This document shows positions 1 through 64,000 of a stretch of 64,000 bases of DNA, one piece after another. Position 1 is the stretch's first letter. Each line of letters starts with the position of its first letter. The position numbers and the translations under genes were made by a program. The notes below the pieces were generated by a model that was given only the letters and a program-made list of their open reading frames with translations, made no database searches and was not told the origin of the DNA. Source of the DNA: Chitinophagaceae bacterium (GTDB taxonomy: Bacteria; Bacteroidota; Bacteroidia; Chitinophagales; Chitinophagaceae). Location of the stretch: contig JBGAFV010000001.1 in assembly GCA_044227095.1 (NCBI GenBank), forward strand, positions 1,625,127 to 1,689,126, given 5' to 3'.

Positions 1-367
1 ATTATTGCTGGCTGCGGCTTTAATAGCAGTAAAGCTTCATAATTTTAAATTGCACAAAGCGCTGATGATGACAGCTATGGTACTTTCTGTTATCTTCCTG
101 CTTTCTTATGTATGCCATCATTTATTTGCAGGAGATACTAAATACGGTGGCGTTGGCGGCATCCGCTATTTCTATTTCTTCATCCTCATTACACATATTT
201 TTCTTGCAGCGGTTATTATGCCTTTTGTATTGTTTACAGCATATCGGGCACTTATATCAGAATTTCCGCAGCATAAAAAACTGGCACGCATCACCTGGCC
301 AATTTGGTTTTATGTATCCATGACAGGTGTGTTGGTGTATTTATTCATCAGCCCTTATTATCATTAA
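1..367 (+). CDS. DUF420-family integral membrane protein, 5' partial (the reading frame is open to the window edge)
   Basis: Translation LSVIFLLSYVCHHLFAG...ITWPIWFYVSMTGVLVY matches the DUF420/YozB-like membrane family. The first codon in the track is TTG and the frame is open upstream, so the N-terminus lies outside the window. Confidence 0.55.
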   Translation, partial: LLLAAALIAVKLHNFKLHKALMMTAMVLSVIFLLSYVCHHLFAGDTKYGGVGGIRYFYFFILITHIFLAAVIMPFVLFTAYRALISEFPQHKKLARITWPIWFYVSMTGVLVYLFISPYYH

Positions 368-371
368 TATT

Positions 372-833
372 ATGGAACAGGTAAAAGGCAATTACATAAA
401 ATCTCTGAAAATAGTGCACAATGCATTGTTGATTGGCCAATTTTTATTTCTTGCAGTTTCAATATTTATAGTAGCAAAAAATTCTCCGGTAGTTTCTTCT
501 TCATTAGACAAAACACTGCAGGTAGCTGCTTTAGTAATTTCGTTTGCTGCTGTATTTGCATCTGCAAACATTTTTAAAAACAGGTTAGCTGCTATAAGTT
601 CAATAACTGAGGTTACAGATAAAGGCAATCAATACCGTGCAGCAAATATTATAAAATGGTCTTTAATAGAAGGTCCGGCAATCTTTGTAATTATTTGTTT
701 CTTTATAACCGGTAACTATTCTTTTGCGGCATTGGCATTGGCATTGATTATTTATTTTTTCTTATCGGGGCCTTCTAAAATAAAAATGATGCTGCAAACG
801 CAGTTGAGTGAGCAGGAGATAGATGATTTATAA
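372..833 (+). CDS. hypothetical multi-pass membrane protein
   Basis: ATG at 372 follows the upstream stop at 365-367. The product has hydrophobic helices (LLIGQFLFLAVSIFIVA, AIFVIICFFITG) and no recognisable domain. Confidence 0.4.
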   Translation: MEQVKGNYIKSLKIVHNALLIGQFLFLAVSIFIVAKNSPVVSSSLDKTLQVAALVISFAAVFASANIFKNRLAAISSITEVTDKGNQYRAANIIKWSLIEGPAIFVIICFFITGNYSFAALALALIIYFFLSGPSKIKMMLQTQLSEQEIDDL

Positions 834-1220
834 TAATTGTTCCGCAGGATCCCAGAATAGGTTTTTAAAATCTACTACAGTATCGTTTTTTACTTTTATA
901 CCTTCTTTCTTTAAGAGCATTTCCATTTTATTTCCACCAAAATGATGTTTGCCGCTAAGCATGCCATTGCGATTAACCACCCTGTGCGCAGGTACTTTTG
1001 GTTTTGCACTACCGGCACCATTCATTGCCCAGCCCACCATGCGTGCAGATAATTTTGTACCAAGACAATTGGCGATAGCTCCGTAAGATGTTACCCTGCC
1101 TTTTGGTATTTGCCTCGCAACTTCATACACCAGTTCAAAAAAAGAATGTTCTTTTTTACCTGAAGGATTTACCGCCACCAGTTTTTCTTTTACAACTACT
1201 TTCTTTTTTTTGATGGACAT
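828..1220 (-). CDS. MGMT-family DNA-binding protein (methylated-DNA-protein-cysteine methyltransferase C-terminal-like, Atl-like)
   Basis: Motif VARQIPKGRVTSYGAIANCLG...PAHRVVNRNG is typical of the Ada/Ogt C-terminal DNA-binding fold. The product is short (130 aa). Confidence 0.65.
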   Translation of the reverse strand: MSIKKKKVVVKEKLVAVNPSGKKEHSFFELVYEVARQIPKGRVTSYGAIANCLGTKLSARMVGWAMNGAGSAKPKVPAHRVVNRNGMLSGKHHFGGNKMEMLLKKEGIKVKNDTVVDFKNLFWDPAEQLL

Positions 1221-1257
1221 TTCTAAATTATTTTAGTGAATTGCTTATGCAACAAAT

Positions 1258-1310
1258 GGAACGCAGATTTTTATGATTTTTACAACGGGTGCTGATTTTT
1301 TTATGAACTC
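1258..1310. repeat. solo GGAACGCAGATTTTTATGATT module plus degenerate second copy
   Basis: Matches the terminal inverted-repeat module of the 12771 and 37231 elements. Confidence 0.45.
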
Positions 1311-1367
1311 AATTCATTCAACCTGTATTCGACTTATGCCTTTGCCTTTCACCTTATCTTCCACCTT

Positions 1368-1559
1368 TTACCCTCTACCTTTTTTCTTCCCTTTCATTAA
1401 TTCAGTTCTTTTTGGCTCAGGTACATTTTCATAATTATACGGACAATGCCTGCAACCATTACCACAGCAATAACCTTTGGAAAGATGATATTTTTCTGTA
1501 AATACCATCAGCCCGTTTTCGTAGTAAAAATCAATGCCATGTTTCAGCTCCGGTTTCAT
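1368..1559 (-). CDS. small cysteine-rich protein (DUF5522-like)
   Basis: 63-aa product with CCGNGCRHCPY motif. It overlaps the 3' end of trmB by 29 nt. Confidence 0.45.
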   Translation of the reverse strand: MKPELKHGIDFYYENGLMVFTEKYHLSKGYCCGNGCRHCPYNYENVPEPKRTELMKGKKKGRG

Positions 1560-2250
1560 CTTCTTTTAATTGCTCTTGTAATGATTTGTCAATATCAGGA
1601 AGTGGCGTTTCAGGAAGCTTGAATTTTAAGTAATGAATACGGCTGCTTTGCGCAATATCAAGACTTTCATAATAAGTTTTTATCTGCAATTCTGGCGAAA
1701 GATCTATTTGTGCATAAAGGTTGTTGTAATCTTCTGCTACTTCAAGCTTGTACAAAGCAATCACAAGTTTTGTAAAATTGTATAAAACCGGTGAATCTGT
1801 TTTTAAATGAATAAAACCATTGGGTTGTATGATTTGTTGATAAAGCCGCAAAAATTTTGGATGCGTCAATCTTTTTTTTGCTTTTGAAATGCGCAATTGC
1901 GGATCGGGAAATGTAATCCAGATATCTTCTACTTCAGCTTTTTTAAAATAATCTGTTACTTTATCAATATGGGAACGAACAAAAGCAGCGTTGCCTAAAC
2001 CCTCTGCCTGGCATTTTTTGGCACCGGTATAAATGCGATTGCCTTTCAAATCTATACCTATAAAATTCCTTTGCGTGTACATCCTGGCAAGGCCAACCGT
2101 ATATTCTCCCTTGCCGCACGCAAGTTCCAGCGTAACGGGATTATTATTTTTAAAAAAGTTATGCCACTGCCCCTGCATGTTTGCGGGGTACTCCAGCACA
2201 TTTGCAAATCCCTTAATTGCCTCAAAACGAATGAGTTTTTTATGTCCCAT
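1531..2250 (-). CDS. trmB: tRNA (guanine46-N7)-methyltransferase
   Basis: LELACGKGEYTVGLA...IGIDLKGNRI...ITFPDPQ are TrmB SAM-MTase motifs. The start was chosen at internal MGHKK (ATG rc at 2250), and the longer N-terminal extension is unlikely. Confidence 0.8.
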   Translation of the reverse strand: MGHKKLIRFEAIKGFANVLEYPANMQGQWHNFFKNNNPVTLELACGKGEYTVGLARMYTQRNFIGIDLKGNRIYTGAKKCQAEGLGNAAFVRSHIDKVTDYFKKAEVEDIWITFPDPQLRISKAKKRLTHPKFLRLYQQIIQPNGFIHLKTDSPVLYNFTKLVIALYKLEVAEDYNNLYAQIDLSPELQIKTYYESLDIAQSSRIHYLKFKLPETPLPDIDKSLQEQLKEDETGAETWH

Positions 2251-2404
2251 AAGCATGCAAATGTAAAACCCGGAAGCGGTAGGGCGAATTTTTATAGCAA
2301 AAGAATTGTTGCTGTTCGGCATTAACAAGCCAATACGTATTGGTTACAAATAAAATGAGGGGAAATACGTTTAAACTCTGGTAACATGAATTATTCCAAT
2401 ATCC

Positions 2405-3127
2405 GTGCCCTTAAAAACCCATATCAACCAGCTTATCTTCTGGCTTGCAGCAATATTTGTTGCGCAGATAGCTTCCGCACAGGATAAAGTTTCTTCACTT
2501 TCTATTAAGCCTACAACAGATTTTGACCAGCGTTTTTACTACACACCCGGCGATGTACAAAATGTTTGGGGTTATCGCATTGGTGTGCTGATAAAAGATA
2601 AATTCAAAACGGGTATTGGAGCTTATTATATGAATGAAACAAGCAAATTGGCATCGCCTATTAATTTGCTGAATGGTAGCACAACTAATGATGTTTATTC
2701 CATCAATAAAAAATTATACCTCGGCACCGTTTATTACGAGCCCTATCTTATACGCCGCAATTTGTGGGAAGCCAGTCTTGTTTTTGAAACTGGTTATGGA
2801 AGAACTTCCAACACTGTTAGCGACGAAAAAAATATTCAACCGGCGCAAGACATTAACGCATTATTCATTCCAGCCGGTGCAGGCCTTTCTGTAAATCTTA
2901 AACTTCCTGCATTGTTCCATATAGAATGTTTGCGCTGGATTGGCATTAATGCAATGGCAGGATACAGAACTGTAATTTACCAGGGCGATAAACAGTTTGA
3001 TTATAATGGCGCTTACTGGAGCATTAGCGGTGCAATCTTCCTGGATAGAGTGGTAGATGATGTTCACCACTGGAAAAAAGAAAGAGAGATTGCACGCAAC
3101 AAAAGAAAGACGGAGATTACTTTCTAA
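2405..3127 (+). CDS. secreted hypothetical protein with signal peptide (possible outer-membrane beta-barrel)
   Basis: GTG start, with N-terminus LIFWLAAIFVAQIASAQ as signal peptide. The product has alternating beta-strand-like segments rich in Y/G. Confidence 0.45.
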   Translation: MPLKTHINQLIFWLAAIFVAQIASAQDKVSSLSIKPTTDFDQRFYYTPGDVQNVWGYRIGVLIKDKFKTGIGAYYMNETSKLASPINLLNGSTTNDVYSINKKLYLGTVYYEPYLIRRNLWEASLVFETGYGRTSNTVSDEKNIQPAQDINALFIPAGAGLSVNLKLPALFHIECLRWIGINAMAGYRTVIYQGDKQFDYNGAYWSISGAIFLDRVVDDVHHWKKEREIARNKRKTEITF

Positions 3128-3157
3128 ATATTTCCAACTTTAATTCAGAATGTGTTA

Positions 3158-3433
3158 TTATGGAGATACCAATGCATTTTCGTTGATCTCATTCTTTACT
3201 TCTTCAATAATATCATCCAAACCTGCATACCAGTCTAAATGCGGACTGGAAGCTTTACAACCACCGGCATGTTGAATGCATTGTGTATATTCCCATTGTT
3301 TGCCACAGCCGGGGCAACGTGCAGCCGTTGAAAATGTATCCCAAACTGTTCCGCAAGTGCATTGCCAGTATGCTTCCCCATCAGGCTCCCATTTACATTT
3401 TGGGCAGCAAATTTGAATATCATCTAAAGCCAT
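3158..3433 (-). CDS. zinc-ribbon small protein
   Basis: CCPKCKW...CTCG...CPGCGKQW gives multiple CxxC pairs. The start was chosen at MALDD. Confidence 0.4.
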   Translation of the reverse strand: MALDDIQICCPKCKWEPDGEAYWQCTCGTVWDTFSTAARCPGCGKQWEYTQCIQHAGGCKASSPHLDWYAGLDDIIEEVKNEINENALVSP

Positions 3434-3472
3434 AGAAAACGTTTTAATAACGAATTCAAAATTAAACAAAAC

Positions 3473-3928
3473 TTACCAGTTGTTTTCCTGGTCTTTGTTA
3501 GTCCTTTCTAATTTTTTTGGGGGATGTATTTTCCATAACGGATCATACCACACAAAAAATGCCAGCCATCCTGTTCTGGAAATGCGCATCAACCACGGTT
3601 GTACAGCAATCATAAACACTGCATTAATGATTAACCAGTACAACAGGCTGTCTTCATTTTGAAAGCCAATAAATTTCCACCACAACAAAAAAGTAACAGC
3701 ACTTATAGCAACAGTTAATGCATAGCTTACATAACCTGCACCAAAATAAAAACCTACTTCTATATCTAGCGGTTGCTGGCATACGGGGCAGGTTTTATTC
3801 ATCTTTAATGTATTCTTTAGGTGCCAGGGATTTTTATCAATAAACATATTTCCTTTTCTGCACCTCGGGCATTTGCATGCAAGCAATTGCAAGGCGCTTG
3901 CGTTTTCTTTTTCTGTTTGTTGGTTCAT
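3473..3928 (-). CDS. DUF983-family membrane protein
   Basis: CPRCRKG...CPVCQQ zinc-ribbon followed by TM helices (FGAGYVSYALTVAISAVTFLLWW) is the DUF983 architecture. Confidence 0.55.
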   Translation of the reverse strand: MNQQTEKENASALQLLACKCPRCRKGNMFIDKNPWHLKNTLKMNKTCPVCQQPLDIEVGFYFGAGYVSYALTVAISAVTFLLWWKFIGFQNEDSLLYWLIINAVFMIAVQPWLMRISRTGWLAFFVWYDPLWKIHPPKKLERTNKDQENNW

Positions 3929-3971
3929 GTTTGTAGGATTAACCTGGTCTATAGTAATCATTATAATATTT

Positions 3972-4865
3972 TTAGTAGGTAATCATTTGTTTTCTGAATT
4001 CATCTGGCGTACAACCTTGGCTCTTTTTAAAAAAGCGGTTAAAGTAAGAATTGTCCTGGAAGTTGAGTGTGTACGCAATTTCGGTAACCGTCATATCCGC
4101 ATTGGTGAGTAATCTTTTTGCTTCCAATAATATTCTGTCTCGTATTAATTCGCCTGCTGTTTTACCCAGCAGATCTTTACACAGTGCATTAAGGTGGTTG
4201 GGCGTTACATACAACAGGTCTGCATATTCTTTTGGCAGTTTTACAGAGAGATAATGTTGATCTATCAACCGCCTGAAATTCCTAAGCAGCAATTGTTTCT
4301 GCTGCGGAATAATTTTTTTATGATTGTTTTTGCAGGCTTCTTCTACGCTAATAAAAAGATCAAGAAGTAATAACCTTATGGCATCAAGACTAAAATCATT
4401 TTCTTTTTTTTCTGCTGCCAGTATTTCTTCAAACAAGCCAATTATTTTGTTTTGAATAGTTGCAGGCAAATGACAAACACCGTCTTCACTTATTCCACTG
4501 AAAAAAGAAAACCGATCAAGATAGTTTGGGTTTAATAAAAAAGAACGAAAGATGTTTTCAGAAAAGTTAACAATATAGCCATCTGCTTCACCCGTAAAAT
4601 TCCAGCTATGCACCTGGCCGGGAACCATAAAATAAATATCAAAAGGCCTTACTTTAAATTGAGTAAAGTCTATGCTATGTGTTCCCGCACCTTTAGTAAA
4701 TAAAACAAAGTGATAAAACGAATGACGATGCGGTTTGTGCAATGATGGAGAATGACGTTTAAGATAATGGCCAAACCTTTCTGCCAGCAAATCATTTTTT
4801 TGCTGTTGTTTTTCAGACAGGCTGCATATATCGTAAACAGGTATTTTTTCTTTGCGCATAACCAA
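3972..4865 (-). CDS. AraC-family transcriptional regulator
   Basis: C-terminal HTH TVTEIAYTLNFQDNSYFNRFFKKSQGCTPDEFR is the AraC signature. The N-terminal region is a cupin-like sensor domain. Confidence 0.8.
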   Translation of the reverse strand: MVMRKEKIPVYDICSLSEKQQQKNDLLAERFGHYLKRHSPSLHKPHRHSFYHFVLFTKGAGTHSIDFTQFKVRPFDIYFMVPGQVHSWNFTGEADGYIVNFSENIFRSFLLNPNYLDRFSFFSGISEDGVCHLPATIQNKIIGLFEEILAAEKKENDFSLDAIRLLLLDLFISVEEACKNNHKKIIPQQKQLLLRNFRRLIDQHYLSVKLPKEYADLLYVTPNHLNALCKDLLGKTAGELIRDRILLEAKRLLTNADMTVTEIAYTLNFQDNSYFNRFFKKSQGCTPDEFRKQMITY

Positions 4866-4991
4866 CTTTATAACAAGGCAAAGGTAATCCTGCTTGTATA
4901 ATGGCTATAACACCATTTATTGGTTTTATGGTGTTTTTTACTGATCTGCGCTATTGCATATTATATAATTAAACAAGAATAAAGATGTCTT

Positions 4992-5028
4992 AAAAAAAGA
5001 AAACCCATTACATCATGTAATGGGTTTT
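4992..5028 (-). terminator. intrinsic terminator of the minus-strand ncRNA
   Basis: Perfect 14-bp hairpin AAAACCCATTACAT/ATGTAATGGGTTTT, followed on the minus strand by TTTTCTTTTTTT. Confidence 0.6.
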
Positions 5029-5032
5029 TAAA

Positions 5033-5190
5033 GCTGTAGGGGGAGGAGTCGAACCTCCACGGGGCAGTTAGCTATAGCACAAAGTTGAGTGGTCGACCCT
5101 GGTCGAACGAGTATCGCTACCCATTCGGCTCTATGCTACGTTTATCCTGTGACCCCCACCCCCGAGACAAGAGGGCATGTCTGCCAAAGA
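5033..5190 (-). ncRNA. unassigned structured small RNA (~150 nt) with tRNA-like T-arm at its 3' end
   Basis: The 3' end has GGAGG-TTCGACT-CCTCC (canonical T-loop). The 5' region TGTCTCGGGGGTGGGGGTC can pair with the 3' GACTCCTCCCCCTACA. An intrinsic terminator follows immediately, and an AT-rich promoter region lies upstream at 5195-5340. Confidence 0.4.
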
Positions 5191-5343
5191 TTTCATCACC
5201 CCACAGTATTTAAGAACGTTGGAGTGCAATATTAAAGAAAATACCCAATACGTTGAAAATATTTTAAACATTTTTTCAAAAAATTAGATATTTTATACGT
5301 TTTTTGCGTAAATTGTAGAATAATCTTAAAAATCAAACTAAAA

Positions 5344-5817
5344 ATGGGAACAAAATTAAATCTTGACAAACTGGACCTGCAAATCATCCAGGAAATGATG
5401 GAAAATGCAGGCATATCCTATGCAGATTTGGGGAAAAAGCTCTTTGTTTCAGGGGGAACTATACATGTCCGCATCAAAAAACTGCAGGATGTTGGTATAG
5501 TTAAAGGTACGAAACTCAATGTGGATATTAAGCAATTGGGTTATGATGTTATCGCTTTTATTGGAATTTATCTCGAAAAAAGCTCCTTATACGATTTTGT
5601 GGCAAAGGAATTGCGTAATATACCCCAAATTGTAAGGCTTAATTACACCACGGGCAATTACAGCATGTTTGCTGAAATTGTTTGCAAAGACATCAACCAG
5701 CTACGTTTTGTACTGCACGATGAACTGCAAAAAATAAAAGGCATAGAAAGAACAGAAACCTTTATTTCCCTGGAAGAAAGTTTTGTGCGCAATGTGCATG
5801 TGTACGATGAAAAATAA
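5344..5817 (+). CDS. Lrp/AsnC-family transcriptional regulator
   Basis: N-terminal HTH LDKLDLQIIQEMMENAGISYADLGKKLFVSGGTIHVRIKKL, plus a C-terminal RAM domain. Confidence 0.85.
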   Translation: MGTKLNLDKLDLQIIQEMMENAGISYADLGKKLFVSGGTIHVRIKKLQDVGIVKGTKLNVDIKQLGYDVIAFIGIYLEKSSLYDFVAKELRNIPQIVRLNYTTGNYSMFAEIVCKDINQLRFVLHDELQKIKGIERTETFISLEESFVRNVHVYDEK

Positions 5818-5892
5818 ATTAAGTGCCAAAGCGTTTTAAAAGCTGTGGTTAGTGTTAAGCTGTAGTCCAAATCCCTGAAAAATTAAATTGCT

Positions 5893-6300
5893 ATGAAAAA
5901 GTTTGTTCTTGTATTTGCATCTTTCCTGCTGCTTGTATCTGCGATTGTATTGCCTTCCTGCAAAAAAAGCAAAGCACCAACAGAACCTGTTCTAACGGTT
6001 GAAACAACGCCTGCCAATAAATCAAATAATCTAAATGTGCTTGGTCCAGATTTTCCGCTGAAAGTGGAAATTACTTCTGCTATGCCAGCAAGTGGTGTAA
6101 AAATTGAAGTTACTGCCAACACAGACGGTTCTACCGGGCCTGCATTTTTTACAGCTACAAATAATTCAACAGCACCACAGAATAATTATACCATTACAGG
6201 CACTCCCAATGGCGTTACCTGTGTGGTAAATATTACTGTATCTTCTCTTAGCACGCCTACTAATGTTTGGAAAGGAACTTATAAATACTCAAAGAAATAG
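5893..6300 (+). CDS. hypothetical lipoprotein
   Basis: Signal peptide plus lipobox LVSAIVLPSC. The mature part is Thr/Asn-rich. Confidence 0.45.
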   Translation: MKKFVLVFASFLLLVSAIVLPSCKKSKAPTEPVLTVETTPANKSNNLNVLGPDFPLKVEITSAMPASGVKIEVTANTDGSTGPAFFTATNNSTAPQNNYTITGTPNGVTCVVNITVSSLSTPTNVWKGTYKYSKK

Positions 6301-6548
6301 TCGCTAGTCGTTTGATGCAACAGAATTGATTTTTTGGAGCATACATTAGATCTGTATTCAACATCGTTGTGTCACTCACTTGTACTGCGGTAATACTGCT
6401 GATCAATTAATCGACCACTCCGCTTTGTCATGCTGTAATCATCTCGTGAAAATAGAACCGCAAGAATTGTAAGCAATAACATCATTGCCATTCCTTTACT
6501 ACCGACTACGAACTATCGACTCCTTACTCCCGACTGTCGACTCACGTC

Positions 6549-7628
6549 TCACGATTTTACATTCAATGCATCCCTTAAACCATTACCCAATAGATTAAAG
6601 GCAAGTACCAATAACATTATCGCAAAGCCCGGTGCAAGTGCCAGCATGGGGTTATGTGTAATGATAAAATTATAGTTCTCTTTTATCATTAGTCCCCAGC
6701 TTGGTTGTGGCGGTTGTACGCCAACACCCAAAAAGCTAAGACCTGCTTCAATAACAATAGCGGATGCAAAATTAGATGCACCAACTACCAGCACCGGCCC
6801 GGCAATATTGGGAAGTATATGCCGAAAAATAATCCTACCCGGCGCATAACCAAGTGCACGGGCAGCTTCTACATATTCAAGTTCGCGAACAGCAATTACC
6901 TGTCCTCTTACAATTCTTGCTACTGTAACCCACATGGTTAACCCTATTGCTACAAATACCTGCCAGAAACCTTTGCCCAGTAAAAAAGTAACAGCAAAAA
7001 CGAGTAATAAAGTTGGTATGCTCCAGATAACATTAATGAACCACATAATAATGTCGTCTGTTTTGCCACCAAAATAACCAGCCAGTGCACCCAATACAAT
7101 ACCGGTAGTAAGCGAAATAATTACTGCTATTAATCCCACACTTAAACTCACACGTGTACCTATAATAAGCCGGCTTAAAATATCCCTGCCATATTTATCT
7201 GTGCCCAATAAAAATTTTTTGCTAACAATATTCTTTTCCGGTGTTTGTGATGATGCAAATGCCATTCGTTCTTCTACACCATCATCAATAAATTTTTGTA
7301 CAACTATGCTATCCTTTTTTTGAACATAAGAGCTAACGGGCAACCATGTATAAGCATCGGCACGTCCATACAACAAGCGCATAAAAAAATTAGTATTGCC
7401 AGTTTGATTTTCTTTTTTTACCAGCAGGAACTGTTGTGTGTAACCTGGTTTTTTTCCGCCAATTTCTACCGTCATCCTGTTTGCAAAAGGAGAATCATCA
7501 GGCGCTATAAAGTAAGCGAGTATAGCAGTAAGCATAGTTATTGCTATACTCGCCATACCAAAAACAGCAGCTTTGTTTTTCTTAAGCCTTCGCCATGCAG
7601 CCTGTTGTATAGATTCGCTTACGGGCAT
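6549..7628 (-). CDS. ABC transporter permease (DppC/OppC-type), orphan
   Basis: The C-terminal half has the canonical EAA-loop region LEYVEAARALGYAPGRIIFRHILPNIAGPVLVV. The start is at MPVSESIQQ (ATG rc at 7628). No ATPase or substrate-binding partner gene is nearby. Confidence 0.75.
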   Translation of the reverse strand: MPVSESIQQAAWRRLKKNKAAVFGMASIAITMLTAILAYFIAPDDSPFANRMTVEIGGKKPGYTQQFLLVKKENQTGNTNFFMRLLYGRADAYTWLPVSSYVQKKDSIVVQKFIDDGVEERMAFASSQTPEKNIVSKKFLLGTDKYGRDILSRLIIGTRVSLSVGLIAVIISLTTGIVLGALAGYFGGKTDDIIMWFINVIWSIPTLLLVFAVTFLLGKGFWQVFVAIGLTMWVTVARIVRGQVIAVRELEYVEAARALGYAPGRIIFRHILPNIAGPVLVVGASNFASAIVIEAGLSFLGVGVQPPQPSWGLMIKENYNFIITHNPMLALAPGFAIMLLVLAFNLLGNGLRDALNVKS

Positions 7629-7761
7629 TGAAATGATTTTTATCGTGAATCGCCAATTGTGATACATGAGACGACAGTCGTGAGGTCTATCCGAAAATTC
7701 AAGCGGCTTTGCAGTTTTACTCACGTTTGCCGTCTCCCGACTAAAGACTCCTGACTCCCGA

Positions 7762-8895
7762 CTACTTCAACTTCCTTCCCTTCCATTCATAACTTTTAAA
7801 CTGTCCTAAAAAACCAGAAACAACAATATAAAAGATGTGCAATGGTTGTAACAAAAATAACCATGGCACTAATGACTGTTGTCCAAAAAATGCAGCCACA
7901 TCTTTTACAAAAAATACTTCCATAAAAAATTTTGCTACCCACAGCAATGCAAAGAATATTAATGCAAGCTTGCTGAAAATACCCATCAGCAAAAAACAAA
8001 AAATAAAAAGATTGGTGAGGTACACCAGCAATAGCGCAAAGAAAATTGCTTTCTGGTTATAATGCGTTGCTTTGCTTGCCCAGCGTATGCGTTGCTGAAA
8101 AAATGCTGCCCATGTTGCCGCAGGTAATGTTGTTACAATAGCTTCTGGCGATTTTATAAACCCAAGTTGTTCCGGGTATTGTTTTGAAATTTTATTCATC
8201 AGCAACATATCATCGCCACTGGCAATATTGTCAATACCAGTAAAACCATTTACCTGGTGAAACACTTGCTTTTCGTATGCAAGGTTAGCGCCATTGCACA
8301 TGTTGTGAAAGCGTTTAAAAACTGTACCTGCAGTTATGCCCTGCATGGTTAAAAAATCAAGTGCCTGGAATTTAGATAAAACCGAAGATCCATCTTTAAT
8401 TTTTACTGGTGCTGCTATAAAAACGTTGTTTGATTGCTGGTGAAAAGCCGCAATGTTTAATAGCCATGATGGCCCGGCAATACAATCTGCATCAGTAGTT
8501 ACAATTAATGTGCCGCTGGCCATCTCAATCCCTGCTTCTATTGCTCTTTTTTTTGGTGCAGTATTTTTATCAAGCGGAGGAAGTTTTGTACAAATGATTT
8601 GTATCCCTTCATAAGCAATACTATTCGCTATTGCAAAAGTATTATCAATAGAATTATCATCTATTACTATTACCTGGTAAAGATGAGCAGGATAATTTTG
8701 TTTGCAGATACTATGTAAACATGCTGCTATATTTTTTTCTTCATTCCTTGCAGGAACAATAACTGATATTTTTATTGAAGGTGTAAATGAACCAGCGCTA
8801 AAACCAGGAACTTCTTTCCACCAGCTACTATAAAACTGAAACAGAATGCCATACGCCAGCAATAAAAAAACAGCTATGTAAAAAGAAATTATCAT
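7762..8895 (-). CDS. family-2 glycosyltransferase with integral membrane domain
   Basis: VIVPARNEEKNIAACL...VIVIDDNSIDNT...TTDADC (DxD) is the GT-A signature. N- and C-terminal TM helices are present. ATG is at 8895. Confidence 0.8.
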   Translation of the reverse strand: MIISFYIAVFLLLAYGILFQFYSSWWKEVPGFSAGSFTPSIKISVIVPARNEEKNIAACLHSICKQNYPAHLYQVIVIDDNSIDNTFAIANSIAYEGIQIICTKLPPLDKNTAPKKRAIEAGIEMASGTLIVTTDADCIAGPSWLLNIAAFHQQSNNVFIAAPVKIKDGSSVLSKFQALDFLTMQGITAGTVFKRFHNMCNGANLAYEKQVFHQVNGFTGIDNIASGDDMLLMNKISKQYPEQLGFIKSPEAIVTTLPAATWAAFFQQRIRWASKATHYNQKAIFFALLLVYLTNLFIFCFLLMGIFSKLALIFFALLWVAKFFMEVFFVKDVAAFFGQQSLVPWLFLLQPLHIFYIVVSGFLGQFKSYEWKGRKLK

Positions 8896-9013
8896 AGCTG
8901 GCAAGATACCAAAATGAATTTATTATGGTGCGATGATTAGAAAACGATAAAAGCACAGGATATTCCCTGTGCTTAGTCCTGCAAGGACGATGTATTAGAA
9001 CGATGGGCAAATT

Positions 9014-10246
9014 CTATCTAATAAATGAAGCCGTCACTGTTTCGCCAGGTGTTGAAATTTTTACATGATAAATACCGTTGCTTAGTGGAGGGACAGTAAT
9101 ATACAGCATTGTTGTTCCTGCCGTAATTTTCTTAACTGTTTCGGTTACAACCATGCCCAGGTTGTTGAACAATTGTATGTGGGCATTTTGTGCATCTTTG
9201 TTTTCAAGTTCCAGTACAAGTTGTAGCGAAGAGCTTGTGTATGCTTTTAGCAGCGATAATTTTCCTGGATTATTATACAGCTTCATTACAGGCGATGGAT
9301 ATTTTTTTCCGTCTCTGTCTACAATTACAACTTTATAATAATCCCAGCCTTTTATGGGTTGATCGTCTGCGTATTGGTATTGCGTATTAGTTGTGCTGTT
9401 ATTGTTTGCAGGTATAGTTGCAATTTTCCAAAAACTTGCGCCATCTGTGCTGCGTTGAATTTCATAATTAACCACATCGGTTTCTTTGGCCACCAGCCAA
9501 CTGATAATATTCGCATCGTTTTTATAAACAGCATTGAATTGTAAAAAAGTAGCAGGCAATGCAGCAAGGAAAATATTCTTTGCCAATACCCGCTGGTACA
9601 TGGCATCATGCCCTGTTGCGTTCATGTGTATCTGGTCGCCTGAATCATATAATATAGAACTGTCTGCAGGATTAATAAGGCCGGTGTAAAAATCAAGCGC
9701 AAAACTTCCAAATTCCAATAATACACTGTCTTTTATTTCTGCAAGCTTCTTTTTTATTTCGGATGTATTAAAACTGGACGGACTTGTTCTTGGCTGACTT
9801 GTAGTTACAAAACATGGTACACCCTGTTTATTGGCAGAATCTCGCATGGTACGCAGGCAGTACATAATTTCTGGAACAGAAAGTACATCGTAAGCGTTGG
9901 TGGGATAATTTACAATAACTACATCGGGGTGAGCAGCTAAAGCAATGCTGATATTGGCGCCTGTATTGGGCTGGTACATAGGTTCGGGCCTTGGCGGAAC
10001 ATAGGTTGAAGGCATTCCATTATAGCAGTTGGCACCGCCGTAAGCAATGCTGCTAACCGTAGTATCGCCATTGCTATTTTTATCAAAAAAAGATCTTAGC
10101 CGGCCTACATAACATTCCGTAGTAGGATCTACATTATAGCAAGCAGAAGTGGAAGAACCAATAATAATTAATTTTTTTTGGGCGCAAACTGTAGTTGCGG
10201 AAGTAGCCAACGCTGTTAAAAACAGCAGGGCGATAGTGCATCTCAT
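9014..10246 (-). CDS. SGNH/GDSL-like hydrolase with T9SS C-terminal sorting domain
   Basis: Signal peptide. The C-terminal ~80 aa (IQLFNNLGMVV...GIYHVKISTPGETVTASFIR) matches Por secretion C-terminal domain. The N-terminal IIIGSSTS is a GDS-like motif. Confidence 0.65.
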   Translation of the reverse strand: MRCTIALLFLTALATSATTVCAQKKLIIIGSSTSACYNVDPTTECYVGRLRSFFDKNSNGDTTVSSIAYGGANCYNGMPSTYVPPRPEPMYQPNTGANISIALAAHPDVVIVNYPTNAYDVLSVPEIMYCLRTMRDSANKQGVPCFVTTSQPRTSPSSFNTSEIKKKLAEIKDSVLLEFGSFALDFYTGLINPADSSILYDSGDQIHMNATGHDAMYQRVLAKNIFLAALPATFLQFNAVYKNDANIISWLVAKETDVVNYEIQRSTDGASFWKIATIPANNNSTTNTQYQYADDQPIKGWDYYKVVIVDRDGKKYPSPVMKLYNNPGKLSLLKAYTSSSLQLVLELENKDAQNAHIQLFNNLGMVVTETVKKITAGTTMLYITVPPLSNGIYHVKISTPGETVTASFIR

Positions 10247-10442
10247 AAAAGGTGTTTTGGCGGTAAAAGCGAAACTTTACAAAGGGAAGGCGATCGATCA
10301 GTAATGGGTGAGGTTAGGCAAATATAACCCAAAGACCGGGCGGCCATGGTTAACCCATTATGATTTTTTTTAAAAAAGGGCCAGAAATATTTTTAAATCC
10401 GGGAAGGAAGGTATATTTTTATATAGTTGTTTATCTAACTAT

Positions 10443-10883
10443 ATGTCAAACAACCATTTTAAAAAAGGAGAACTATACAGTTTTATTACTGGCAAAGCTT
10501 CCACAGCTATTGCACGTCGGCTGCAGAAGAAATTCAATACAGCAGGCCTCAGTATTACCATAGAACAATGGAGTGTGCTCTATCATTTGTGGAAGGAAGA
10601 CGGTAAAAGTCAGCAGGAACTTTGCAATTATACCTTTAGGGATAAGCCGAGTATTACCAGGCTGGTAGATAATCTTGAAAAATTGAACCTCGTAAAAAGA
10701 GTGTCATCCAAAGAAGACAGGCGCATTAACAGGATATACCTTACGCCAGAAGCACTTACCCTGCAGGAGCAAACGATGGGCCTTGCCGAAGAAACTTTAA
10801 ACGAAGCGCTTCAGCTTGTGCCGCCCGACCAAATAGAAGTATGCAAAGCTGTTTTACAAATTGTGTACGATAACCTTAAATAA
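10443..10883 (+). CDS. MarR-family transcriptional regulator
   Basis: Winged HTH IEQWSVLYHLWKEDGKSQQELCNYTFRDKPSITRLVDNLEKLNLVKR. Confidence 0.8.
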   Translation: MSNNHFKKGELYSFITGKASTAIARRLQKKFNTAGLSITIEQWSVLYHLWKEDGKSQQELCNYTFRDKPSITRLVDNLEKLNLVKRVSSKEDRRINRIYLTPEALTLQEQTMGLAEETLNEALQLVPPDQIEVCKAVLQIVYDNLK

Positions 10884-10945
10884 AATTTCAGTTTACTAAC
10901 CTGTTCTATATAAAATAAAACCGTTCATTTTTTAAAACCATTTTT

Positions 10946-12739
10946 ATGGGTACCACAACACAGAAATCGAATGTATTAAAAGGTGGAGAATGGCTTGTAA
11001 AAGAAAGTACAGCTTTTGATGCCTTTATTCCGGAAGATTACAATGAAGAGCAACAAATGGTAAAAGACATGTGTGCAACATTTCTTGATACCGAAGTTTT
11101 GCCTGTTATTGATCGTATTGATAAACTGGAGCCTGGTTTAATGCCCGGTCTTGTGCAAAAAGCAGGAGAGCAGGGTTTGCTGGGCGTTTCAATTCCGGAA
11201 AGCCTGGGCGGCCTGGGTAAAGATTTTATTACATCCACTTTGGTGAATGAAGCATTGGGCGGAGGTTTTTCATTTTCTGTAGCCGTTGCTGCACATACGG
11301 GCATTGGCACATTGCCTATTCTATATTTTGGTACCGAAGCACAGAAACAAAAATATGTAACAAAGCTTGCTACCGGAGAATGGAAGGGTGCTTATGGTTT
11401 AACAGAACCAAACAGCGGAAGCGATGCGCTGGGTGCAAAAACAACAGCAAAGCTAAGTGCCGATGGCAAGCATTATATTTTGAATGGACAGAAATGCTGG
11501 ATTACCAATGGCGGTTTTGCAGATGTCTACACCGTATTTGCGAAAATAGATGGCGATAAATTTTCTGCGTTTATTGTTGAACGTGGGTTTGAAGGTTTTA
11601 CACAAGGCCCCGAAGAACATAAAATGGGTATTAAAGGATCTTCTACTGTTCAATTGTATTTCCAGGATTGTAAAGTACCTGTTGAAAATTTATTGGGCGA
11701 AGCAGGAAAGGGTCATATAATTGCATTTAACATCCTCAATATTGGCCGTTTAAAATTATGTGCTGCTGCTATGGGTGGTGCAAAAAGGGCCGGCACTACT
11801 TCAATTGAATATGCAAATACCAGGGAACAGTTTAAAACACCAATTGCAAATTTTGGCGCTATTAAAAGTAAAGTGGCTGATATTGGTATAAAAATATGGA
11901 TTGCCGAAACTGCATTGTACCGTACTGCAAAATGGATTGATGACAAAGAGCACGAACTGATGGAAGCTGGCAAACCATTTAACGAAGCATTGCTTGGTGC
12001 TGCAGAAGAATATGCTATTGAATGTGCAATGCTGAAGGTATTTGGCAGCGAAGTATTGGATTTTGTAGTGGATGAAGGTGTACAGATACACGGTGGTAAT
12101 GGTTTTAGCGATGAATATATTATTTCCAAAGCTTACCGCGATAGCCGCATCAACCGCATTTACGAAGGCACTAATGAAATTAACAGGCTGCTTACTGTAG
12201 ACATGGTTTTAAAACGTGCTATGAAGGGAAGACTTGACCTGATGGGTGCTGCTATGAGTGTACAAAAAGAACTAATGGCTATACCAGATTTTGGCAGTGG
12301 CGATGACGCAGCTTTTGCAAAAGAAAAGAAAGCTATTGCAGGATTTAAGAAAGCCATTTTAATGACTGCCGGTGCTGCCGTACAAAAATTAATGGCAAAG
12401 ATTGAAGGTGAGCAGGAAATACTGATGCACATTGCAGATATGGCTATAGAAACATTTAATGCAGAAAGCGCTTTATTGCGTGCAATGAAACTTACCGATC
12501 AGCGTGGCGAAGCAGCCTGCCAGTTTGAACTGGATATAACAAGAACTTATATCTACGATGCAGCTGATAAAATAAATAAGTACGGAAAAGATGCTATCAA
12601 TTCTTTTGCAGAAGGCGATGAACAACGCATGATGCTGCTGGGATTGAAACGTTTTACAAAAGTGGATGCATTTAATACTAAAGAAGCAAGAAGAAGAATT
12701 GCAGCAAAACTTTTAGGCGATAATAAATACCCGTTGTAG
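10946..12739 (+). CDS. acyl-CoA dehydrogenase family protein (long, ~600 aa form)
   Basis: YGLTEPNSGSDA, CWITNGGFADVYTVFA and QIHGGNGFSDEY are ACAD catalytic motifs. There is also a C-terminal extension domain. Confidence 0.85.
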   Translation: MGTTTQKSNVLKGGEWLVKESTAFDAFIPEDYNEEQQMVKDMCATFLDTEVLPVIDRIDKLEPGLMPGLVQKAGEQGLLGVSIPESLGGLGKDFITSTLVNEALGGGFSFSVAVAAHTGIGTLPILYFGTEAQKQKYVTKLATGEWKGAYGLTEPNSGSDALGAKTTAKLSADGKHYILNGQKCWITNGGFADVYTVFAKIDGDKFSAFIVERGFEGFTQGPEEHKMGIKGSSTVQLYFQDCKVPVENLLGEAGKGHIIAFNILNIGRLKLCAAAMGGAKRAGTTSIEYANTREQFKTPIANFGAIKSKVADIGIKIWIAETALYRTAKWIDDKEHELMEAGKPFNEALLGAAEEYAIECAMLKVFGSEVLDFVVDEGVQIHGGNGFSDEYIISKAYRDSRINRIYEGTNEINRLLTVDMVLKRAMKGRLDLMGAAMSVQKELMAIPDFGSGDDAAFAKEKKAIAGFKKAILMTAGAAVQKLMAKIEGEQEILMHIADMAIETFNAESALLRAMKLTDQRGEAACQFELDITRTYIYDAADKINKYGKDAINSFAEGDEQRMMLLGLKRFTKVDAFNTKEARRRIAAKLLGDNKYPL

Positions 12740-12770
12740 TTATATTTCGCTTTCGCGAATAATAATATTT

Positions 12771-12852
12771 GAACGCAGATTTTTATGATGGTTAAGATGA
12801 TTATGGTTCATGTATCATAATCTTTTGGAAACAGTCATAATTATCTGCGTTC
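12771..12852. repeat. MITE-like element with terminal inverted repeats GAACGCAGATTTTTATGAT / ATCATAA(TT)ATCTGCGTTC
   Basis: The ends are reverse complements of each other, and related copies occur at 1258, 24803, 37231/37427, 51577 and 61500. Confidence 0.5.
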
Positions 12853-13039
12853 TTTTTTTATGGATGGATGGGCTGCAGATTCGCAGATTAATTTGTAACC
12901 ATCTCATAAACATATTTATGATAATCAGCGTCCATTAACCTACTTTTTTAACACATAGGCGCAGTAGTAACAATAGAAACATAATAGTTGTAAGCCTATT
13001 TGAAACTATGTTTCTATGGTGCTATGTAGTAAATATTGC

Positions 13040-13201
13040 CTGAACCAGGATTTATGGGATTAATGGATTCTTAGGATGCTATTGAAAACTCCTTAAACGC
13101 TGTAAAAAACTCACACAACTCTGTGGTAAAAGAAATAATCTATGCATCTGCGGCTAAAGTATATCATAAGCTATCATCATACTCATAAAAATCAGTGTTC
13201 C
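13040..13201. repeat. composite intergenic repeat (modules shared with 24803-24925 and 51577-52010)
   Basis: Contains AAAACTCCTTAAACGCTGTAAAAAACTCACACAACTCTGTGGTAAA, AATCTATGCATCTGCGGCTAA and ATCATAAAAATCAGTGTTCC modules. Confidence 0.5.
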
Positions 13202-13258
13202 ACTTTTTTATCAACGCATCTGCTGCCAAAGATTATTTTTTCTTTTACCTTCATTGCA

Positions 13259-14433
13259 TGAAGCCTATTCTTAATTGTATAGCATTGTTATTGTGCATTC
13301 ACGTGGTTGCGCAAGATACCAGCCATAAATATTTTCTTGCAAAAACCACGGGCATGTTTCCCTTTCTTGAATATGGTTTGGGTGATGACAGGCTTGGTGG
13401 CGCAAAAATGACCTATCTCGATTCAAACATTATTGTAAAAGTTGTTGACTCATTTGGCATCGATTACAAAATTCAGCTTTCTAAATACCATACTGCCTAT
13501 ATAGATAAACAAAGTGTACAACGCTTACCAGGAAAAAAACCGCCTCCCTATTATCTTACCGGTAGCTGGAAAGTTTTTGGAGATGACAAGTGCGATTATG
13601 TAACCATTAACCTCGATGAAAAACTTCCTTACCGCAGCATACAACAAATCAATCCATCAAAAATTGTGGTAGATATTTTTGGCGCCACAAGCAATACCAA
13701 TTGGATTACACAATTGAAAACCACTAAAGAGATAAAAAATGTTTTTTATGAACAAACAGAAGATGATGTCTTTAGGGTTACAATTGAGCTGAAACACACG
13801 CAGCACTGGGGCCATAGTTTGTATTACGATACCGTAGGAAAAAAACTTGTAGTACAGGTGAAAAGGCAGCCAGCAGTTATGGACGTAAAAAAAATGAGAA
13901 TAGCTATAGACGCCGGGCATGGCGGTGATAACAGCGGCGCTTCGGGTGTAACATCAAACATTCTTGAAAAAGAGTACACTTTAAAAATTGCAAAGCAATT
14001 GCAACAGGTATTAAACAAAGCCGGAGTGAAAAATATATTTATGACGAGAACAAAAGATACCACACTGGATATGCCGCAAAGGTTGCAAATGCTAAAAGAG
14101 TATAACCCGGATTTTCTCATCAGCATTCATTTAAATTCTGCAGGCATAGACACTGTAAAAGGCACAAGTACCTATTACCGGTATATTGGGTATAAACCTT
14201 TAACAGTTGCTGTGCTAAACCAGATGCTAACCCTTGGTTTAAAGGAATATGGAAATGTGGGTAATTTTAATTTCTCTCTTAATGGGCCAACGGCTTATCC
14301 CAATTGCCTGGTAGAAGTGGCATTTTTAAGCAATAAAGACGATGAGAAAAAAATATTAGATCCAAAATTTCATAAAGCTGTGGCCGGAAAAATATATCTT
14401 GGCATTCAGGATTGGTTAAAAGCGATTAAGTAA
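13259..14433 (+). CDS. N-acetylmuramoyl-L-alanine amidase (Amidase_3 family) with N-terminal domain
   Basis: IAIDAGHGGDNSGASG...TRTKDTTLDMPQR...FLISIHLNS are zinc-amidase motifs. The signal-peptide start is at MKPILNCIALLL. Confidence 0.8.
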
Positions 14434-14450
14434 TTTTTAAAAAACAAAGC

Positions 14451-14753
14451 ATGTTTATACACCACGTTTATTTTTGGTTAAAAAACCCCGATTCGCAGGA
14501 AGATGCAAAAAAATTAAAAGAAGGATTGCAAAAACTTACTGTTATTGAAACCATTGGCATGTACCAGATAGGAACGCCAGCAGCTACCAATCGTGATGTT
14601 ATTGACAGATCTTATGCTGTATCATGGATGCTGATGTTTGATAACCTGGAAGATGAGGAAGTATACCAGCATCACCCATTGCATTTAAAGTTTGTTGAAG
14701 AATGTTCTCACCTGTGGACCAAAGTAATTGTTTACGATTCTGTAGACGAATAA
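14451..14753 (+). CDS. Dabb (stress-responsive dimeric alpha/beta-barrel) family protein
   Basis: HHVYFWLKN...ATNRDVIDRSY...HLKFVEECSHLWTKVIVYD. It is a paralogue of the gene at 15212. Confidence 0.7.
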   Translation: MFIHHVYFWLKNPDSQEDAKKLKEGLQKLTVIETIGMYQIGTPAATNRDVIDRSYAVSWMLMFDNLEDEEVYQHHPLHLKFVEECSHLWTKVIVYDSVDE

Positions 14754-14777
14754 TCATTGCTGTAGCATAAGAATATT

Positions 14778-15188
14778 ATGAAAGGTTATTTGCTGAAAGA
14801 ACAATTATTTACAGCAGGGGAAGAAACTTTTATTGAAAGCGGTTCTTCAGAAAATAATTATGCAGTAGTATTTGAAGATGATACAGAAACTGGTTATTTC
14901 TATGCTATTGAATTGAATAAAGAAACCGGTGAACAAAAAATACTCGATGCTGTTCATATTTACGAAGTAGAGGAGATTGAAGAAAGTAAACGGCCGGGGA
15001 TTATCAATATAATTTGGTCTGAAGACTGGCTAAAGTGCGGGTTGCTTGTAAATAAATATTGCTGCGCTGTTTTCGATTTTGAAAACCAGGGCGGCTATTG
15101 CCGAAATGAATTTCCTCCGCCAAACGATATCTGGACAAAAGGGCAACGAACGCTTACCGATGAAATGGTAACAAAATTCTTTACATAA
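14778..15188 (+). CDS. hypothetical protein (DUF2251-like)
   Basis: 136 aa, acidic, with no TM segments. It is flanked by the two Dabb paralogues. Confidence 0.45.
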   Translation: MKGYLLKEQLFTAGEETFIESGSSENNYAVVFEDDTETGYFYAIELNKETGEQKILDAVHIYEVEEIEESKRPGIINIIWSEDWLKCGLLVNKYCCAVFDFENQGGYCRNEFPPPNDIWTKGQRTLTDEMVTKFFT

Positions 15189-15211
15189 ACTTACCCTCAA
15201 ATTATTCTGCT

Positions 15212-15628
15212 ATGTCAAAACAATCACGCCGCAGTTTTATTACAAATGCTGGTAAAGCAGCTGTTGTTACAACGCTTGCAGCAATGCCTGCTGCGGCTAT
15301 TAATGCAGCATCTCCGGAAAAAAGATTATTTATCCATCATGTTTATTTCTGGCTAAAAAATCATGATAGCAAAGAAGACAAGGATAAGCTGGTTGCCGGC
15401 TTAAGAAAATTATCAACTGTTAAAACCATTCAGCAGTTTCATATTGGTGAGCCCGCCGCTACCAATCGTGATGTGATTGACAGATCTTACAATATATCAT
15501 GGTGCTTGTTTTTTAAAAACAAAGCGGACCAGGATAGTTATCAAACTGATCCTATTCACCTGAACTTTGTAAAAGAATGTTCTGATTTGTGGACGAAAGT
15601 AATTGTATATGATGCGGAGGACATTTAG
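15212..15628 (+). CDS. Dabb-family protein with twin-arginine (Tat) signal peptide
   Basis: N-terminus SRRSFITNAGKAAVVTTLAAMPAAAINAA is a Tat motif. The mature part is ~55% identical by eye to the 14451 product. Confidence 0.7.
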   Translation: MSKQSRRSFITNAGKAAVVTTLAAMPAAAINAASPEKRLFIHHVYFWLKNHDSKEDKDKLVAGLRKLSTVKTIQQFHIGEPAATNRDVIDRSYNISWCLFFKNKADQDSYQTDPIHLNFVKECSDLWTKVIVYDAEDI

Positions 15629-15703
15629 TAATTAGTTGATCTGTTTATTAGTTGCTTAATTAATTGGCCGGGAAACCAATAAACTGATCAACAAATCAAT
15701 TAT

Positions 15704-16435
15704 TTAACTAAGCAAAGCCGCTGCTGCTTCATCTACAAACCAATGCAGCTCTCCTGGTATTGGTTTTATTACCTGCGATGGGTATACATCAGGCTTGTAA
15801 TCTCCTTCAATTACCTGTTGCAATGCAGGCGCTTTGCCCGCACCTGTAGCAAGAAATGCAACACAGGATGCTTTATTTACAATAGGCGCAGTTAATGTAA
15901 CGCGGTACATATTCTGCTGTTTTAAAAATAATGATGTTGTAAGTGTATCTTCAATATGCATGGCATGCGTGCCAGGGAATAATGATAGTGTATGCCCATC
16001 ATCGCCCATACCAAGCAATACAAGATCAAAAGTAGGAGCGGGTGGAACTGCAGGAGGAAAATAAGCTTCTAATATTTTTTCATATTCCAGTGCGGATGCT
16101 TCCGGTGTAATGTCTGTTCTCATACGGTGTATTTGCGTAGCAGGAACAGGAACGTGATCAAGTAGTGTATCAAACGCCATTTTTGCATTGTTACGCTCAT
16201 CAGTATAAGGAACAAAGCGTTCGTCGCCCCAGAAAATATGCAACTTGCTCCAGTCAATTTTCTCTTTATAGGGCGATGTTGCCAGCAATGTATTTAATTT
16301 TTGAGGTGTGCCGCCACCAGATAAAACAAGTGTAAAACGATTTTTCTTTTTTAAAGTAGCAGCAATATAGTCAACCATCCATTCTGCCACTGCAACACTT
16401 AGTTCATCGTTATTCTTATAAATATGCAATTCCAT
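15704..16435 (-). CDS. pgl: 6-phosphogluconolactonase
   Basis: FTLVLSGGGTPQ...IFWGDERFVP...LLGMGDDGHTLSLFPG. Confidence 0.85.
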   Translation of the reverse strand: MELHIYKNNDELSVAVAEWMVDYIAATLKKKNRFTLVLSGGGTPQKLNTLLATSPYKEKIDWSKLHIFWGDERFVPYTDERNNAKMAFDTLLDHVPVPATQIHRMRTDITPEASALEYEKILEAYFPPAVPPAPTFDLVLLGMGDDGHTLSLFPGTHAMHIEDTLTTSLFLKQQNMYRVTLTAPIVNKASCVAFLATGAGKAPALQQVIEGDYKPDVYPSQVIKPIPGELHWFVDEAAAALLS

Positions 16436-16450
16436 ATTTTGTTGTAATTA

Positions 16451-17959
16451 TTATTTTGATGAAGAAAGTGTAATCCAGTTGTGGCCATCTTTTGCTATTA
16501 ATGCTTCAGCATCTTCTGGTCCCCAACTGTCTGGCGCATAGTTTGGAAAATCTATAGCAGCACGGTTTTGCCAGGATTCAAGAATTGGCATTACAATCTT
16601 CCATGCAGCTTCTACCTGGTCTGCACGCATAAACAATGTAGCATTTCCTTCCATCACATCTAGCAGCAATGTTTCATAAGCTTCGGGTTCTTGCCCTTCG
16701 TAAGAGTCTTTATAACTGAAAGCCATATCAACGGGATCGAGTATCAACGATTGACCGGGCTGTTTAGATTGAAAACGCAAGCGTATGTCCATTTCCGGTT
16801 GAATGCTTATTGTAAGCCGGTTAGAACGCCATGTTTCTGCTGCTTCCGGAGGAAATGCATAATTAGGCGCAGCTTTAAACTGAACAGTAATAGTGGTTGC
16901 TTTTTCATGCATGCGTTTGCCGGTGCGTACATAAAACGGCACATCCTGCCAGCGCCAGTTATCAATATAAAATTTTACTGCAGCAAACGTATCGTTTGAT
17001 GATGCAGGCGCTACATTTTTTTCTTTGCGGTATTCATTTACTTTTTCGCCTTTCATCCATCCGTCAGCGTATTGACCCCTTACTGCATATTGCGGTACCT
17101 GCTCAGGTGTTATTTTGCGGATGGCATGCAGCACATCAACTTTTTTATTTCTTATTTCATTGGCATCAAACGATACCGGAGCTTCCATAGCAACCATACA
17201 CATCAATTGCAAAATATGGTTCTGCACCATATCACGCAAAGCGCCGGAAGTTTCATAATAAGCACCCCGGCCTTCCATGCCAACAGTTTCTGATGCGGTT
17301 ATCTGCACATGCTCTATATAATTCCTGTTCCAGATAGGTTCAAACAATGCATTGGCAAAACGCAATGCAAGAATATTTTGAACAGTTTCTTTTCCAAGGT
17401 AATGATCTATGCGGTAGATCTGCTGCTCATCAAACATACTTGCCAGCAATGCATTCAGTTCATGTGCACTCTTAAGATCATGGCCAAATGGTTTTTCTAC
17501 AACAACCCTGGTACATTTTGTATCTGCACAAATGTTTAATGGGCCAAGCTTTTTAAGAATATCGGGCACTAGCCAGGGCGCAACCGCCATATAAAAAATT
17601 ACATTGGGATGCTCTCCGTATTCCTGTTCTTTTGCTTTAACTACCTCTGCAATTTTCTGGTATTCTTCTTCTTTTTCTGCATCCATTTGCAGGTAATGAA
17701 CATGCTTTTTAAACTCATCCCACTTGCCATTTTGTTCACCTTTTCTCCTGCTGAATTGTTTAATGCCATCAAGCAAATGTTCGTGATAAGCTTCCCCTGC
17801 ATATTCTGTGCGGCCAATACCAACAATGTCGAATTTTTCCGGCATCCATTCGTCAATAAATAAATTGAAAAGTGCAGGAGATAATTTTCTGTAATTCAGA
17901 TCGCCGCTGCCACCAAAAATAAATAAGAGTGATGCTGGCGGCCTTTTATGATTTTGCAT
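16451..17959 (-). CDS. zwf: glucose-6-phosphate 1-dehydrogenase
   Basis: IFGGSGDLNYRKL...RIDHYLGKE...VVEKPFGHDL. The start was chosen at MQNHK (ATG rc 17959). Confidence 0.9.
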   Translation of the reverse strand: MQNHKRPPASLLFIFGGSGDLNYRKLSPALFNLFIDEWMPEKFDIVGIGRTEYAGEAYHEHLLDGIKQFSRRKGEQNGKWDEFKKHVHYLQMDAEKEEEYQKIAEVVKAKEQEYGEHPNVIFYMAVAPWLVPDILKKLGPLNICADTKCTRVVVEKPFGHDLKSAHELNALLASMFDEQQIYRIDHYLGKETVQNILALRFANALFEPIWNRNYIEHVQITASETVGMEGRGAYYETSGALRDMVQNHILQLMCMVAMEAPVSFDANEIRNKKVDVLHAIRKITPEQVPQYAVRGQYADGWMKGEKVNEYRKEKNVAPASSNDTFAAVKFYIDNWRWQDVPFYVRTGKRMHEKATTITVQFKAAPNYAFPPEAAETWRSNRLTISIQPEMDIRLRFQSKQPGQSLILDPVDMAFSYKDSYEGQEPEAYETLLLDVMEGNATLFMRADQVEAAWKIVMPILESWQNRAAIDFPNYAPDSWGPEDAEALIAKDGHNWITLSSSK

Positions 17960-18063
17960 GGTTGTAAGTCGTTTATGAAATAATTTTTTGATCGTCAGTC
18001 GTGAGTATAAATCAACGTCGTCGATCACTCACGTCTGACGACTCACGATTGACATCAGGAACC

Positions 18064-19476
18064 TCACGATCCCCATTCAGTATGAAACGTTCCTTCCATA
18101 TCTGTACGCTGATAAGTATGTGCACCAAAATAATCACGTTGCGCCTGTATCAGGTTTACCGGCATAATGGCGCTGGTGTATGCTTCAAAATAACTCAACG
18201 AACTCATTAAAGCACCCGCAGGTATCTTGCTTTGCAACGATAACTTAAGAGCAGCCCTGAGGTTTTTTTCTTTTTTCTTTACCAGCTTAGCAACAGATTT
18301 ATCTGCCAGAATGTTTGGTAACTGTTTGTTCTTTTTAAATGCTTTGTAAAAAGTTTCCAGCGATGCTGAGCGGATAATGCAACCGCCTCTCCATATTTTT
18401 ACCACATCCTGCAATGGTATTTGCATGTCAAGCTCTGTAGATGCAATGTGCAGCATAGCTAATCCCTGCGCATAACACATCAGCGTAGCAAAATAAAGTG
18501 CGTCGTGTGTTTGTTTTATAACTACTTTCTTTTTTGCTTTAATGGGTTTAACCGATGGTTTGTATACATCTGCAGCAACAAGCCGCTCTTCTTTAAAGGA
18601 AGAAATATTTCTCATGGCAACAGCCATATCTATAACAGGAATAGGGGCAGGTAAGTTCATTGCATCCTGCGATGTCCATTTGCCAGTGCCTTTGGAACCT
18701 GCTTTATCAAGAATCATATCAACCAGCCTCTTGCCGGTCTTATCGTCTTTCTGTTTAAAAATATCGGCAGTTATTTCAATTAGGAAAGATTGCATTTCGC
18801 CTTCATTCCATTCTTTAAAAACTTCGTGCAGTTCATCATTGTCTAATCCAAGGCCACGATGCAGTATATCATATGCTTCGCTGATGAGTTGCATAATTGC
18901 ATACTCAATACCGTTATGTACCATTTTTACATAATGACCGGCAGCGCCTTTGCCCATGTATGCCACGCATGGTTCATTATTTACTTTTGCTGAAACTGCT
19001 TCCAGCATTGGTTTTATATGCGGGTAAGCTTCTGCATCGCCGCCGGGCATAATGCTTGGGCCTTTGCGTGCGCCTTCTTCTCCTCCTGAAACACCCATGC
19101 CCGTAAAATGAATGTTTTTGCTTTGTAAATAACTAACACGACGCAGTGTATCTGTAAAATGAGAATTGCCGCCATCTATAATAATATCGCCGGGCTGCAC
19201 CAATGGCAATAAACTTTCTATTACATCATCTACTATTTTTCCTGCGGGAACCAGCATCATAATTTTTCTTGGTGTTTCCAGCAGATCAATCATTTCTTTT
19301 AAAGTGCTTACACCTTTAACTATAGTGCCTTTAGTGGCAGCAGCTTCCAATGCAGCAGACTTCTGGCTATCTTTATCAAACCCAATAACTTTATAACCAT
19401 GGTCGGCCATGTTCAGTAAAAAATTACGACCCATTACGCCGAGACCAATCATTCCAAACTGGTAAGTATTATCCAT
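18064..19476 (-). CDS. gnd: 6-phosphogluconate dehydrogenase (decarboxylating)
   Basis: MIGLGVMGRNFLLNMADHG...IIDGGNSHF...GMGVSGGEEGA. Confidence 0.9.
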   Translation of the reverse strand: MDNTYQFGMIGLGVMGRNFLLNMADHGYKVIGFDKDSQKSAALEAAATKGTIVKGVSTLKEMIDLLETPRKIMMLVPAGKIVDDVIESLLPLVQPGDIIIDGGNSHFTDTLRRVSYLQSKNIHFTGMGVSGGEEGARKGPSIMPGGDAEAYPHIKPMLEAVSAKVNNEPCVAYMGKGAAGHYVKMVHNGIEYAIMQLISEAYDILHRGLGLDNDELHEVFKEWNEGEMQSFLIEITADIFKQKDDKTGKRLVDMILDKAGSKGTGKWTSQDAMNLPAPIPVIDMAVAMRNISSFKEERLVAADVYKPSVKPIKAKKKVVIKQTHDALYFATLMCYAQGLAMLHIASTELDMQIPLQDVVKIWRGGCIIRSASLETFYKAFKKNKQLPNILADKSVAKLVKKKEKNLRAALKLSLQSKIPAGALMSSLSYFEAYTSAIMPVNLIQAQRDYFGAHTYQRTDMEGTFHTEWGS

Positions 19477-19688
19477 ATTGTAAATTGTTAAGGAGGCGTA
19501 AAATTAGGCAATATTTGATAGTCAATAGTCAGTAGTTAAATAGTCTATAGCCAGTATTCAATTGTTAACAGATAAATAATCGTAAAGCGATAGCCAGAAA
19601 TCAGTTTTGACTAAAGACTCACGGCTGTTGGCTACAGACTGCAGACTATCGACTTTTCTCTATTACTTTGCATTAATTCCAAAACATT

Positions 19689-20945
19689 ATGAGAGAAAAA
19701 CGGTCCGCCGCAATAGGATTTATTTTTATTACGGTGCTGGTAGACGTAATAGGCTGGGGATTAATAATACCAGTTATGCCGCGTTTGATTGCAGAGATGA
19801 AGCATATTCCTGTTAACGAAGCAAGTAAATACGGCGGCACTTTGTTAATGGTGTATGCACTAATGCAGTTTGTTTTTGCACCTGTGCTGGGCAACCTTAG
19901 TGATAAATATGGAAGAAGGCCTGTGTTGTTGTTTTCTCTTTTTGGTTTTGGCATTGATTATTTGCTGGTAGCATTTGCGCCAACGTTTGGATGGTTTTTT
20001 GTTGCACGGATTATTTCTGGTATTACAGGCGCAAGCTTTACAACTGCATCAGCCTATATAGCAGATATAAGTTCAGCAGAAACCCGAGCAAAGAATTTTG
20101 GTATGCTTGGTGCCGCTTTCGGGTTAGGTTTTATTATTGGCCCTGCACTTGGTGGTTTGCTTACGGGTTTTGGTATACGCGGACCATTTTATGCAGCAGC
20201 AATTCTTACATTATTAAACTGGTTATACGGTTATTTTGTTTTACCAGAATCATTAAGCAAAGAAAACCGTCGTCCGTTCTCGTGGTCGAGGGCTAATCCA
20301 CTTGGTTCATTACTGCATTTACAAAAATATCCTGCAATAGCAGGATTGGTGTTTTCGCTTGTACTGGTATATCTTGGGGCACATGCAGTACAAAGCAACT
20401 GGAGTTTTTTTACAGTATACCAGTTTAAATGGAGCGAAAAAATGGTAGGTATCTCGCTGGCAGTTGTTGGTGTAATGGTAGCATTGGTACAGGGTGGTCT
20501 TATAAGAGTTATTAATCCTAAACTTGGTAACGAAAAAAGTGTTTATGCAGGCCTTGGCATGTATGCCATAGGAATGTTCCTGTTTGCTTTTGCCACACAA
20601 AGCTGGATGATGTTTGCTTTTTTAATACCGTATTGTATGGGCGGTATTGCAGGCCCGGCATTGCAATCAATTATTGCCGGGCATGTACCAGCTAATGAGC
20701 AGGGAGAATTGCAAGGCGGCCTTACATCATTAATGAGCCTTACTTCTATTATTGGCCCTTATATAATGACACACTTGTTTTATTTTTTTACAAAAGACAA
20801 TGCGCCTGTTCATTTTCCCGGTGTATCGTTTTTATTAGGGGGAATATTAATGCTGGCAAGCGCTGTTATTGCGTATATAGTGCTTCGGAATGAAAAGGCT
20901 GCTACTGAACTGAATACGGCCGTTAACAAAATCTTTGAGAAATAA
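19689..20945 (+). CDS. MFS transporter (TetA/drug-efflux-like, 12 TM)
   Basis: Motif A-like [14 protein letters not shown] and 12 predicted TM segments. Confidence 0.8.
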
Positions 20946-21111
20946 AAGTTTTATTACTGATTTAAAGGGTTACCTTTGCATTGCAATATTTGAGTTAGTC
21001 AGTTAGTAAGTGAACGATTTTTTCTGCTACGCAATTTCTGCTTTTAGTTAGTCTTCTTTATTTACGCTGTTTTTTCTCAGATCTTTTTTAATATTAAAGT
21101 ATTTTACAAAC

Positions 21112-21429
21112 ATGAACATTTATGTTTCAAATTTAAGCTTCAACGTACAGGATGAAGACTTAAGAGAGTTTTTCGCAGAGTACGGAGAAGTTACATCTGC
21201 AAAAGTTATTCTTGACAAATTCACTAACAAAAGCCGTGGCTTTGGTTTTGTTGAAATGTCTGATGACACTGCAGGACAAAAAGCTATCCAGGAACTTGAT
21301 GGTGCACAGGTTGAAGGCCGTGCTATCACAGTTACTGTAGCTAAACCAAGAGAAGAAAGAACAGGCGGCGGCAATGGCGGCGGCAGACGTTCTTTTTCTG
21401 GTTCTAACAATGGTGGAAGCCGTTGGTAA
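21112..21429 (+). CDS. RNA-binding protein with RRM domain and Gly-rich tail
   Basis: RNP2 IYVSNL and RNP1 RGFGFVEM, then GGGNGGGRRSFSGSNNGGSRW. Confidence 0.85.
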   Translation: MNIYVSNLSFNVQDEDLREFFAEYGEVTSAKVILDKFTNKSRGFGFVEMSDDTAGQKAIQELDGAQVEGRAITVTVAKPREERTGGGNGGGRRSFSGSNNGGSRW

Positions 21430-21468
21430 TCCAGTAGCGTATTTAAACAGTTAATTTGTTTCGATACT

Positions 21469-21502
21469 AAAAGAGGGCCTTATGGCCCTCTTTCTTTTTT
21501 TA
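21469..21502 (+). terminator. intrinsic terminator after the RRM gene
   Basis: AAAGAGGGCCTTATGGCCCTCTTT followed by CTTTTTTT. Confidence 0.7.
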
Positions 21503-21589
21503 ATCTAGTTGATCTTAATTGCCTGCATCCAATACTTTTCTTGGCTATTGTATCATTTCAATAAAAACAGTTTTTTATTGGTGCCATTA

Positions 21590-21877
21590 TTATCTCCAGT
21601 GTCCGCGGTTCCAACGGTATCCTTTTCTTGTTTGCGTCCAGCCTCCATCGTGCCATACACGGCCAGGTCTTGGTCTGTCCCATCTTCCTTCACGCCAGGT
21701 ATATCTTCCGCCACTCCAGTACCAGTCGCCACCAATCCATACATAATTAGGTCCGGGTGCTACAGGCCTTGTATAAATTACATCTGCCGGCCTTGATGCC
21801 ACTACTTCTGTTGGGCCACATGAATTGAATGTTAACGCAGTTGCTAATAATGCTATAGCTATCAAATAATTTTTCAT
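21590..21877 (-). CDS. small W/R/G-rich lipoprotein, hypothetical
   Basis: Lipobox LTFNSC. The mature region is VWIGGDWYWSGGRYTWREGRWDRPRPGRVWHDGGW. Confidence 0.5.
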   Translation of the reverse strand: MKNYLIAIALLATALTFNSCGPTEVVASRPADVIYTRPVAPGPNYVWIGGDWYWSGGRYTWREGRWDRPRPGRVWHDGGWTQTRKGYRWNRGHWR

Positions 21878-22055
21878 TGTTGTTTTTTTAATGAAGAATA
21901 ATTACTTCAATAAAAAAACTGTGCCGTTTGCCGAAGCGTTGTATACTATTGATTATGATGTTTAAAATGTTTTCATTACTAGGAATAAAGATGCCGGTTG
22001 TAGACAGATTTCTACAACCGGCATGCTCATTAAAATAGTATTATTAAAATAATTT

Positions 22056-22520
22056 TTATTGTTTTTCCGCAGGAGGTGGCGGCGGAGGATTATGATGCTC
22101 TTCTTCGTTCATTTCCGGCGCTTCCGGATGTGGTTCACCGTGATGGCAGGTGACACATGTTATTTCCAACTGTCCGCCAAATGAAGGATTTTTTACTGCA
22201 AAGAATTTCTTATTGATGTTCAGTGTCATCTTCATCATAGCTCTTGCAATACTTTTTTCTGGTTTATCATCGCTTGCAAAATCGGGCCATTTGGAAACAG
22301 TAGTATCTTTTGAAGGTGCGTGACAAAATCCGCATTTAACACCAAGTGCATTGTTAAACTGTTTCATTACTTTATGAAGATCTTCGTGGCTGATGTCTTT
22401 GGGAAGAATCTTAAGATTTTTATAACCAGGATCATCTGCAGGCGGGGTTGTAAATGCTACTGCTGTTGTAACTACAATGGCCATTGCAACCATTACTATC
22501 ATTTTTCTGTTCATGTGCAT
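22056..22520 (-). CDS. c-type cytochrome (two CxxCH haem-binding motifs), Pro-rich C-terminus
   Basis: CGFCHAP and CVTCHHG. N-terminal TM/signal. Confidence 0.7.
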   Translation of the reverse strand: MHMNRKMIVMVAMAIVVTTAVAFTTPPADDPGYKNLKILPKDISHEDLHKVMKQFNNALGVKCGFCHAPSKDTTVSKWPDFASDDKPEKSIARAMMKMTLNINKKFFAVKNPSFGGQLEITCVTCHHGEPHPEAPEMNEEEHHNPPPPPPAEKQ

Positions 22521-22606
22521 AAGAAGTATTTATGATTCGATAAATTTATAAAATTATCTCTATCGTTTTGTAATTGTACTGGTTGTTTCTTTTTTTCTGA
22601 AGCCAT

Positions 22607-24763
22607 TTATTTTTTTATGTACCTGTCAAAGAACTCCCATGTGCGCAGCATCTGATCTATACGTTGCCTGTTGTTGCCACTGCGTGTAAGTTCATGCGTG
22701 CCGCCGGGGTGCCTCACATATTCAACAGGCCTTCCTAATACTTTTAAACTGCGGTATAACATTTCACTTTGTACAAAACCAGTGCGCCTGTCATTGTCTC
22801 CATGAAAAATAATATACGGCGTTGTTATGTTTTGAACATAATTGATTGGCGATTCCCTTTCAAGATTAGCTTTTGCTGCTTCCTCCCATGGATAACCGCC
22901 AAAATAATTGGGCACCAATCTCCATGCATTGCCTTCACCAAAAAATGTTGCAAGGTCGTATACACCACGCTGGCTGCAGGCTGCTTTAAACCGGTGATCA
23001 TGTGCTATAATCCAAGCCACAAGATAACCAGCATAAGAACCACCGGTAACCACTAACCGAGAAGTATCAGCCCAACCTTCTGCAACTGCTTTGTCAAGCG
23101 CAGTAAGTACATCGCTTGTTGGCCCCGTGCCCCAGTCGTTTATATTGGCACGTAAGAAATCCATGCCATAGCCACCGCTTCCGCGTGGGTTGCAGTATAC
23201 TACACCGTAGCCCTTGCTGCACCAGAATTGAAACTCATGCCACATGCTTGTTTCGCCGGGGCCCCACATAGCAGACGGCCCACCGTGTATGTTTAGCAAC
23301 AATGGAAACTTTTTGCCGGCCTGGTAGTTTAATGGTTTCATTACCCAATACTCAATTGTTTGCCCTTTGCTGTTGGTAAAAGTTTTTTTCTCAGGAAATG
23401 ACAATTGTTTTTTCTGCACCCAGTCAAAATTTATACTGCTGATGCGTTTGGCATTTTTTGCGCTGGCATCTGCTAAGTATACTTCATATGGATCTGCAGG
23501 TTCTGTTTTTGCATAAACAAGTTTATTGTTTACAATATCAAAACTTACAATACCGCTGTTATAGTCTGTAAGCTGTTCTACCTGTTTTGTTTTTACATCA
23601 GCTCTATATATAGGAGCTCCACCATTGCTTTGCGCAGTAAAATAAATATACTTTTCGTCGTTGCTCCATACAAAACCAGCTTTGCTACGATCCATAGGAA
23701 TAACCATTGCATCTGCAGCCGTGCCATTTACCGGCATAACATTAAGTGAAGGTATGTTTACAAAAGAAGTGGTGCCAGATATAAATGCAAGCCATTTACC
23801 AGAAGGAGAGATTTTTGGCGAGCCAAAGCTTTTTCCTTCTTCTCCCAATATTTTTTTTAATTGCGTGCCATCAGTGTTTACAATAAATATTTCGTTTTCC
23901 TGTGAACGATCTGCATTTTGCAATGAATCTACATCGCCTGAAAGCAGCAGTTGTTTTCCATCTGGCGTAAAATCTGCACTGTTGAAACTATAAAAGCCTT
24001 TGCTTACTTCAACAGGTGCAGCACCTTGTTGTGCAGCTACAATAAAAAAATGATTGAAACGAATTTCCGTTGAGACATCCATTTCATCCTGGAAAACAAG
24101 TTTATTAACCACTTTTGCTTTTTTGTCTGTTACATTGTTGTCGAGATAGGCCCTTATCTCATCAATGTTTCCATCAGGATCTGCTTTGGCTGTATTGTTT
24201 TCTAACTGCTGATTTTTTTCAAAACCAGGTTTTTCGAACGGCCATGCAGGTATAGCATGTGTTGGATTTAAAACGGAATCTTTTAAAAGTTCTTTCAAAC
24301 CGATATTAGAAGAAAATAAAATTGATTTTCCATCGGGGCTCCATTTAGGCGTACCTGCACCGTATTTGTATTTGGTAAGCTGAATGGCTTCGCCGCCATC
24401 GAGTGCTATTAAAAAGATCTGTGGCTTTGCATCTGCAATGCGTACAAAAGCAATTTGTTTACCATCTGGGCTGAAAGCAGGTTGCGAAGAACTTTCTTTT
24501 CCTGTAAGCTGCTTCGGCATTGCGGTACCGTCAGTGCCCGTTACCCAAACCTGGTTTACGTATTTGTATTCCCATTTTGTATCGCCATCCGGTTCTATAG
24601 CAGTAACTGTAAAAGCTGCTTTGCTGCCATCGTTGCTAAGTGTAACACCGCTGATGGATTTTATCTTTAGCATGTCTGTTACTTTAACAGGGTCTTTAGC
24701 CGGTTGTGCAAATGCGAAGGAAGTAATTGAAAAAACAATAAGGGTTAAAACAATTTTTCTCAT
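22607..24763 (-). CDS. S9-family serine peptidase (beta-propeller + prolyl-oligopeptidase-type alpha/beta hydrolase)
   Basis: The C-terminal catalytic domain has GGSYAGYL (GxSxGG) and HGDNDRR...HPGGTHEL. The signal-peptide start is at MRKIVLTLIVFS. Confidence 0.85.
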   Translation of the reverse strand: MRKIVLTLIVFSITSFAFAQPAKDPVKVTDMLKIKSISGVTLSNDGSKAAFTVTAIEPDGDTKWEYKYVNQVWVTGTDGTAMPKQLTGKESSSQPAFSPDGKQIAFVRIADAKPQIFLIALDGGEAIQLTKYKYGAGTPKWSPDGKSILFSSNIGLKELLKDSVLNPTHAIPAWPFEKPGFEKNQQLENNTAKADPDGNIDEIRAYLDNNVTDKKAKVVNKLVFQDEMDVSTEIRFNHFFIVAAQQGAAPVEVSKGFYSFNSADFTPDGKQLLLSGDVDSLQNADRSQENEIFIVNTDGTQLKKILGEEGKSFGSPKISPSGKWLAFISGTTSFVNIPSLNVMPVNGTAADAMVIPMDRSKAGFVWSNDEKYIYFTAQSNGGAPIYRADVKTKQVEQLTDYNSGIVSFDIVNNKLVYAKTEPADPYEVYLADASAKNAKRISSINFDWVQKKQLSFPEKKTFTNSKGQTIEYWVMKPLNYQAGKKFPLLLNIHGGPSAMWGPGETSMWHEFQFWCSKGYGVVYCNPRGSGGYGMDFLRANINDWGTGPTSDVLTALDKAVAEGWADTSRLVVTGGSYAGYLVAWIIAHDHRFKAACSQRGVYDLATFFGEGNAWRLVPNYFGGYPWEEAAKANLERESPINYVQNITTPYIIFHGDNDRRTGFVQSEMLYRSLKVLGRPVEYVRHPGGTHELTRSGNNRQRIDQMLRTWEFFDRYIKK

Positions 24764-24802
24764 GACAGTAGTTTGAATACTGAATGTACGAATTGATTGC
24801 AA

Positions 24803-24925
24803 TGGAACGCTGATTTTTATGATTATGATGCTCTCTTTTACCACAGCGTTGTATGAGTTTTTCAAAGCGTTAAAAGAGTTTTTCTTTGCGTTCGCTACAT
24901 CTTTGCGTCCTTGCGTAAAACAATA
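24803..24925. repeat. composite intergenic repeat, inverted copy of the 13084/51660 module
   Basis: GGAACGCTGATTTTTATGATT followed by the reverse complement of CACGCAAAGGACGCAA...AAAAACTCC...CTGTGG. Confidence 0.5.
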
Positions 24926-25005
24926 AGAATTAAACCGCAAGAAATGTTAGCCATAGCATCGTGCCTTAATTATAATCCTATTTTTGAAGCCTAAACAATT
25001 TTACC

Positions 25006-25353
25006 ATGAGCAACTTAGTGCAGGAATTTAATGACTACCGTACAAAAATGAATGAGGTGATATTAAGCAAGGAAAACCTTGTAATGAAACGCCTCTGGAA
25101 CCTTGATACCAACACCTATGCAGAAGGTGCCCTTGATACAAAAACCAAAGAAATGCTAGGCCTTGTAGCCAGCATGGTATTGCGCTGCGATGATTGCATT
25201 AAATATCATCTTGGTAAATGCCATGAACTGGCTATAACTACCGAACAGGTGTATGAAATTTTTGCAGTAGCAAATATTGTAGGCGGTACCATAGTTATTC
25301 CGCATACAAGAAGGGCTGCAGAGTATTGGGAAGAATTGATTGGCAGAAGCTGA
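25006..25353 (+). CDS. carboxymuconolactone decarboxylase (AhpD-like) family protein
   Basis: LDTKTKEMLGLVASMVLRCDDCIKYH is the CMD core helix pair with CxxC. Confidence 0.7.
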   Translation: MSNLVQEFNDYRTKMNEVILSKENLVMKRLWNLDTNTYAEGALDTKTKEMLGLVASMVLRCDDCIKYHLGKCHELAITTEQVYEIFAVANIVGGTIVIPHTRRAAEYWEELIGRS

Positions 25354-25449
25354 TGAGCCGTCTTCTTCGTTAAAAACAATTAAAATACCCATTTAAAGTT
25401 TATAATTATTAGCGAACTTTGTACATTGTAACAATAATGCCTGTTTGAA

Positions 25450-26487
25450 ATGAGTGAAACAACAACGACCCCATTGCCGGCCCTAACCGCAAAAGATTTT
25501 GCTACAGACCAGGAAGTACGCTGGTGCCCTGGTTGCGGAGATTACTCTATACTAGCCCAGGTGCAAAAAATTATGCCCGGCATTGGTGTTCCCAAAGAAA
25601 ACATTGTAATTGTATCGGGTATTGGCTGCAGCAGCCGTTTTCCGTATTACATGAATACATATGGCATGCACTCTATTCACGGTCGTGCTACTGCCATTGC
25701 CAGTGGACTAAAAGCTGCCCGCCCGGAACTGAGTGTTTGGATTGTAACTGGTGATGGCGATAGCCTTAGTATTGGCGGCAACCATACCATTCATTTGCTG
25801 CGCAGAAATTTTGATGTAAACGTATTGCTCTTTAATAACCAGATTTATGGTTTAACAAAAGGACAGTATTCGCCTACTTCCGAAGAAAAGAAAATAACCA
25901 AAAGCACTCCATTTGGAAGCATCGATCATCCGTTTAATCCATTAGCACTTGCTATGGGCGCAGATGCTACTTTTATTGCCCGCAGTATGGACCGAGATCC
26001 AAAACATTTGCAGGAACTTTTAACCCGCAGTCATAAACACAAAGGCGCTTCTTTTCTTGAAATATACCAGAACTGCAACATCTTTAATGATGGTGCTTTT
26101 GAAGTATTTACCGAAAAGAGTAGCAAGCTTGATGAAACATTATTTGTTGAACAAGGAAAGCCACTCATTTTTGGCGCACAAAAAAATAAAGGCATTAAGC
26201 TGGATGGGTTTCGCCCAATAATTGTTGATTTAAACAATGGCGCCAGTGCAGATGATTTATGGGTGCATGACGAAAGGGATTTCTTTAAAGCGCAGATTCT
26301 TACACGTATGTTTGATAACCCGCAGCTTGAAGGTCACATGCCTCGTCCGTTTGGTGTGTTTTATGAAACCGACAGACCTTGCTATGAAGATGTAATGGCT
26401 ATGCAGATTGAAGAAGTGCAGGCTACCAAAGGAAAAGGCAATCTTGATAAATTGCTAAGAGGAAATGAAACATGGACGATTAGCTAA
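25450..26487 (+). CDS. korB: 2-oxoacid:ferredoxin oxidoreductase subunit beta (TPP-binding)
   Basis: WCPGCGDYSI...GIGCSSRF...VTGDGDSLSIGGNH is the TPP/Fe-S beta-subunit signature. No alpha subunit is adjacent. Confidence 0.85.
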   Translation: MSETTTTPLPALTAKDFATDQEVRWCPGCGDYSILAQVQKIMPGIGVPKENIVIVSGIGCSSRFPYYMNTYGMHSIHGRATAIASGLKAARPELSVWIVTGDGDSLSIGGNHTIHLLRRNFDVNVLLFNNQIYGLTKGQYSPTSEEKKITKSTPFGSIDHPFNPLALAMGADATFIARSMDRDPKHLQELLTRSHKHKGASFLEIYQNCNIFNDGAFEVFTEKSSKLDETLFVEQGKPLIFGAQKNKGIKLDGFRPIIVDLNNGASADDLWVHDERDFFKAQILTRMFDNPQLEGHMPRPFGVFYETDRPCYEDVMAMQIEEVQATKGKGNLDKLLRGNETWTIS

Positions 26488-26596
26488 GCCCCCCTGTCCC
26501 CCTAAAGGGGAAACTTAGATCGAACTGCGTATTGTTTATTTAGACATGCTTTATTTGAAAATAATTTAAAGAGCGATTTAGTGTAAATAAATTTAC

Positions 26597-26625
26597 AGGC
26601 CTTCCAATTGGAAGGCTATTTTTTT
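26597..26625 (+). terminator. intrinsic terminator after korB
   Basis: AGGCCTTCCAATTGGAAGGCT followed by ATTTTTTT. Confidence 0.65.
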
Positions 26626-26868
26626 GCAAAGTGAACAAAGAGAAAAGGGAATCAATAGCGGGGAAATAAAAACGCATACTGCAGCTCAATAAATATATCT
26701 TGTACAAGTGTGCGACGCAACAATGTTGATAGCATTTAGGTGGTTGGTTCAAAAAAAAAATTAAGTTTTTGATGAGATGATTATCAAAAAGCGTAAAAGA
26801 TTTTACTTGAGAAATGCTAAAAGAAGATCATAGTAATTAATCCATATCTCCCCTTTAGGGGCGGGGGC

Positions 26869-26900
26869 AAAAAAAAGTGCCGGCGATAGAAATCGCCGGC
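26869..26900 (-). terminator. minus-strand intrinsic terminator ~440 nt downstream of the cupin gene
   Basis: GCCGGCGATTTCTATCGCCGGC followed on the minus strand by ACTTTTTTTT. Confidence 0.5.
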
Positions 26901-27317
26901 CTGTGCTTACCTCTGAAACCACAAAAAGAAAACGTTTATGCTGATGAACAACAATTAATTTTTTGAACCACCTGTTAATTGATTGATTAGTTACTACCAG
27001 AATGGTAGCTGCAAATGGTTAACAGGGTTATTGTTATAAAGGGTGGAAGAAGACGGTTATTGGGGGATATTGAAAACAAATATGACGTTCAGCACAGTAA
27101 AAGCGCTGTAATTGATTACATTATAATAGTGAGGAGATTTGGAAATTAGCGTTCTGCTTATGGAAATTGGATGATAGAAAAGGGGGATCAGGATTATCAA
27201 GCCGGGCTTGAATGCTTACAATATAAATATTTATTATTTGTAAGAGGGCTTAAAAGTAAAGACTGTTAACGTAATAAACAATATTTTTCTATGTTTTTTG
27301 AAAAATAATCTTAAAAT

Positions 27318-28217
27318 CTAATTAAAGCCTTGCTGGTATTGGCTTTGCAGTTTACCTGCCGCTTCAAAGGCTTTCTCTTTTTTGTTTTTATACCACCATT
27401 CCGGGAAGCTTTTCTTCATTAATGTATCAATATTGCGCATGGCAAAAAGGTTCCAGGCGCCCTTTAATTTTCCACTGAAAGTGTTTTGTAAAGCCCTTAG
27501 GCTCATGGCAAAACCGCTTTCTATATACTCCATATGGTGCCAGTAACCTGCGGGCATAAAAAGTGTATCTCCATGTTCCAGTATAATTTCATAACCCTCT
27601 GCCTGCTCTACGGCCGGGAACTGTACAGTATCCAGCTGACTTTTACCCGGGTCTGCATAATTGGCAAAATTGGCAAAGCTTAATACTTCATATGGTTTGC
27701 GGTAAAGCTTATGCTGCTCTTCATAAGGAAAAAGCAGCACTCTTTTTTTGCCGGCAAACTGTGTGTGCAGAATATGAGAAAGGTCAATATCAAAATGCAT
27801 GTGCGTAATAGAACCCTGGCCACCAGTAAACAACATAGGGAAGCGTTTTACAAAACCATGCATCAGATCATCGGGCCATGAAAAATCTTTTACCAGTTCT
27901 GGTGCATGCTGAAAAATATTGAAAAGAAAAATGCGCAGTTCAACAGGGCCTTGCTTAATCATGTCCAGGTATTCTCCAAACTTCATATAACCATCAGCTT
28001 TATTTATTGGTGTATAGGCATCGCTCTTTACATTATCGTATACACCAACTTTTGTGTTGCCGGTTACTTCTTTAAAATAATCCCAGTTCCATTTATGGTA
28101 AGCAGGCCATTGTTTTGCCAGTTCTGTAATTACAACAGGCTTCATAGTGTTGTAATATTTTTCCCTGAAGATTGCAGGTTCAATACTGGAGACTTTATCA
28201 ACCGGTCTTAAATTCAT
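27318..28217 (-). CDS. cupin-like/JmjC-domain protein
   Basis: HxD...H core (ITHMHFDID ... HHMEY) in a double-stranded beta-helix. Typical of Bacteroidota 'cupin-like domain' proteins. Confidence 0.65.
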   Translation of the reverse strand: MNLRPVDKVSSIEPAIFREKYYNTMKPVVITELAKQWPAYHKWNWDYFKEVTGNTKVGVYDNVKSDAYTPINKADGYMKFGEYLDMIKQGPVELRIFLFNIFQHAPELVKDFSWPDDLMHGFVKRFPMLFTGGQGSITHMHFDIDLSHILHTQFAGKKRVLLFPYEEQHKLYRKPYEVLSFANFANYADPGKSQLDTVQFPAVEQAEGYEIILEHGDTLFMPAGYWHHMEYIESGFAMSLRALQNTFSGKLKGAWNLFAMRNIDTLMKKSFPEWWYKNKKEKAFEAAGKLQSQYQQGFN

Positions 28218-28526
28218 GCTTTCAGAATTTAAAGCAAATTTAGTATGAATTGGATGTTAACAGAACCCAGTTTGAATTTTTTAACTACTGCATGTATTGA
28301 ACAGTATAATTTTTAGGTAACCAGCAGTAGTAACGCTATTCAACTTTGCTTGCCCACCCGGATGAACAAACAAAAATATTTTTTTCCGTTCGGACGGGCG
28401 TCGCACACTTCAACTATTGCTGCACACGTGATCTTTTCTTTTTTTAATTAAGCAATATTATCTGTAAAAATTATTTTCTTTAAGAGCATTATCTAACAAC
28501 TGGTATTTTATGTTTAATTTACAAGC

Positions 28527-29150
28527 ATGTTGTTACAGGTTCACCCGGATAATCCGCAACCAAGAAACATAAGAATGATTATAGACTGTTTGCTTAGTGG
28601 CGGTATTATTATTTATCCAACAGATACTATTTACGGTTTGGGTTGCGATATTTTTCAGCATAAAGCTATTGAACGTATTTGCCAGATAAAAAATGTTGAT
28701 CCAAAAAAAGCGCAGCTTTCATTTGTTTGTCACGATTTGAGTGATCTTAGCAAATACACAAAAAGTATTTCAACACCTTTATACCGGATGCTTAAAAATT
28801 ATCTACCCGGTCCGTATACATTTATATTACCTGCCAGTAAAGAAGTGCCTAAAATTTTAAAAAGTAAAAAAGATACTATTGGCCTGCGCATACCAAAAAA
28901 CAATATTGCCTGGACCATTATTAAAGAATTGCAACACCCGGTATTAAGCACATCACTACCCGGGCAAAACGTAGAAGAGTATACAGATCCTGAAATTATT
29001 TATGCTAATTTTAAAAATGTAGCAGACATTGTAGTAGATGGTGGCATAGGAGGGATAGTGCCTTCTACAATTGTAGATTGTACTGCAGAACCGCCATTGC
29101 TGGTAAGACAAGGACTAGGTGTTTGGACGGATGAAGAAGAACACAATTAA
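28527..29150 (+). CDS. tsaC: L-threonylcarbamoyladenylate synthase (YrdC/Sua5 family)
   Basis: YPTDTIYGLGCD...IGLRIP...STS. Confidence 0.8.
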   Translation: MLLQVHPDNPQPRNIRMIIDCLLSGGIIIYPTDTIYGLGCDIFQHKAIERICQIKNVDPKKAQLSFVCHDLSDLSKYTKSISTPLYRMLKNYLPGPYTFILPASKEVPKILKSKKDTIGLRIPKNNIAWTIIKELQHPVLSTSLPGQNVEEYTDPEIIYANFKNVADIVVDGGIGGIVPSTIVDCTAEPPLLVRQGLGVWTDEEEHN

Positions 29151-29159
29151 TTAAATTTT

Positions 29160-29765
29160 ATGCAGAAAGAATACGCAAAATTTTTTAAAGACACATTGGT
29201 ATTGGAAACCACAAGGGTGATGCTGCGCTTAATGCAGCCATCAGATATGGAAGCATTGTTTTCTATTGCAGGCCCCGATGAAATTTGGAAATACTTTACG
29301 TTTGAACTAAATAAAAAAGAAGAGCTGCTGCAATGGATGGATACGGCAATGCGTGAAAGGGAAGAGGGCAAACGCATGCCTTTTGTTATTGTTGATAAAA
29401 GCACTGATAAAGTTTGCGGCTGCACCAGCTTTGGTAATATTTCTTTTTACGACAAAAGAATAGAAATAGGCTGGACATGGCTCGGCACTGCCACTATGGG
29501 CACAGGTATTAACCACCATGCAAAATTTGTTTTGCTCTGTTATGCATTTGATGCCATGGGTTTTGAACGTGTAGAAATAAAAACCGATAACCTTAATGAA
29601 CGTGCAAAAAAAGCACTGGTGCATATTGGCGCAAGAGAAGAAGGTGTGTTGCGCAGCCATATGCTAATGCCGCATGGCCGCCGGAGGGACAGTGTTTATT
29701 ATTCTATATTGAAAGAAGACTGGGAGACGATTAAGATGTTGTATTTTTCTGATGTTGCTGGATAA
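29160..29765 (+). CDS. GNAT-family N-acetyltransferase (RimJ/RimL-like)
   Basis: IGWTWLGTATMGTGINHHAKFVLLCYAFDAMGFERVEIKTD is the acetyl-CoA binding motif A/B region. Confidence 0.7.
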   Translation: MQKEYAKFFKDTLVLETTRVMLRLMQPSDMEALFSIAGPDEIWKYFTFELNKKEELLQWMDTAMREREEGKRMPFVIVDKSTDKVCGCTSFGNISFYDKRIEIGWTWLGTATMGTGINHHAKFVLLCYAFDAMGFERVEIKTDNLNERAKKALVHIGAREEGVLRSHMLMPHGRRRDSVYYSILKEDWETIKMLYFSDVAG

Positions 29766-29821
29766 TAAAAAATTATACCCGTAGTTTTTTAAAACTACGG
29801 GTATGCATGATTAAAACTCAT

Positions 29822-31267
29822 TTATTCACCTTCCACTGCATTTTTTTCTTTCTTCCATGATCTGTGTTTGGCGCCATCCATCTTTACAATTTTTGGCGTA
29901 AACCTTCCTACAATGTCTACCAAGGATTTCTGAGATTGCATTACTACTTCAATATCCTTGTACGCAAAAGGCGATTCGTCTAATCCGCCACCAAGCAGTT
30001 TTACACCAAACTTTTTCAGTTCGTCTTTAAACTGTTTATCTGTTACAGATGCAATGGCACGTGTACGGCTCATTTTTCTTCCTGCACCATGCGATGCAGA
30101 ATTTACAGATGCAGCCTCTCCTTTACCTTTTACAATAAAACCATCTGCCGTCATAGAACCAGGTATAATACCTAATACATCTTTGCCTGCAGGTGTAGCA
30201 CCTTTACGATGAACAATCACATCACGCCCTTCCCATTTTTCTTTCCACGCAAAGTTGTGGTGGTTTTCTACCATCTTCATTGCTTTACGCCCTAATTGTT
30301 TGGCTATCTTGGCATGTATTACATGATGACATGCAGAAGCGTAATCACCCGCAAGGTTCATCGCATTCCAGTATTCTATACCTTCTTCTTCATCTAAACT
30401 TAACCATGCAAGGTTTTTTGCTTCTTGTGGTAAACGTCTTTTGCTAATAGCCAACTTTGTATAGTGGTTAGCAATGTTTGCACCCAATGCCCTGGAACCA
30501 GAATGCGTTAGAAAACCAACATACTTTCCTGCACTAATACCAAGCATTGCATCTTTTTCTGCCACTTCAATAATACCAAACTCAGCAAAGTGGTTACCAG
30601 AACCAGAAGAACCCAATTGTTTCCATACACGGCCATGCATTTTCTTAAGCAATGGCAATTGGTAAAACAGTTCATTGTCCATCACTTCATGATCAGCTGC
30701 TCTATCAAACTGCGCACCGCTTCCAAATAATGTGGCTTCACTTAATTCTCTCGCAAAAAATGCTTCCTTGTCTGTAAGATCTTTTGGGTTGATATCAAAA
30801 ATACTTAAACACATTCTGCAACCAATATCCACGCCTACTCCATAAGGAATAACCGAGTTCTCTGTCGCCAGCACTCCACCTATCGGTAATCCATAGCCGC
30901 TGTGGGCGTCTGGCATTAATGCACCGGCTATACTCACGGGAAGTTTTGCTGCCTGGTACATCTGGTGCATAGCGCCTTCTTCAATATGTTCCTGCCCAAA
31001 TACATTAAACTGTATACCGTTTTGGTTCAGCGATATTTCTGCACCCTCTGTTGCAGCCTTAGGTATTAATTGCTGCGCAATCAAACCCAGCACAGCATCA
31101 TTTTCATATTCTACCGGCGCAGCCAGTATTTTTTTTAATAGTTCCATCACTTCTTCTTTTCCACTGTGTTTATAATTCTTTTCCATCACATTCATAGCAA
31201 TGCTTACTACCGGTCCTTCCGGGAAGCCAATTGCCCTGATTTCTTTTCCTGATATTTTTAGTTTCAT
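29822..31267 (-). CDS. rtcB: RNA-splicing ligase RtcB (3'-phosphate/5'-OH RNA ligase)
   Basis: Full-length 481 aa. Metal and GTP-binding motifs PDAHSGYG, GSGNHF, NHHNFAW, SHGAGR and the catalytic His region are present. Confidence 0.9.
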   Translation of the reverse strand: MKLKISGKEIRAIGFPEGPVVSIAMNVMEKNYKHSGKEEVMELLKKILAAPVEYENDAVLGLIAQQLIPKAATEGAEISLNQNGIQFNVFGQEHIEEGAMHQMYQAAKLPVSIAGALMPDAHSGYGLPIGGVLATENSVIPYGVGVDIGCRMCLSIFDINPKDLTDKEAFFARELSEATLFGSGAQFDRAADHEVMDNELFYQLPLLKKMHGRVWKQLGSSGSGNHFAEFGIIEVAEKDAMLGISAGKYVGFLTHSGSRALGANIANHYTKLAISKRRLPQEAKNLAWLSLDEEEGIEYWNAMNLAGDYASACHHVIHAKIAKQLGRKAMKMVENHHNFAWKEKWEGRDVIVHRKGATPAGKDVLGIIPGSMTADGFIVKGKGEAASVNSASHGAGRKMSRTRAIASVTDKQFKDELKKFGVKLLGGGLDESPFAYKDIEVVMQSQKSLVDIVGRFTPKIVKMDGAKHRSWKKEKNAVEGE

Positions 31268-31410
31268 ACCCCAACCCCTAAAGGGGCTATTTAAGTTTTA
31301 ATAATATTTTTTTTGATACCAGCATTTGTTTTCATGGCGGCATCGTTGTGTCACTCACTTGTATAGTAAATCAATTATCAACGCAGACACTTAAATTAAT
31401 AATCATTTTT

Positions 31411-31447
31411 ATTAACATCCGGCATCCTGTTAATGCCGGATGTTAAT
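31411..31447 (-). promoter_or_regulatory. 14-bp perfect inverted repeat immediately after the SPFH stop codon, upstream of rtcB
   Basis: ATTAACATCCGGCAT-cctgtta-ATGCCGGATGTTAAT. It is not followed by a clean U-tract, so it may be an attenuator or processing/regulatory hairpin between the SPFH gene and rtcB. Confidence 0.4.
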
Positions 31448-32554
31448 TTAACCATTCTTATTTGCCGGTACAAAGATCTGCTTCAACTGTTCTACCAAAG
31501 CACCGTTGCCACTTACACTGATATTACTGATTTTATCTGCAATCTTCTCTACGTATTCCATCTCTTTCAATTTCCACAACATCGCATTTTCTTCCATCAA
31601 TTTAGCAGTGTTTAGCAAACTACGGGTGCTGGCTGTTTCTTCACGGCGCATGATTGTATTTGCCTGCGCTTTCTTTTCTGCAATCAATACCTGGTTCATA
31701 ATCTCTTTCACATCGCCCGGCAAAATAATATCGCGTATACCAAAGCCGGTTACTTCCACACCCAATGCTGCAGCTTCGGCTTTTGCCCGCTGCAATATAT
31801 AAGGTGCGATGGTTTCTTTTTTTTCCAGCAATTCATCAAAGCTGAAACCGGCAATGTATTCACGCAAAGCCAATTGAAAGGCTACATACAATTGCTTGTC
31901 ATAGTCTTTGTTTTGCAACAAAGCTTTTTCAATGTCAGCCACTTTGTATTGCGCCCATGCATTAATACGCAAAGCCGCTTTGTCTTTGGTCAGGATTTCC
32001 TGGCCGTTTACTTCCAGTTGCTGCTGACGGATATCAACTTTGCCTACATGAATAGCGATGCTGTTCTTCCACCATGTATAAATGCCACTTTGCAAGGTTT
32101 GCACATACTTACCGTCTACAAACAATAGTGCTTTTTCATAACTCTCTACACTATAAGTACGCACATAGCCAATTACAGGCCGGCTCAACAAAACAGTGCG
32201 ATCAATGTTTTCAGTGATCTCAATCTTACTGATGTCTGCATGTACAAATTGGTAGTCAATCATTCCCTTCCAATATGTATAACGGCCGGCATTCAATACT
32301 AGCTTCAGCAAACCATTTTCGTATTGCAAAACAATTTCATTGTCTTTTACATCCACTACATGCAATGCATCAGCCAGCATAGTATCTTGCAAAAGAATAT
32401 TCAGTTCTATAGGAGCAACAAATGGTTTATTCAAGTCATAAACGATGGCTGTTTCATTCCACAACCAGTATTTACCTTCTTTCAGCATTCGCTGATAAGT
32501 TCCATTCTTAAACACCAAACCAACCTGGTAGGCATTTACTTTTACCTGTTTCAT
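31448..32554 (-). CDS. SPFH/band-7 (slipin/prohibitin-like) domain protein
   Basis: Band-7 core ...GFGIRDIILPGDVKEIMNQVLIAEKKAQANTIMRREE... plus an N-terminal extension. The start is at MKQVKV. Confidence 0.7.
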   Translation of the reverse strand: MKQVKVNAYQVGLVFKNGTYQRMLKEGKYWLWNETAIVYDLNKPFVAPIELNILLQDTMLADALHVVDVKDNEIVLQYENGLLKLVLNAGRYTYWKGMIDYQFVHADISKIEITENIDRTVLLSRPVIGYVRTYSVESYEKALLFVDGKYVQTLQSGIYTWWKNSIAIHVGKVDIRQQQLEVNGQEILTKDKAALRINAWAQYKVADIEKALLQNKDYDKQLYVAFQLALREYIAGFSFDELLEKKETIAPYILQRAKAEAAALGVEVTGFGIRDIILPGDVKEIMNQVLIAEKKAQANTIMRREETASTRSLLNTAKLMEENAMLWKLKEMEYVEKIADKISNISVSGNGALVEQLKQIFVPANKNG

Positions 32555-32937
32555 TTTCTTATATTTAAAGTTTTCAATTATTTGTAAAAAAGTCAGCACT
32601 GCCTGCACTCCGTAATCACGGAAGCGGGTTTTAGAAAATGTTTTTTGTAACAGTTTACCAGGGAGTGTTCGCCTGATAAAGTGAAACGAGCTGCATTCCT
32701 GCTGCCAGCCTGCAGATGCTTACTGAGTTGCACACTTCCAAAACTTTCCCTGTCAAAAAAGGTACTCGTTCTTTCAAGTCTTTCTTGCTGCATTGATGCA
32801 GCAAAAAAGAGTCATAGGCCGTGTGCCCGCAGGCAGCACCAACTTTTTTTATCTGGTCACCTTTTTTAAGAAGCGGTGGACTTCTCCTTTTGAAGCATTA
32901 TCAGTGCTTTGCTAGACCATTTAGCTTCACCGCCAAA

Positions 32938-33052
32938 GGCGATGACAGGATTCGAACCTGCATATTTCTGTTGCTCTACCACTGAGCTATTCCGTTTGCA
33001 ACGGAAAGAGGAATTGAACCCCTGACCCACAGGTTATGGAGGGCATTGCACC
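32938..33052 (-). ncRNA. candidate tRNA-mimic ncRNA (YrlA/Y-RNA-like tRNA-like module) upstream of the SPFH-rtcB genes
   Basis: The minus strand reads ...AGGGG-TTCAATT-CCTCT (T-arm) TTCCGTT-GCA-AACGGAA (acceptor-like 7-bp stem closed by a 3-nt loop) TA-GCTC-AGTGGTAGA-GAGC (D-arm with G18G19)... The ends GGTGCAATG / CATCGCC can pair. There is no anticodon arm. A second T-arm-like hairpin CAGG-TTCGAAT-CCTG lies near the 3' end. Confidence 0.45.
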
Positions 33053-33230
33053 ATTGAAATAACAGCATACAGAAAGTTTACTAACTCTGCACTATGGTGT
33101 TTTTGAAACACACATCCGGTTTACTGTCAACAGGCAGTTGCCCTTCTTGCCGTTAAGCAAGCTTTTGTGTTGAACTAGTCAACAATTTATTTATCTAAAG
33201 AATTTTCGGAGCATTGTATTATGGAAGAAG

Positions 33231-33962
33231 TTAATCATCCAGCCTATCCAAAATCTGCGGTAGCGGAATATTGTACAATGGATTTCTTTCCCTGTCTCTT
33301 TGTTCCCTGTAGCGCCATTTGTAACTATCACCTAAAATTTTAGCCTGACGTGCGTCATACTTATTCCATTCAAGGTAATTGCTAATTTCTTCGAGGCGTT
33401 TTTCAATGTCCACATCTTTTATCTTGATTTTATCAATTATGTTTGGACTTACACGCAATACAAAACGCCAGGGCTCATTAAAGACATATCTTTTAACCGG
33501 TTGCTTTTTCCAGTCATGCTCCCAAACCTCATGAAAACATTGCATTTCGCTATCAGAAAAGGCAAACCTTTTAAGCTCATATGAATATGGCTTTAGCAAC
33601 TGCTGCCCTTTAATAACATAGATCTTCCTTCCATACTTTCTTTTCCTGATGCGGAAGTCTTTTCTGTAACTCCAGGCGCTGGTATTTATTTTTTTCAAAA
33701 TAGCCTCAAAGAACTCTGCCTGTTTGCTTCTTGCTACGTCATCACGTAAAACAAAACAACGTTTCCATCCTTTTTGTACAGGTGGCAATAAGGGTTCCCA
33801 ACCTAAATTATTTTTTCTTGCCCACAACCCACGTTGTTCTTTCCATAATTGAATCAACTGTTTATCAAAATCTTTATACTGCATTCTTTTTTTCTGCCTG
33901 GCAGTACGCAGGCGGTAGCAGAGAATATCTTCTCCGTGCTGTTGAATAAGTTTTGTGTCCAT
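33231..33962 (-). CDS. hypothetical basic protein (243 aa, R/K-rich), no recognisable domain
   Basis: Clean ORF and ATG start. Its 5' UTR contains a D-arm-like hairpin GGTGCAATGGCACC (33990-34010). Confidence 0.5.
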   Translation of the reverse strand: MDTKLIQQHGEDILCYRLRTARQKKRMQYKDFDKQLIQLWKEQRGLWARKNNLGWEPLLPPVQKGWKRCFVLRDDVARSKQAEFFEAILKKINTSAWSYRKDFRIRKRKYGRKIYVIKGQQLLKPYSYELKRFAFSDSEMQCFHEVWEHDWKKQPVKRYVFNEPWRFVLRVSPNIIDKIKIKDVDIEKRLEEISNYLEWNKYDARQAKILGDSYKWRYREQRDRERNPLYNIPLPQILDRLDD

Positions 33963-34102
33963 AATGATTTATTTGGTTTCGATCGGTAACTCCGGTGCCA
34001 TTGCACCATTCCTTTCCGTATTGTCATTATGAACCCTGAAGTTTTTTTCATTTCGCTAAGGTTATTTTAATAAATTATTTTTAATCTTTCAGAAAGCTCG
34101 TT

Positions 34103-34588
34103 TCACTGCACCACTTTATTAGCACAGCTAGAACTTGCAAATGCTTCTGGCTTGGCTTTAAAAGCAAAACCCATCCCCATTATATAACCCATCGCTTCTT
34201 TCAAAGCATCATTGCTTTTAAAATTTGGATTGGTGTTGATATCGGCATGTACTTCCATTTCTACATCATATAAAGTGAATAGCCTGCACAATTCATAGGC
34301 AATGTCAATACTCTTCGATACTTCCAGCAACATCCTTTGCTTTATGCTCATCTTCTGTTGCGTAACTTCATTGCTGATATACATGAAACCACCTTTTCCT
34401 TTTCTTATAAAAACAATTACGGTTGCAAATTCTGTTTCCCGCCCTTTAACCTGGCTATCGGTACCAATACATACTTTCAAATCATTGCCCAATTGTTTTT
34501 CACGAACAATAGCCGAACGCACTTCATCAACAATAGATTGCTGCAACCTTTGTCCGTTCAGTTTTCTCCATTTTTGTTGCTGTTCCAT
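34103..34588 (-). CDS. YkuK/DUF458-family RNase H-like protein
   Basis: IGTDSQVKGRETEFATVIVF...NTNPNFKSNDAL resembles the DUF458 predicted RNase-H-fold nuclease. The start is at MEQQQKW, and the longer upstream extension overlaps tRNA-Phe. Confidence 0.5.
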   Translation of the reverse strand: MEQQQKWRKLNGQRLQQSIVDEVRSAIVREKQLGNDLKVCIGTDSQVKGRETEFATVIVFIRKGKGGFMYISNEVTQQKMSIKQRMLLEVSKSIDIAYELCRLFTLYDVEMEVHADINTNPNFKSNDALKEAMGYIMGMGFAFKAKPEAFASSSCANKVVQ

Positions 34589-34604
34589 TGTTTTGTTTTT
34601 AATG

Positions 34605-34679
34605 TGGTGCCTTAAGGAATCGAACCTTAATTGCTGGTTCTTCAAACCAGTGCAATAGAACCATCTCTGCCAAAGCACC
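34605..34679 (-). tRNA. tRNA-Phe (GAA)
   Basis: Manual fold: acceptor GGTGCTT/AGGCACC, D-arm GCAG...TTGC, anticodon stem CTGGT/ACCAG with loop TTGAAGA, T-arm TAAGG-TTCGATT-CCTTA, discriminator A. Confidence 0.7.
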
Positions 34680-34684
34680 ATTTT

Positions 34685-34776
34685 GTCTGAACCAGGATTT
34701 TGAAGGATTTTTTGGATTAATAGGATGTACACTTCTCTGCTAAATCTTTTAAATCATTTTAAATCCTGGTTTAGAT
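34685..34776. repeat. ~95-bp palindromic unit immediately 5' of tRNA-Phe (family also at 35110-35204, 35465-35637, 13040-13080)
   Basis: Terminal inverted repeats GTCTGAACCAGGATTTTGAAGGATTT ... AAATCCTGGTTTAGAT. Confidence 0.6.
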
Positions 34777-34876
34777 TTTTTTTGTTATTAACTGTAGTAA
34801 CACTATTAAGCATCGTTGCGTCGCACACTTCAGCTTTTTGTTATTTATTCATCATATCTCCCAATATAGTCTTCTT

Positions 34877-34948
34877 GCGGATGAAGAAAGGTTCGAACTT
34901 TCAACCTGGGGCTTAACAAGCCACTGCTCTGCCATTGAGCTATTCATC
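34877..34948 (-). tRNA. tRNA-Asn (GTT)
   Basis: Manual fold: acceptor GGATGAA/TTCATCC, D-arm GCTC-AATGGCA-GAGC, anticodon loop TTGTTAA (one mismatch in the anticodon stem), T-arm GAAAG-TTCGAAC-CTTTC, discriminator G. Confidence 0.6.
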
Positions 34949-34951
34949 CAT

Positions 34952-35025
34952 GAGTCGCGCAGAAGATTCGAACTTCTTTATTCCGGTTTGCAGCCGGATG
35001 CATACAGCCATGTCTGCCAGCGCGA
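34952..35025 (-). tRNA. tRNA-Cys (GCA), unusual D-arm
   Basis: Acceptor GTCGCGC/GCGCGAC, anticodon stem TCCGG/CCGGA with loop CTGCAAA, T-arm AGAAG-TTCGAAT-CTTCT, discriminator T. The D-region is 21 nt with a non-canonical stem. Confidence 0.55.
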
Positions 35026-35033
35026 CTTTTATT

Positions 35034-35109
35034 GTTGGCCCGGTGAGACTCGAACTCACAACTCCCGGTGTAAAAGACCGGTACTCTGCATCCAATTGAG
35101 TTACGAACC
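35034..35109 (-). tRNA. tRNA-Lys (TTT)
   Basis: Acceptor TGGTTCG/CGGGCCA (two G-U pairs), D-arm ACTC...GAGT, anticodon stem CCGGT/ACCGG with loop CTTTTAC, T-arm GTGAG-TTCGAGT-CTCAC, discriminator A. Confidence 0.65.
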
Positions 35110-35204
35110 AGTGTCTGAACCAGGATTTTGAAGGATTTTTCAGATTAATAAGATGTAAATTTTTCTGACGAATCTTTTTAATCCTTTTAAATCCTGGTTC
35201 AGAT
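35110..35204. repeat. ~95-bp palindromic unit immediately 5' of tRNA-Lys
   Basis: GTGTCTGAACCAGGATTTTGAAGGATTT ... AAATCCTGGTTCAGAT. It is ~85% identical to the 34685-34776 unit. Confidence 0.6.
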
Positions 35205-35211
35205 ATTTTTT

Positions 35212-35306
35212 GTACGACTTTCAGAATCGAACTGAATACGCCAAACTTATGTTTACCTCTCAGAAAGAGCAGGAAGCTTAGCATGTTGCCATTACACCCA
35301 GCCGTA
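35212..35306 (-). ncRNA. 95-nt tRNA-like element with canonical acceptor, D-arm and T-arm but no anticodon stem-loop (tRNA pseudogene or tRNA-mimic RNA)
   Basis: Acceptor TACGGCT/AGTCGTA, D-arm GTGT-AATGGCA-ACAT, T-arm TTCAG-TTCGATT-CTGAA. The 46-nt internal segment contains no 5-bp/7-nt-loop anticodon arm in any register (checked manually). Confidence 0.4.
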
Positions 35307-35309
35307 TTG

Positions 35310-35381
35310 GTTGACTTCGGGACTTGAACCCTGTTCTTCACATTCACAGTGTGACACTTTACCAGTTAAGCTAAAGCCAAC
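35310..35381 (-). tRNA. tRNA-His (GTG)-like, with G-1:C73 and irregular T-arm
   Basis: G-1 + TTGGCTT / AAGTCAA + C73 gives the 8-bp His-type acceptor. D-arm GCTT-AACTGGTA-AAGT, anticodon stem TCACA/TGTGA with loop CTGTGAA. The T-stem has only 3-4 bp (GGG-TTCAAGT-CCC). Confidence 0.5.
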
Positions 35382-35386
35382 GTTTG

Positions 35387-35459
35387 TTGTTAAGGATAGA
35401 TTCGAACTATCATCATCAGTGTCAAAGACTGATATGCTGAGCCATTGCACCACTTAACA
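35387..35459 (-). tRNA. tRNA-Gln (TTG)
   Basis: U1-A72 acceptor TGTTAAG/CTTAACA, D-arm GTGC-AATGGCTCA-GCAT, anticodon stem TCAGT/ACTGA with loop CTTTGAC, T-arm GATAG-TTCGAAT-CTATC. Confidence 0.7.
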
Positions 35460-35464
35460 ATTTG

Positions 35465-35637
35465 TCTTAACCACGATTCATAAGATTTATGGGATTGATA
35501 CGATATGTCTAACTAATCTTTTCAATCATTTTTAATCCCAGTTCAGACATTTTTCATATTTGGTTTAATGGTTCTGCACTCAATTTTTTTATTTAATCCT
35601 GACAATCCGTTTAATCTTACAAATCATGGTTCAGACA
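35465..35637. repeat. two degenerate copies of the tRNA-upstream palindromic unit, 5' of tRNA-Gln
   Basis: ...AATCTTTTCAATCATTTTTAATCCCAGTTCAGACATTTTT... and ...AATCCTGACAATCCGTTTAATCTTACAAATCATGGTTCAGACAATTTT. Confidence 0.45.
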
Positions 35638-35892
35638 ATTTTGGAAAAGCATCCCCGCTGCATCTCGCGGGGAGTGCTTATGTTCCTCCTTTCTGCAACT
35701 AATGATTTAGCCTCCTCCCGACCTCCTCCAATAGAGGAGGCCATCAACGCACAAGGCCAGCTTTTCACAAAGCCATAATTATTTTATTCTTTTTTTATCA
35801 ATTTACTGATCAGTTGAAGGGCAAACCGCATCATAAATACCATCACTATAAATTTCATTATGCCTGTTTTATATTTTTATAAAAGCGGGCAT

Positions 35893-35927
35893 AAAAAAAC
35901 CCGGTCGTTTTTTGCGACCGGGTTTTT
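35893..35927. terminator. bidirectional intrinsic terminator-like hairpin in the 1-kb non-coding region
   Basis: AAAAAAACCCGGTCG-ttttttg-CGACCGGGTTTTT. Confidence 0.5.
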
Positions 35928-36206
35928 ACGTTCAGCTGTGTAACACAGCTAATCATTACAATACCACGGTCGTATATTTTTATTATTTCTTTGCTCACCT
36001 ATGAGCATAAAACTCCTGCCTGTTTGCGCATACCAATAACATCCTGCTAATGTCAGCAGATTGTTGCTTGTCAGAATTATAAATCGTTTATGTTGTTTAT
36101 TTTTCGACATTTATATTTTTAAGTTTATAATTTTTTTATCACAGACCACTAAAAATCCTATCCTTCCAGGATATTTTTTCTCCCTTTCAGGGGTTGGGGT
36201 AACAAA

Positions 36207-36243
36207 TAAAAAACCCCGCAATCTCTTGCGGGGCTTATATTTC
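36207..36243 (-). terminator. intrinsic terminator-like hairpin (stronger on minus strand)
   Basis: CCCCGCAAtctcTTGCGGGG with a T-run on the minus strand. Confidence 0.45.
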
Positions 36244-36499
36244 AGCGATTTTGTTTTTCAACTAATCTGCAGCACTACATGCCCCGCGAACGCTATAGTC
36301 TCCTTTGGGACTAAAGCCATTCAGTGATTCAATATGTATCATTGCGGTGCGCTGCATAAATTTATTTTACATCGCAAAGATGCAATTATTTTTTTGATAC
36401 TGCCAAATGTTTTTATAAAAATTTTTAAAATAAATTTTTTATATGCGTGCAGTAGTATAAAATGAAAGTAGAATTATAAGGAGCGTAAAGAAAAGTTGT

Positions 36500-37216
36500 T
36501 TATGGAAACATAGCTTCTGCTATTGCAACGGATTCTGGTTTTCCTACATCAGAAAATTTATCACCGGTATGATCGTAGCCAAGTATAAGATGATCTTTTG
36601 CAAGGGAAAGATAAGTTTCTACAAGTGAGAACTTTCCGCGTTGTGGGATGAGCGAAAAAATTTTTGGTTCAAAAACAACAACACAGCTGTAAGCTCTTTC
36701 TACCAATTTCTTTTTTGGAATAGCAATAATTTCATCTTCCGTTTTTTTATTGCGCCAGCCACAAAGCCGATCGTATTCATCAAATAAAAAATAACGAGAT
36801 GTTTTTCTGTTGGTTACTGCAAATGAAATAAGTGGTTTGTAATCTTTATGATAGTCTATTAATCTTTTAAGACTAAGATCGGTAAGTATATCTGCATTGA
36901 TGGTTACAAAAGGTTCGTCTCCTTCCAACAAAGGCCTTGCTTTTAATAAGCCGCCACCGGTTTCCAATACTTCATTGGTTTCATCGCTGATTATAATTTT
37001 ACTTCCCCAACCATCATTTTGTTTTACTGCGTCTATAATTTGATCTGCAAAATGATGCACGTTTACTACTACTTCAGTAATTCCATATTTCTGAAGGTAT
37101 TCAATGTTTCTTTGTAATAAGCTTTTTCCGTTTACTAGTGCAAGCGCTTTTGGATGTGTATCTGTCCAGGGTTTAAAACGTGTACCCAGGCCCGCCGCGA
37201 AAATCATTCCTTTCAT
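36500..37216 (-). CDS. sugar-1-phosphate nucleotidyltransferase (MurU-like MurNAc-alpha-1-P uridylyltransferase)
   Basis: MKGMIFAAGLGTRFKPWTDTHPKALALVNGKSLL is the NTP-transferase G-loop. It is adjacent to an anomeric sugar kinase-like gene, as in the amgK-murU recycling pair. Confidence 0.7.
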   Translation of the reverse strand: MKGMIFAAGLGTRFKPWTDTHPKALALVNGKSLLQRNIEYLQKYGITEVVVNVHHFADQIIDAVKQNDGWGSKIIISDETNEVLETGGGLLKARPLLEGDEPFVTINADILTDLSLKRLIDYHKDYKPLISFAVTNRKTSRYFLFDEYDRLCGWRNKKTEDEIIAIPKKKLVERAYSCVVVFEPKIFSLIPQRGKFSLVETYLSLAKDHLILGYDHTGDKFSDVGKPESVAIAEAMFP

Positions 37217-37230
37217 ATTGTTTTATTTAT

Positions 37231-37427
37231 GGAACGCTGATTTTTATGATTGTTAAGATGAACTATGATTTACTTCGTGCCAGTACTTAATTTGCGAATC
37301 TGCGCCCAAGGTTTTTTTCAATAGCGATTTGTTGTACAAGTGAGTGACACAACAATGTTTAATAGCGAACTGCTGCCTGCCAAACAAAAAATCTTACTAA
37401 TCATAATCATCATAAAAATCTGCGTTC
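37231..37427. repeat. MITE-like element with GGAACGCTGATTTTTATGATT / ATCATAAAAATCTGCGTTC terminal inverted repeats enclosing a TTGTTGTACAAGTGAGTGACACAACAA palindrome
   Basis: Located between the MurU-like and kinase genes. Both end modules match the 12771-12852 element. Confidence 0.5.
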
Positions 37428-37452
37428 TATTCTTCAAATGCGAAGCATGCAT

Positions 37453-38958
37453 TTAATTCACCCAGTTTTTTTCATCCTGCACTTTATGGTGCAATGCTAC
37501 TTTTACTTTAAACTTATTTTTTAAATGCCTGGCCAATGCATCTGCGGCATAAACGCTACGGTGCTGTCCGCCAGTGCACCCAAAATTTATAATCAAATGA
37601 CTGAAATCTCTTTTAATGTAGTCGGCTACAGAAATATCCACTATGTCAAAAACACTATTGAGAAAATCTGGCATTTTGGTACGCTGTTCTAAAAAATCTT
37701 TTACTGGTTTATCCCTACCGGTTAATTTTTTGTATTCATCAAAACGACCGGGGTTGAGTATACCACGACAATCAAACACAAAGCCGCCGCCGTTGTCTGT
37801 TTCATCGTGCGGAATTCCTTTGCGGTAAGAAAAACTGTTTATCTCTACTACTAAAGGTGTTTTTTCGGTTGCCTGCAAAGGCTCGAACCTATTAATTACT
37901 TCATCGGTTACACAAAAGCGCAGGCATTTTTCAAAAGTAGGCACGGCTATACCCATGCGTTGGTTTTCTGTAAGCGATTTTAGATTGCGCAAAGCCAACG
38001 GTATGCTGGTAAGAAAGTGCGCCTTTCTTTCAAACAAGCCACGAAACCCGTACGCTCCCATTACTTGTAAAAGCCGTATCAGCACATAGCCATTATACTG
38101 TGCAATAAAAATATTTTTATCTGCAGGGGTTTCCAGTAATTTATTGGCTTCATCAATGTAATATTCAAGTAAACCTGTTTTCCATTCTTCCGGTAATTCT
38201 GCTCTTGCCTGCCATAGCAATGAAGCCACATCGTATTGTAAAGCGCCACGCATACCTCCCTGGTAATCTATAAAATGAACTTTATCGTCCTTCACCATTA
38301 CGTTCCTGCTTTGAAAATCGCGGAACATAAAATGTTTATTCTCTGTATGCGTAAGATAATTGCTCAACGCTTCAAAGTCATCTAGCAATGCCTGTTTATC
38401 ATAAGCATATTTAAGTGTGTCAAGAAAATAATATTTAAAATACAATAGATCGGAAAGGATGGCCTGCTTGCCAAACTCTTTTGCAGTGAGGCTATAGTTA
38501 TAATCAATACCATTGCCGCCTTTAATTTGCAGCCATGCAAGATTTTTCAGGCTTTGCTGAAACAAGCTGTACACATAATCATTATAACCATGTTCTTCCA
38601 GTTTGTTTAATAGTGAAGTATCGCCAAAATCTTCCTGTATATAAATTGTGTGTGCATCGTTTACACAGAATATTTCAGGAACTGAACAACCATTTTTTTT
38701 AAAATACCTGCTGAAGTAGATAAAGGTTTCGTTCTCTTTAATATTGTGTCCGTATGTAGCAATATAAGTTTTTGTGCCTGTGTTGATACGGTAATAAATT
38801 CTGTCGCTGCCCGACTGTGGTATTTTTTCAACGTCAGAAACTGGTTCATTCCTGGTAGTGGCAAACAATGCTTTAATGTCTTCTGTAATCTGCTGCATGA
38901 AAGTAAAAATAAAGTAAATTTTTATGACATTGTGGGCTCGTTTATAATGCCCCTGCAC
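37453..38958 (-). CDS. phosphotransferase (APH/AmgK-like sugar kinase) fused to a RapZ-like C-terminal domain
   Basis: The N-terminal two-thirds has kinase-fold motifs (Brenner-like HRDFQSRNVMV, DxxGG region IDYQGG). The C-terminal ~130 aa has GCTGGQHRSV, which resembles the RapZ/YhbJ C-terminal domain. The start is probably at MQQITED. Confidence 0.6.
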   Translation of the reverse strand: MQGHYKRAHNVIKIYFIFTFMQQITEDIKALFATTRNEPVSDVEKIPQSGSDRIYYRINTGTKTYIATYGHNIKENETFIYFSRYFKKNGCSVPEIFCVNDAHTIYIQEDFGDTSLLNKLEEHGYNDYVYSLFQQSLKNLAWLQIKGGNGIDYNYSLTAKEFGKQAILSDLLYFKYYFLDTLKYAYDKQALLDDFEALSNYLTHTENKHFMFRDFQSRNVMVKDDKVHFIDYQGGMRGALQYDVASLLWQARAELPEEWKTGLLEYYIDEANKLLETPADKNIFIAQYNGYVLIRLLQVMGAYGFRGLFERKAHFLTSIPLALRNLKSLTENQRMGIAVPTFEKCLRFCVTDEVINRFEPLQATEKTPLVVEINSFSYRKGIPHDETDNGGGFVFDCRGILNPGRFDEYKKLTGRDKPVKDFLEQRTKMPDFLNSVFDIVDISVADYIKRDFSHLIINFGCTGGQHRSVYAADALARHLKNKFKVKVALHHKVQDEKNWVN

Positions 38959-39151
38959 CTACTGTAAAGTTTACGGCAGTTAAAAGCGTTCATTTCATTT
39001 ATAGGAGTTATATTTGACAAACAGAGAGCTTCGCCATCACTAAATTGTTACCTTTTTATTACGTCATTTTTAATTTAGGGTACATCCATTTTATTTTTAA
39101 ATGAGCCGGCTGTAATGCAGCTGCCCATATATAATCACCAAAACAGCGTTT

Positions 39152-42022
39152 ATGAAGCTACACAAATCTCTCATGGTTATTGTGATGATGCTTATTTCTT
39201 CACAACTCCTCTTTTCACAAAAACAAACTATTACCGGTAAGGTAACAGATGCCAAAACTGGTGAACCAATCAGTGGTGTATCTGTAAAGATTAGGGCCAC
39301 AAAAACAGGAACAGTTACCAACAAAGAAGGTGTGTTTACTATTTCTGCTGCACCCAATGATGTGCTGGAAATAAGTTCTGTTGGTTTTAAAACAGAAACT
39401 GTAACACCAAATGGCCAAACAAACATTTCAATTAATCTTGCAGCTGCTTCATCGGAATTAACGGAAGTAGTATTTGTGGGCTCTCGTGGTGCTGCAAGGG
39501 CAAAAATTGAAACGCCTGTTCCTGTAGACGTTATTAAAATAAACCAGGTAGGATTGCCAACAGCTAAAATGGATCTTACTTCTGTATTAAATTATGCTGC
39601 CCCTTCTTTTAACTATAACAAACAGAGCGGTGCCGATGGTGCAGACCACGTTGATTTGGGCACACTAAGAGGCCTTGGCCCAGACCAAACATTGGTTCTT
39701 ATTAATGGCAAAAGAAGACATCAAACAGCTTTTGTTGGATTGTTTGGTACAAGAGGCCGTGGAAATTCTGGTGTTGACTTAAATGCTTTTCCTGAAGCCT
39801 CAGTAGATCGCATAGAAATATTAAGAGATGGTGCTTCTGCACAATACGGTTCGGATGCAATGGCCGGCGTTATCAATATCATTCTTAAAAAAGACATTAA
39901 CCACTGGACGATTAATACAGGTTGGAGCGGTTATTACGATACAAAGAATAACGCAAGAAAATACAATGCAGGCAATCAATATTACTCCGGCAATGCTGTT
40001 GATGGCAATACTTTCACATTGTCTGTTAACAATGGATTTGCTATTGGTAAAAATGGCGGGTTTGTAAATATCTCTGCAGATTTTTTAAAACAAGGGAAAA
40101 CATACAGGCAGGCAGATACTACCAATTACCAGCTTAATAAAAATTCATTGCCTTATTTAAATACAGGTCGCAGGGCTTTTGGGGATGGTTCTATTACTAC
40201 TAGTGGTATTATGTACAATATGGAAATACCTTTTAGTGCTTCTGGCAAGACAAGTTTTTATTCTTTTGGCGGATATAATTATAAGTCGTCTGATGCTTAT
40301 GCATATTCCCGTAATTACAGCGCCAAGCCAGAACGTTTTCCTGTAAATTCTAATGGTACTTTAATAAATGCCCCTGACATTTTACGTACAGCAAATGATG
40401 GTGAAATTTATTACAACCCGCATATACAAACACATATACAGGACATATCATTAGCACTGGGTGTAAAAGGAGATGCAGGTAATGGATGGGGTTGGGATTT
40501 GAGCAATACAATTGGAAGAAATGATTTTCATTATTATGGTGATAAAACATTCAATGCTTCTAATGTAGGAAAAGCAACACCTAACCATTTTGATGATGGT
40601 GGTTTCAATTTTTTACAAAATACTACCAACTTAGATTTTAATAAAACATTTAAATCTGTTGGACAGGGTTTGAATCTTGGACTTGGAGCAGAATTCAGGT
40701 ATGAAAGATATTCAATTTACCAGGGGGAAGATGCTTCTTACAAAAGCCTTACCAATCAGCAAATCATTTATCCCAACCAGGTAGGAACGGGTAATTATGA
40801 TTCATTGAGATCCCCAGCAGCGGGATCGCAAGGGTTTCCTGGTTTTAGCAATACAGATGCTGTAGCAGCAAACCGTACCAACTTTGCATTATATGCAGAT
40901 GCGGCGCTTGATGTAACAAAAGAATGGTTGCTTGATGGAGCTGTTCGCTTTGAAAACTATTCAGACTTTGGTTCTGTATTAACCGGCAAACTGGCTACAC
41001 GTTATAAAGTTGCCGACAACTTTAATATAAGAGGTTCTGTAAGCACTGGCTTTAGGGCGCCATCTTTACAGCAAATACATTTTAGCAACACACTTACATC
41101 ATTTAGCGGTGGTAAACTTGTGCAATCTCTTATTGCACCAAATACCAGCAGCATTGCAAAAGCTGCGGGCATCCCGGATTTAAAAGAAGAAACATCAATA
41201 AACGGAAGCCTTGGTTTTTCTTGGAAAGTAACAAAAGAATTTACACTTACACTTGATGGCTATATTGTTAAAGTAAAAGACAGGATTGTGCTTTCTGGTT
41301 TGTTTAGCAAAGACGATCCAACACTGCCTCCTTCATTTACTTCGCAATTCCCATCAGATGTAGCTACTGCACAATTCTTTGCTAATGCAGTAAGCACAAC
41401 CAATTATGGACTTGACATTGTGGCCGACTACACACACAGGTGGAACAAAAACACTATCAAAATTTTATTAGCCGGAAACCTCCAGCATGTAAATATTGAT
41501 GACATTCATATTCCATCTGCGTTAAGCGATAGCAAACTTCATCAGAAAACATTTTATAGCGACAGGGAAGAAGCTTTCTTAAAAGCATCAGCACCTAAAG
41601 CTAAATTCTCTCTTGGTATTGATTATACAAAAGATAAATTAGGCTTTGGCGCACACTTTACCTACTATGGAAAAATTGTGTTACTTGGCTTTGGTGATTC
41701 TAATGCACCTTCTGGCGATAACCCTAATGGTTCTGGTATAAACCCGCAGGTGCCCAGTGATGCAGATGGAAATGTGTATGTTCCGGAAGTGTTTAATTAC
41801 AATGCTAAAGTAACTACAGACATTTATGCATCATACAAACTCTGCAAAAGAGCAACGTTGTTTATTGGTGCAGATAATATATTTAATGTGCACCCTAACC
41901 TTGGTGTAAACCCGCTTGCAAAAGGATGGGCTGGTGATAATGAAAGTGGTGGCCCATGGGATTCTGTACAAATGGGTTTTAATGGAAGAAGATTGTTTGG
42001 CAAACTTGCATTTAGTTTCTAA
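39152..42022 (+). CDS. TonB-dependent outer-membrane receptor (CarboxypepD_reg + plug + 22-strand barrel)
   Basis: Signal peptide. ITGKVTDAKTGEPISGVSVKI is CarboxypepD_reg. The TonB box/plug region is EVVFVGSRG...DRIEILRDGASAQYGSDAMAGVINIILK. C-terminal aromatic ...LAFSF. No SusD partner. Confidence 0.85.
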   Translation: MKLHKSLMVIVMMLISSQLLFSQKQTITGKVTDAKTGEPISGVSVKIRATKTGTVTNKEGVFTISAAPNDVLEISSVGFKTETVTPNGQTNISINLAAASSELTEVVFVGSRGAARAKIETPVPVDVIKINQVGLPTAKMDLTSVLNYAAPSFNYNKQSGADGADHVDLGTLRGLGPDQTLVLINGKRRHQTAFVGLFGTRGRGNSGVDLNAFPEASVDRIEILRDGASAQYGSDAMAGVINIILKKDINHWTINTGWSGYYDTKNNARKYNAGNQYYSGNAVDGNTFTLSVNNGFAIGKNGGFVNISADFLKQGKTYRQADTTNYQLNKNSLPYLNTGRRAFGDGSITTSGIMYNMEIPFSASGKTSFYSFGGYNYKSSDAYAYSRNYSAKPERFPVNSNGTLINAPDILRTANDGEIYYNPHIQTHIQDISLALGVKGDAGNGWGWDLSNTIGRNDFHYYGDKTFNASNVGKATPNHFDDGGFNFLQNTTNLDFNKTFKSVGQGLNLGLGAEFRYERYSIYQGEDASYKSLTNQQIIYPNQVGTGNYDSLRSPAAGSQGFPGFSNTDAVAANRTNFALYADAALDVTKEWLLDGAVRFENYSDFGSVLTGKLATRYKVADNFNIRGSVSTGFRAPSLQQIHFSNTLTSFSGGKLVQSLIAPNTSSIAKAAGIPDLKEETSINGSLGFSWKVTKEFTLTLDGYIVKVKDRIVLSGLFSKDDPTLPPSFTSQFPSDVATAQFFANAVSTTNYGLDIVADYTHRWNKNTIKILLAGNLQHVNIDDIHIPSALSDSKLHQKTFYSDREEAFLKASAPKAKFSLGIDYTKDKLGFGAHFTYYGKIVLLGFGDSNAPSGDNPNGSGINPQVPSDADGNVYVPEVFNYNAKVTTDIYASYKLCKRATLFIGADNIFNVHPNLGVNPLAKGWAGDNESGGPWDSVQMGFNGRRLFGKLAFSF

Positions 42023-42040
42023 GATTATTTTGCAATAATA

Positions 42041-42077
42041 AAGAAGCCTCCTTATTGAAAGGAGGCTTCTTTGTTTT
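42041..42077 (+). terminator. intrinsic terminator after the TonB-dependent receptor gene
   Basis: AAGAAGCCTCCtTATTGAAAGGAGGCTTCTT followed by TGTTTT. Confidence 0.65.
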
Positions 42078-42093
42078 ATGGCTATGGTTAGTA

Positions 42094-42771
42094 TTATTTT
42101 ATTGTTGCAGAATACAAATCGTTTTTAATAGCATAGATAATTATGCCGGCAGTGTTTTTTGCATTCATCTTCTCCAGCATTTTCATACGCAGGCCTTCTA
42201 CTGTACGCACACTTAAAAATACTTTTGCTGCAATTTCTTTGTTGGTAAGCCCATCGCAGATATAAACAATCATTTCTTTTTCCCTATCTGTAAATTCTGG
42301 TTTTACCTGGTGTTTATATGGATTGAATTTGCTTCTCGCCACCATTTGCGCCAGTTTGTGCGATGTGTGTTTGCAATAATAAGGTTCGTCTTTATAAACA
42401 GCTTTTACGGCTTCTATCATTTCATTTTTGTCTGCATTTTTAAGAAGATATCCTTTGGCGCCTGCTTCAAGCATATCTATTATAAGATCATCTTCATCAA
42501 ACATGGTAAGCGCAATAATGCCAATAGTAGGGTAGTGCTCTGCAATATGTTTGGCAGCAGAAGCCCCATCCATACGTGGCATTTTAATATCTGTTATTAC
42601 AACATCGGGCTTTAGCTGTTTAATCTGCTCAATCAGTTCTTTTCCATCTTCTGCTTCGCCAAGCAAATCAATCTCTGGTTGTTTTTGCAGCATTAGGCGC
42701 AAACCATCCCTGAAGATCTCATGATCATCTGCAATAACAACTTTAATAGTACCATATCTGTCCATAAACAA
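42094..42771 (-). CDS. LuxR/NarL-family response regulator
   Basis: The receiver has VVIADDHEIFRDGL...DVVITDIKMPRMDG. C-terminal HTH LTNKEIAAKVFLSVRTVEGLR. Confidence 0.85.
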   Translation of the reverse strand: MFMDRYGTIKVVIADDHEIFRDGLRLMLQKQPEIDLLGEAEDGKELIEQIKQLKPDVVITDIKMPRMDGASAAKHIAEHYPTIGIIALTMFDEDDLIIDMLEAGAKGYLLKNADKNEMIEAVKAVYKDEPYYCKHTSHKLAQMVARSKFNPYKHQVKPEFTDREKEMIVYICDGLTNKEIAAKVFLSVRTVEGLRMKMLEKMNAKNTAGIIIYAIKNDLYSATIK

Positions 42772-42778
42772 ACAATTT

Positions 42779-43525
42779 CTAAAGAGGAATTTCTATGGTA
42801 TAGGCAGTTCCTTTCTCTGGGGTTGAAGTGCAATTGAATTCGCCGCCCATTACTTCTGTACGGCTCTGCAAATTACGAAGTCCGAGGCCTGAATTGTCAC
42901 GAATCTTGGAAAAATAATCAAAACCTATTCCATTATCCGCTGTCATAAGAAAAAGACGCTCATCTTGTATGCTGATTTTAATGATTAGCATACTGGCTTT
43001 TGCATGTTTGAGTGTATTGTGGGTTATTTCTTGTACAATGCGGTAGAGATTGATTTCTTTATCCAGCGACAGGTGAAGATCCTGCTCGCAGATAAATTTT
43101 ACGGGTAGTTTATACGTATCCTGGCTATTGTCTATAAATTCTACAATAGCATTTTTTAAACCTTTGCGCAAAAGTGTATTGGGCATCAGGTCGTTTGATA
43201 TTTCGCGGAGTTTTGTAATTATACTGTCTATATAATTGCTGGATTTATTAATGATCTGCAAATCCTGCGGATCTTTTGTATCGAGGTTGTTTATCTGCAG
43301 TTTAACTGCTGATAGTAATGGGCCCAATTCATCGTGCAAATCTGCTGCAATACGTTTACGTTCATTTTCAAGTGTATCAATTTCAGCCTGTATTTTTTCT
43401 TTGTGCATGCGCAGGCTTCTCCGCTGGTAGCGGATTGCTGTTATAATAAAGTAGAGCAGCACTAGTGCTACTATTACTACTACTATTATAAGAGACTCGT
43501 AATATTCTTTTTCTTTGGGATCCAT
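42779..43525 (-). CDS. sensor histidine kinase (HisKA_3 + HATPase_c), single TM
   Basis: H-box AADLHDELGPLLSAVK. N, G1 and G2 boxes ...DNGIGF...GLGLRNLQSRTEVMGGEF. Confidence 0.8.
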   Translation of the reverse strand: MDPKEKEYYESLIIVVVIVALVLLYFIITAIRYQRRSLRMHKEKIQAEIDTLENERKRIAADLHDELGPLLSAVKLQINNLDTKDPQDLQIINKSSNYIDSIITKLREISNDLMPNTLLRKGLKNAIVEFIDNSQDTYKLPVKFICEQDLHLSLDKEINLYRIVQEITHNTLKHAKASMLIIKISIQDERLFLMTADNGIGFDYFSKIRDNSGLGLRNLQSRTEVMGGEFNCTSTPEKGTAYTIEIPL

Positions 43526-44145
43526 ATTACTGCAGCTGCATACAACAGGTTAACCAATACATTTGAATAGTTATTTATTTTTTGCAAACTCCGTAAGAAT
43601 GGCTGGCTTATTTGGAGTAGCATATGTGCAGACAAATCTGTTGCACGGGTTACTATGAAAAATGAATAGAAAATGATGATGCCAATGCATATCCAGAATT
43701 TTGCGTTTGTAAAAATGTTTATTCTTTCCTGCACTACTATTTTATTAAAAGTGGTTACGCTGAAAATAATAAGCGCAAAAGAATAAATAAGGAGAAATGG
43801 GTTATTGATTTTTGTAAAACCTGTTATAAAAAAAGTGATGACAAACCAGGTAACACAAAACGAGACGATAAGTATAGAAAATTGTTTTTTATTATGGTTA
43901 AAAAGCCCCCAGTTGTGAAAAAGCCACGCAAAAGTGCAAAAATCAATAATAGAAAATATGTTGAGTACTTCATTGGTAAGTGCCGAATACTCGTGAGTGG
44001 CATTTATAATTTCAACCAGCAAAACAACAATAACGTTGTATATAAAGGGATAGTAGGCGGCGTCTATTACACGCCACCTTACTATACCAATAATAACAGA
44101 AAAGATAATACTCATACTGAGTACGAACCTTAATAAATCGTGCAT
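43486..44145 (-). CDS. multi-pass membrane protein, possible detached sensor domain of the downstream kinase
   Basis: ~6 TM helices. It overlaps the kinase ORF by 40 nt in a different frame. Confidence 0.45.
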   Translation of the reverse strand: MHDLLRFVLSMSIIFSVIIGIVRWRVIDAAYYPFIYNVIVVLLVEIINATHEYSALTNEVLNIFSIIDFCTFAWLFHNWGLFNHNKKQFSILIVSFCVTWFVITFFITGFTKINNPFLLIYSFALIIFSVTTFNKIVVQERINIFTNAKFWICIGIIIFYSFFIVTRATDLSAHMLLQISQPFLRSLQKINNYSNVLVNLLYAAAVIWIPKKKNITSLL

Positions 44146-44183
44146 GTGTTGCTGATGAAGCTGTTATTGTAATTTGTTAGGGT

Positions 44184-44678
44184 TTATTGGTCATTGTTAG
44201 AACCAACGCAACATTGGCCGTATTCAAGTCCATAACCTTCCTGTGTTACATCGGCGGCAGCTGCAGATTTTTCAATCAAAAGATCTTTGCCCTGGCTGTC
44301 GGTTCCTACAATAATCATTTTTAGTTCTTTTTGGTTTGCACCTTTGGTAACGCCATAATAAATGCGTAAGCCAACACATTTAGGATCTTTCAATAGTTCA
44401 AGCAAAGCAGGTTTATTAAATCCTTCAGATTCGGTTATAAAAAGATCGGGGTATTTTATTTTCAGGCTATCCCTTTCTGTGTTAAAAGAACGCCTGAATT
44501 GTTTTATCTGCGCAGCGTTGATGTGGTGATCAATTTTGCTGAGTGCAGAAGTGTCTTTTGGAACTGGAATAAGTACGCCATCTTTTGGCGTACCACATGA
44601 TGTGATTGCCACAGTTATGACAAACAGGATAAGCAAAATAGCAGCAGCAGAGGCAAATGGTTTTGTAATCTTTGACAT
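44184..44678 (-). CDS. hypothetical lipoprotein
   Basis: Signal peptide plus lipobox ITSCG. Confidence 0.45.
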   Translation of the reverse strand: MSKITKPFASAAAILLILFVITVAITSCGTPKDGVLIPVPKDTSALSKIDHHINAAQIKQFRRSFNTERDSLKIKYPDLFITESEGFNKPALLELLKDPKCVGLRIYYGVTKGANQKELKMIIVGTDSQGKDLLIEKSAAAADVTQEGYGLEYGQCCVGSNNDQ

Positions 44679-44914
44679 AAAAGTAGTTTTAAAAGTTATT
44701 AGTCATTAAAAATACCCATATGCCTTTGGGTTATCATGCGTAGAACTACGTTAATTAAACGGTGTCAATACGTCTCAATTTCAGTAATACCAGCCTAGCA
44801 GGAGAAATTTTAAAACTTCAATTTTGAAAAAGCATAGCAGCACTACGTTTGCTGATGTGTTTTAAACCCAACAACTGGCAGAAGGCCTGTAACTTTTTCT
44901 ACAAACTTTTAAAT

Positions 44915-45193
44915 TTCTTTTTTATGAGACAGCAACCTGCTACAGCAACACAAAGAATTAGTGTAAAAGAAACAACACCAGATTATCTCCGTACGTTGGT
45001 AAAACCAGTTTTGGCAGATTCTGTTGAAGTAAAAGAATTGTATTATAAAGAACGCATCCAATCGTTTAAAAGCATGCTTGATCATCTCAATCTGCTGGAA
45101 GATGCCTCGGAAATAGAATTTCTTTGCCGTGAAATTGTAGAGGGCAGGGCCATATTAATTAAACTTGCTGCGCAGAAAAGATATTCAGCCTGA
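44915..45193 (+). CDS. hypothetical protein
   Basis: ORF from MRQQPATA, no domain recognised, followed by a strong terminator. Confidence 0.35.
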   Translation, partial: FFFMRQQPATATQRISVKETTPDYLRTLVKPVLADSVEVKELYYKERIQSFKSMLDHLNLLEDASEIEFLCREIVEGRAILIKLAAQKRYSA

Positions 45194-45257
45194 TTAAATA
45201 TTCCGTTACCAGTTTTAAACATACTGTACTTACTATGATACTTGTTGGTCTTACACA

Positions 45258-45293
45258 AATACGCCCCGTTTTTTAAACGGGGCGTATTTTTTA
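45258..45293. terminator. bidirectional intrinsic terminator
   Basis: AAATACGCCCCGTTTttttAAACGGGGCGTATTTTTT. Confidence 0.7.
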
Positions 45294-45308
45294 TTATAGG
45301 AACTAACA

Positions 45309-46022
45309 TTAAAAACTAATTGACGGCATTTCGTCGTAAGTTCTTCCGCCTAACTCACGTCCTGCTTTCTTTTTATTTATGCCGCCCCATTGTTTAAAGA
45401 AAAAAGCAACACCTTGTTCGGAACATTGCTGGCGAATGTCCCAAACCCACCACTCTTGCATGGGTCTGGCTTTACGTCCACTTTCACCGCCAGTAATTAC
45501 CCAATCAATATTTTCAAGGTTCATGTTCATTAAAGGGCCTATCAGTGGTTCACAGGAAAGAAATTTTGTTTTGGCATTAGTCTTTCTCAAAAAATCAATT
45601 CTTCCTGCCACCCTTTGGTCTTCAACGGAAACACCCATCCATATGTTCTTAGTCCATGTAAGTTGTTCATGTAATTCAAAAAGTCGTTCTGCTCTTTTAG
45701 TTAATACCTGGTAAGTATGCTGTGGCGTATCATTCATCACTGCAAATACTTTTTTGATAAACTCCAGAGGAACCTCGGGATGAAATAAATCACTCATAGA
45801 ATTTACAAAAACAATTTTTGAACCTTTCCAACCATAAGGAATATCTATTGCATCATCATGCGTCCTTACAGCAAAACCATCTTTGTATTTTTCTATTCCC
45901 ATTGCTTCAAGACGCCGTGTCATTACTTCGGCATAACAATACTTACAACCTGCAGATATTTTAGAGCAGCCTGTTGTAGGATTCCAGGTCATTTCGGTCC
46001 ATTCTATGGAAGATTGTGACAT
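45309..46022 (-). CDS. phage Gp37/Gp68-family (DUF5131) three-Cys-motif protein
   Basis: N-terminus MSQSSIEWTEMTWNPTTGCSKISAGCKYCYAE is the Cx6CxxC three-Cys motif characteristic of PF07505. Confidence 0.65.
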   Translation of the reverse strand: MSQSSIEWTEMTWNPTTGCSKISAGCKYCYAEVMTRRLEAMGIEKYKDGFAVRTHDDAIDIPYGWKGSKIVFVNSMSDLFHPEVPLEFIKKVFAVMNDTPQHTYQVLTKRAERLFELHEQLTWTKNIWMGVSVEDQRVAGRIDFLRKTNAKTKFLSCEPLIGPLMNMNLENIDWVITGGESGRKARPMQEWWVWDIRQQCSEQGVAFFFKQWGGINKKKAGRELGGRTYDEMPSISF

Positions 46023-46024
46023 GA

Positions 46025-46303
46025 TTATTTAATTTTAATTTCAGAAGCGTTTTTAATTTTATGAATATCGGAACCTGTGAGTTTGAAATCTATAATTATT
46101 TTCCCTTCTTTATTTAAGTCCTTTAGAATGGTATTTGCATCTTTTAATAAAAACCCTTCTGATAAAGTGAATAAGTAAACTTCCACATCAGTTTTTAAAT
46201 TTCTGTTTAATATATCTTCTTTTAAAGTATTAGTGAATACCTGCTTTTGTTGGAACATTATATTCCTCAAAAAAACTTGGTTGATTAATATTGATTTTTT
46301 CAT
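46025..46303 (-). CDS. small hypothetical ORF between the TcmP-like and Gp37/Gp68 genes
   Basis: It ends 3 nt before the Gp37/Gp68 start and overlaps the 3' end of the upstream gene. Coding status is uncertain. Confidence 0.25.
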   Translation of the reverse strand: MKKSILINQVFLRNIMFQQKQVFTNTLKEDILNRNLKTDVEVYLFTLSEGFLLKDANTILKDLNKEGKIIIDFKLTGSDIHKIKNASEIKIK

Positions 46304-47108
46304 TGTCTATATCGAAATTTGCTTCGCCTGTTAATTTGTCGTGTTTCCAGCATACATGTAGAAATTTTTCAATTCCCAATGTGTGATTTGTTCCAAAAAT
46401 TAAACCATAAATACCACTAGGTTTTTTTATTGAAAATGGAGCTAAGAAATAGCTCTTTCGATCAGCTATTTTTGATCTATAGTAGTCTAAAACAAACCTA
46501 TGAATATGATAATAACTTTTTCCTTCTAGATCCTGCTTGTTGATTTTCAAATATTTTTTAAACTCCTCAACTTCCGAGAATCTTTTTATGTAAGACGATG
46601 AGATGAAGAATAAAAAATCTGTTTGCTTTAAACTAATTAATTTACTAAATACCTCTTCAGTTATTTGTTTTATGCCATTCTGGTCTAAGAATAAAAAATT
46701 AGCTGTTCTTTTCATTGTATCAAAATACTTATTGAATATTACTATGAAATCATCATTGTAGTATTCAATAACATATAGTGAATTGTCTGCAATTGAATTC
46801 AAATTATCAGTAAGTATGGTAAATTTATCACTGTCAAATTCATTGATTACTATTCGAATTTTTACTCTACTTTTTTTAATCAATTCTTTATTTTCATTGA
46901 GGATTGATATAATTCGCATAGGGCTACCGAAAGTGCCGTTAATATCTTTGCCTTCTCCAGCAAATAAGTCAAAAATTTGAATTTCAGACCATATGATTTC
47001 CTTTCTTGCAATAAATACCGGTAGCCATTCCTTAAAATAGTCTTCAAAAATTTTAAGTTTATCAATAGTCCCGTCATCAAACGGTTTTCGGAATAGGTTT
47101 CTTCCCAT
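46230..47108 (-). CDS. putative three-Cys-motif partner protein (TcmP-like)
   Basis: 292-aa product immediately upstream of the Gp37/Gp68-family gene, which is the conserved pairing. The call is by context and size only, since no diagnostic motif could be verified by eye. Confidence 0.4.
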   Translation of the reverse strand: MGRNLFRKPFDDGTIDKLKIFEDYFKEWLPVFIARKEIIWSEIQIFDLFAGEGKDINGTFGSPMRIISILNENKELIKKSRVKIRIVINEFDSDKFTILTDNLNSIADNSLYVIEYYNDDFIVIFNKYFDTMKRTANFLFLDQNGIKQITEEVFSKLISLKQTDFLFFISSSYIKRFSEVEEFKKYLKINKQDLEGKSYYHIHRFVLDYYRSKIADRKSYFLAPFSIKKPSGIYGLIFGTNHTLGIEKFLHVCWKHDKLTGEANFDIDNEKININQPSFFEEYNVPTKAGIH

Positions 47109-47150
47109 GGCAAGGTTTATAAGTTTATGCTAAGATAGAAACAATGTCCC

Positions 47151-48260
47151 TTAAAACAACTTCCCCTGCCCGCCCGGCACCCTGAATATGCTTGTATTCA
47201 AACTCCAGTCTTCTGCATTCATACCATAGAGCTTGCCGTATTTTTTATACTGCTGTGCTACCATTTGCGCAATATTCCCTTCACCCCGCATGCGTACGCC
47301 CCAGCGGGTATCGTTTACTTTTCCATCATGACTTTGTTCTATTAAATGCCACACCTTATCTGCACGGTCTGGAAAATTTTTATACAGCCAATCGTGAAAC
47401 AGTAATTTAATAGCACCATTTAAACGGATAAATGTATAAGCGGTAAACGTAGCACCATTATCTCGTGCGGCTTTCATAATGCGCTGCATCTCGTGTTCGT
47501 TTAGTCCGGGAATCATTGGCCCCATCATAATACCCATACGCACACCAGCATTGCTTAGTTCTTCAATTACTTTTAATTTTTGCTTTGCGGTAGTAGTGCG
47601 TGGCTCCATAACCCTGCGCAGATCTTCATTAAAAGAAGTAATAGATACCATGGCAGATACCAGTCGCTTCTTTGCCATTTCCTGCAATACATCTTTGTCT
47701 TTTAGTATCCAAGAGTTTTTAGTGAGTATGCCTACAGGCTGATTAAATTCGTTGCAAACTTCCAGCAGGCCTCTTGTAAGCCGGTATTTCTGTTCTGCAG
47801 GCTGGTAACAATCTGTGTTGCCGCTAAGCATTATAGGATAGCATTCATACTTCGGGTGCATCAGGTATTTGCGCAATAGCTGTGGTGCATTTTTTTTCAC
47901 TATTATTTTTTGCTCAAAATCCATTCCTGCACTGTAGCCCCAGTACTCGTGCACATTGCGTGCATAGCAATAAATGCAGCCATGCTCACAACCGGCGTAT
48001 GGGTTCATGCTAAAGCCCATGCCAACATCAGGGCTTTCTACTTTGTTTACTATCGTTTTAGATTCCTGTTCTATGTATTGTGTAGGCAATGCTGTTTCTT
48101 CCCATTCGTCAATGCCTTCAATATGTTCTTTTGTTACTTCGGTTTTTAAAAAACGGTTGCGTGTGTTTATTTGAGCGCCGCGGCCAGCATGGTATTGGGT
48201 TTGTTCGTCCTGGTTTTTTACAGCTACTTTATAGTGGTCTTGTTGCAGTTTGTCTGACAT
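47151..48260 (-). CDS. radical SAM protein, SplB-like DNA-repair-photolyase (PA0069) family
   Basis: CEHGCIYCYA is the CxxxCxxC motif with the family architecture. The start is at MSDKLQQD. Confidence 0.8.
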   Translation of the reverse strand: MSDKLQQDHYKVAVKNQDEQTQYHAGRGAQINTRNRFLKTEVTKEHIEGIDEWEETALPTQYIEQESKTIVNKVESPDVGMGFSMNPYAGCEHGCIYCYARNVHEYWGYSAGMDFEQKIIVKKNAPQLLRKYLMHPKYECYPIMLSGNTDCYQPAEQKYRLTRGLLEVCNEFNQPVGILTKNSWILKDKDVLQEMAKKRLVSAMVSITSFNEDLRRVMEPRTTTAKQKLKVIEELSNAGVRMGIMMGPMIPGLNEHEMQRIMKAARDNGATFTAYTFIRLNGAIKLLFHDWLYKNFPDRADKVWHLIEQSHDGKVNDTRWGVRMRGEGNIAQMVAQQYKKYGKLYGMNAEDWSLNTSIFRVPGGQGKLF

Positions 48261-48285
48261 GATTTCTAATTTTTTGTTTTTACAA

Positions 48286-48856
48286 CCACGGAGACAGGGA
48301 GGACACAAAGATGCACAGCGATTTTTTATACAGACCCGGAGGGGAGAAAAGTACACGGAGTTAGCATTAATTGAAGATCATTCGTTTGATTCCATCTTTC
48401 ATTAATGGAGTATGAAAGTTTAAAATATAGCCTAGGCGCTTGCCTGTTAATCTTAAATAACTTAATAATTGCGCTTCCCAAAGAATACAATAATCTTCCT
48501 GGGCTTTTAATTCAATAATAATTAAGTTGTCTATAAGAATACCAACCCGCAATCCACCTTCTATTATCATTGTTTCATAAACTATATTCACGCACTTTTG
48601 TTTTTCAAAAGGGATATTTCTTTTAGCCAGTTCGTAACAAAAACATTTCTCATAAATGCTTTCCAATAAACCAGCGCCTAATTTTTTGTGAACTGTAATG
48701 GCAATGTTTACAATTTGTCCTGTTAACCATCTTTCTCTTTCAGTAATAGGTTTAAAACCATTTTGCTGAATTTCATTTGTATCAGTTTTTAGCGTCATTT
48801 TCTAATAAAGTTTTATCATCTCCCTTTGCATCTTTGTGTCCTCTCTGTCTCTGTGG
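48286..48856. mobile_element. GxxExxY-gene cassette bounded by ~30-bp inverted repeats
   Basis: 48286-48315 CCACGGAGACAGGGAGGACACAAAGATGCA versus the reverse complement of 48827-48856, CCACAGAGACAGAGAGGACACAAAGATGCA (27/30 identical). A related fragment is at 50150-50190. Confidence 0.5.
48367..48798 (-). CDS. GxxExxY-family (PDDEXK_3-like) protein
   Basis: GAGLLESIYEKC contains GxxExxY. ~140 aa, which is typical of this family. Confidence 0.7.
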   Translation of the reverse strand: MTLKTDTNEIQQNGFKPITERERWLTGQIVNIAITVHKKLGAGLLESIYEKCFCYELAKRNIPFEKQKCVNIVYETMIIEGGLRVGILIDNLIIIELKAQEDYCILWEAQLLSYLRLTGKRLGYILNFHTPLMKDGIKRMIFN

Positions 48857-48864
48857 TTATGTCT

Positions 48865-49476
48865 TCACCCAAATAACTCACCCTGCTTTGTACTCACCGG
48901 CAAATTCATAAATTCAAAACGCCTTAATATCTGGTAAGGATTATCGCCCACCTGCCTTCTTAGCAAAAGCATACTGTCTGCAATAAAGCGACCGGTAAAA
49001 TGTTTCTGGCTGTATTCCAACCAGCCTTTTTCATATTGCCAGGGCAGCAGTTTACGTGCTACAGTAAGGTGCGGCTCGTCTATAAAATGTGGTTTGTTGT
49101 CTTTGTTCAGTTTCATTAACTGTTGAAAAGGGCGCATTTCTTTTACCAGGTTGCGTATAGGATCTTTGGTAGTTACATTTATAAAAATGGTGTGCGATGG
49201 AAAGCTGCCAAAATCTTTTAGTTCTACTTTAAAAGGATGATAGCCCATACCCACCGTTTTTAAGCGGTTAATAATGCGTTCTTCCATCATTGCGTACTGT
49301 AGAAAATTAACCAGTGTAATATGCGGCTTCCCCCAGCGGGCATTAGGTGCTTTATACGTTTCGTAAAAATCTTCTTTTACTTCTTTTATTTTATTGCGCA
49401 ATTCCTCATGCGGGTTTAGTACAAGCAGGTATTCATTTATTTTATAGCCGGGCAACGTAAGCGCTGATGGTTTCAT
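48865..49476 (-). CDS. 2H phosphoesterase superfamily protein (LigT-like RNA 2',3'-cyclic phosphodiesterase / 2'-5' RNA ligase family)
   Basis: Two H-x-T-x motifs (PHITLV and PHLTVA) spaced as in LigT. Confidence 0.6.
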   Translation of the reverse strand: MKPSALTLPGYKINEYLLVLNPHEELRNKIKEVKEDFYETYKAPNARWGKPHITLVNFLQYAMMEERIINRLKTVGMGYHPFKVELKDFGSFPSHTIFINVTTKDPIRNLVKEMRPFQQLMKLNKDNKPHFIDEPHLTVARKLLPWQYEKGWLEYSQKHFTGRFIADSMLLLRRQVGDNPYQILRRFEFMNLPVSTKQGELFG

Positions 49477-49521
49477 AACTGTATTTTTTTATTTCATTAA
49501 AAATTGTCATTGATTAAATAT

Positions 49522-49550
49522 TTAGTATAAATTTACTAAATAATTTAGTA
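49522..49550. promoter_or_regulatory. candidate operator: palindrome TTAGTA-N6-TACTAA plus a third TTAGTA half-site in the divergent LigT/umuD promoter
   Basis: TTAGTATAAATTTACTAAATAATTTAGTA, located 70-100 nt upstream of umuD. Confidence 0.3.
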
Positions 49551-49620
49551 TTTCAAAAAATAATTTTTCACCTTCTTTTTGGCATCATTAGCGACGCCTG
49601 AATGAAATAAAAACTATACT

Positions 49621-50055
49621 ATGGATGGAGAAATGTTTTACGGGGCCGCTTATAAAGGCTCTAAACAATACGGACAGCAAAATATAAGAACTGCCGATGC
49701 AACAGGCTTTGGTGCCGCTGCCGACGATTATGCAGAACGCGGCATTGATTTAAATGAACAACTGGTGCGCAACAAACCCGCTACATTTTTTATGCGTGTA
49801 CGCGGTGATGCCATGATTGGCGCCGGCATACACGATGGCGATATTGTAATTGTAGACAGATCATTAAAAGTTGCAAGCGGCAAAGTGGTAATTGCTATTT
49901 TAAATGGAGAAATGCTAATCCGAAGACTGGAAAAAACATTCAACAAAATTCGGTTGCTGCCAGAAACCAATAAACTATCGCCAATAGAGGTGGATACATC
50001 CAGTACTGAGTTTGCTATTTGGGGAATAGTAACTTATGTCATTCATACTGTATAA
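49621..50055 (+). CDS. umuD: UmuD-like S24 peptidase (LexA-like autoprotease)
   Basis: RVRGDAMIGAGIHDGDIVIVDRSLKVASGKVVIA contains the Ser-Lys dyad region (GDAM...K). Confidence 0.75.
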   Translation: MDGEMFYGAAYKGSKQYGQQNIRTADATGFGAAADDYAERGIDLNEQLVRNKPATFFMRVRGDAMIGAGIHDGDIVIVDRSLKVASGKVVIAILNGEMLIRRLEKTFNKIRLLPETNKLSPIEVDTSSTEFAIWGIVTYVIHTV

Positions 50056-50266
50056 AGAAGCGAGCAATATTTTTTTAGCCAAACAGTTGCGCACTATTCA
50101 GCATTGTTGCGTCGCACACTTGTACAGTATATCAGCAGGCGAGTTTTTTTGAACCACAGCGACACAGAAAACACAGAGAAGCACGGAGCTTTGATCAACG
50201 CATTGTATCATATAAGCAAATGCTATGTGCTTATATTTTTCTATGATTCTATGTGGTAAATAATTT

Positions 50267-51562
50267 TTGTACAGATTTATGAAAGCCATTATTGATTGCA
50301 ATAGTTTTTATTGTTCTGCAGAACGGGTGTTCCGCCCCGATTTGTTGAGTAAACCTGTTGTTGTACTAAGCAATAATGATGGTTGTATAATTTCCCGCAG
50401 CGATGAAGCAAAAGCTTTTGGCGTAGGCATGGCCGGTCCTTATTTTATGGCAAAGCCATTAATAGATAAACATGGTATTGAAGCTTTTTCTTCCAATTAT
50501 AATTTATATGGCGATATGAGCATGCGGGTAATGGATACTTTGCGTGCACTTTCTCCTTCGCCATCACTGGTAGAAGTATATTCTGTTGATGAAGCTTTTA
50601 TGGATCTCAGCCATATTAGTGCAAAAGATCTTCCTGAGTTTAGCAAGCATATAAAAGAAACAGTAGAGCAATGGACAGGTATTTCTGTTTCGGTTGGTGT
50701 GGCGCCTACAAAAACGCTGGCTAAGCTGGCCAATAATCTTGCTAAAAAAAATAAAAAAGAAAGCAATTGCGTGTACGTTATTGCTACTGAAGAAGAGCAG
50801 CGCATTGCATTGCAGCAAACCCGTGTTGGCAATATATGGGGTGTGGGTGGTGCATATGCAAACAAGTTGCTGAACCTTGGCATCATCAGCGCCTGGGAGC
50901 TACGCAATATGAGCGAAGAATGGGCACATAAACATTTAGGTGGCGTGGTAGGCGTACGCCTTATAAAAGAATTGCGGGGAGAGCCGTGTATAGAAATGAA
51001 AGATCCGCTGGAAACAAAAAAGATGATTGCTACTACGCGGATGTTTGGCGATCCTGTAAGTGATATAACTTCTATAAAAGAAGCAGTGGCTACTTATACT
51101 TCACGGGCGGCAGAAAAATTGCGCAGACAGTATAGTGCTGCTACTATGGTGAGTGTGTTTATTGTGGCAAAAGAACAAAACCATAATATAGATTTCAGGC
51201 ATGGGCCAAATATTGGCACTTATACTACATTGCCTGCTGCCACTTCTATTACCAATGAATTGATAAAGCCAGCCGTAAAGCTAATAGATCGGTTATACGA
51301 GCCCGGTACCTGGTATAAAAAAGCCGGTGTTATGCTTAGCGGACTTGTGCCCGATGCTTCTGTACAGGCCAATATGTTTTTACCTGATGTGAAAAATAGC
51401 GGCCGAAAGCTAATGGGCATGATAGACAATGTAAACTTTAGCATGCGTGATGATGTATTGAAGTTTGCAGCTTCTGGTACCACCCGCGACTGGAAAATGC
51501 GCCAGGAACTGCGCAGTCCACGCTATACCACACGTTGGGATGAATTGTATGAAGTGAAATAA
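50267..51562 (+). CDS. umuC: Y-family translesion DNA polymerase (UmuC-like)
   Basis: N-terminus IIDCNSFYCSAERVFRPDL...VVVLSNNDGC, the palm/fingers signature of UmuC/DinB. Confidence 0.85.
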   Translation: MYRFMKAIIDCNSFYCSAERVFRPDLLSKPVVVLSNNDGCIISRSDEAKAFGVGMAGPYFMAKPLIDKHGIEAFSSNYNLYGDMSMRVMDTLRALSPSPSLVEVYSVDEAFMDLSHISAKDLPEFSKHIKETVEQWTGISVSVGVAPTKTLAKLANNLAKKNKKESNCVYVIATEEEQRIALQQTRVGNIWGVGGAYANKLLNLGIISAWELRNMSEEWAHKHLGGVVGVRLIKELRGEPCIEMKDPLETKKMIATTRMFGDPVSDITSIKEAVATYTSRAAEKLRRQYSAATMVSVFIVAKEQNHNIDFRHGPNIGTYTTLPAATSITNELIKPAVKLIDRLYEPGTWYKKAGVMLSGLVPDASVQANMFLPDVKNSGRKLMGMIDNVNFSMRDDVLKFAASGTTRDWKMRQELRSPRYTTRWDELYEVK

Positions 51563-51576
51563 TTTTTAGAAGACAT

Positions 51577-52010
51577 GGAACGCAGATTTTTATGATTGTT
51601 ATGATTGACGCGGATTGCATTTATAATCTGCGCATTTGCGGCTAATTTTTATAGTTTCACGCAAAGGACGCAACAAAGCAGCGAACGCAAAGAAAAACTC
51701 CTTAAACTCTGTGAAAAAACTCACACAACTCTGTGGTAAATTAAATTGTCGCGCAGGGCTAGCAGAGTAAAAGAGGTAATCTGCGCATTTGCGGCTAATT
51801 TTTATAGTTTCACGCAAAGGACGCAACAAAGCAGCGAACGCAAAGAAAAACTCCTTAAGCTCTGTAAAAAAACTCATACGACTCTATGGTAAATTAAATT
51901 GTCGCGTAGATCTAGCAGAGTAAAAAAGGTAATCTGCGCATCTGCGGCTAAGATCATTTTCCGCAAAAAAATCATAGCTAATCAGCTTAATCCTAAGAAT
52001 CTGTGTTCCA
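51577..52010. repeat. tandem array (2 x ~145 bp plus flanking modules) of the modular intergenic repeat family
   Basis: Unit AATCTGCGCATTTGCGGCTAATTTTTATAGTTTCACGCAAAGGACGCAACAAAGCAGCGAACGCAAAGAAAAACTCCTTAAACTCTGTGAAAAAACTCACACAACTCTGTGGTAAATTAAATTGTCGCG... repeated at 51638 and 51778. Bounded by GGAACGCAGATTTTTATGATT and ATCCTAAGAATCTGTGTTCC. Confidence 0.7.
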
Positions 52011-52066
52011 TTATTAACCTGCAGTTATTAAAACGTATATTTATATACTACCAAAAAACAACGGAC

Positions 52067-53359
52067 ATGAGAAAGATTTTCCTCTTTTCAGCATTTCTCC
52101 TATTTGCAATTGTAACATTAGCACAAAAAACAATTGCTATTAAATGCGGAAAGTTGCTGGATACACGTAGCGGACAAACACTCAGTAACCAGGTGATTGT
52201 TGTAAAAGTAAACATTATTGAAAGCATTACACCTGCTGCAAACTTTACACAAAAAACAGACAGTGTTATTGATCTTTCTGCTTATTACGTATTGCCTGGT
52301 TTAATAGATTGTCACACGCATGTATTGTTGCAGGGAGATATTACCAGTGAAGATTATGACGTGCAATTACTAAAAGAATCTATTCCTTACCGTACACTGC
52401 GGGCATCTCGCAGTGCAAAGATTGCATTGGAAAATGGTTTTACCAGTATCCGCGATTTAGAAACAGAAGGAGCATTATATGCAGATGTAGATGTAAAAAG
52501 AGCAATCAACAATCATGTTATACCTGGTCCGCGTATGCAAGTGGCTACACGTTCAATCAATTCGTATGGGCATTACCCCATTCTTCCTAAAGAAACCAAT
52601 TGGGAATTGGATTGGCCAAAAGGTGTACAGGAAATTAATGGTGCAGATGAAGCAAGAAAAGCAGTACGTGAACAATTGGCGCATGGCGCCGACTGGATAA
52701 AAATTTATGCAGACCGCGGTTATTATCGTTTGCCTGATGGTAGTTACAGAAGCCGCCCAAATTTTACTGCTGAAGAAATTAATGCTATTGGCGATGAAAC
52801 CATTCGTTCCGGAAAAAAGATGGCAGCACATGCTGTTACAAGAGACGGTATCATTGCTTCTATTAATGCTGGTGTTAGTACTATTGAGCATGGCTTTGGT
52901 ATGGATGATGAATGCATGCAACTAATGGTTAAGAGAAATATTTTCTGGTGCCCTACCATTTATGTTTGCGATTATGTAGCAGAGGGGAGGGCCAAAGCAG
53001 GATCGCCTATCAATAAATACTTTATGGAGAGTATGCCAGCTTTGTTTAAAAAAGCAATGAATGCAGGGATAAAAATTGCCTACGGCACAGATATCGGCGG
53101 CTATAGTTGGGATGAGCCACAGGCAAAAGATTTTGAATACATGGTAAAATATGGAATGACGAACATACAGGCTATTCAAACAGCTACAACAGTTGCTGCA
53201 CAATTGTTTGATATGGAAGGAAAGATTGGCGAAATAAAAACCGGTGCTTTTGCAGACATTATTGCAGTAAAACAAGATCCATTAAAAGATATAAAAGCAT
53301 TACAGCACGTACAATGGGTAATGAAAGATGGAGTAGTATATAAAGTTGCGGGGTATTAA
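52067..53359 (+). CDS. amidohydrolase-family metallohydrolase (secreted)
   Basis: LIDCHTHV is the metal-binding HxH, then ...HAV...TIEHGF...GTDIG. The signal-peptide start is at MRKIFLFSAF. Confidence 0.8.
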   Translation: MRKIFLFSAFLLFAIVTLAQKTIAIKCGKLLDTRSGQTLSNQVIVVKVNIIESITPAANFTQKTDSVIDLSAYYVLPGLIDCHTHVLLQGDITSEDYDVQLLKESIPYRTLRASRSAKIALENGFTSIRDLETEGALYADVDVKRAINNHVIPGPRMQVATRSINSYGHYPILPKETNWELDWPKGVQEINGADEARKAVREQLAHGADWIKIYADRGYYRLPDGSYRSRPNFTAEEINAIGDETIRSGKKMAAHAVTRDGIIASINAGVSTIEHGFGMDDECMQLMVKRNIFWCPTIYVCDYVAEGRAKAGSPINKYFMESMPALFKKAMNAGIKIAYGTDIGGYSWDEPQAKDFEYMVKYGMTNIQAIQTATTVAAQLFDMEGKIGEIKTGAFADIIAVKQDPLKDIKALQHVQWVMKDGVVYKVAGY

Positions 53360-53391
53360 TAGCATTGCATCAAAAATTCCCCTGCATTATT

Positions 53392-53765
53392 AATCTGCGC
53401 ATCTACGGCTAAGATTATTTTCTGCCAAAAAATCATACCTATCTGCTCAATCATAAATCAGCGTTCTATTCCTGTCTGCGCATCTGCGGCTAAGATTATT
53501 TTCTACAAAAAATCATAGCTAATCAGCTTAATCATAAAAATCTGCGTTCTATTCCTATCCGCACATCTGCGGCTAAGATTATTTTCTGCAAAAAAATCAT
53601 AGCTATCTGCTCAATCATAAAAATCTGCGTTCTATTCCTATCTGCGCATCTGCGGCTAAGAATTTCCCCGCGGATTTATACGGGCTTAAAATGCAGATGA
53701 ATTGCAAAAGACAATCATAGCTTATCTTAATAATCATGACAATCTGTGTTCTATCTCACTATTCA
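53392..53765. repeat. tandem array of ~80-bp units (about 4 copies) of the same repeat family
   Basis: Unit TCTGCGCATCTGCGGCTAAGATTATTTTCTGCAAAAAAATCATAGCTATCTGCTCAATCATAAAAATCTGCGTTCTATTCCTATC at ~53389, 53470, 53552 and 53632. Copies are contiguous, with no unique spacers. Confidence 0.7.
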
Positions 53766-53845
53766 CCGGTCGCCACAGGCATTCTGCCGGAAAAAATCAG
53801 CCTCCTTAAAATATAATACCTTGCCACCCGTCTACCTCCTTATAC

Positions 53846-54424
53846 ATGGAGGAGTTACTGACGATACCGGCACAAATGACAACAGAGCAGAAAAGCAATA
53901 TCACACGTGTAATTAACGACTACAGCAGGCGCCTGCTGGGTTTTATACGCAAGCGGGTGACCAATGAGGCTGATGCTGAAGATATTCTGCAGGATGTTTT
54001 CTACCAGTTTATTGGTAATACCCAGCCGATTGAGCAGTTAACTGCCTGGTTGTTTACAGTAGCCCGCAATAAAATTACCGACAAACAACGCAAAAAGAAA
54101 CCCGAAGCCATTGAAGACTTGTATGCTTCCACAGAAGAAGAAATAGCTTTCGACTGGACGGAAATATTCTTTGATGATACAGGCAATCCTGAAACAGCTT
54201 ACCTGCGGAATTTATTTTGGGAAGCCCTTGATAATGCATTGAACGAATTACCACAGGAGCAAAGGGAAGTGTTTGTAATGAATGAAATTGAAGGTATCCC
54301 TTTTAAGGAAATTGCCGAAAAAACAGGACAGTCAGTAAATACATTATTGTCGAGAAAAAGATACGCAGTATTGCACCTCCGCGACAGGCTTAGTGTATTA
54401 AAAGATGAATTACTAAATTATTAA
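53846..54424 (+). CDS. ECF-subfamily RNA polymerase sigma-70 factor
   Basis: Region 2 DAEDILQDVFYQF, and region 4 HTH FKEIAEKTGQSVNTLLSRKRYAVLHLR. Confidence 0.85.
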   Translation: MEELLTIPAQMTTEQKSNITRVINDYSRRLLGFIRKRVTNEADAEDILQDVFYQFIGNTQPIEQLTAWLFTVARNKITDKQRKKKPEAIEDLYASTEEEIAFDWTEIFFDDTGNPETAYLRNLFWEALDNALNELPQEQREVFVMNEIEGIPFKEIAEKTGQSVNTLLSRKRYAVLHLRDRLSVLKDELLNY

Positions 54425-54434
54425 AATAAAAAAA

Positions 54435-54809
54435 ATGAGAAAGCAGTTTTTTGTGAAGAAGGCAATTGCCATACTTGTATTTGTATCTGCCTTTATTGTG
54501 GGATTGAGTTTTGCAGTAATGGCATTATGGAACAATATACTGGTTCAGGTGTTACACGTAAGTACAATTAGTTTCTGGCAGGCACTTGGCATTTTTGGCC
54601 TTGCTAAAATATTATTCGGAGGTTTTCCTGGTCCGCGTGGAAGATGGGGTGGTGGCCACGGAAGGTGGAAACAAATGGGTGAAGGAATGAAAGAAAAATG
54701 GATGAACATGACACCGGAAGAAAGAGAAAAGTTTAAACACGAGTGGAAAGCCCGCTGTGGCGGATGGAAAAGACCATCTGCGAGTGAAACAAACAAGACC
54801 TCTGAGTAA
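54435..54809 (+). CDS. small membrane protein co-transcribed with the ECF sigma factor (possible anti-sigma-like partner)
   Basis: It starts 10 nt after the sigma stop. Two TM helices, then a G/W/R/K-rich tail GGFPGPRGRWGGGHGRWKQMGEGMKEKW. Confidence 0.4.
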   Translation: MRKQFFVKKAIAILVFVSAFIVGLSFAVMALWNNILVQVLHVSTISFWQALGIFGLAKILFGGFPGPRGRWGGGHGRWKQMGEGMKEKWMNMTPEEREKFKHEWKARCGGWKRPSASETNKTSE

Positions 54810-55380
54810 ATTATCTGAAGTTGCTGCAAATAATTGCAGCAACTTTTTTATTTCACGCTAATGTATACGTATAGCCAAAAGATTCATTTAGTTCTTTGTC
54901 CTGCCAGCTGAAAACGTTAGACATTACCCGACTTTTTACCAATCAAAACCTTTATATGGAAATTCTCGTTTTTAAAACAGACGCACGAAACAAAAAACGT
55001 GTAAACGCTTTATCTAAGCATCTTGCAAACATACAGGGCATTATTAAGTGGAATGTAGATCTAAAAGATATTGATAATGTGCTGCGCATTGAAAGCGCAA
55101 GCCTTGCACCTGCCTTTATAGAAGAAAGTTTACAACACGCAGGATATTATTGTAAAGAATTGCAGGGATAAAGTATTTAAAAATTGGTTAGGTTTTTTAA
55201 CTGAATTCTTTTTGAGGTGCAAGCATTTGTTCTTTGTACATCATTGTTGCCCGTCCGAATGCCAGCCCGAAAGATTCATTCTGGCGGGGCTTAGCCGGGC
55301 GGACGTCGCACTCCTATAGTGCGAATCTTCACTGAGCCGTATTCGTCATGCAAAGGAGCAGCTCAAATAAGAAAACTCCT

Positions 55381-55425
55381 TTTACTCTGTGATAAAAAAT
55401 AATCTGCGAATCTGCGGCTAAAAAG
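55381..55425. repeat. solo copy of the AATCTGCG(A/C)ATCTGCGGCTAA module
   Basis: TACTCTGTGATAAAAAATAATCTGCGAATCTGCGGCTAAAAAG. Confidence 0.5.
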
Positions 55426-55449
55426 TTGACATTGGTATTTACGAGTCAA

Positions 55450-58128
55450 TTATTTTACAGTTCCCACTATCATTGCCGGATCTTGTTTTACTGACTCGCT
55501 TTCAGCTACTTTTTTGTTTCCATACTCGCTAATCAATTCTGCTACCAGCGCTGTCCAACCGGTTTGGTGATTTGCGCCAAGACCCTTGCCGCTGTCTCCA
55601 TGAAAATATTCATAAAACAATACAAGATGTTCATTGCCCGGTTGCTGATAAAACCAATTATATTCACCATATAAGCGACGTTTGCCGTTTGCATCTTTTT
55701 CAAACAAAGAAATAACACGCCTTGTTAGCTCATCTGCCACAGAATCTAAATTCATTTTATTGCCAGAGCCAGTTGGATATTCTACCAGTAAGTTATCGCC
55801 ATAAAACTCACCGTATTTGCGAATAGACTGTATAATTAAAAAATTGATGGGTATCCAAACTGGTCCACGCCAGTTGCTGTTGCCGCCAAACATATCGGAG
55901 GTAGAATCACCCGGGTCGTAATGAATGCTGTACACAATTCCATCAACAGTTACAGAGTAAGGATGTTCTTCGTGGTATTTTGATAAAGCACGTACGCCGC
56001 CTTCAGACAAAAACCCTTTTTCATCCAGTATCCTTACCAGCAATGCTTCCAGCCTGTCTTTTGGTACCAGCGATAGTAATAGTTCTTCGCCATCACCTCT
56101 TTCTTCATTGGGCCAGAACTTTTTATTTTTTTTGCGGTATTGCTCAAACCAGGTAATACGTTTTTTAAAATCCTGTAGTTTATTAAGCGTTTTTTTACTG
56201 ATGGTAGACACTGCATACAATGAGGTAAGTCCTACAATAGATTGTATACGTAATGAAATAGGGTCTGCGCCTGTTATACAAAGTACATCGTAAAAGAATT
56301 TGTCTTCATCGTTCCATAGACCATGTTCGTTTAATGCTTCTGCTACCAGTACAAAGTGTTCAAAAAATTTAGTTGCAGTATCTTCAAAAGCTTCATCGTG
56401 CATAGCAATCTCCAGTGCAATATCCATCATGTCTAACGCATAAGTTCCCATCCAACTGGTACCATCAGCCTGCTCAAGTTGCATCTCACCAGAAAAATGA
56501 AAACTGCGGTTGAACACACCAATATTATCAAGGCCGAGGAAGCCACCTTCAAATATATTGTTGCCGTTTACATCTTTACGGTTTATCCACCATGTAAAAT
56601 TGATAAGCAATTTCTGAAAAACTTTTTTCAGGAATACAATATCACCTACACCACCTTTTTGTTTCTTTTCAATATTATATACCTGCATAGCAGCCCATGC
56701 TTGTACCGGTGGATTTACGTCGCTAAAATTCCATTCGTATGCAGGCAACTGGCCATCAGGCTTCATATACCATTCACGCATTATCAGTAGCAACTGGTGT
56801 TTGGCAAATGTTGGATCTGCTACAGCCATCGATATACATTGAAAAGCAAGATCCCATGCTGCATACCAGGGATATTCCCATTTGTCTGGCATGGAAATAA
56901 TATCCTGGTTTTTCAGGTGTTTCCAATCATTATTGCGGCCGGTTTGTTTGCCCACACTTATTTGCGTTATACCATCATCTGTAGAAAGCCAGCGCTCCAC
57001 ATCAAAATGATAATATTGTTTGCTCCATAGCAAACCGGCCAATGCCTGCCGTTGAATATTGGCCATATCATCGCTCATGCCTTTTGGTAAGATGGCTGCA
57101 TAATAATCGTTGGCTTCTTCTTTTCTTGTAACAAATATTTTTTCAAAACCAGTAACAAAAGCATTGTCTATATCTTTATTGCTGAGGCGGCAATAGATGG
57201 TTTTGGTTTCGCCACCTGCAATTTTCATTTTATATGCAGCGGCAAATTTTGTCCCGGTTTTTTTCTCACGCAAAGCTGCCAGGTTTTTGCCCTGTATAAT
57301 AGCATCGTGAAAAGCATCTTTTACAAAAATGCTCTGGTTGGGCGTATTGGTTATTTTTTCTGTATTGGTTTCATTCTCCGTAAAAAAGCGGTCGCTTGGT
57401 GGCTGAAAATAAAAAAAATAATTTTCAAGTCGTTCGTGTTCTGCCCTTACAGATGTTTTGCCAACAGAAGTAAGAATTGGTTTTTTGTCAACACCACCAT
57501 AATTCCAGCGATTATAAAACCATAGCGTAGGCAGCACCGTTATATCTGCCGCCCTTGTATATCGATTGGTGACGTTTATCCTTATAAATATATCCTGTAC
57601 ACCCTGCTTTGCATAGGTAACATGCACATCAAAATACTGGTTGTTGTCAAACACACCGGTATCCAGCAATTCATATTCAGGATCGTTCTTTCCGCGTTTG
57701 CGATTTTCGTCTTTTAGTTTATCGTATGGAAAAGCCTGCTGGGGATACTTATACAATATTTCCATATAAGAATGCGTGGGAATATTGTCTAAATAATAGT
57801 ACAACTCTTTTACATCCTCACCATGGTTTCCCTGGCTATTGCCCAGGCCAAACAAGCGTTCTTTAAGAATAGGGTCTTTGCCATTCCATAATGCAACGGC
57901 AAAGCAAAGATTTTGAAAAAAGTCTGAAATGCCGGCCAGTCCGTCCTCGCCCCAGCGGTATACGCGGCTATGTGCATGATCAAAAGGGAAATAATGCCAT
58001 GCATCGCCGTTAGAACTGTAGTCTTCACGAACGGTTCCCCATTGGCGTTCACTAAGATAAGGTCCCCATTGTACAAGAGGTATATCACGGGTTGCGTTAA
58101 CCGCAAGTCGCTGATGTTCTGCTGTCAT
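55450..58128 (-). CDS. large cytoplasmic glycoside hydrolase, GH63-like (glucosidase/mannosylglycerate-hydrolase-like) (alpha/alpha)6-barrel protein
   Basis: 892 aa with no signal peptide. Conserved acidic segments (YPWYAAWDLAF, FHGDSGKGLGANHQTGWT) resemble GH63/GH37-type toroid domains. Family assignment is tentative. Confidence 0.5.
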   Translation of the reverse strand: MTAEHQRLAVNATRDIPLVQWGPYLSERQWGTVREDYSSNGDAWHYFPFDHAHSRVYRWGEDGLAGISDFFQNLCFAVALWNGKDPILKERLFGLGNSQGNHGEDVKELYYYLDNIPTHSYMEILYKYPQQAFPYDKLKDENRKRGKNDPEYELLDTGVFDNNQYFDVHVTYAKQGVQDIFIRINVTNRYTRAADITVLPTLWFYNRWNYGGVDKKPILTSVGKTSVRAEHERLENYFFYFQPPSDRFFTENETNTEKITNTPNQSIFVKDAFHDAIIQGKNLAALREKKTGTKFAAAYKMKIAGGETKTIYCRLSNKDIDNAFVTGFEKIFVTRKEEANDYYAAILPKGMSDDMANIQRQALAGLLWSKQYYHFDVERWLSTDDGITQISVGKQTGRNNDWKHLKNQDIISMPDKWEYPWYAAWDLAFQCISMAVADPTFAKHQLLLIMREWYMKPDGQLPAYEWNFSDVNPPVQAWAAMQVYNIEKKQKGGVGDIVFLKKVFQKLLINFTWWINRKDVNGNNIFEGGFLGLDNIGVFNRSFHFSGEMQLEQADGTSWMGTYALDMMDIALEIAMHDEAFEDTATKFFEHFVLVAEALNEHGLWNDEDKFFYDVLCITGADPISLRIQSIVGLTSLYAVSTISKKTLNKLQDFKKRITWFEQYRKKNKKFWPNEERGDGEELLLSLVPKDRLEALLVRILDEKGFLSEGGVRALSKYHEEHPYSVTVDGIVYSIHYDPGDSTSDMFGGNSNWRGPVWIPINFLIIQSIRKYGEFYGDNLLVEYPTGSGNKMNLDSVADELTRRVISLFEKDANGKRRLYGEYNWFYQQPGNEHLVLFYEYFHGDSGKGLGANHQTGWTALVAELISEYGNKKVAESESVKQDPAMIVGTVK

Positions 58129-58361
58129 GCTGTTGATTTAGTACAAACATTGTCGTAAAAAGGCAGGCAATCGTTTCAATCTGCAATATCTTCAATATAG
58201 CATTATTGCGGTAAAGAACCAATAATAAAACTCTGGTCTTTATTATTGTGGGTACAAATTATACATAGCCTGGAACTTTTACGGCATTTGTTTATATAGA
58301 AAATGTAAACCGGTATTAAGCGGAATGCGCAAATTTAATTAATACAGGTCATAGAGATATG

Positions 58362-59189
58362 TTATTGATATTTTTTCATCAGCTCAAATAGTATTTTTTT
58401 ATCTGTGTCTGCAATCATTTTTGATGAGTCTGATTGTACAAAATGTAATTTGAATGAATATACAGCTGAAGCACTGTCCTGTACATTGTATCCAATAATC
58501 CGCAAAGCCTGCATGGCATTAAAGTTGCCGGGCACTTGCGTATAGGTTGTATCGTACCAATAGCCATAACCATTTATTGCCAGTTGCTGCCAGGGAAAAT
58601 TTCTGTTGGGATCTACTTTACGGCCTGGGGCAATATCTGCATGACCAACAAAATTAGCCGCAGGTATATTGTATTCTTTTTTTAATACTGAAAGTAAGTG
58701 GAGCAAACTGTTTATCTGGAGATCTGTAAATGCTTCGTAACCGTTGTTGTCTATTTCTATGCCGATGCTGTTGCTGTTAATATCTGTACTGTTTCCCCAT
58801 TTGCCGGCACCTCCATGCCATGCACGCAGGTAATCGTTAAGCATGTGATGAACAGTACCATCTTTACAAATAACATAATGGGCACTTACCTGTGTTTGAG
58901 GATTGGTAAATGTTTTCAATGTTTGTTCGCAACTATTTTGTGCAGTGTGATGAATGACAACAAAGTTTGGTTTTCTTAAATTAAAATTTGTTGTGCCAAC
59001 TGCATAGGGTGGTGGTTGTACAGAATCTAAACCGGGTAAGGCCCGCAACTGCTTTGTAAGATCTTTTGCCTGTTGTTTGTATAATTTATTGGAGCTTTTA
59101 TATGGATTGCCTGCACAAGACCAAACAAGGCAAATGATTGCAAAGTACAACCCAACTTTGCCCCTAGTTTTGTTTAAAGCCAACCGCAT
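58362..59189 (-). CDS. N-acetylmuramoyl-L-alanine amidase (Amidase_2/PGRP family), secreted
   Basis: VVIHHTAQ...AHYVICKDGTVHHM...WHGG...GIEIDNNG...GHADIAPGRKVDP are zinc-binding His/Cys positions. The signal-peptide start is at MRLALNK. Confidence 0.8.
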   Translation of the reverse strand: MRLALNKTRGKVGLYFAIICLVWSCAGNPYKSSNKLYKQQAKDLTKQLRALPGLDSVQPPPYAVGTTNFNLRKPNFVVIHHTAQNSCEQTLKTFTNPQTQVSAHYVICKDGTVHHMLNDYLRAWHGGAGKWGNSTDINSNSIGIEIDNNGYEAFTDLQINSLLHLLSVLKKEYNIPAANFVGHADIAPGRKVDPNRNFPWQQLAINGYGYWYDTTYTQVPGNFNAMQALRIIGYNVQDSASAVYSFKLHFVQSDSSKMIADTDKKILFELMKKYQ

Positions 59190-59293
59190 GCTAATAATAT
59201 TTTTGTAAATATAATTAAAGCTGTTTGCAAGCAGATTGTTAATTAGTGCGGTCATCAACATACATACTGCTACCTTTGATTAAATTACCTTTT

Positions 59294-59626
59294 ATGAAAA
59301 AGATATTTTTATTGCTTGCGCTGATATGCGTTACGGCAATTGGTTTTTCACAACAATCGCCAACTACAGATACTGCAAAAACCGTAAAGCAAAAACAAAA
59401 TTCTGCAGCATGGGCTTGCCCGGCATGTTTTAAAATAACCAAAGAGGGTGGTAAATGTGCAGATGATAAATCTGAGAAAATACAATTGGGTACATACTAT
59501 TGCCAGCATTGTATGAAAGCAACAGGCGATAAACCCGGCACCTGTTCTATGTGCAAGGGGGCTACTACACAAATGACACGTAAACTTTGTAAAGAACATA
59601 CCAGTAATGTGAAAAAGATAGCATAA
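59294..59626 (+). CDS. secreted cysteine-rich small protein (CxxC x3), hypothetical
   Basis: Signal peptide MKKIFLLLALICVTAIGFSQ. CPAC, CQHC and CSMC pairs. Confidence 0.45.
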   Translation: MKKIFLLLALICVTAIGFSQQSPTTDTAKTVKQKQNSAAWACPACFKITKEGGKCADDKSEKIQLGTYYCQHCMKATGDKPGTCSMCKGATTQMTRKLCKEHTSNVKKIA

Positions 59627-59650
59627 TAAAGTTTTCTTTCAATTTATTTA

Positions 59651-59672
59651 CCCCGCATAGCGGGGTTTTTTA
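59651..59672 (+). terminator. intrinsic terminator
   Basis: CCCCGCatagCGGGG followed by TTTTTTA. Confidence 0.65.
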
Positions 59673-59872
59673 TTGCTGGTGCACATTGTAACCACTGCCG
59701 GTATTGTTTATAAAACCATCGCGTAGCAACACTTATTTTTTCCAAAAAAACATAAAATCTTCCCGATGCGGGAATAATTCCACTGCGCTTCCTCTCTTAA
59801 TTCCCTGCATTTCAACTATCTGCAAATTGGTATTATGATTGAAAAACTATTTCAGATTAGAATAACATACCC

Positions 59873-61402
59873 ATGAAAAAATTTTACTTATTAATAAAAC
59901 AGGTAATTATTATTGAGACAGCAATTTTGCTGAGTTTATCTAATGATGGTAACGCACAATCATGTACACCGCAGGGTAACCAAACAGCCTATGGCACAAG
60001 CAATACATGGATTGGATATGTATACCAGGGTAAAAATTTTGACACCTATAAAGGATATATTAATGAAGGCGGCAGCACGGCAAATTTTGATGAAAGCTTT
60101 ACAGGGGCGCAGGTAAATTTTGCTACCAATGGTTGCCCGGTGTATACAGACAACTTCAGCGTTCGTTTCAAACTTACAAAAACATTTACGGCAGCAAATT
60201 ATACAATAACAGTTGGTGGAGATGATGGTTATCGTTTAAGCCTTGATGGCGGCGCTACATGGGCAATCAATAACTGGAACGATCATTCTTATACTACTTC
60301 TTCTTATACTGCTAATTTAAGTGGCTCTTATAATATGGTGCTTGAGTTTTATGAGAACGGCGGAGATAACAGGGTTTCATTTACTGCAGTTGCCAATTGT
60401 ACAGGAAACGGAGATCCTTCAGCGTATGGTACCAATAATGTATGGATTGGTTATTTATACCAGGGAATGAATTTTGATGCCTACAAAGGATATGTAAACA
60501 AAGGAACTGCCAGCAATTCAAATTTCGATGACAACTTTGGTGGTGGTAGTTCGCCTGTTACAGTAAATACAAGTAACTGTTCTATTCAAACGCAGGCTTT
60601 CAGTGCTCGTTATCGTTTGAAAAAAACACTTGCTGCCGGTAAATATGTAATTACAGTTGGTGGCGATGATGGTTACCGTTTAAGTATTGATGGCGGTGCT
60701 ACATGGGTTATTAACAAATGGGGTGACCAATCTTATAATGCTACCACCATTACACCCACACTCAGCGCTGGCACTTACAATTTTGTACTGGAGTATTACC
60801 AGAATGGCGGTTATTCACGTGTTAGCTTTGATATGAGCGTTACTTCTTTGCTTCCTGTAAAATTAACCAGCTTTACTGCTGCTTTTACTGCGCCTTCAAA
60901 AGCACAGCTTAACTGGACAAGCAGTGAAACAAGCGGGTTTAAAAACTTTACCGTGCAACGCAGTAATGATGGAAACAATTTCAGCAACTTAGAAGTGATA
61001 GCGGCACAAAACAGCAACAGCAGCTTACCACAATCGTATGCTTATACCGATGCGCAGGCTGCAGGTAATGATCTTTATTATCGTTTAGCTATGACCGATA
61101 TAGACGGAACAGTTACATATTCTTCTGTAATCCATTTGCAGAATACGGTTGTTAGCGGAATAAAAATTTATCCAACATTAGTAGAGAGCAACAATGTTTA
61201 TATAGAATCAGGTAAATCAATCAATCATTCAAAAGCCATTGTTTATGACATGAATGGTAAAAAGCTAACCGAAAAATTGCTGGAAAATATTCAGGGCCGC
61301 CAGGCGATTACGCTGAATGGCGTTGTAAAAAGCGGTTCTTATATAGTTAGTGTAACAGATGGCAACAACCTGCTTGCAAAACAAATTATCATCGTAAAAT
61401 AA
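59873..61402 (+). CDS. secreted protein with two tandem PA14-like domains and T9SS C-terminal sorting domain
   Basis: Two ~160-aa internal repeats (AYGTSNTWIGYVYQGKNFDTYKGYINEG / AYGTNNVWIGYLYQGMNFDAYKGYVNKG...VITVGGDDGYRLS). The C-terminus is KIYPTLVESNNVYIE...GSYIVSVTDGNNLLAKQIIIVK. Confidence 0.65.
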   Translation: MKKFYLLIKQVIIIETAILLSLSNDGNAQSCTPQGNQTAYGTSNTWIGYVYQGKNFDTYKGYINEGGSTANFDESFTGAQVNFATNGCPVYTDNFSVRFKLTKTFTAANYTITVGGDDGYRLSLDGGATWAINNWNDHSYTTSSYTANLSGSYNMVLEFYENGGDNRVSFTAVANCTGNGDPSAYGTNNVWIGYLYQGMNFDAYKGYVNKGTASNSNFDDNFGGGSSPVTVNTSNCSIQTQAFSARYRLKKTLAAGKYVITVGGDDGYRLSIDGGATWVINKWGDQSYNATTITPTLSAGTYNFVLEYYQNGGYSRVSFDMSVTSLLPVKLTSFTAAFTAPSKAQLNWTSSETSGFKNFTVQRSNDGNNFSNLEVIAAQNSNSSLPQSYAYTDAQAAGNDLYYRLAMTDIDGTVTYSSVIHLQNTVVSGIKIYPTLVESNNVYIESGKSINHSKAIVYDMNGKKLTEKLLENIQGRQAITLNGVVKSGSYIVSVTDGNNLLAKQIIIVK

Positions 61403-61485
61403 TAAACTTTTTTTCGTACAGTTTGAGAACCTCTAATCCCGGGGCCACGCTATTAAAAGAATAGCTGGCCCTTTTTGTAAGGAGA

Positions 61486-61900
61486 TAGCCGCAGATTTGC
61501 AGATTAATATTGAACGCAGATTTTTATGATGGAGCAGATAGCTATGATTTTTTAGGTGCTTTTAGCTGCAGATGCGCAAATTATTCTTTTACCATATAGA
61601 ACATAGTTTCACATAGGCTTAAACTATTGTGTTTCTATCTTTCCTATTGTTTCTATGTGGTGAAAAAATAGATTTAAATTGAACGCAGATTTTTTATGAT
61701 GGAGCAGAGAGCTATGATTTTTTAGGTACTTTTTAGCTGCAGATGCGCAAATTATTCTTTTACCATATGGAAATATAGTTTCACATAGGCTTCAGCTATT
61801 GTGTTTCTATCTTTCCTATTGTTTCTATGTGGTGAAAAAATAGATTTACATTGAACGCAGATTTTTATGAGTAAGTAGATAGTTATCAGCCGCAAATTAA
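61486..61900. repeat. tandem array (2 x ~185 bp + partial third) of the modular repeat family
   Basis: Unit TTGAACGCAGATTTTTATGATGGAGCAGATAGCTATGATTTTTTAGGTGCTTTTAGCTGCAGATGCGCAAATTATTC...TTTCACATAGGCTT...GTGGTGAAAAAATAGATTTA at 61500 and 61683. Flanked by TAGCCGCAGATTTGCAGATT-type modules. Confidence 0.7.
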
Positions 61901-62019
61901 TATATCAGTAAGGAAATATTTGCGTCGAAATCTTAAAACAATACCGTACGTCACGTTCTTTATACATTTCTTCAAATCTTCAACATTTATTCAGAATTCT
62001 GTCCCATTTTTGCAGCCTC

Positions 62020-64000
62020 ATGCGAAAACAACCAACTGCCGGATTTATTGCAATATTCAGTATAGCATTGCTAACTATTTTTTCTGTTTCGGCACAAACA
62101 AAAACGCCATCAGGCAGAACAGGAAGTATTTCCGGCAAAGTTGCAGACCTGGCTTCCAAATCTGCTGTAGAGTATGCCAGCATTGCGGTATTTGTATATG
62201 GCAATAAGAAACCTGTACATGGAACTACCACAGATGCAAAAGGCAATTTTTTAATTGATGGTCTCGATACAGGCAGTTATCGTATTGTAATAGATTTTAT
62301 TGGCTACCAACCAGATACTGTTATTGCCCGCCTTAGCACTAAACAATTACAATTAAAGCTTGACGAGATATTGCTCACAAAAAAATCGCAGACACTCCAG
62401 GGCGTAGTAGTGGTAGCACAAAAACCACTTATAGAAAACAAGATTGATAAAATGGTATACAATGCAGAGAAAGATGTAACTGCGCAGGGCGGCGTAGCTA
62501 CAGATTTGCTAAAGAAAATACCACAGGTATCTGTAGACGCAGATGGAAACGTAGAACTGCAGGGTAATGCCAACATCCGCTTTCTTATTAATGGAAAGCC
62601 CAGCAGCATATTCGGTAATTCGCTTGCAGAAGCACTGCAATCTATACCCGCCAGCCAGATAAAAACCATTGAAGTAATTACCAGCCCCGGTGCCAAATAT
62701 GATGCAGAAGGAACCGGTGGCATAATTAATATTATTTTAAAAGACAGCAGGGTGCGTGGCATTAATGGCAATGTAAATTTATCTGTTGGCAGCCGTCTTG
62801 AAAACGGATCGCTTAACCTGCATGCCCGCAAAGGAAAATTTGGATTGAATGGATACTTCAGCGCAAATGGGCAGCTTACTTCTACTACACTAAAAACCCT
62901 CAACCGCGATGCTATTGATACTGCACAGAAAATGCACAGCAAATTATTGCAGGATGGCTATAGCAAATTTCACCGCAGTGGTATGGATGCAGGTCTTGGT
63001 TTTGAATGGGAGATCAACAAAAAAAATAATCTTTCTGCCAGTTTTGGGTATGATAATTTCGGCAACCAGGGTACAGGCATAAACCAGCAGCAACAACTTA
63101 CAGAAAGTTTGCCGCTTCCTGGTTCGTTATTAAGTGACGTACAAAACAGGTTTGTTCCCAATAACCGTTTTAGAATAAGTTCTTACGATTATAGCCTTGC
63201 CTATAAAAAGACTTTTGTTAAAGAAGGGCAGGAGTTCTCTGCGCAGTACAATACCAGCTATGCAATTTCTAATCAGAACTATACACAGGATCAATATAAC
63301 GCTGCCGGCGATACGCTTTTCAGTTCATTAAAAACCGGAAACCCTGGCAGGGAACATACAGGAGAAATTCTTTTGGATTATGTGCAGCCACTTGCCAGTA
63401 ATGTAAAACTGGAAACTGGTGCAAAATGGGGCTTCCGCGATATCAGGAGCACTTCCGATGTGTATTGGCAAAGGCCGCCGGCTACGGATTATACATTCGA
63501 TAGTTTGCAATCGAGCTCATTGCACTACAAACGCCAGGTGTATGCAGCATACGCATCTGTAACATTTCCCATAGGCAAATGGCTGGAAGTAAAAACAGGA
63601 TTGCGTTATGAAAGAACAGCAACCCAGCCCGATTTTTCTAAAACAGGCCCAACACATGTTCCCGGCTACGGTACATTTGCGCCTTCATTATTACTCGCCC
63701 ATCATTTTGATGAGAGGCAAACTATAAAACTGAGTTATACACGCCGTATTCAAAGACCAGGTTACCAGTTTTTAAATCCATTCATAAATGCGCTAGATCC
63801 AAAAAATATTACACAAGGTAATCCTGCACTGCAACCCGAACTGGGCGATAATGCTGAACTTGGTTACAGCCGCAATTTTGAGAAAGGCGGATCGCTGAAC
63901 GTGAATTTATTTTATCGTGGCAGTCACGGTGATATACAACCGTATATTATTTATTATCCGTCCTTTAAAATTGGCGATTCTGTTTACACTAATGTTTCTG
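62020..64000 (+). CDS. TonB-dependent outer-membrane receptor (CarboxypepD_reg-like N-terminus), 3' partial at window edge
   Basis: ATG at 62020 and the frame is open to 64000. It was not in the ORF track because no stop lies in the window. Signal peptide FIAIFSIALLTIFSVSAQ, CarboxypepD_reg SISGKVADLASKSAVEYASIAVFV, and plug region DGNVELQGNANIRFLINGKPS...GTGGIINIILK. Confidence 0.8.
   Translation, partial: MRKQPTAGFIAIFSIALLTIFSVSAQTKTPSGRTGSISGKVADLASKSAVEYASIAVFVYGNKKPVHGTTTDAKGNFLIDGLDTGSYRIVIDFIGYQPDTVIARLSTKQLQLKLDEILLTKKSQTLQGVVVVAQKPLIENKIDKMVYNAEKDVTAQGGVATDLLKKIPQVSVDADGNVELQGNANIRFLINGKPSSIFGNSLAEALQSIPASQIKTIEVITSPGAKYDAEGTGGIINIILKDSRVRGINGNVNLSVGSRLENGSLNLHARKGKFGLNGYFSANGQLTSTTLKTLNRDAIDTAQKMHSKLLQDGYSKFHRSGMDAGLGFEWEINKKNNLSASFGYDNFGNQGTGINQQQQLTESLPLPGSLLSDVQNRFVPNNRFRISSYDYSLAYKKTFVKEGQEFSAQYNTSYAISNQNYTQDQYNAAGDTLFSSLKTGNPGREHTGEILLDYVQPLASNVKLETGAKWGFRDIRSTSDVYWQRPPATDYTFDSLQSSSLHYKRQVYAAYASVTFPIGKWLEVKTGLRYERTATQPDFSKTGPTHVPGYGTFAPSLLLAHHFDERQTIKLSYTRRIQRPGYQFLNPFINALDPKNITQGNPALQPELGDNAELGYSRNFEKGGSLNVNLFYRGSHGDIQPYIIYYPSFKIGDSVYTNVS

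What the first reader, a model, noticed from the sequence alone, without database searches (positions are those of the whole stretch)
51577..53765. Dense modular MITE-like repeat family with tandem arrays flanking the amidohydrolase gene
One family built from three modules recurs at ≥10 loci in 64 kb. The modules are (A) GAACGCAGATTTTTATGAT and its inverse ATCATAAAAATCTGCGTTC, (B) AATCTGCGCATCTGCGGCTAA, and (C) CACGCAAAGGACGCAACAAAGCAGCGAACGCAAAG…AAAAACTCACACAACTCTGTGG. Loci: 1258, 12771-12852 (a clean 82-bp element with terminal inverted repeats), 13040-13201, 24803-24925 (inverted), 37231-37427, 51577-52010 (2 x 145 bp tandem), 53392-53765 (4 x 80 bp tandem), 55381-55425, 61486-61900 (2 x 185 bp tandem). 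The amidohydrolase gene (52067-53359) is bracketed by arrays on both sides. This density suggests an active or recently active non-autonomous element, or a recombination hotspot.
Basis: seen in the sequence. Interest (0 to 1): 0.6.

Follow-up and report, generated by a model that had tools for sequence, protein, structure and literature searches.

The report
Palindromic repeats tied to GxxExxY nucleases
The dense intergenic repeats are real, and they look like gene-less copies of a very widespread, apparently undescribed class of hairpin-shaped selfish DNA elements whose full-length versions carry a small nuclease gene (GxxExxY), much as REP repeats go with their RAYT transposase.

Summary
Module A is one arm of a near-perfect palindrome, most often 78-79 nt long. 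Its exact 19-mer occurs in at least 114 genome stretches (about 4 expected by chance), across Chitinophagaceae, Cytophagales and Ignavibacteria. It is therefore not a one-genome MITE.

In every A-type case examined, the same arms bracket a 130-aa GxxExxY/PDDEXK_3 nuclease gene. In 72 GxxExxY loci chosen by protein alone, 57 have inverted flanking arms, against 2 of 74 control ORFs. The arms are built of 9-10-nt sub-repeats, and arm type tracks protein similarity. Modules B and C, and the repeat around the window's own GxxExxY gene (48367-48798), are other arm types.

The arrays beside the amidohydrolase are lineage-specific tandem expansions of arms. A relative with about 79% nucleotide identity differs at these sites.

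I found no target-site duplication of 3 bp or more, no DDE transposase, no Rfam match and no base-pair covariation.

Best reading: these are REPIN/BIME-like non-autonomous elements serviced by a PD-(D/E)XK nuclease. That the nuclease mobilises them is inference. I found no description of this in the searchable literature.

The parts
51576..51616 (+). A-type left arm (TGGAACGCAGAT TTTTATGAT TGTTATGAT ...), 15 nt after the stop of the umuC-like gene
   Evidence: An orthologous A left arm lies after the same gene in relative 5N019.
51624..51951 (+). Tandem array, 153 bp x 2.1. Each unit is module B, then C1 (CACGCAAAG-type units), then C2 (CTCTGTG-type units), then a spacer. The array occupies the 'loop' between the A arms.
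51952..52010 (+). A-type right arm (diverged), about 55 nt upstream of the amidohydrolase ATG
   Evidence: An orthologous right arm lies about 45 nt upstream of the amidohydrolase in 5N019.
53393..53661 (+). Tandem array, 83 bp x 3.3. Each unit is module B followed by an A-type right arm, all in one orientation. The units do not fold as hairpins.
53662..53751 (+). Diverged terminal copy of the 83-bp unit, ending in an A right arm (53733-53751)
61486..61886 (+). Array of left arms (B-left, A-left, B-left, D module), 172 bp x 2.2, downstream of gene 59873-61402. At the orthologous site 5N019 has a single 144-nt A-type element.
12767..12856 (+). Complete canonical A-type hairpin element (core 12771-12852)
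12867..13202 (+). Mosaic of arms filling the rest of the spacer: B/A-like hybrid (12867-12937), D module (12940-13030), E-type fragment (13033-13075), C2 (13085-13136), B (13137-13157), A right arm (13158-13202)
1257..1305 (+). Solo A-type left arm upstream of gene 828-1220(-)
24803..24925 (+). A-type left arm (24803-24837) followed by an inverted copy of module C, lying between divergent genes
37229..37430 (+). 197-nt element bounded by inverted A arms, with an unrelated repeat (37334-37389) inside. It is absent at the orthologous site in 5N019.
55372..55422 (+). C2 fragment plus module B, lying between convergent genes
48367..48798 (-). GxxExxY / PDDEXK_3 nuclease gene (143 aa). It has Gly at the near-invariant catalytic Asp position.
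48284..48321 (+). F-type arm (ACCACGGAG...CACAAAG units) downstream of the GxxExxY gene
   Evidence: (I12)
48821..48858 (+). F-type arm upstream of the GxxExxY gene, 89% complementary to 48284-48321. It shares the ACCACAGAG terminus with module C2.
   Evidence: (I12)
34686..34775 (+). E-type hairpin (GAACCAGGAT / TTTGAAGGAT units) abutting a tRNA gene
35114..35203 (+). E-type hairpin abutting a tRNA gene

Best explanation
The repeats are ORF-less (non-autonomous) members of a large class of palindromic intergenic elements. Each arm is a short array of 3-4 tandem 9-10-nt sub-repeats. In type A the arm reads RGAACGCWGAT, TTTTATGAT, nnTTAWGAT and so on. The full-length versions carry a roughly 130-aa GxxExxY (PF13366, Cas4/RecB-like PD-(D/E)XK) nuclease gene in the loop.

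What is shown:
- The same arms occur both with and without the gene.
- Arm type follows protein type.
- Arms are conserved as sequence, not as base pairs.
- Occupancy of orthologous spacers varies between related genomes.

What is inferred:
- The nuclease binds the phased sub-repeats as a multimer and cuts at the arms. It thereby propagates or maintains the gene-less copies in trans, as RAYT does for REP/REPIN.
- The tandem arrays around the amidohydrolase arise secondarily, by slippage or unequal recombination between arms that are themselves internally repetitive.
For: (1) Canonical element. 85 inverted A-arm pairs have a modal length of 78-79 nt and fold as strong hairpins.

(2) Spread. By my arithmetic, about 4 chance hits are expected in 596 Gb. 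About 11 stretches are from Ignavibacteria and about 12 from Cytophagales MAGs or isolates (my count of the record titles).

(3) A arms bracket GxxExxY ORFs in L072, L046, L005, L050 (frameshifted) and L059 (5'-truncated). They do so too in protein-selected loci L117, L119, L123 and L125 and L202, L212 and L213. Family membership was checked for three of these proteins with TIGR04256 and PF13366.

(4) Of 72 protein-selected GxxExxY loci, 57 have inverted flanking repeats that beat all 40 shuffles, and 64 do in either orientation. For control ORFs the figures are 2 of 74 and 5 of 74.

(5) The best internal period of the arms is 9 or 10 nt in 79 of 104 arms, against 19 of 104 shuffled.

(6) Arm 5-mer similarity rises with protein identity (Spearman 0.25; 0 of 2000 permutations reach it). 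Distant GxxExxY subfamilies have CACAGAG/CACAAAG arms.

(7) Extra gene-less arm copies of the locus's own type: 9 observed against 0.05 expected, in 5 of 22 loci, three of them with non-A arms.

(8) Within-element pairing (92.3%) equals the shuffled value (92.5%), and variable positions are often mismatched. This points to sequence recognition rather than structure.

(10) Turnover. Different element families, or none, occupy the same spacers in related genomes. Arm arrays differ in copy number: 1 against 3 next to the orthologous GxxExxY gene, and 12.9 hairpin copies in L004.
Against: - No A-type GxxExxY gene lies in the window, and I could not read the rest of the 5.18-Mb genome. The cognate enzyme for the window's A copies is therefore assumed.
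- The window's own GxxExxY has Gly at the catalytic Asp.
- Unrelated four-helix-bundle (Avd/23S-IVS-protein-like) ORFs sit in analogous armed palindromes, so the ORFs could be passengers.
- The link between arm similarity and protein similarity could reflect plain physical linkage.
- GxxExxY elements sit at the same operon positions across genera. This looks more like long-term residence than active transposition.
- No transposition intermediate, target-site duplication or clean empty site was obtained.
- No biochemical data exist for the family.
Confidence: 0.55

Rival explanations
1. The armed palindromes spread or persist by some other route, such as host recombination or replication functions, or an unidentified enzyme. 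On this view the small ORFs (GxxExxY, four-helix-bundle) are secondary passengers. They home into the hairpin loops, or are sheltered there, without mobilising the gene-less copies.
For: - Two unrelated ORF families occur in the same kind of element.
- The canonical 78-79-nt form is very uniform and has no ORF remnant.
- GxxExxY insertions are stably inherited at fixed operon junctions.
Against: - Arm type tracks GxxExxY subfamily.
- Every A-type GxxExxY examined has A arms.
- Arms are more conserved than the ORF. The outer 19-20 nt are identical, while the whole L046 and L072 elements are about 69% identical.
- Decaying ORFs between intact arms (L050, L059) look like a parent-to-derivative series.
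Confidence: 0.25
2. The arms are arrays of binding sites for a conserved host DNA-binding protein (for example in nucleoid organisation or regulation), kept by selection for a host function rather than as selfish DNA.
For: - The 19-mer is conserved across phyla.
- GAT motifs are phased at about one helical turn.
- Conservation is of sequence, not structure.
- Elements persist at orthologous sites.
Against: - Presence and absence, and replacement by other families, occur at orthologous spacers.
- There are many mutually different arm families, each tied to its own nuclease variant.
- Array copy number varies.
- Module B is lineage-specific.
Confidence: 0.08
3. The elements act mainly as RNA. 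Long stems in transcripts would serve as terminators, RNase III processing sites or stabilisers (as with REP or the 23S rRNA intervening sequences), or they would encode small RNAs.
For: - The hairpins are very stable.
- They lie inside operons and between tRNA genes.
- Module B gives two weak terminator-like hits.
Against: - There is no covariation, and pairing is no better than shuffled.
- The array units do not fold (z about -1).
- No Rfam match appears even at E <= 0.5.
- Terminator-like sites are not enriched (4 against 2.2 +/- 1.4).
- Elements occur in all gene-orientation contexts.
Confidence: 0.07
4. The elements are classical MITEs: internally deleted copies of an insertion sequence, moved by its DDE transposase.
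For: They have terminal inverted repeats, are small, are multi-copy and lie in intergenic DNA.
Against: - There is no direct target duplication of 3 bp or more. Only a flanking AT appears, and being self-complementary it equally fits an extension of the palindrome.
- Among the 85 arm pairs, the longest (431-468 nt) hold either repeats or a GxxExxY ORF, never a transposase.
- I recognised no transposase-like protein by eye among the window ORF translations, but these were not scanned against Pfam.
- The arms are sub-repeat arrays.
Confidence: 0.05

Closest known systems
REP / REPIN / BIME elements with their RAYT (REP-associated tyrosine transposase) genes in Proteobacteria
   Same: - Short extragenic repeats occur singly, as inverted pairs that form hairpins, and as mosaic or tandem clusters of variable copy number.
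- The same repeats flank, in inverted orientation, a small nuclease-type gene.
- Repeat type goes with gene type.
- The gene is often a stable, vertically inherited resident.
   Different: - The associated protein is a PD-(D/E)XK (Cas4/RecB-like) GxxExxY protein, not an HUH/Y1 IS200-like transposase.
- Each arm is an array of 9-10-nt direct sub-repeats, not a 20-40-nt imperfect palindrome with a GTAG or CGTC head.
- One arm type is conserved across Bacteroidota and Ignavibacteria.
- The gene sits inside the palindrome's loop.
Bacterial MITEs and modular intergenic repeats (Correia/NEMIS, ERIC, BOX, RUP)
   Same: They are small, ORF-less, intergenic and multi-copy. They have terminal inverted repeats, a modular build (BOX) and tandem module expansion.
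   Different: There is no target-site duplication of 3 bp or more, no related DDE insertion sequence, and a far wider taxonomic range. The parent-like form encodes a nuclease of a different superfamily.
23S rRNA intervening sequences carrying the S23p / four-helix-bundle ORF (Leptospira, Coxiella); recalled from my own knowledge
   Same: A long inverted-repeat stem encloses a small ORF. The same four-helix-bundle family occurs here in analogous armed palindromes.
   Different: The elements here lie in protein-gene spacers, not in rRNA helices. No RNA-level excision is shown. The ORF tied to module A is a nuclease.
Free-standing homing endonuclease genes
   Same: A small selfish nuclease gene is inserted in intergenic spacers of conserved operons and flanked by its own recognition-like sequences.
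   Different: Hundreds of gene-less copies of the flanks are dispersed in the genome. The arms are multi-site arrays. No cleavage or homing has been shown.

Membership tests
Classical MITE (DDE-transposase derived) | Terminal inverted repeats, small size, no ORF, multi-copy | tested here: met
Classical MITE (DDE-transposase derived) | Direct target-site duplication of fixed length | tested here: not met
   78 elements gave no identical flanks of 3 nt or more at any of offsets 0-4. Only an AT dinucleotide is shared (37 of 78), and being self-complementary it equally fits an extension of the palindrome.
Classical MITE (DDE-transposase derived) | A full-length insertion sequence with the same termini encoding a DDE transposase | tested here: not met
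   Among the 85 arm pairs in about 0.88 Mb, the only ORF found between a pair of A arms is GxxExxY. The sample is limited.
REP/REPIN-RAYT | The repeat is a 20-40-nt imperfect palindrome with a GTAG or CGTC head | tested here: not met
   Arms are arrays of direct 9-10-nt sub-repeats beginning RGAAC or AGCC. A single arm is not palindromic.
REP/REPIN-RAYT | Repeats flank a RAYT (IS200/IS605 Y1 HUH) gene in inverted orientation | tested here: not met
   The flanked gene is PF13366/TIGR04256, a PD-(D/E)XK protein. The inverted flanking itself is met.
REP/REPIN-RAYT | Extragenic singlets, inverted doublets and tandem or mosaic clusters | tested here: met
GxxExxY-associated armed palindromes (class proposed here) | Arms identical in type to those bracketing GxxExxY genes | tested here: met
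   This holds for module A. For modules B and C/F the evidence is resemblance of arm type only.
GxxExxY-associated armed palindromes (class proposed here) | A cognate GxxExxY gene of the same arm type in the same genome | not testable with these tools
   The window holds only an F-type copy. The rest of the 5.18-Mb source contig could not be read, and it is not among the 120 hits listed.
CRISPR array | Short direct repeats separated by unique spacers of similar length | tested here: not met
   Whole 83-, 153- and 172-bp units repeat at 88-94% identity, with no unique spacers.
Known structured RNA family (Rfam 15) | A match to a covariance model | tested here: not met
   No hit on any module at gathering score or at E <= 0.5. 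There is also no covariation.

The most novel reading that the evidence does not exclude
GxxExxY proteins number 32,285 clusters at 50% identity, and no function is given for them in the papers I could search. They may be the enzymes of a previously unrecognised superfamily of prokaryotic mobile or selfish elements. In this model a minimal Cas4/RecB-like PD-(D/E)XK nuclease recognises arrays of about 10-bp sub-repeats in the two arms of a palindrome. It propagates both itself and swarms of gene-less hairpins, a PD-(D/E)XK counterpart of the RAYT-REPIN system. One arm type would have been kept almost unchanged across Bacteroidota and Ignavibacteria.
Probability: 0.4. Interest if true: 0.85.

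Novelty: new variant of a known kind. Interest (0 to 1): 0.7.

Why it matters
- It would give a function and a DNA partner to a very large family of small nucleases for which the searchable literature gives no function.
- It would explain much of the repetitive intergenic DNA of Chitinophagaceae and other FCB-group genomes. This DNA also breaks short-read assemblies.
- It would add a second, mechanistically different example of the 'domesticated nuclease plus swarm of palindromic repeats' lifestyle, known so far from RAYT/REPIN.
- The arms sit within a few bases of start and stop codons inside operons, so they probably also shape transcript processing and gene-order change.
- A compact nuclease that reads a programmable-looking array of 5-bp cores would be of interest to enzymologists.

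Tried and rejected
- Rfam gave nothing on the repeats at gathering score or at E <= 0.5.
- RNAalifold and pair counting gave no covariation.
- The promoter/terminator scan showed no enrichment.
- Literature searches for the exact repeat strings, GxxExxY, PF13366 and TIGR04256/TIGR02436 found no description. The PD-(D/E)XK survey lists PF13366's function as 'Unknown'.
- The plasmid collection gave no match. Viral contigs gave only 2 hits, so there is no sign of a phage or plasmid vector.
- The PDB sequence search found no solved relative.
- I tried to find an A-type GxxExxY from the source genome among the homologues. The 5,183,733-bp contig was not among the 120 listed.
- A 12-mer 'repeat coverage' of intergenic against coding DNA was uninformative, because chance coverage is about 20% in both.
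- The idea that the inverted A arms at 51578 and 52008 bound one mobile unit is weakened. In 5N019 an ordinary 300-aa lipoprotein-like gene lies between the orthologous arms, which there look like two separate elements.
- The search for a clean empty site and target-site duplication failed, because the orthologous spacers are too diverged.
Full report
**1. Observation**

The repeats are real.
- Module A (GAACGCAGATTTTTATGAT) has 14 matches with up to 3 mismatches in 64 kb, against 0.08 expected.
- Module B has 12 matches against 0 expected.
- Module C has two close copies, plus diverged or inverted copies at 13085-13140, 24827-24912 and 55372-55396.
- Tandem Repeats Finder reports three arrays: 51624-51951 (153 bp x 2.1), 53393-53661 (83 bp x 3.3) and 61501-61870 (172 bp x 2.2).
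- All copies lie between ORFs.
- A 3.4-kb metagenome contig is 100% identical across the amidohydrolase and its downstream array, and its ends fall in or beside repeat-rich spacers.

**2. Anatomy of module A**

Module A is the outer part of one arm of a palindrome.
- In the window and in 114 fetched 8-kb genome stretches, 85 plus/minus arm pairs have a sharp length mode at 78-79 nt.
- They fold into hairpins of -34 to -46 kcal/mol, with z between -7.6 and -11.
- Each arm reads (A)ATRGAACGCWGAT, TTTTATGAT, nnTTAWGAT, nnnnTAWGAT. These are 3-4 units of 9-10 nt, each ending in GAT.
- The 83-bp array units downstream of the amidohydrolase do not fold (z about -1). They are head-to-tail runs of 'right arms' (module B followed by an A right arm).
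- The 172-bp units at 61.5 kb are runs of 'left arms' plus a further module.
- The 153-bp units sit between an A left arm (51576) and an A right arm (52010).

**3. Distribution**
By my arithmetic, about 4 chance hits are expected in 596 Gb.
- The hits are mostly in Chitinophagaceae (Ferruginibacter, Sediminibacterium, Segetibacter, Pinibacter and others).
- By my count of the record titles, about 12 are in Cytophagales and about 11 in Ignavibacteria/Melioribacteraceae MAGs. There are single hits in Saprospiraceae and Flavobacteriaceae.
- The element is almost absent from viral contigs (2 hits) and absent from plasmids.
- Module B was found in none of the other genomes' fetched DNA, so it is lineage-specific.
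- An Ignavibacteriales MAG carries at least 12.9 tandem copies of a 111-bp unit made of a whole A hairpin plus a 16-nt spacer. Arrays are therefore a recurrent property of the family.

**4. The link to a gene**
- The two longest arm pairs outside the window (L072, 468 nt; L046, 462 nt) enclose a 130-aa ORF. It is a GxxExxY protein (TIGR04256, E = 4e-40; PF13366 PDDEXK_3).
- Three more A-armed copies were in the fetched loci: L005, L050 (frameshifted) and L059 (5'-truncated, from a Melioribacteraceae MAG).
- The window itself encodes a GxxExxY protein (48367-48798, minus strand). It is bracketed by a different 38-nt inverted repeat, 89% complementary. That repeat shares its ACCACRGAG terminus with module C2.

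I then sampled GxxExxY loci by protein alone.
- The scan confirmed 570 metagenome loci, of which the best 80 were kept.
- Of the 72 with usable flanks, 57 have an inverted repeat between the flanks that beats all 40 shuffles, and 64 do in either orientation. For other ORFs of 90-180 aa in the same loci the figures are 2 of 74 and 5 of 74.
- The arms again consist of tandem sub-repeats. The best internal period is 9 or 10 nt in 79 of 104 arms, against 19 of 104 shuffled.
- The arms fall into many types: GAACGCGGAT/GACGCGGAT, GGACACAGAT/GAACACAGAT, AGCCACAGAT/GAGCACAGAT (like module B), GAACGCAAAT, GGACAGGAT and others.
- Arm 5-mer similarity increases with protein identity (Spearman 0.25; 0 of 2000 permutations reach it).
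- Arms with A-type units occur in four of these loci, all among those most similar to the A-type protein (60-66% identity). Not every locus in that identity range has them.
- Three further A-subfamily proteins, picked from a protein search, all have A arms.
- Gene-less copies of a locus's own arm type occur elsewhere in the same contig: 9 observed against 0.05 expected, in 5 of 22 loci, three of them with non-A arms.

**5. Sequence or structure**
- In 41 aligned hairpins the outer arms are nearly invariant.
- At the variable positions the two arms are often non-complementary: 16 of 41 and 22 of 41 unpaired.
- Overall pairing (92.3%) equals that of shuffled partners (92.5 +/- 0.4).
- The outer 19-20 nt of the arms are identical where the whole L046 and L072 elements (ORF plus arms) are about 69% identical.
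- This favours recognition of each arm as DNA sequence over selection for an RNA fold.
- Caveat: many left arms were ascertained through the exact 19-mer.
- No Rfam family matches any module.

**6. The protein**
- No solved relative was found by sequence.
- An AlphaFold model of an A-type member (pLDDT 88) has the alpha-alpha-beta-beta-beta-alpha-beta-beta PD-(D/E)XK core.
- E31, D70, E80, K82 and Q94 are invariant or near-invariant.
- The window's copy has Gly at the D70 position, while its 86%-identical orthologue in MAG 5N019 keeps Asp.
- The family is very large: 32,285 clusters at 50% identity with E <= 1e-3. Many of the top-scoring representatives are tandem double domains.
- The literature I could search assigns it no function.

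**7. Dynamics**

MAG 5N019 (JASGHP010000001.1) is syntenic with window 36.5-53.3 kb and 55.7-61.6 kb, at about 77-85% nucleotide identity.
- The 197-nt element at 37231-37427 is absent from the orthologous spacer.
- The A left arm after the umuC-like gene and the A right arm before the amidohydrolase are present in both genomes. Between them, 5N019 has a 300-aa lipoprotein-like gene, where the window has the 153-bp array.
- Downstream of the amidohydrolase, 5N019 has a hairpin of another family.
- Next to the orthologous GxxExxY gene, 5N019 has three tandem arm copies against one in the window.
- After the gene at 59873-61402, 5N019 has one 144-nt A element where the window has the 172-bp array.

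In other Chitinophagaceae, the same junction between the 3-hydroxyanthranilate dioxygenase gene and the Amidohydro_2 gene holds different things:
- an A-armed GxxExxY;
- a four-helix-bundle ORF with AACGATAAAC-repeat arms;
- a gene-less GTTTAGAAA-repeat hairpin;
- or none of these.

At the same time, A-armed GxxExxY genes sit at the same operon junctions across genera: hemC/D-hemB, allantoicase-OHCU decarboxylase, and 3-hydroxyanthranilate dioxygenase-Amidohydro_2. They therefore behave as long-term residents.

**8. Mechanism**

Shown: shared arms with and without the gene, arm-protein correspondence, the sub-repeat architecture, sequence-level constraint, and turnover with array variation.

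Inferred: the nuclease binds the helically phased 5-bp cores as a multimer and cuts at the arms, which drives or maintains the gene-less copies. The arrays would arise by slippage or unequal exchange between arms that are internally repetitive.

Against a DDE-type MITE: there is no target duplication of 3 bp or more and no transposase between arms.

The main open alternative is that the ORFs are passengers, because an unrelated four-helix-bundle family uses the same kind of element.

**9. Comparison and novelty**

The closest analogue in behaviour is the REP/REPIN/BIME-RAYT system. Membership fails on both the repeat form and the enzyme class. I found no paper containing the repeat strings or linking GxxExxY to repeats. 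Subscription literature and database comments could not be checked. I rate it a new variant of a known kind.

Noticed in passing
window 32871-33054 (-): There is a weak Y RNA-like (YrlA, RF02553) match of 40 bits (E = 2e-5), below the gathering score of 69. An adjacent tRNA-like match lies beside it. An ORF at 29822-31267(-) nearby looks RtcB-like to me from its translation. This may be a diverged YrlA locus.
   Followed up: no
window 34686-34775 and 35114-35203: Two 90-nt hairpins of another arm type (GAACCAGGAT / TTTGAAGGAT units) lie 3-7 nt from tRNA genes, inside a cluster of six tRNA genes (34605-35459). They would be part of the tRNA precursor transcripts.
   Followed up: partly
window 6352-6381, 26695-26729, 34801-34830, 37334-37367, 50092-50132: A separate roughly 34-nt repeat family (CACTATTMAGCATYGTTGCGTCGCACACTTGTAC) occurs in both orientations. 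It is also present in the relative 5N019 (L199, about 2600-2700). Its nature is unexplained.
   Followed up: no
window 48367-48798 (-): The window's GxxExxY protein has Gly where more than 90% of aligned relatives, including its 86%-identical orthologue, have the catalytic Asp. It may be an inactivated copy.
   Followed up: partly
L004 6574-7998 (Ignavibacteriales MAG CAVVVS010000123.1): A satellite-like array holds at least 12.9 copies of a 111-bp unit, made of one complete A-type hairpin plus a constant 16-nt spacer. It runs to the end of the fetched stretch.
   Followed up: partly
L103 5224-5529; L152 535-774: Four-helix-bundle (Avd / 23S rRNA intervening-sequence-protein-like) ORFs are also bracketed by inverted arms of short tandem sub-repeats (AACGATAAAC; GTGACnnn). 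This is a second ORF family using the same element design.
   Followed up: partly
proteins P0241-P0250 and others: Many of the best-scoring GxxExxY representatives are 250-295 aa with two matched stretches (tandem double domains). This would fit a protein that works as a dimer.
   Followed up: no
window 6511-6537, 7739-7765, 19609-19656: Short GACTnnnGACT-type repeats (for example GACTAAAGACTCCTGACTCCCGACT) lie in intergenic spacers. They may be yet another arm family made of sub-repeats.
   Followed up: no
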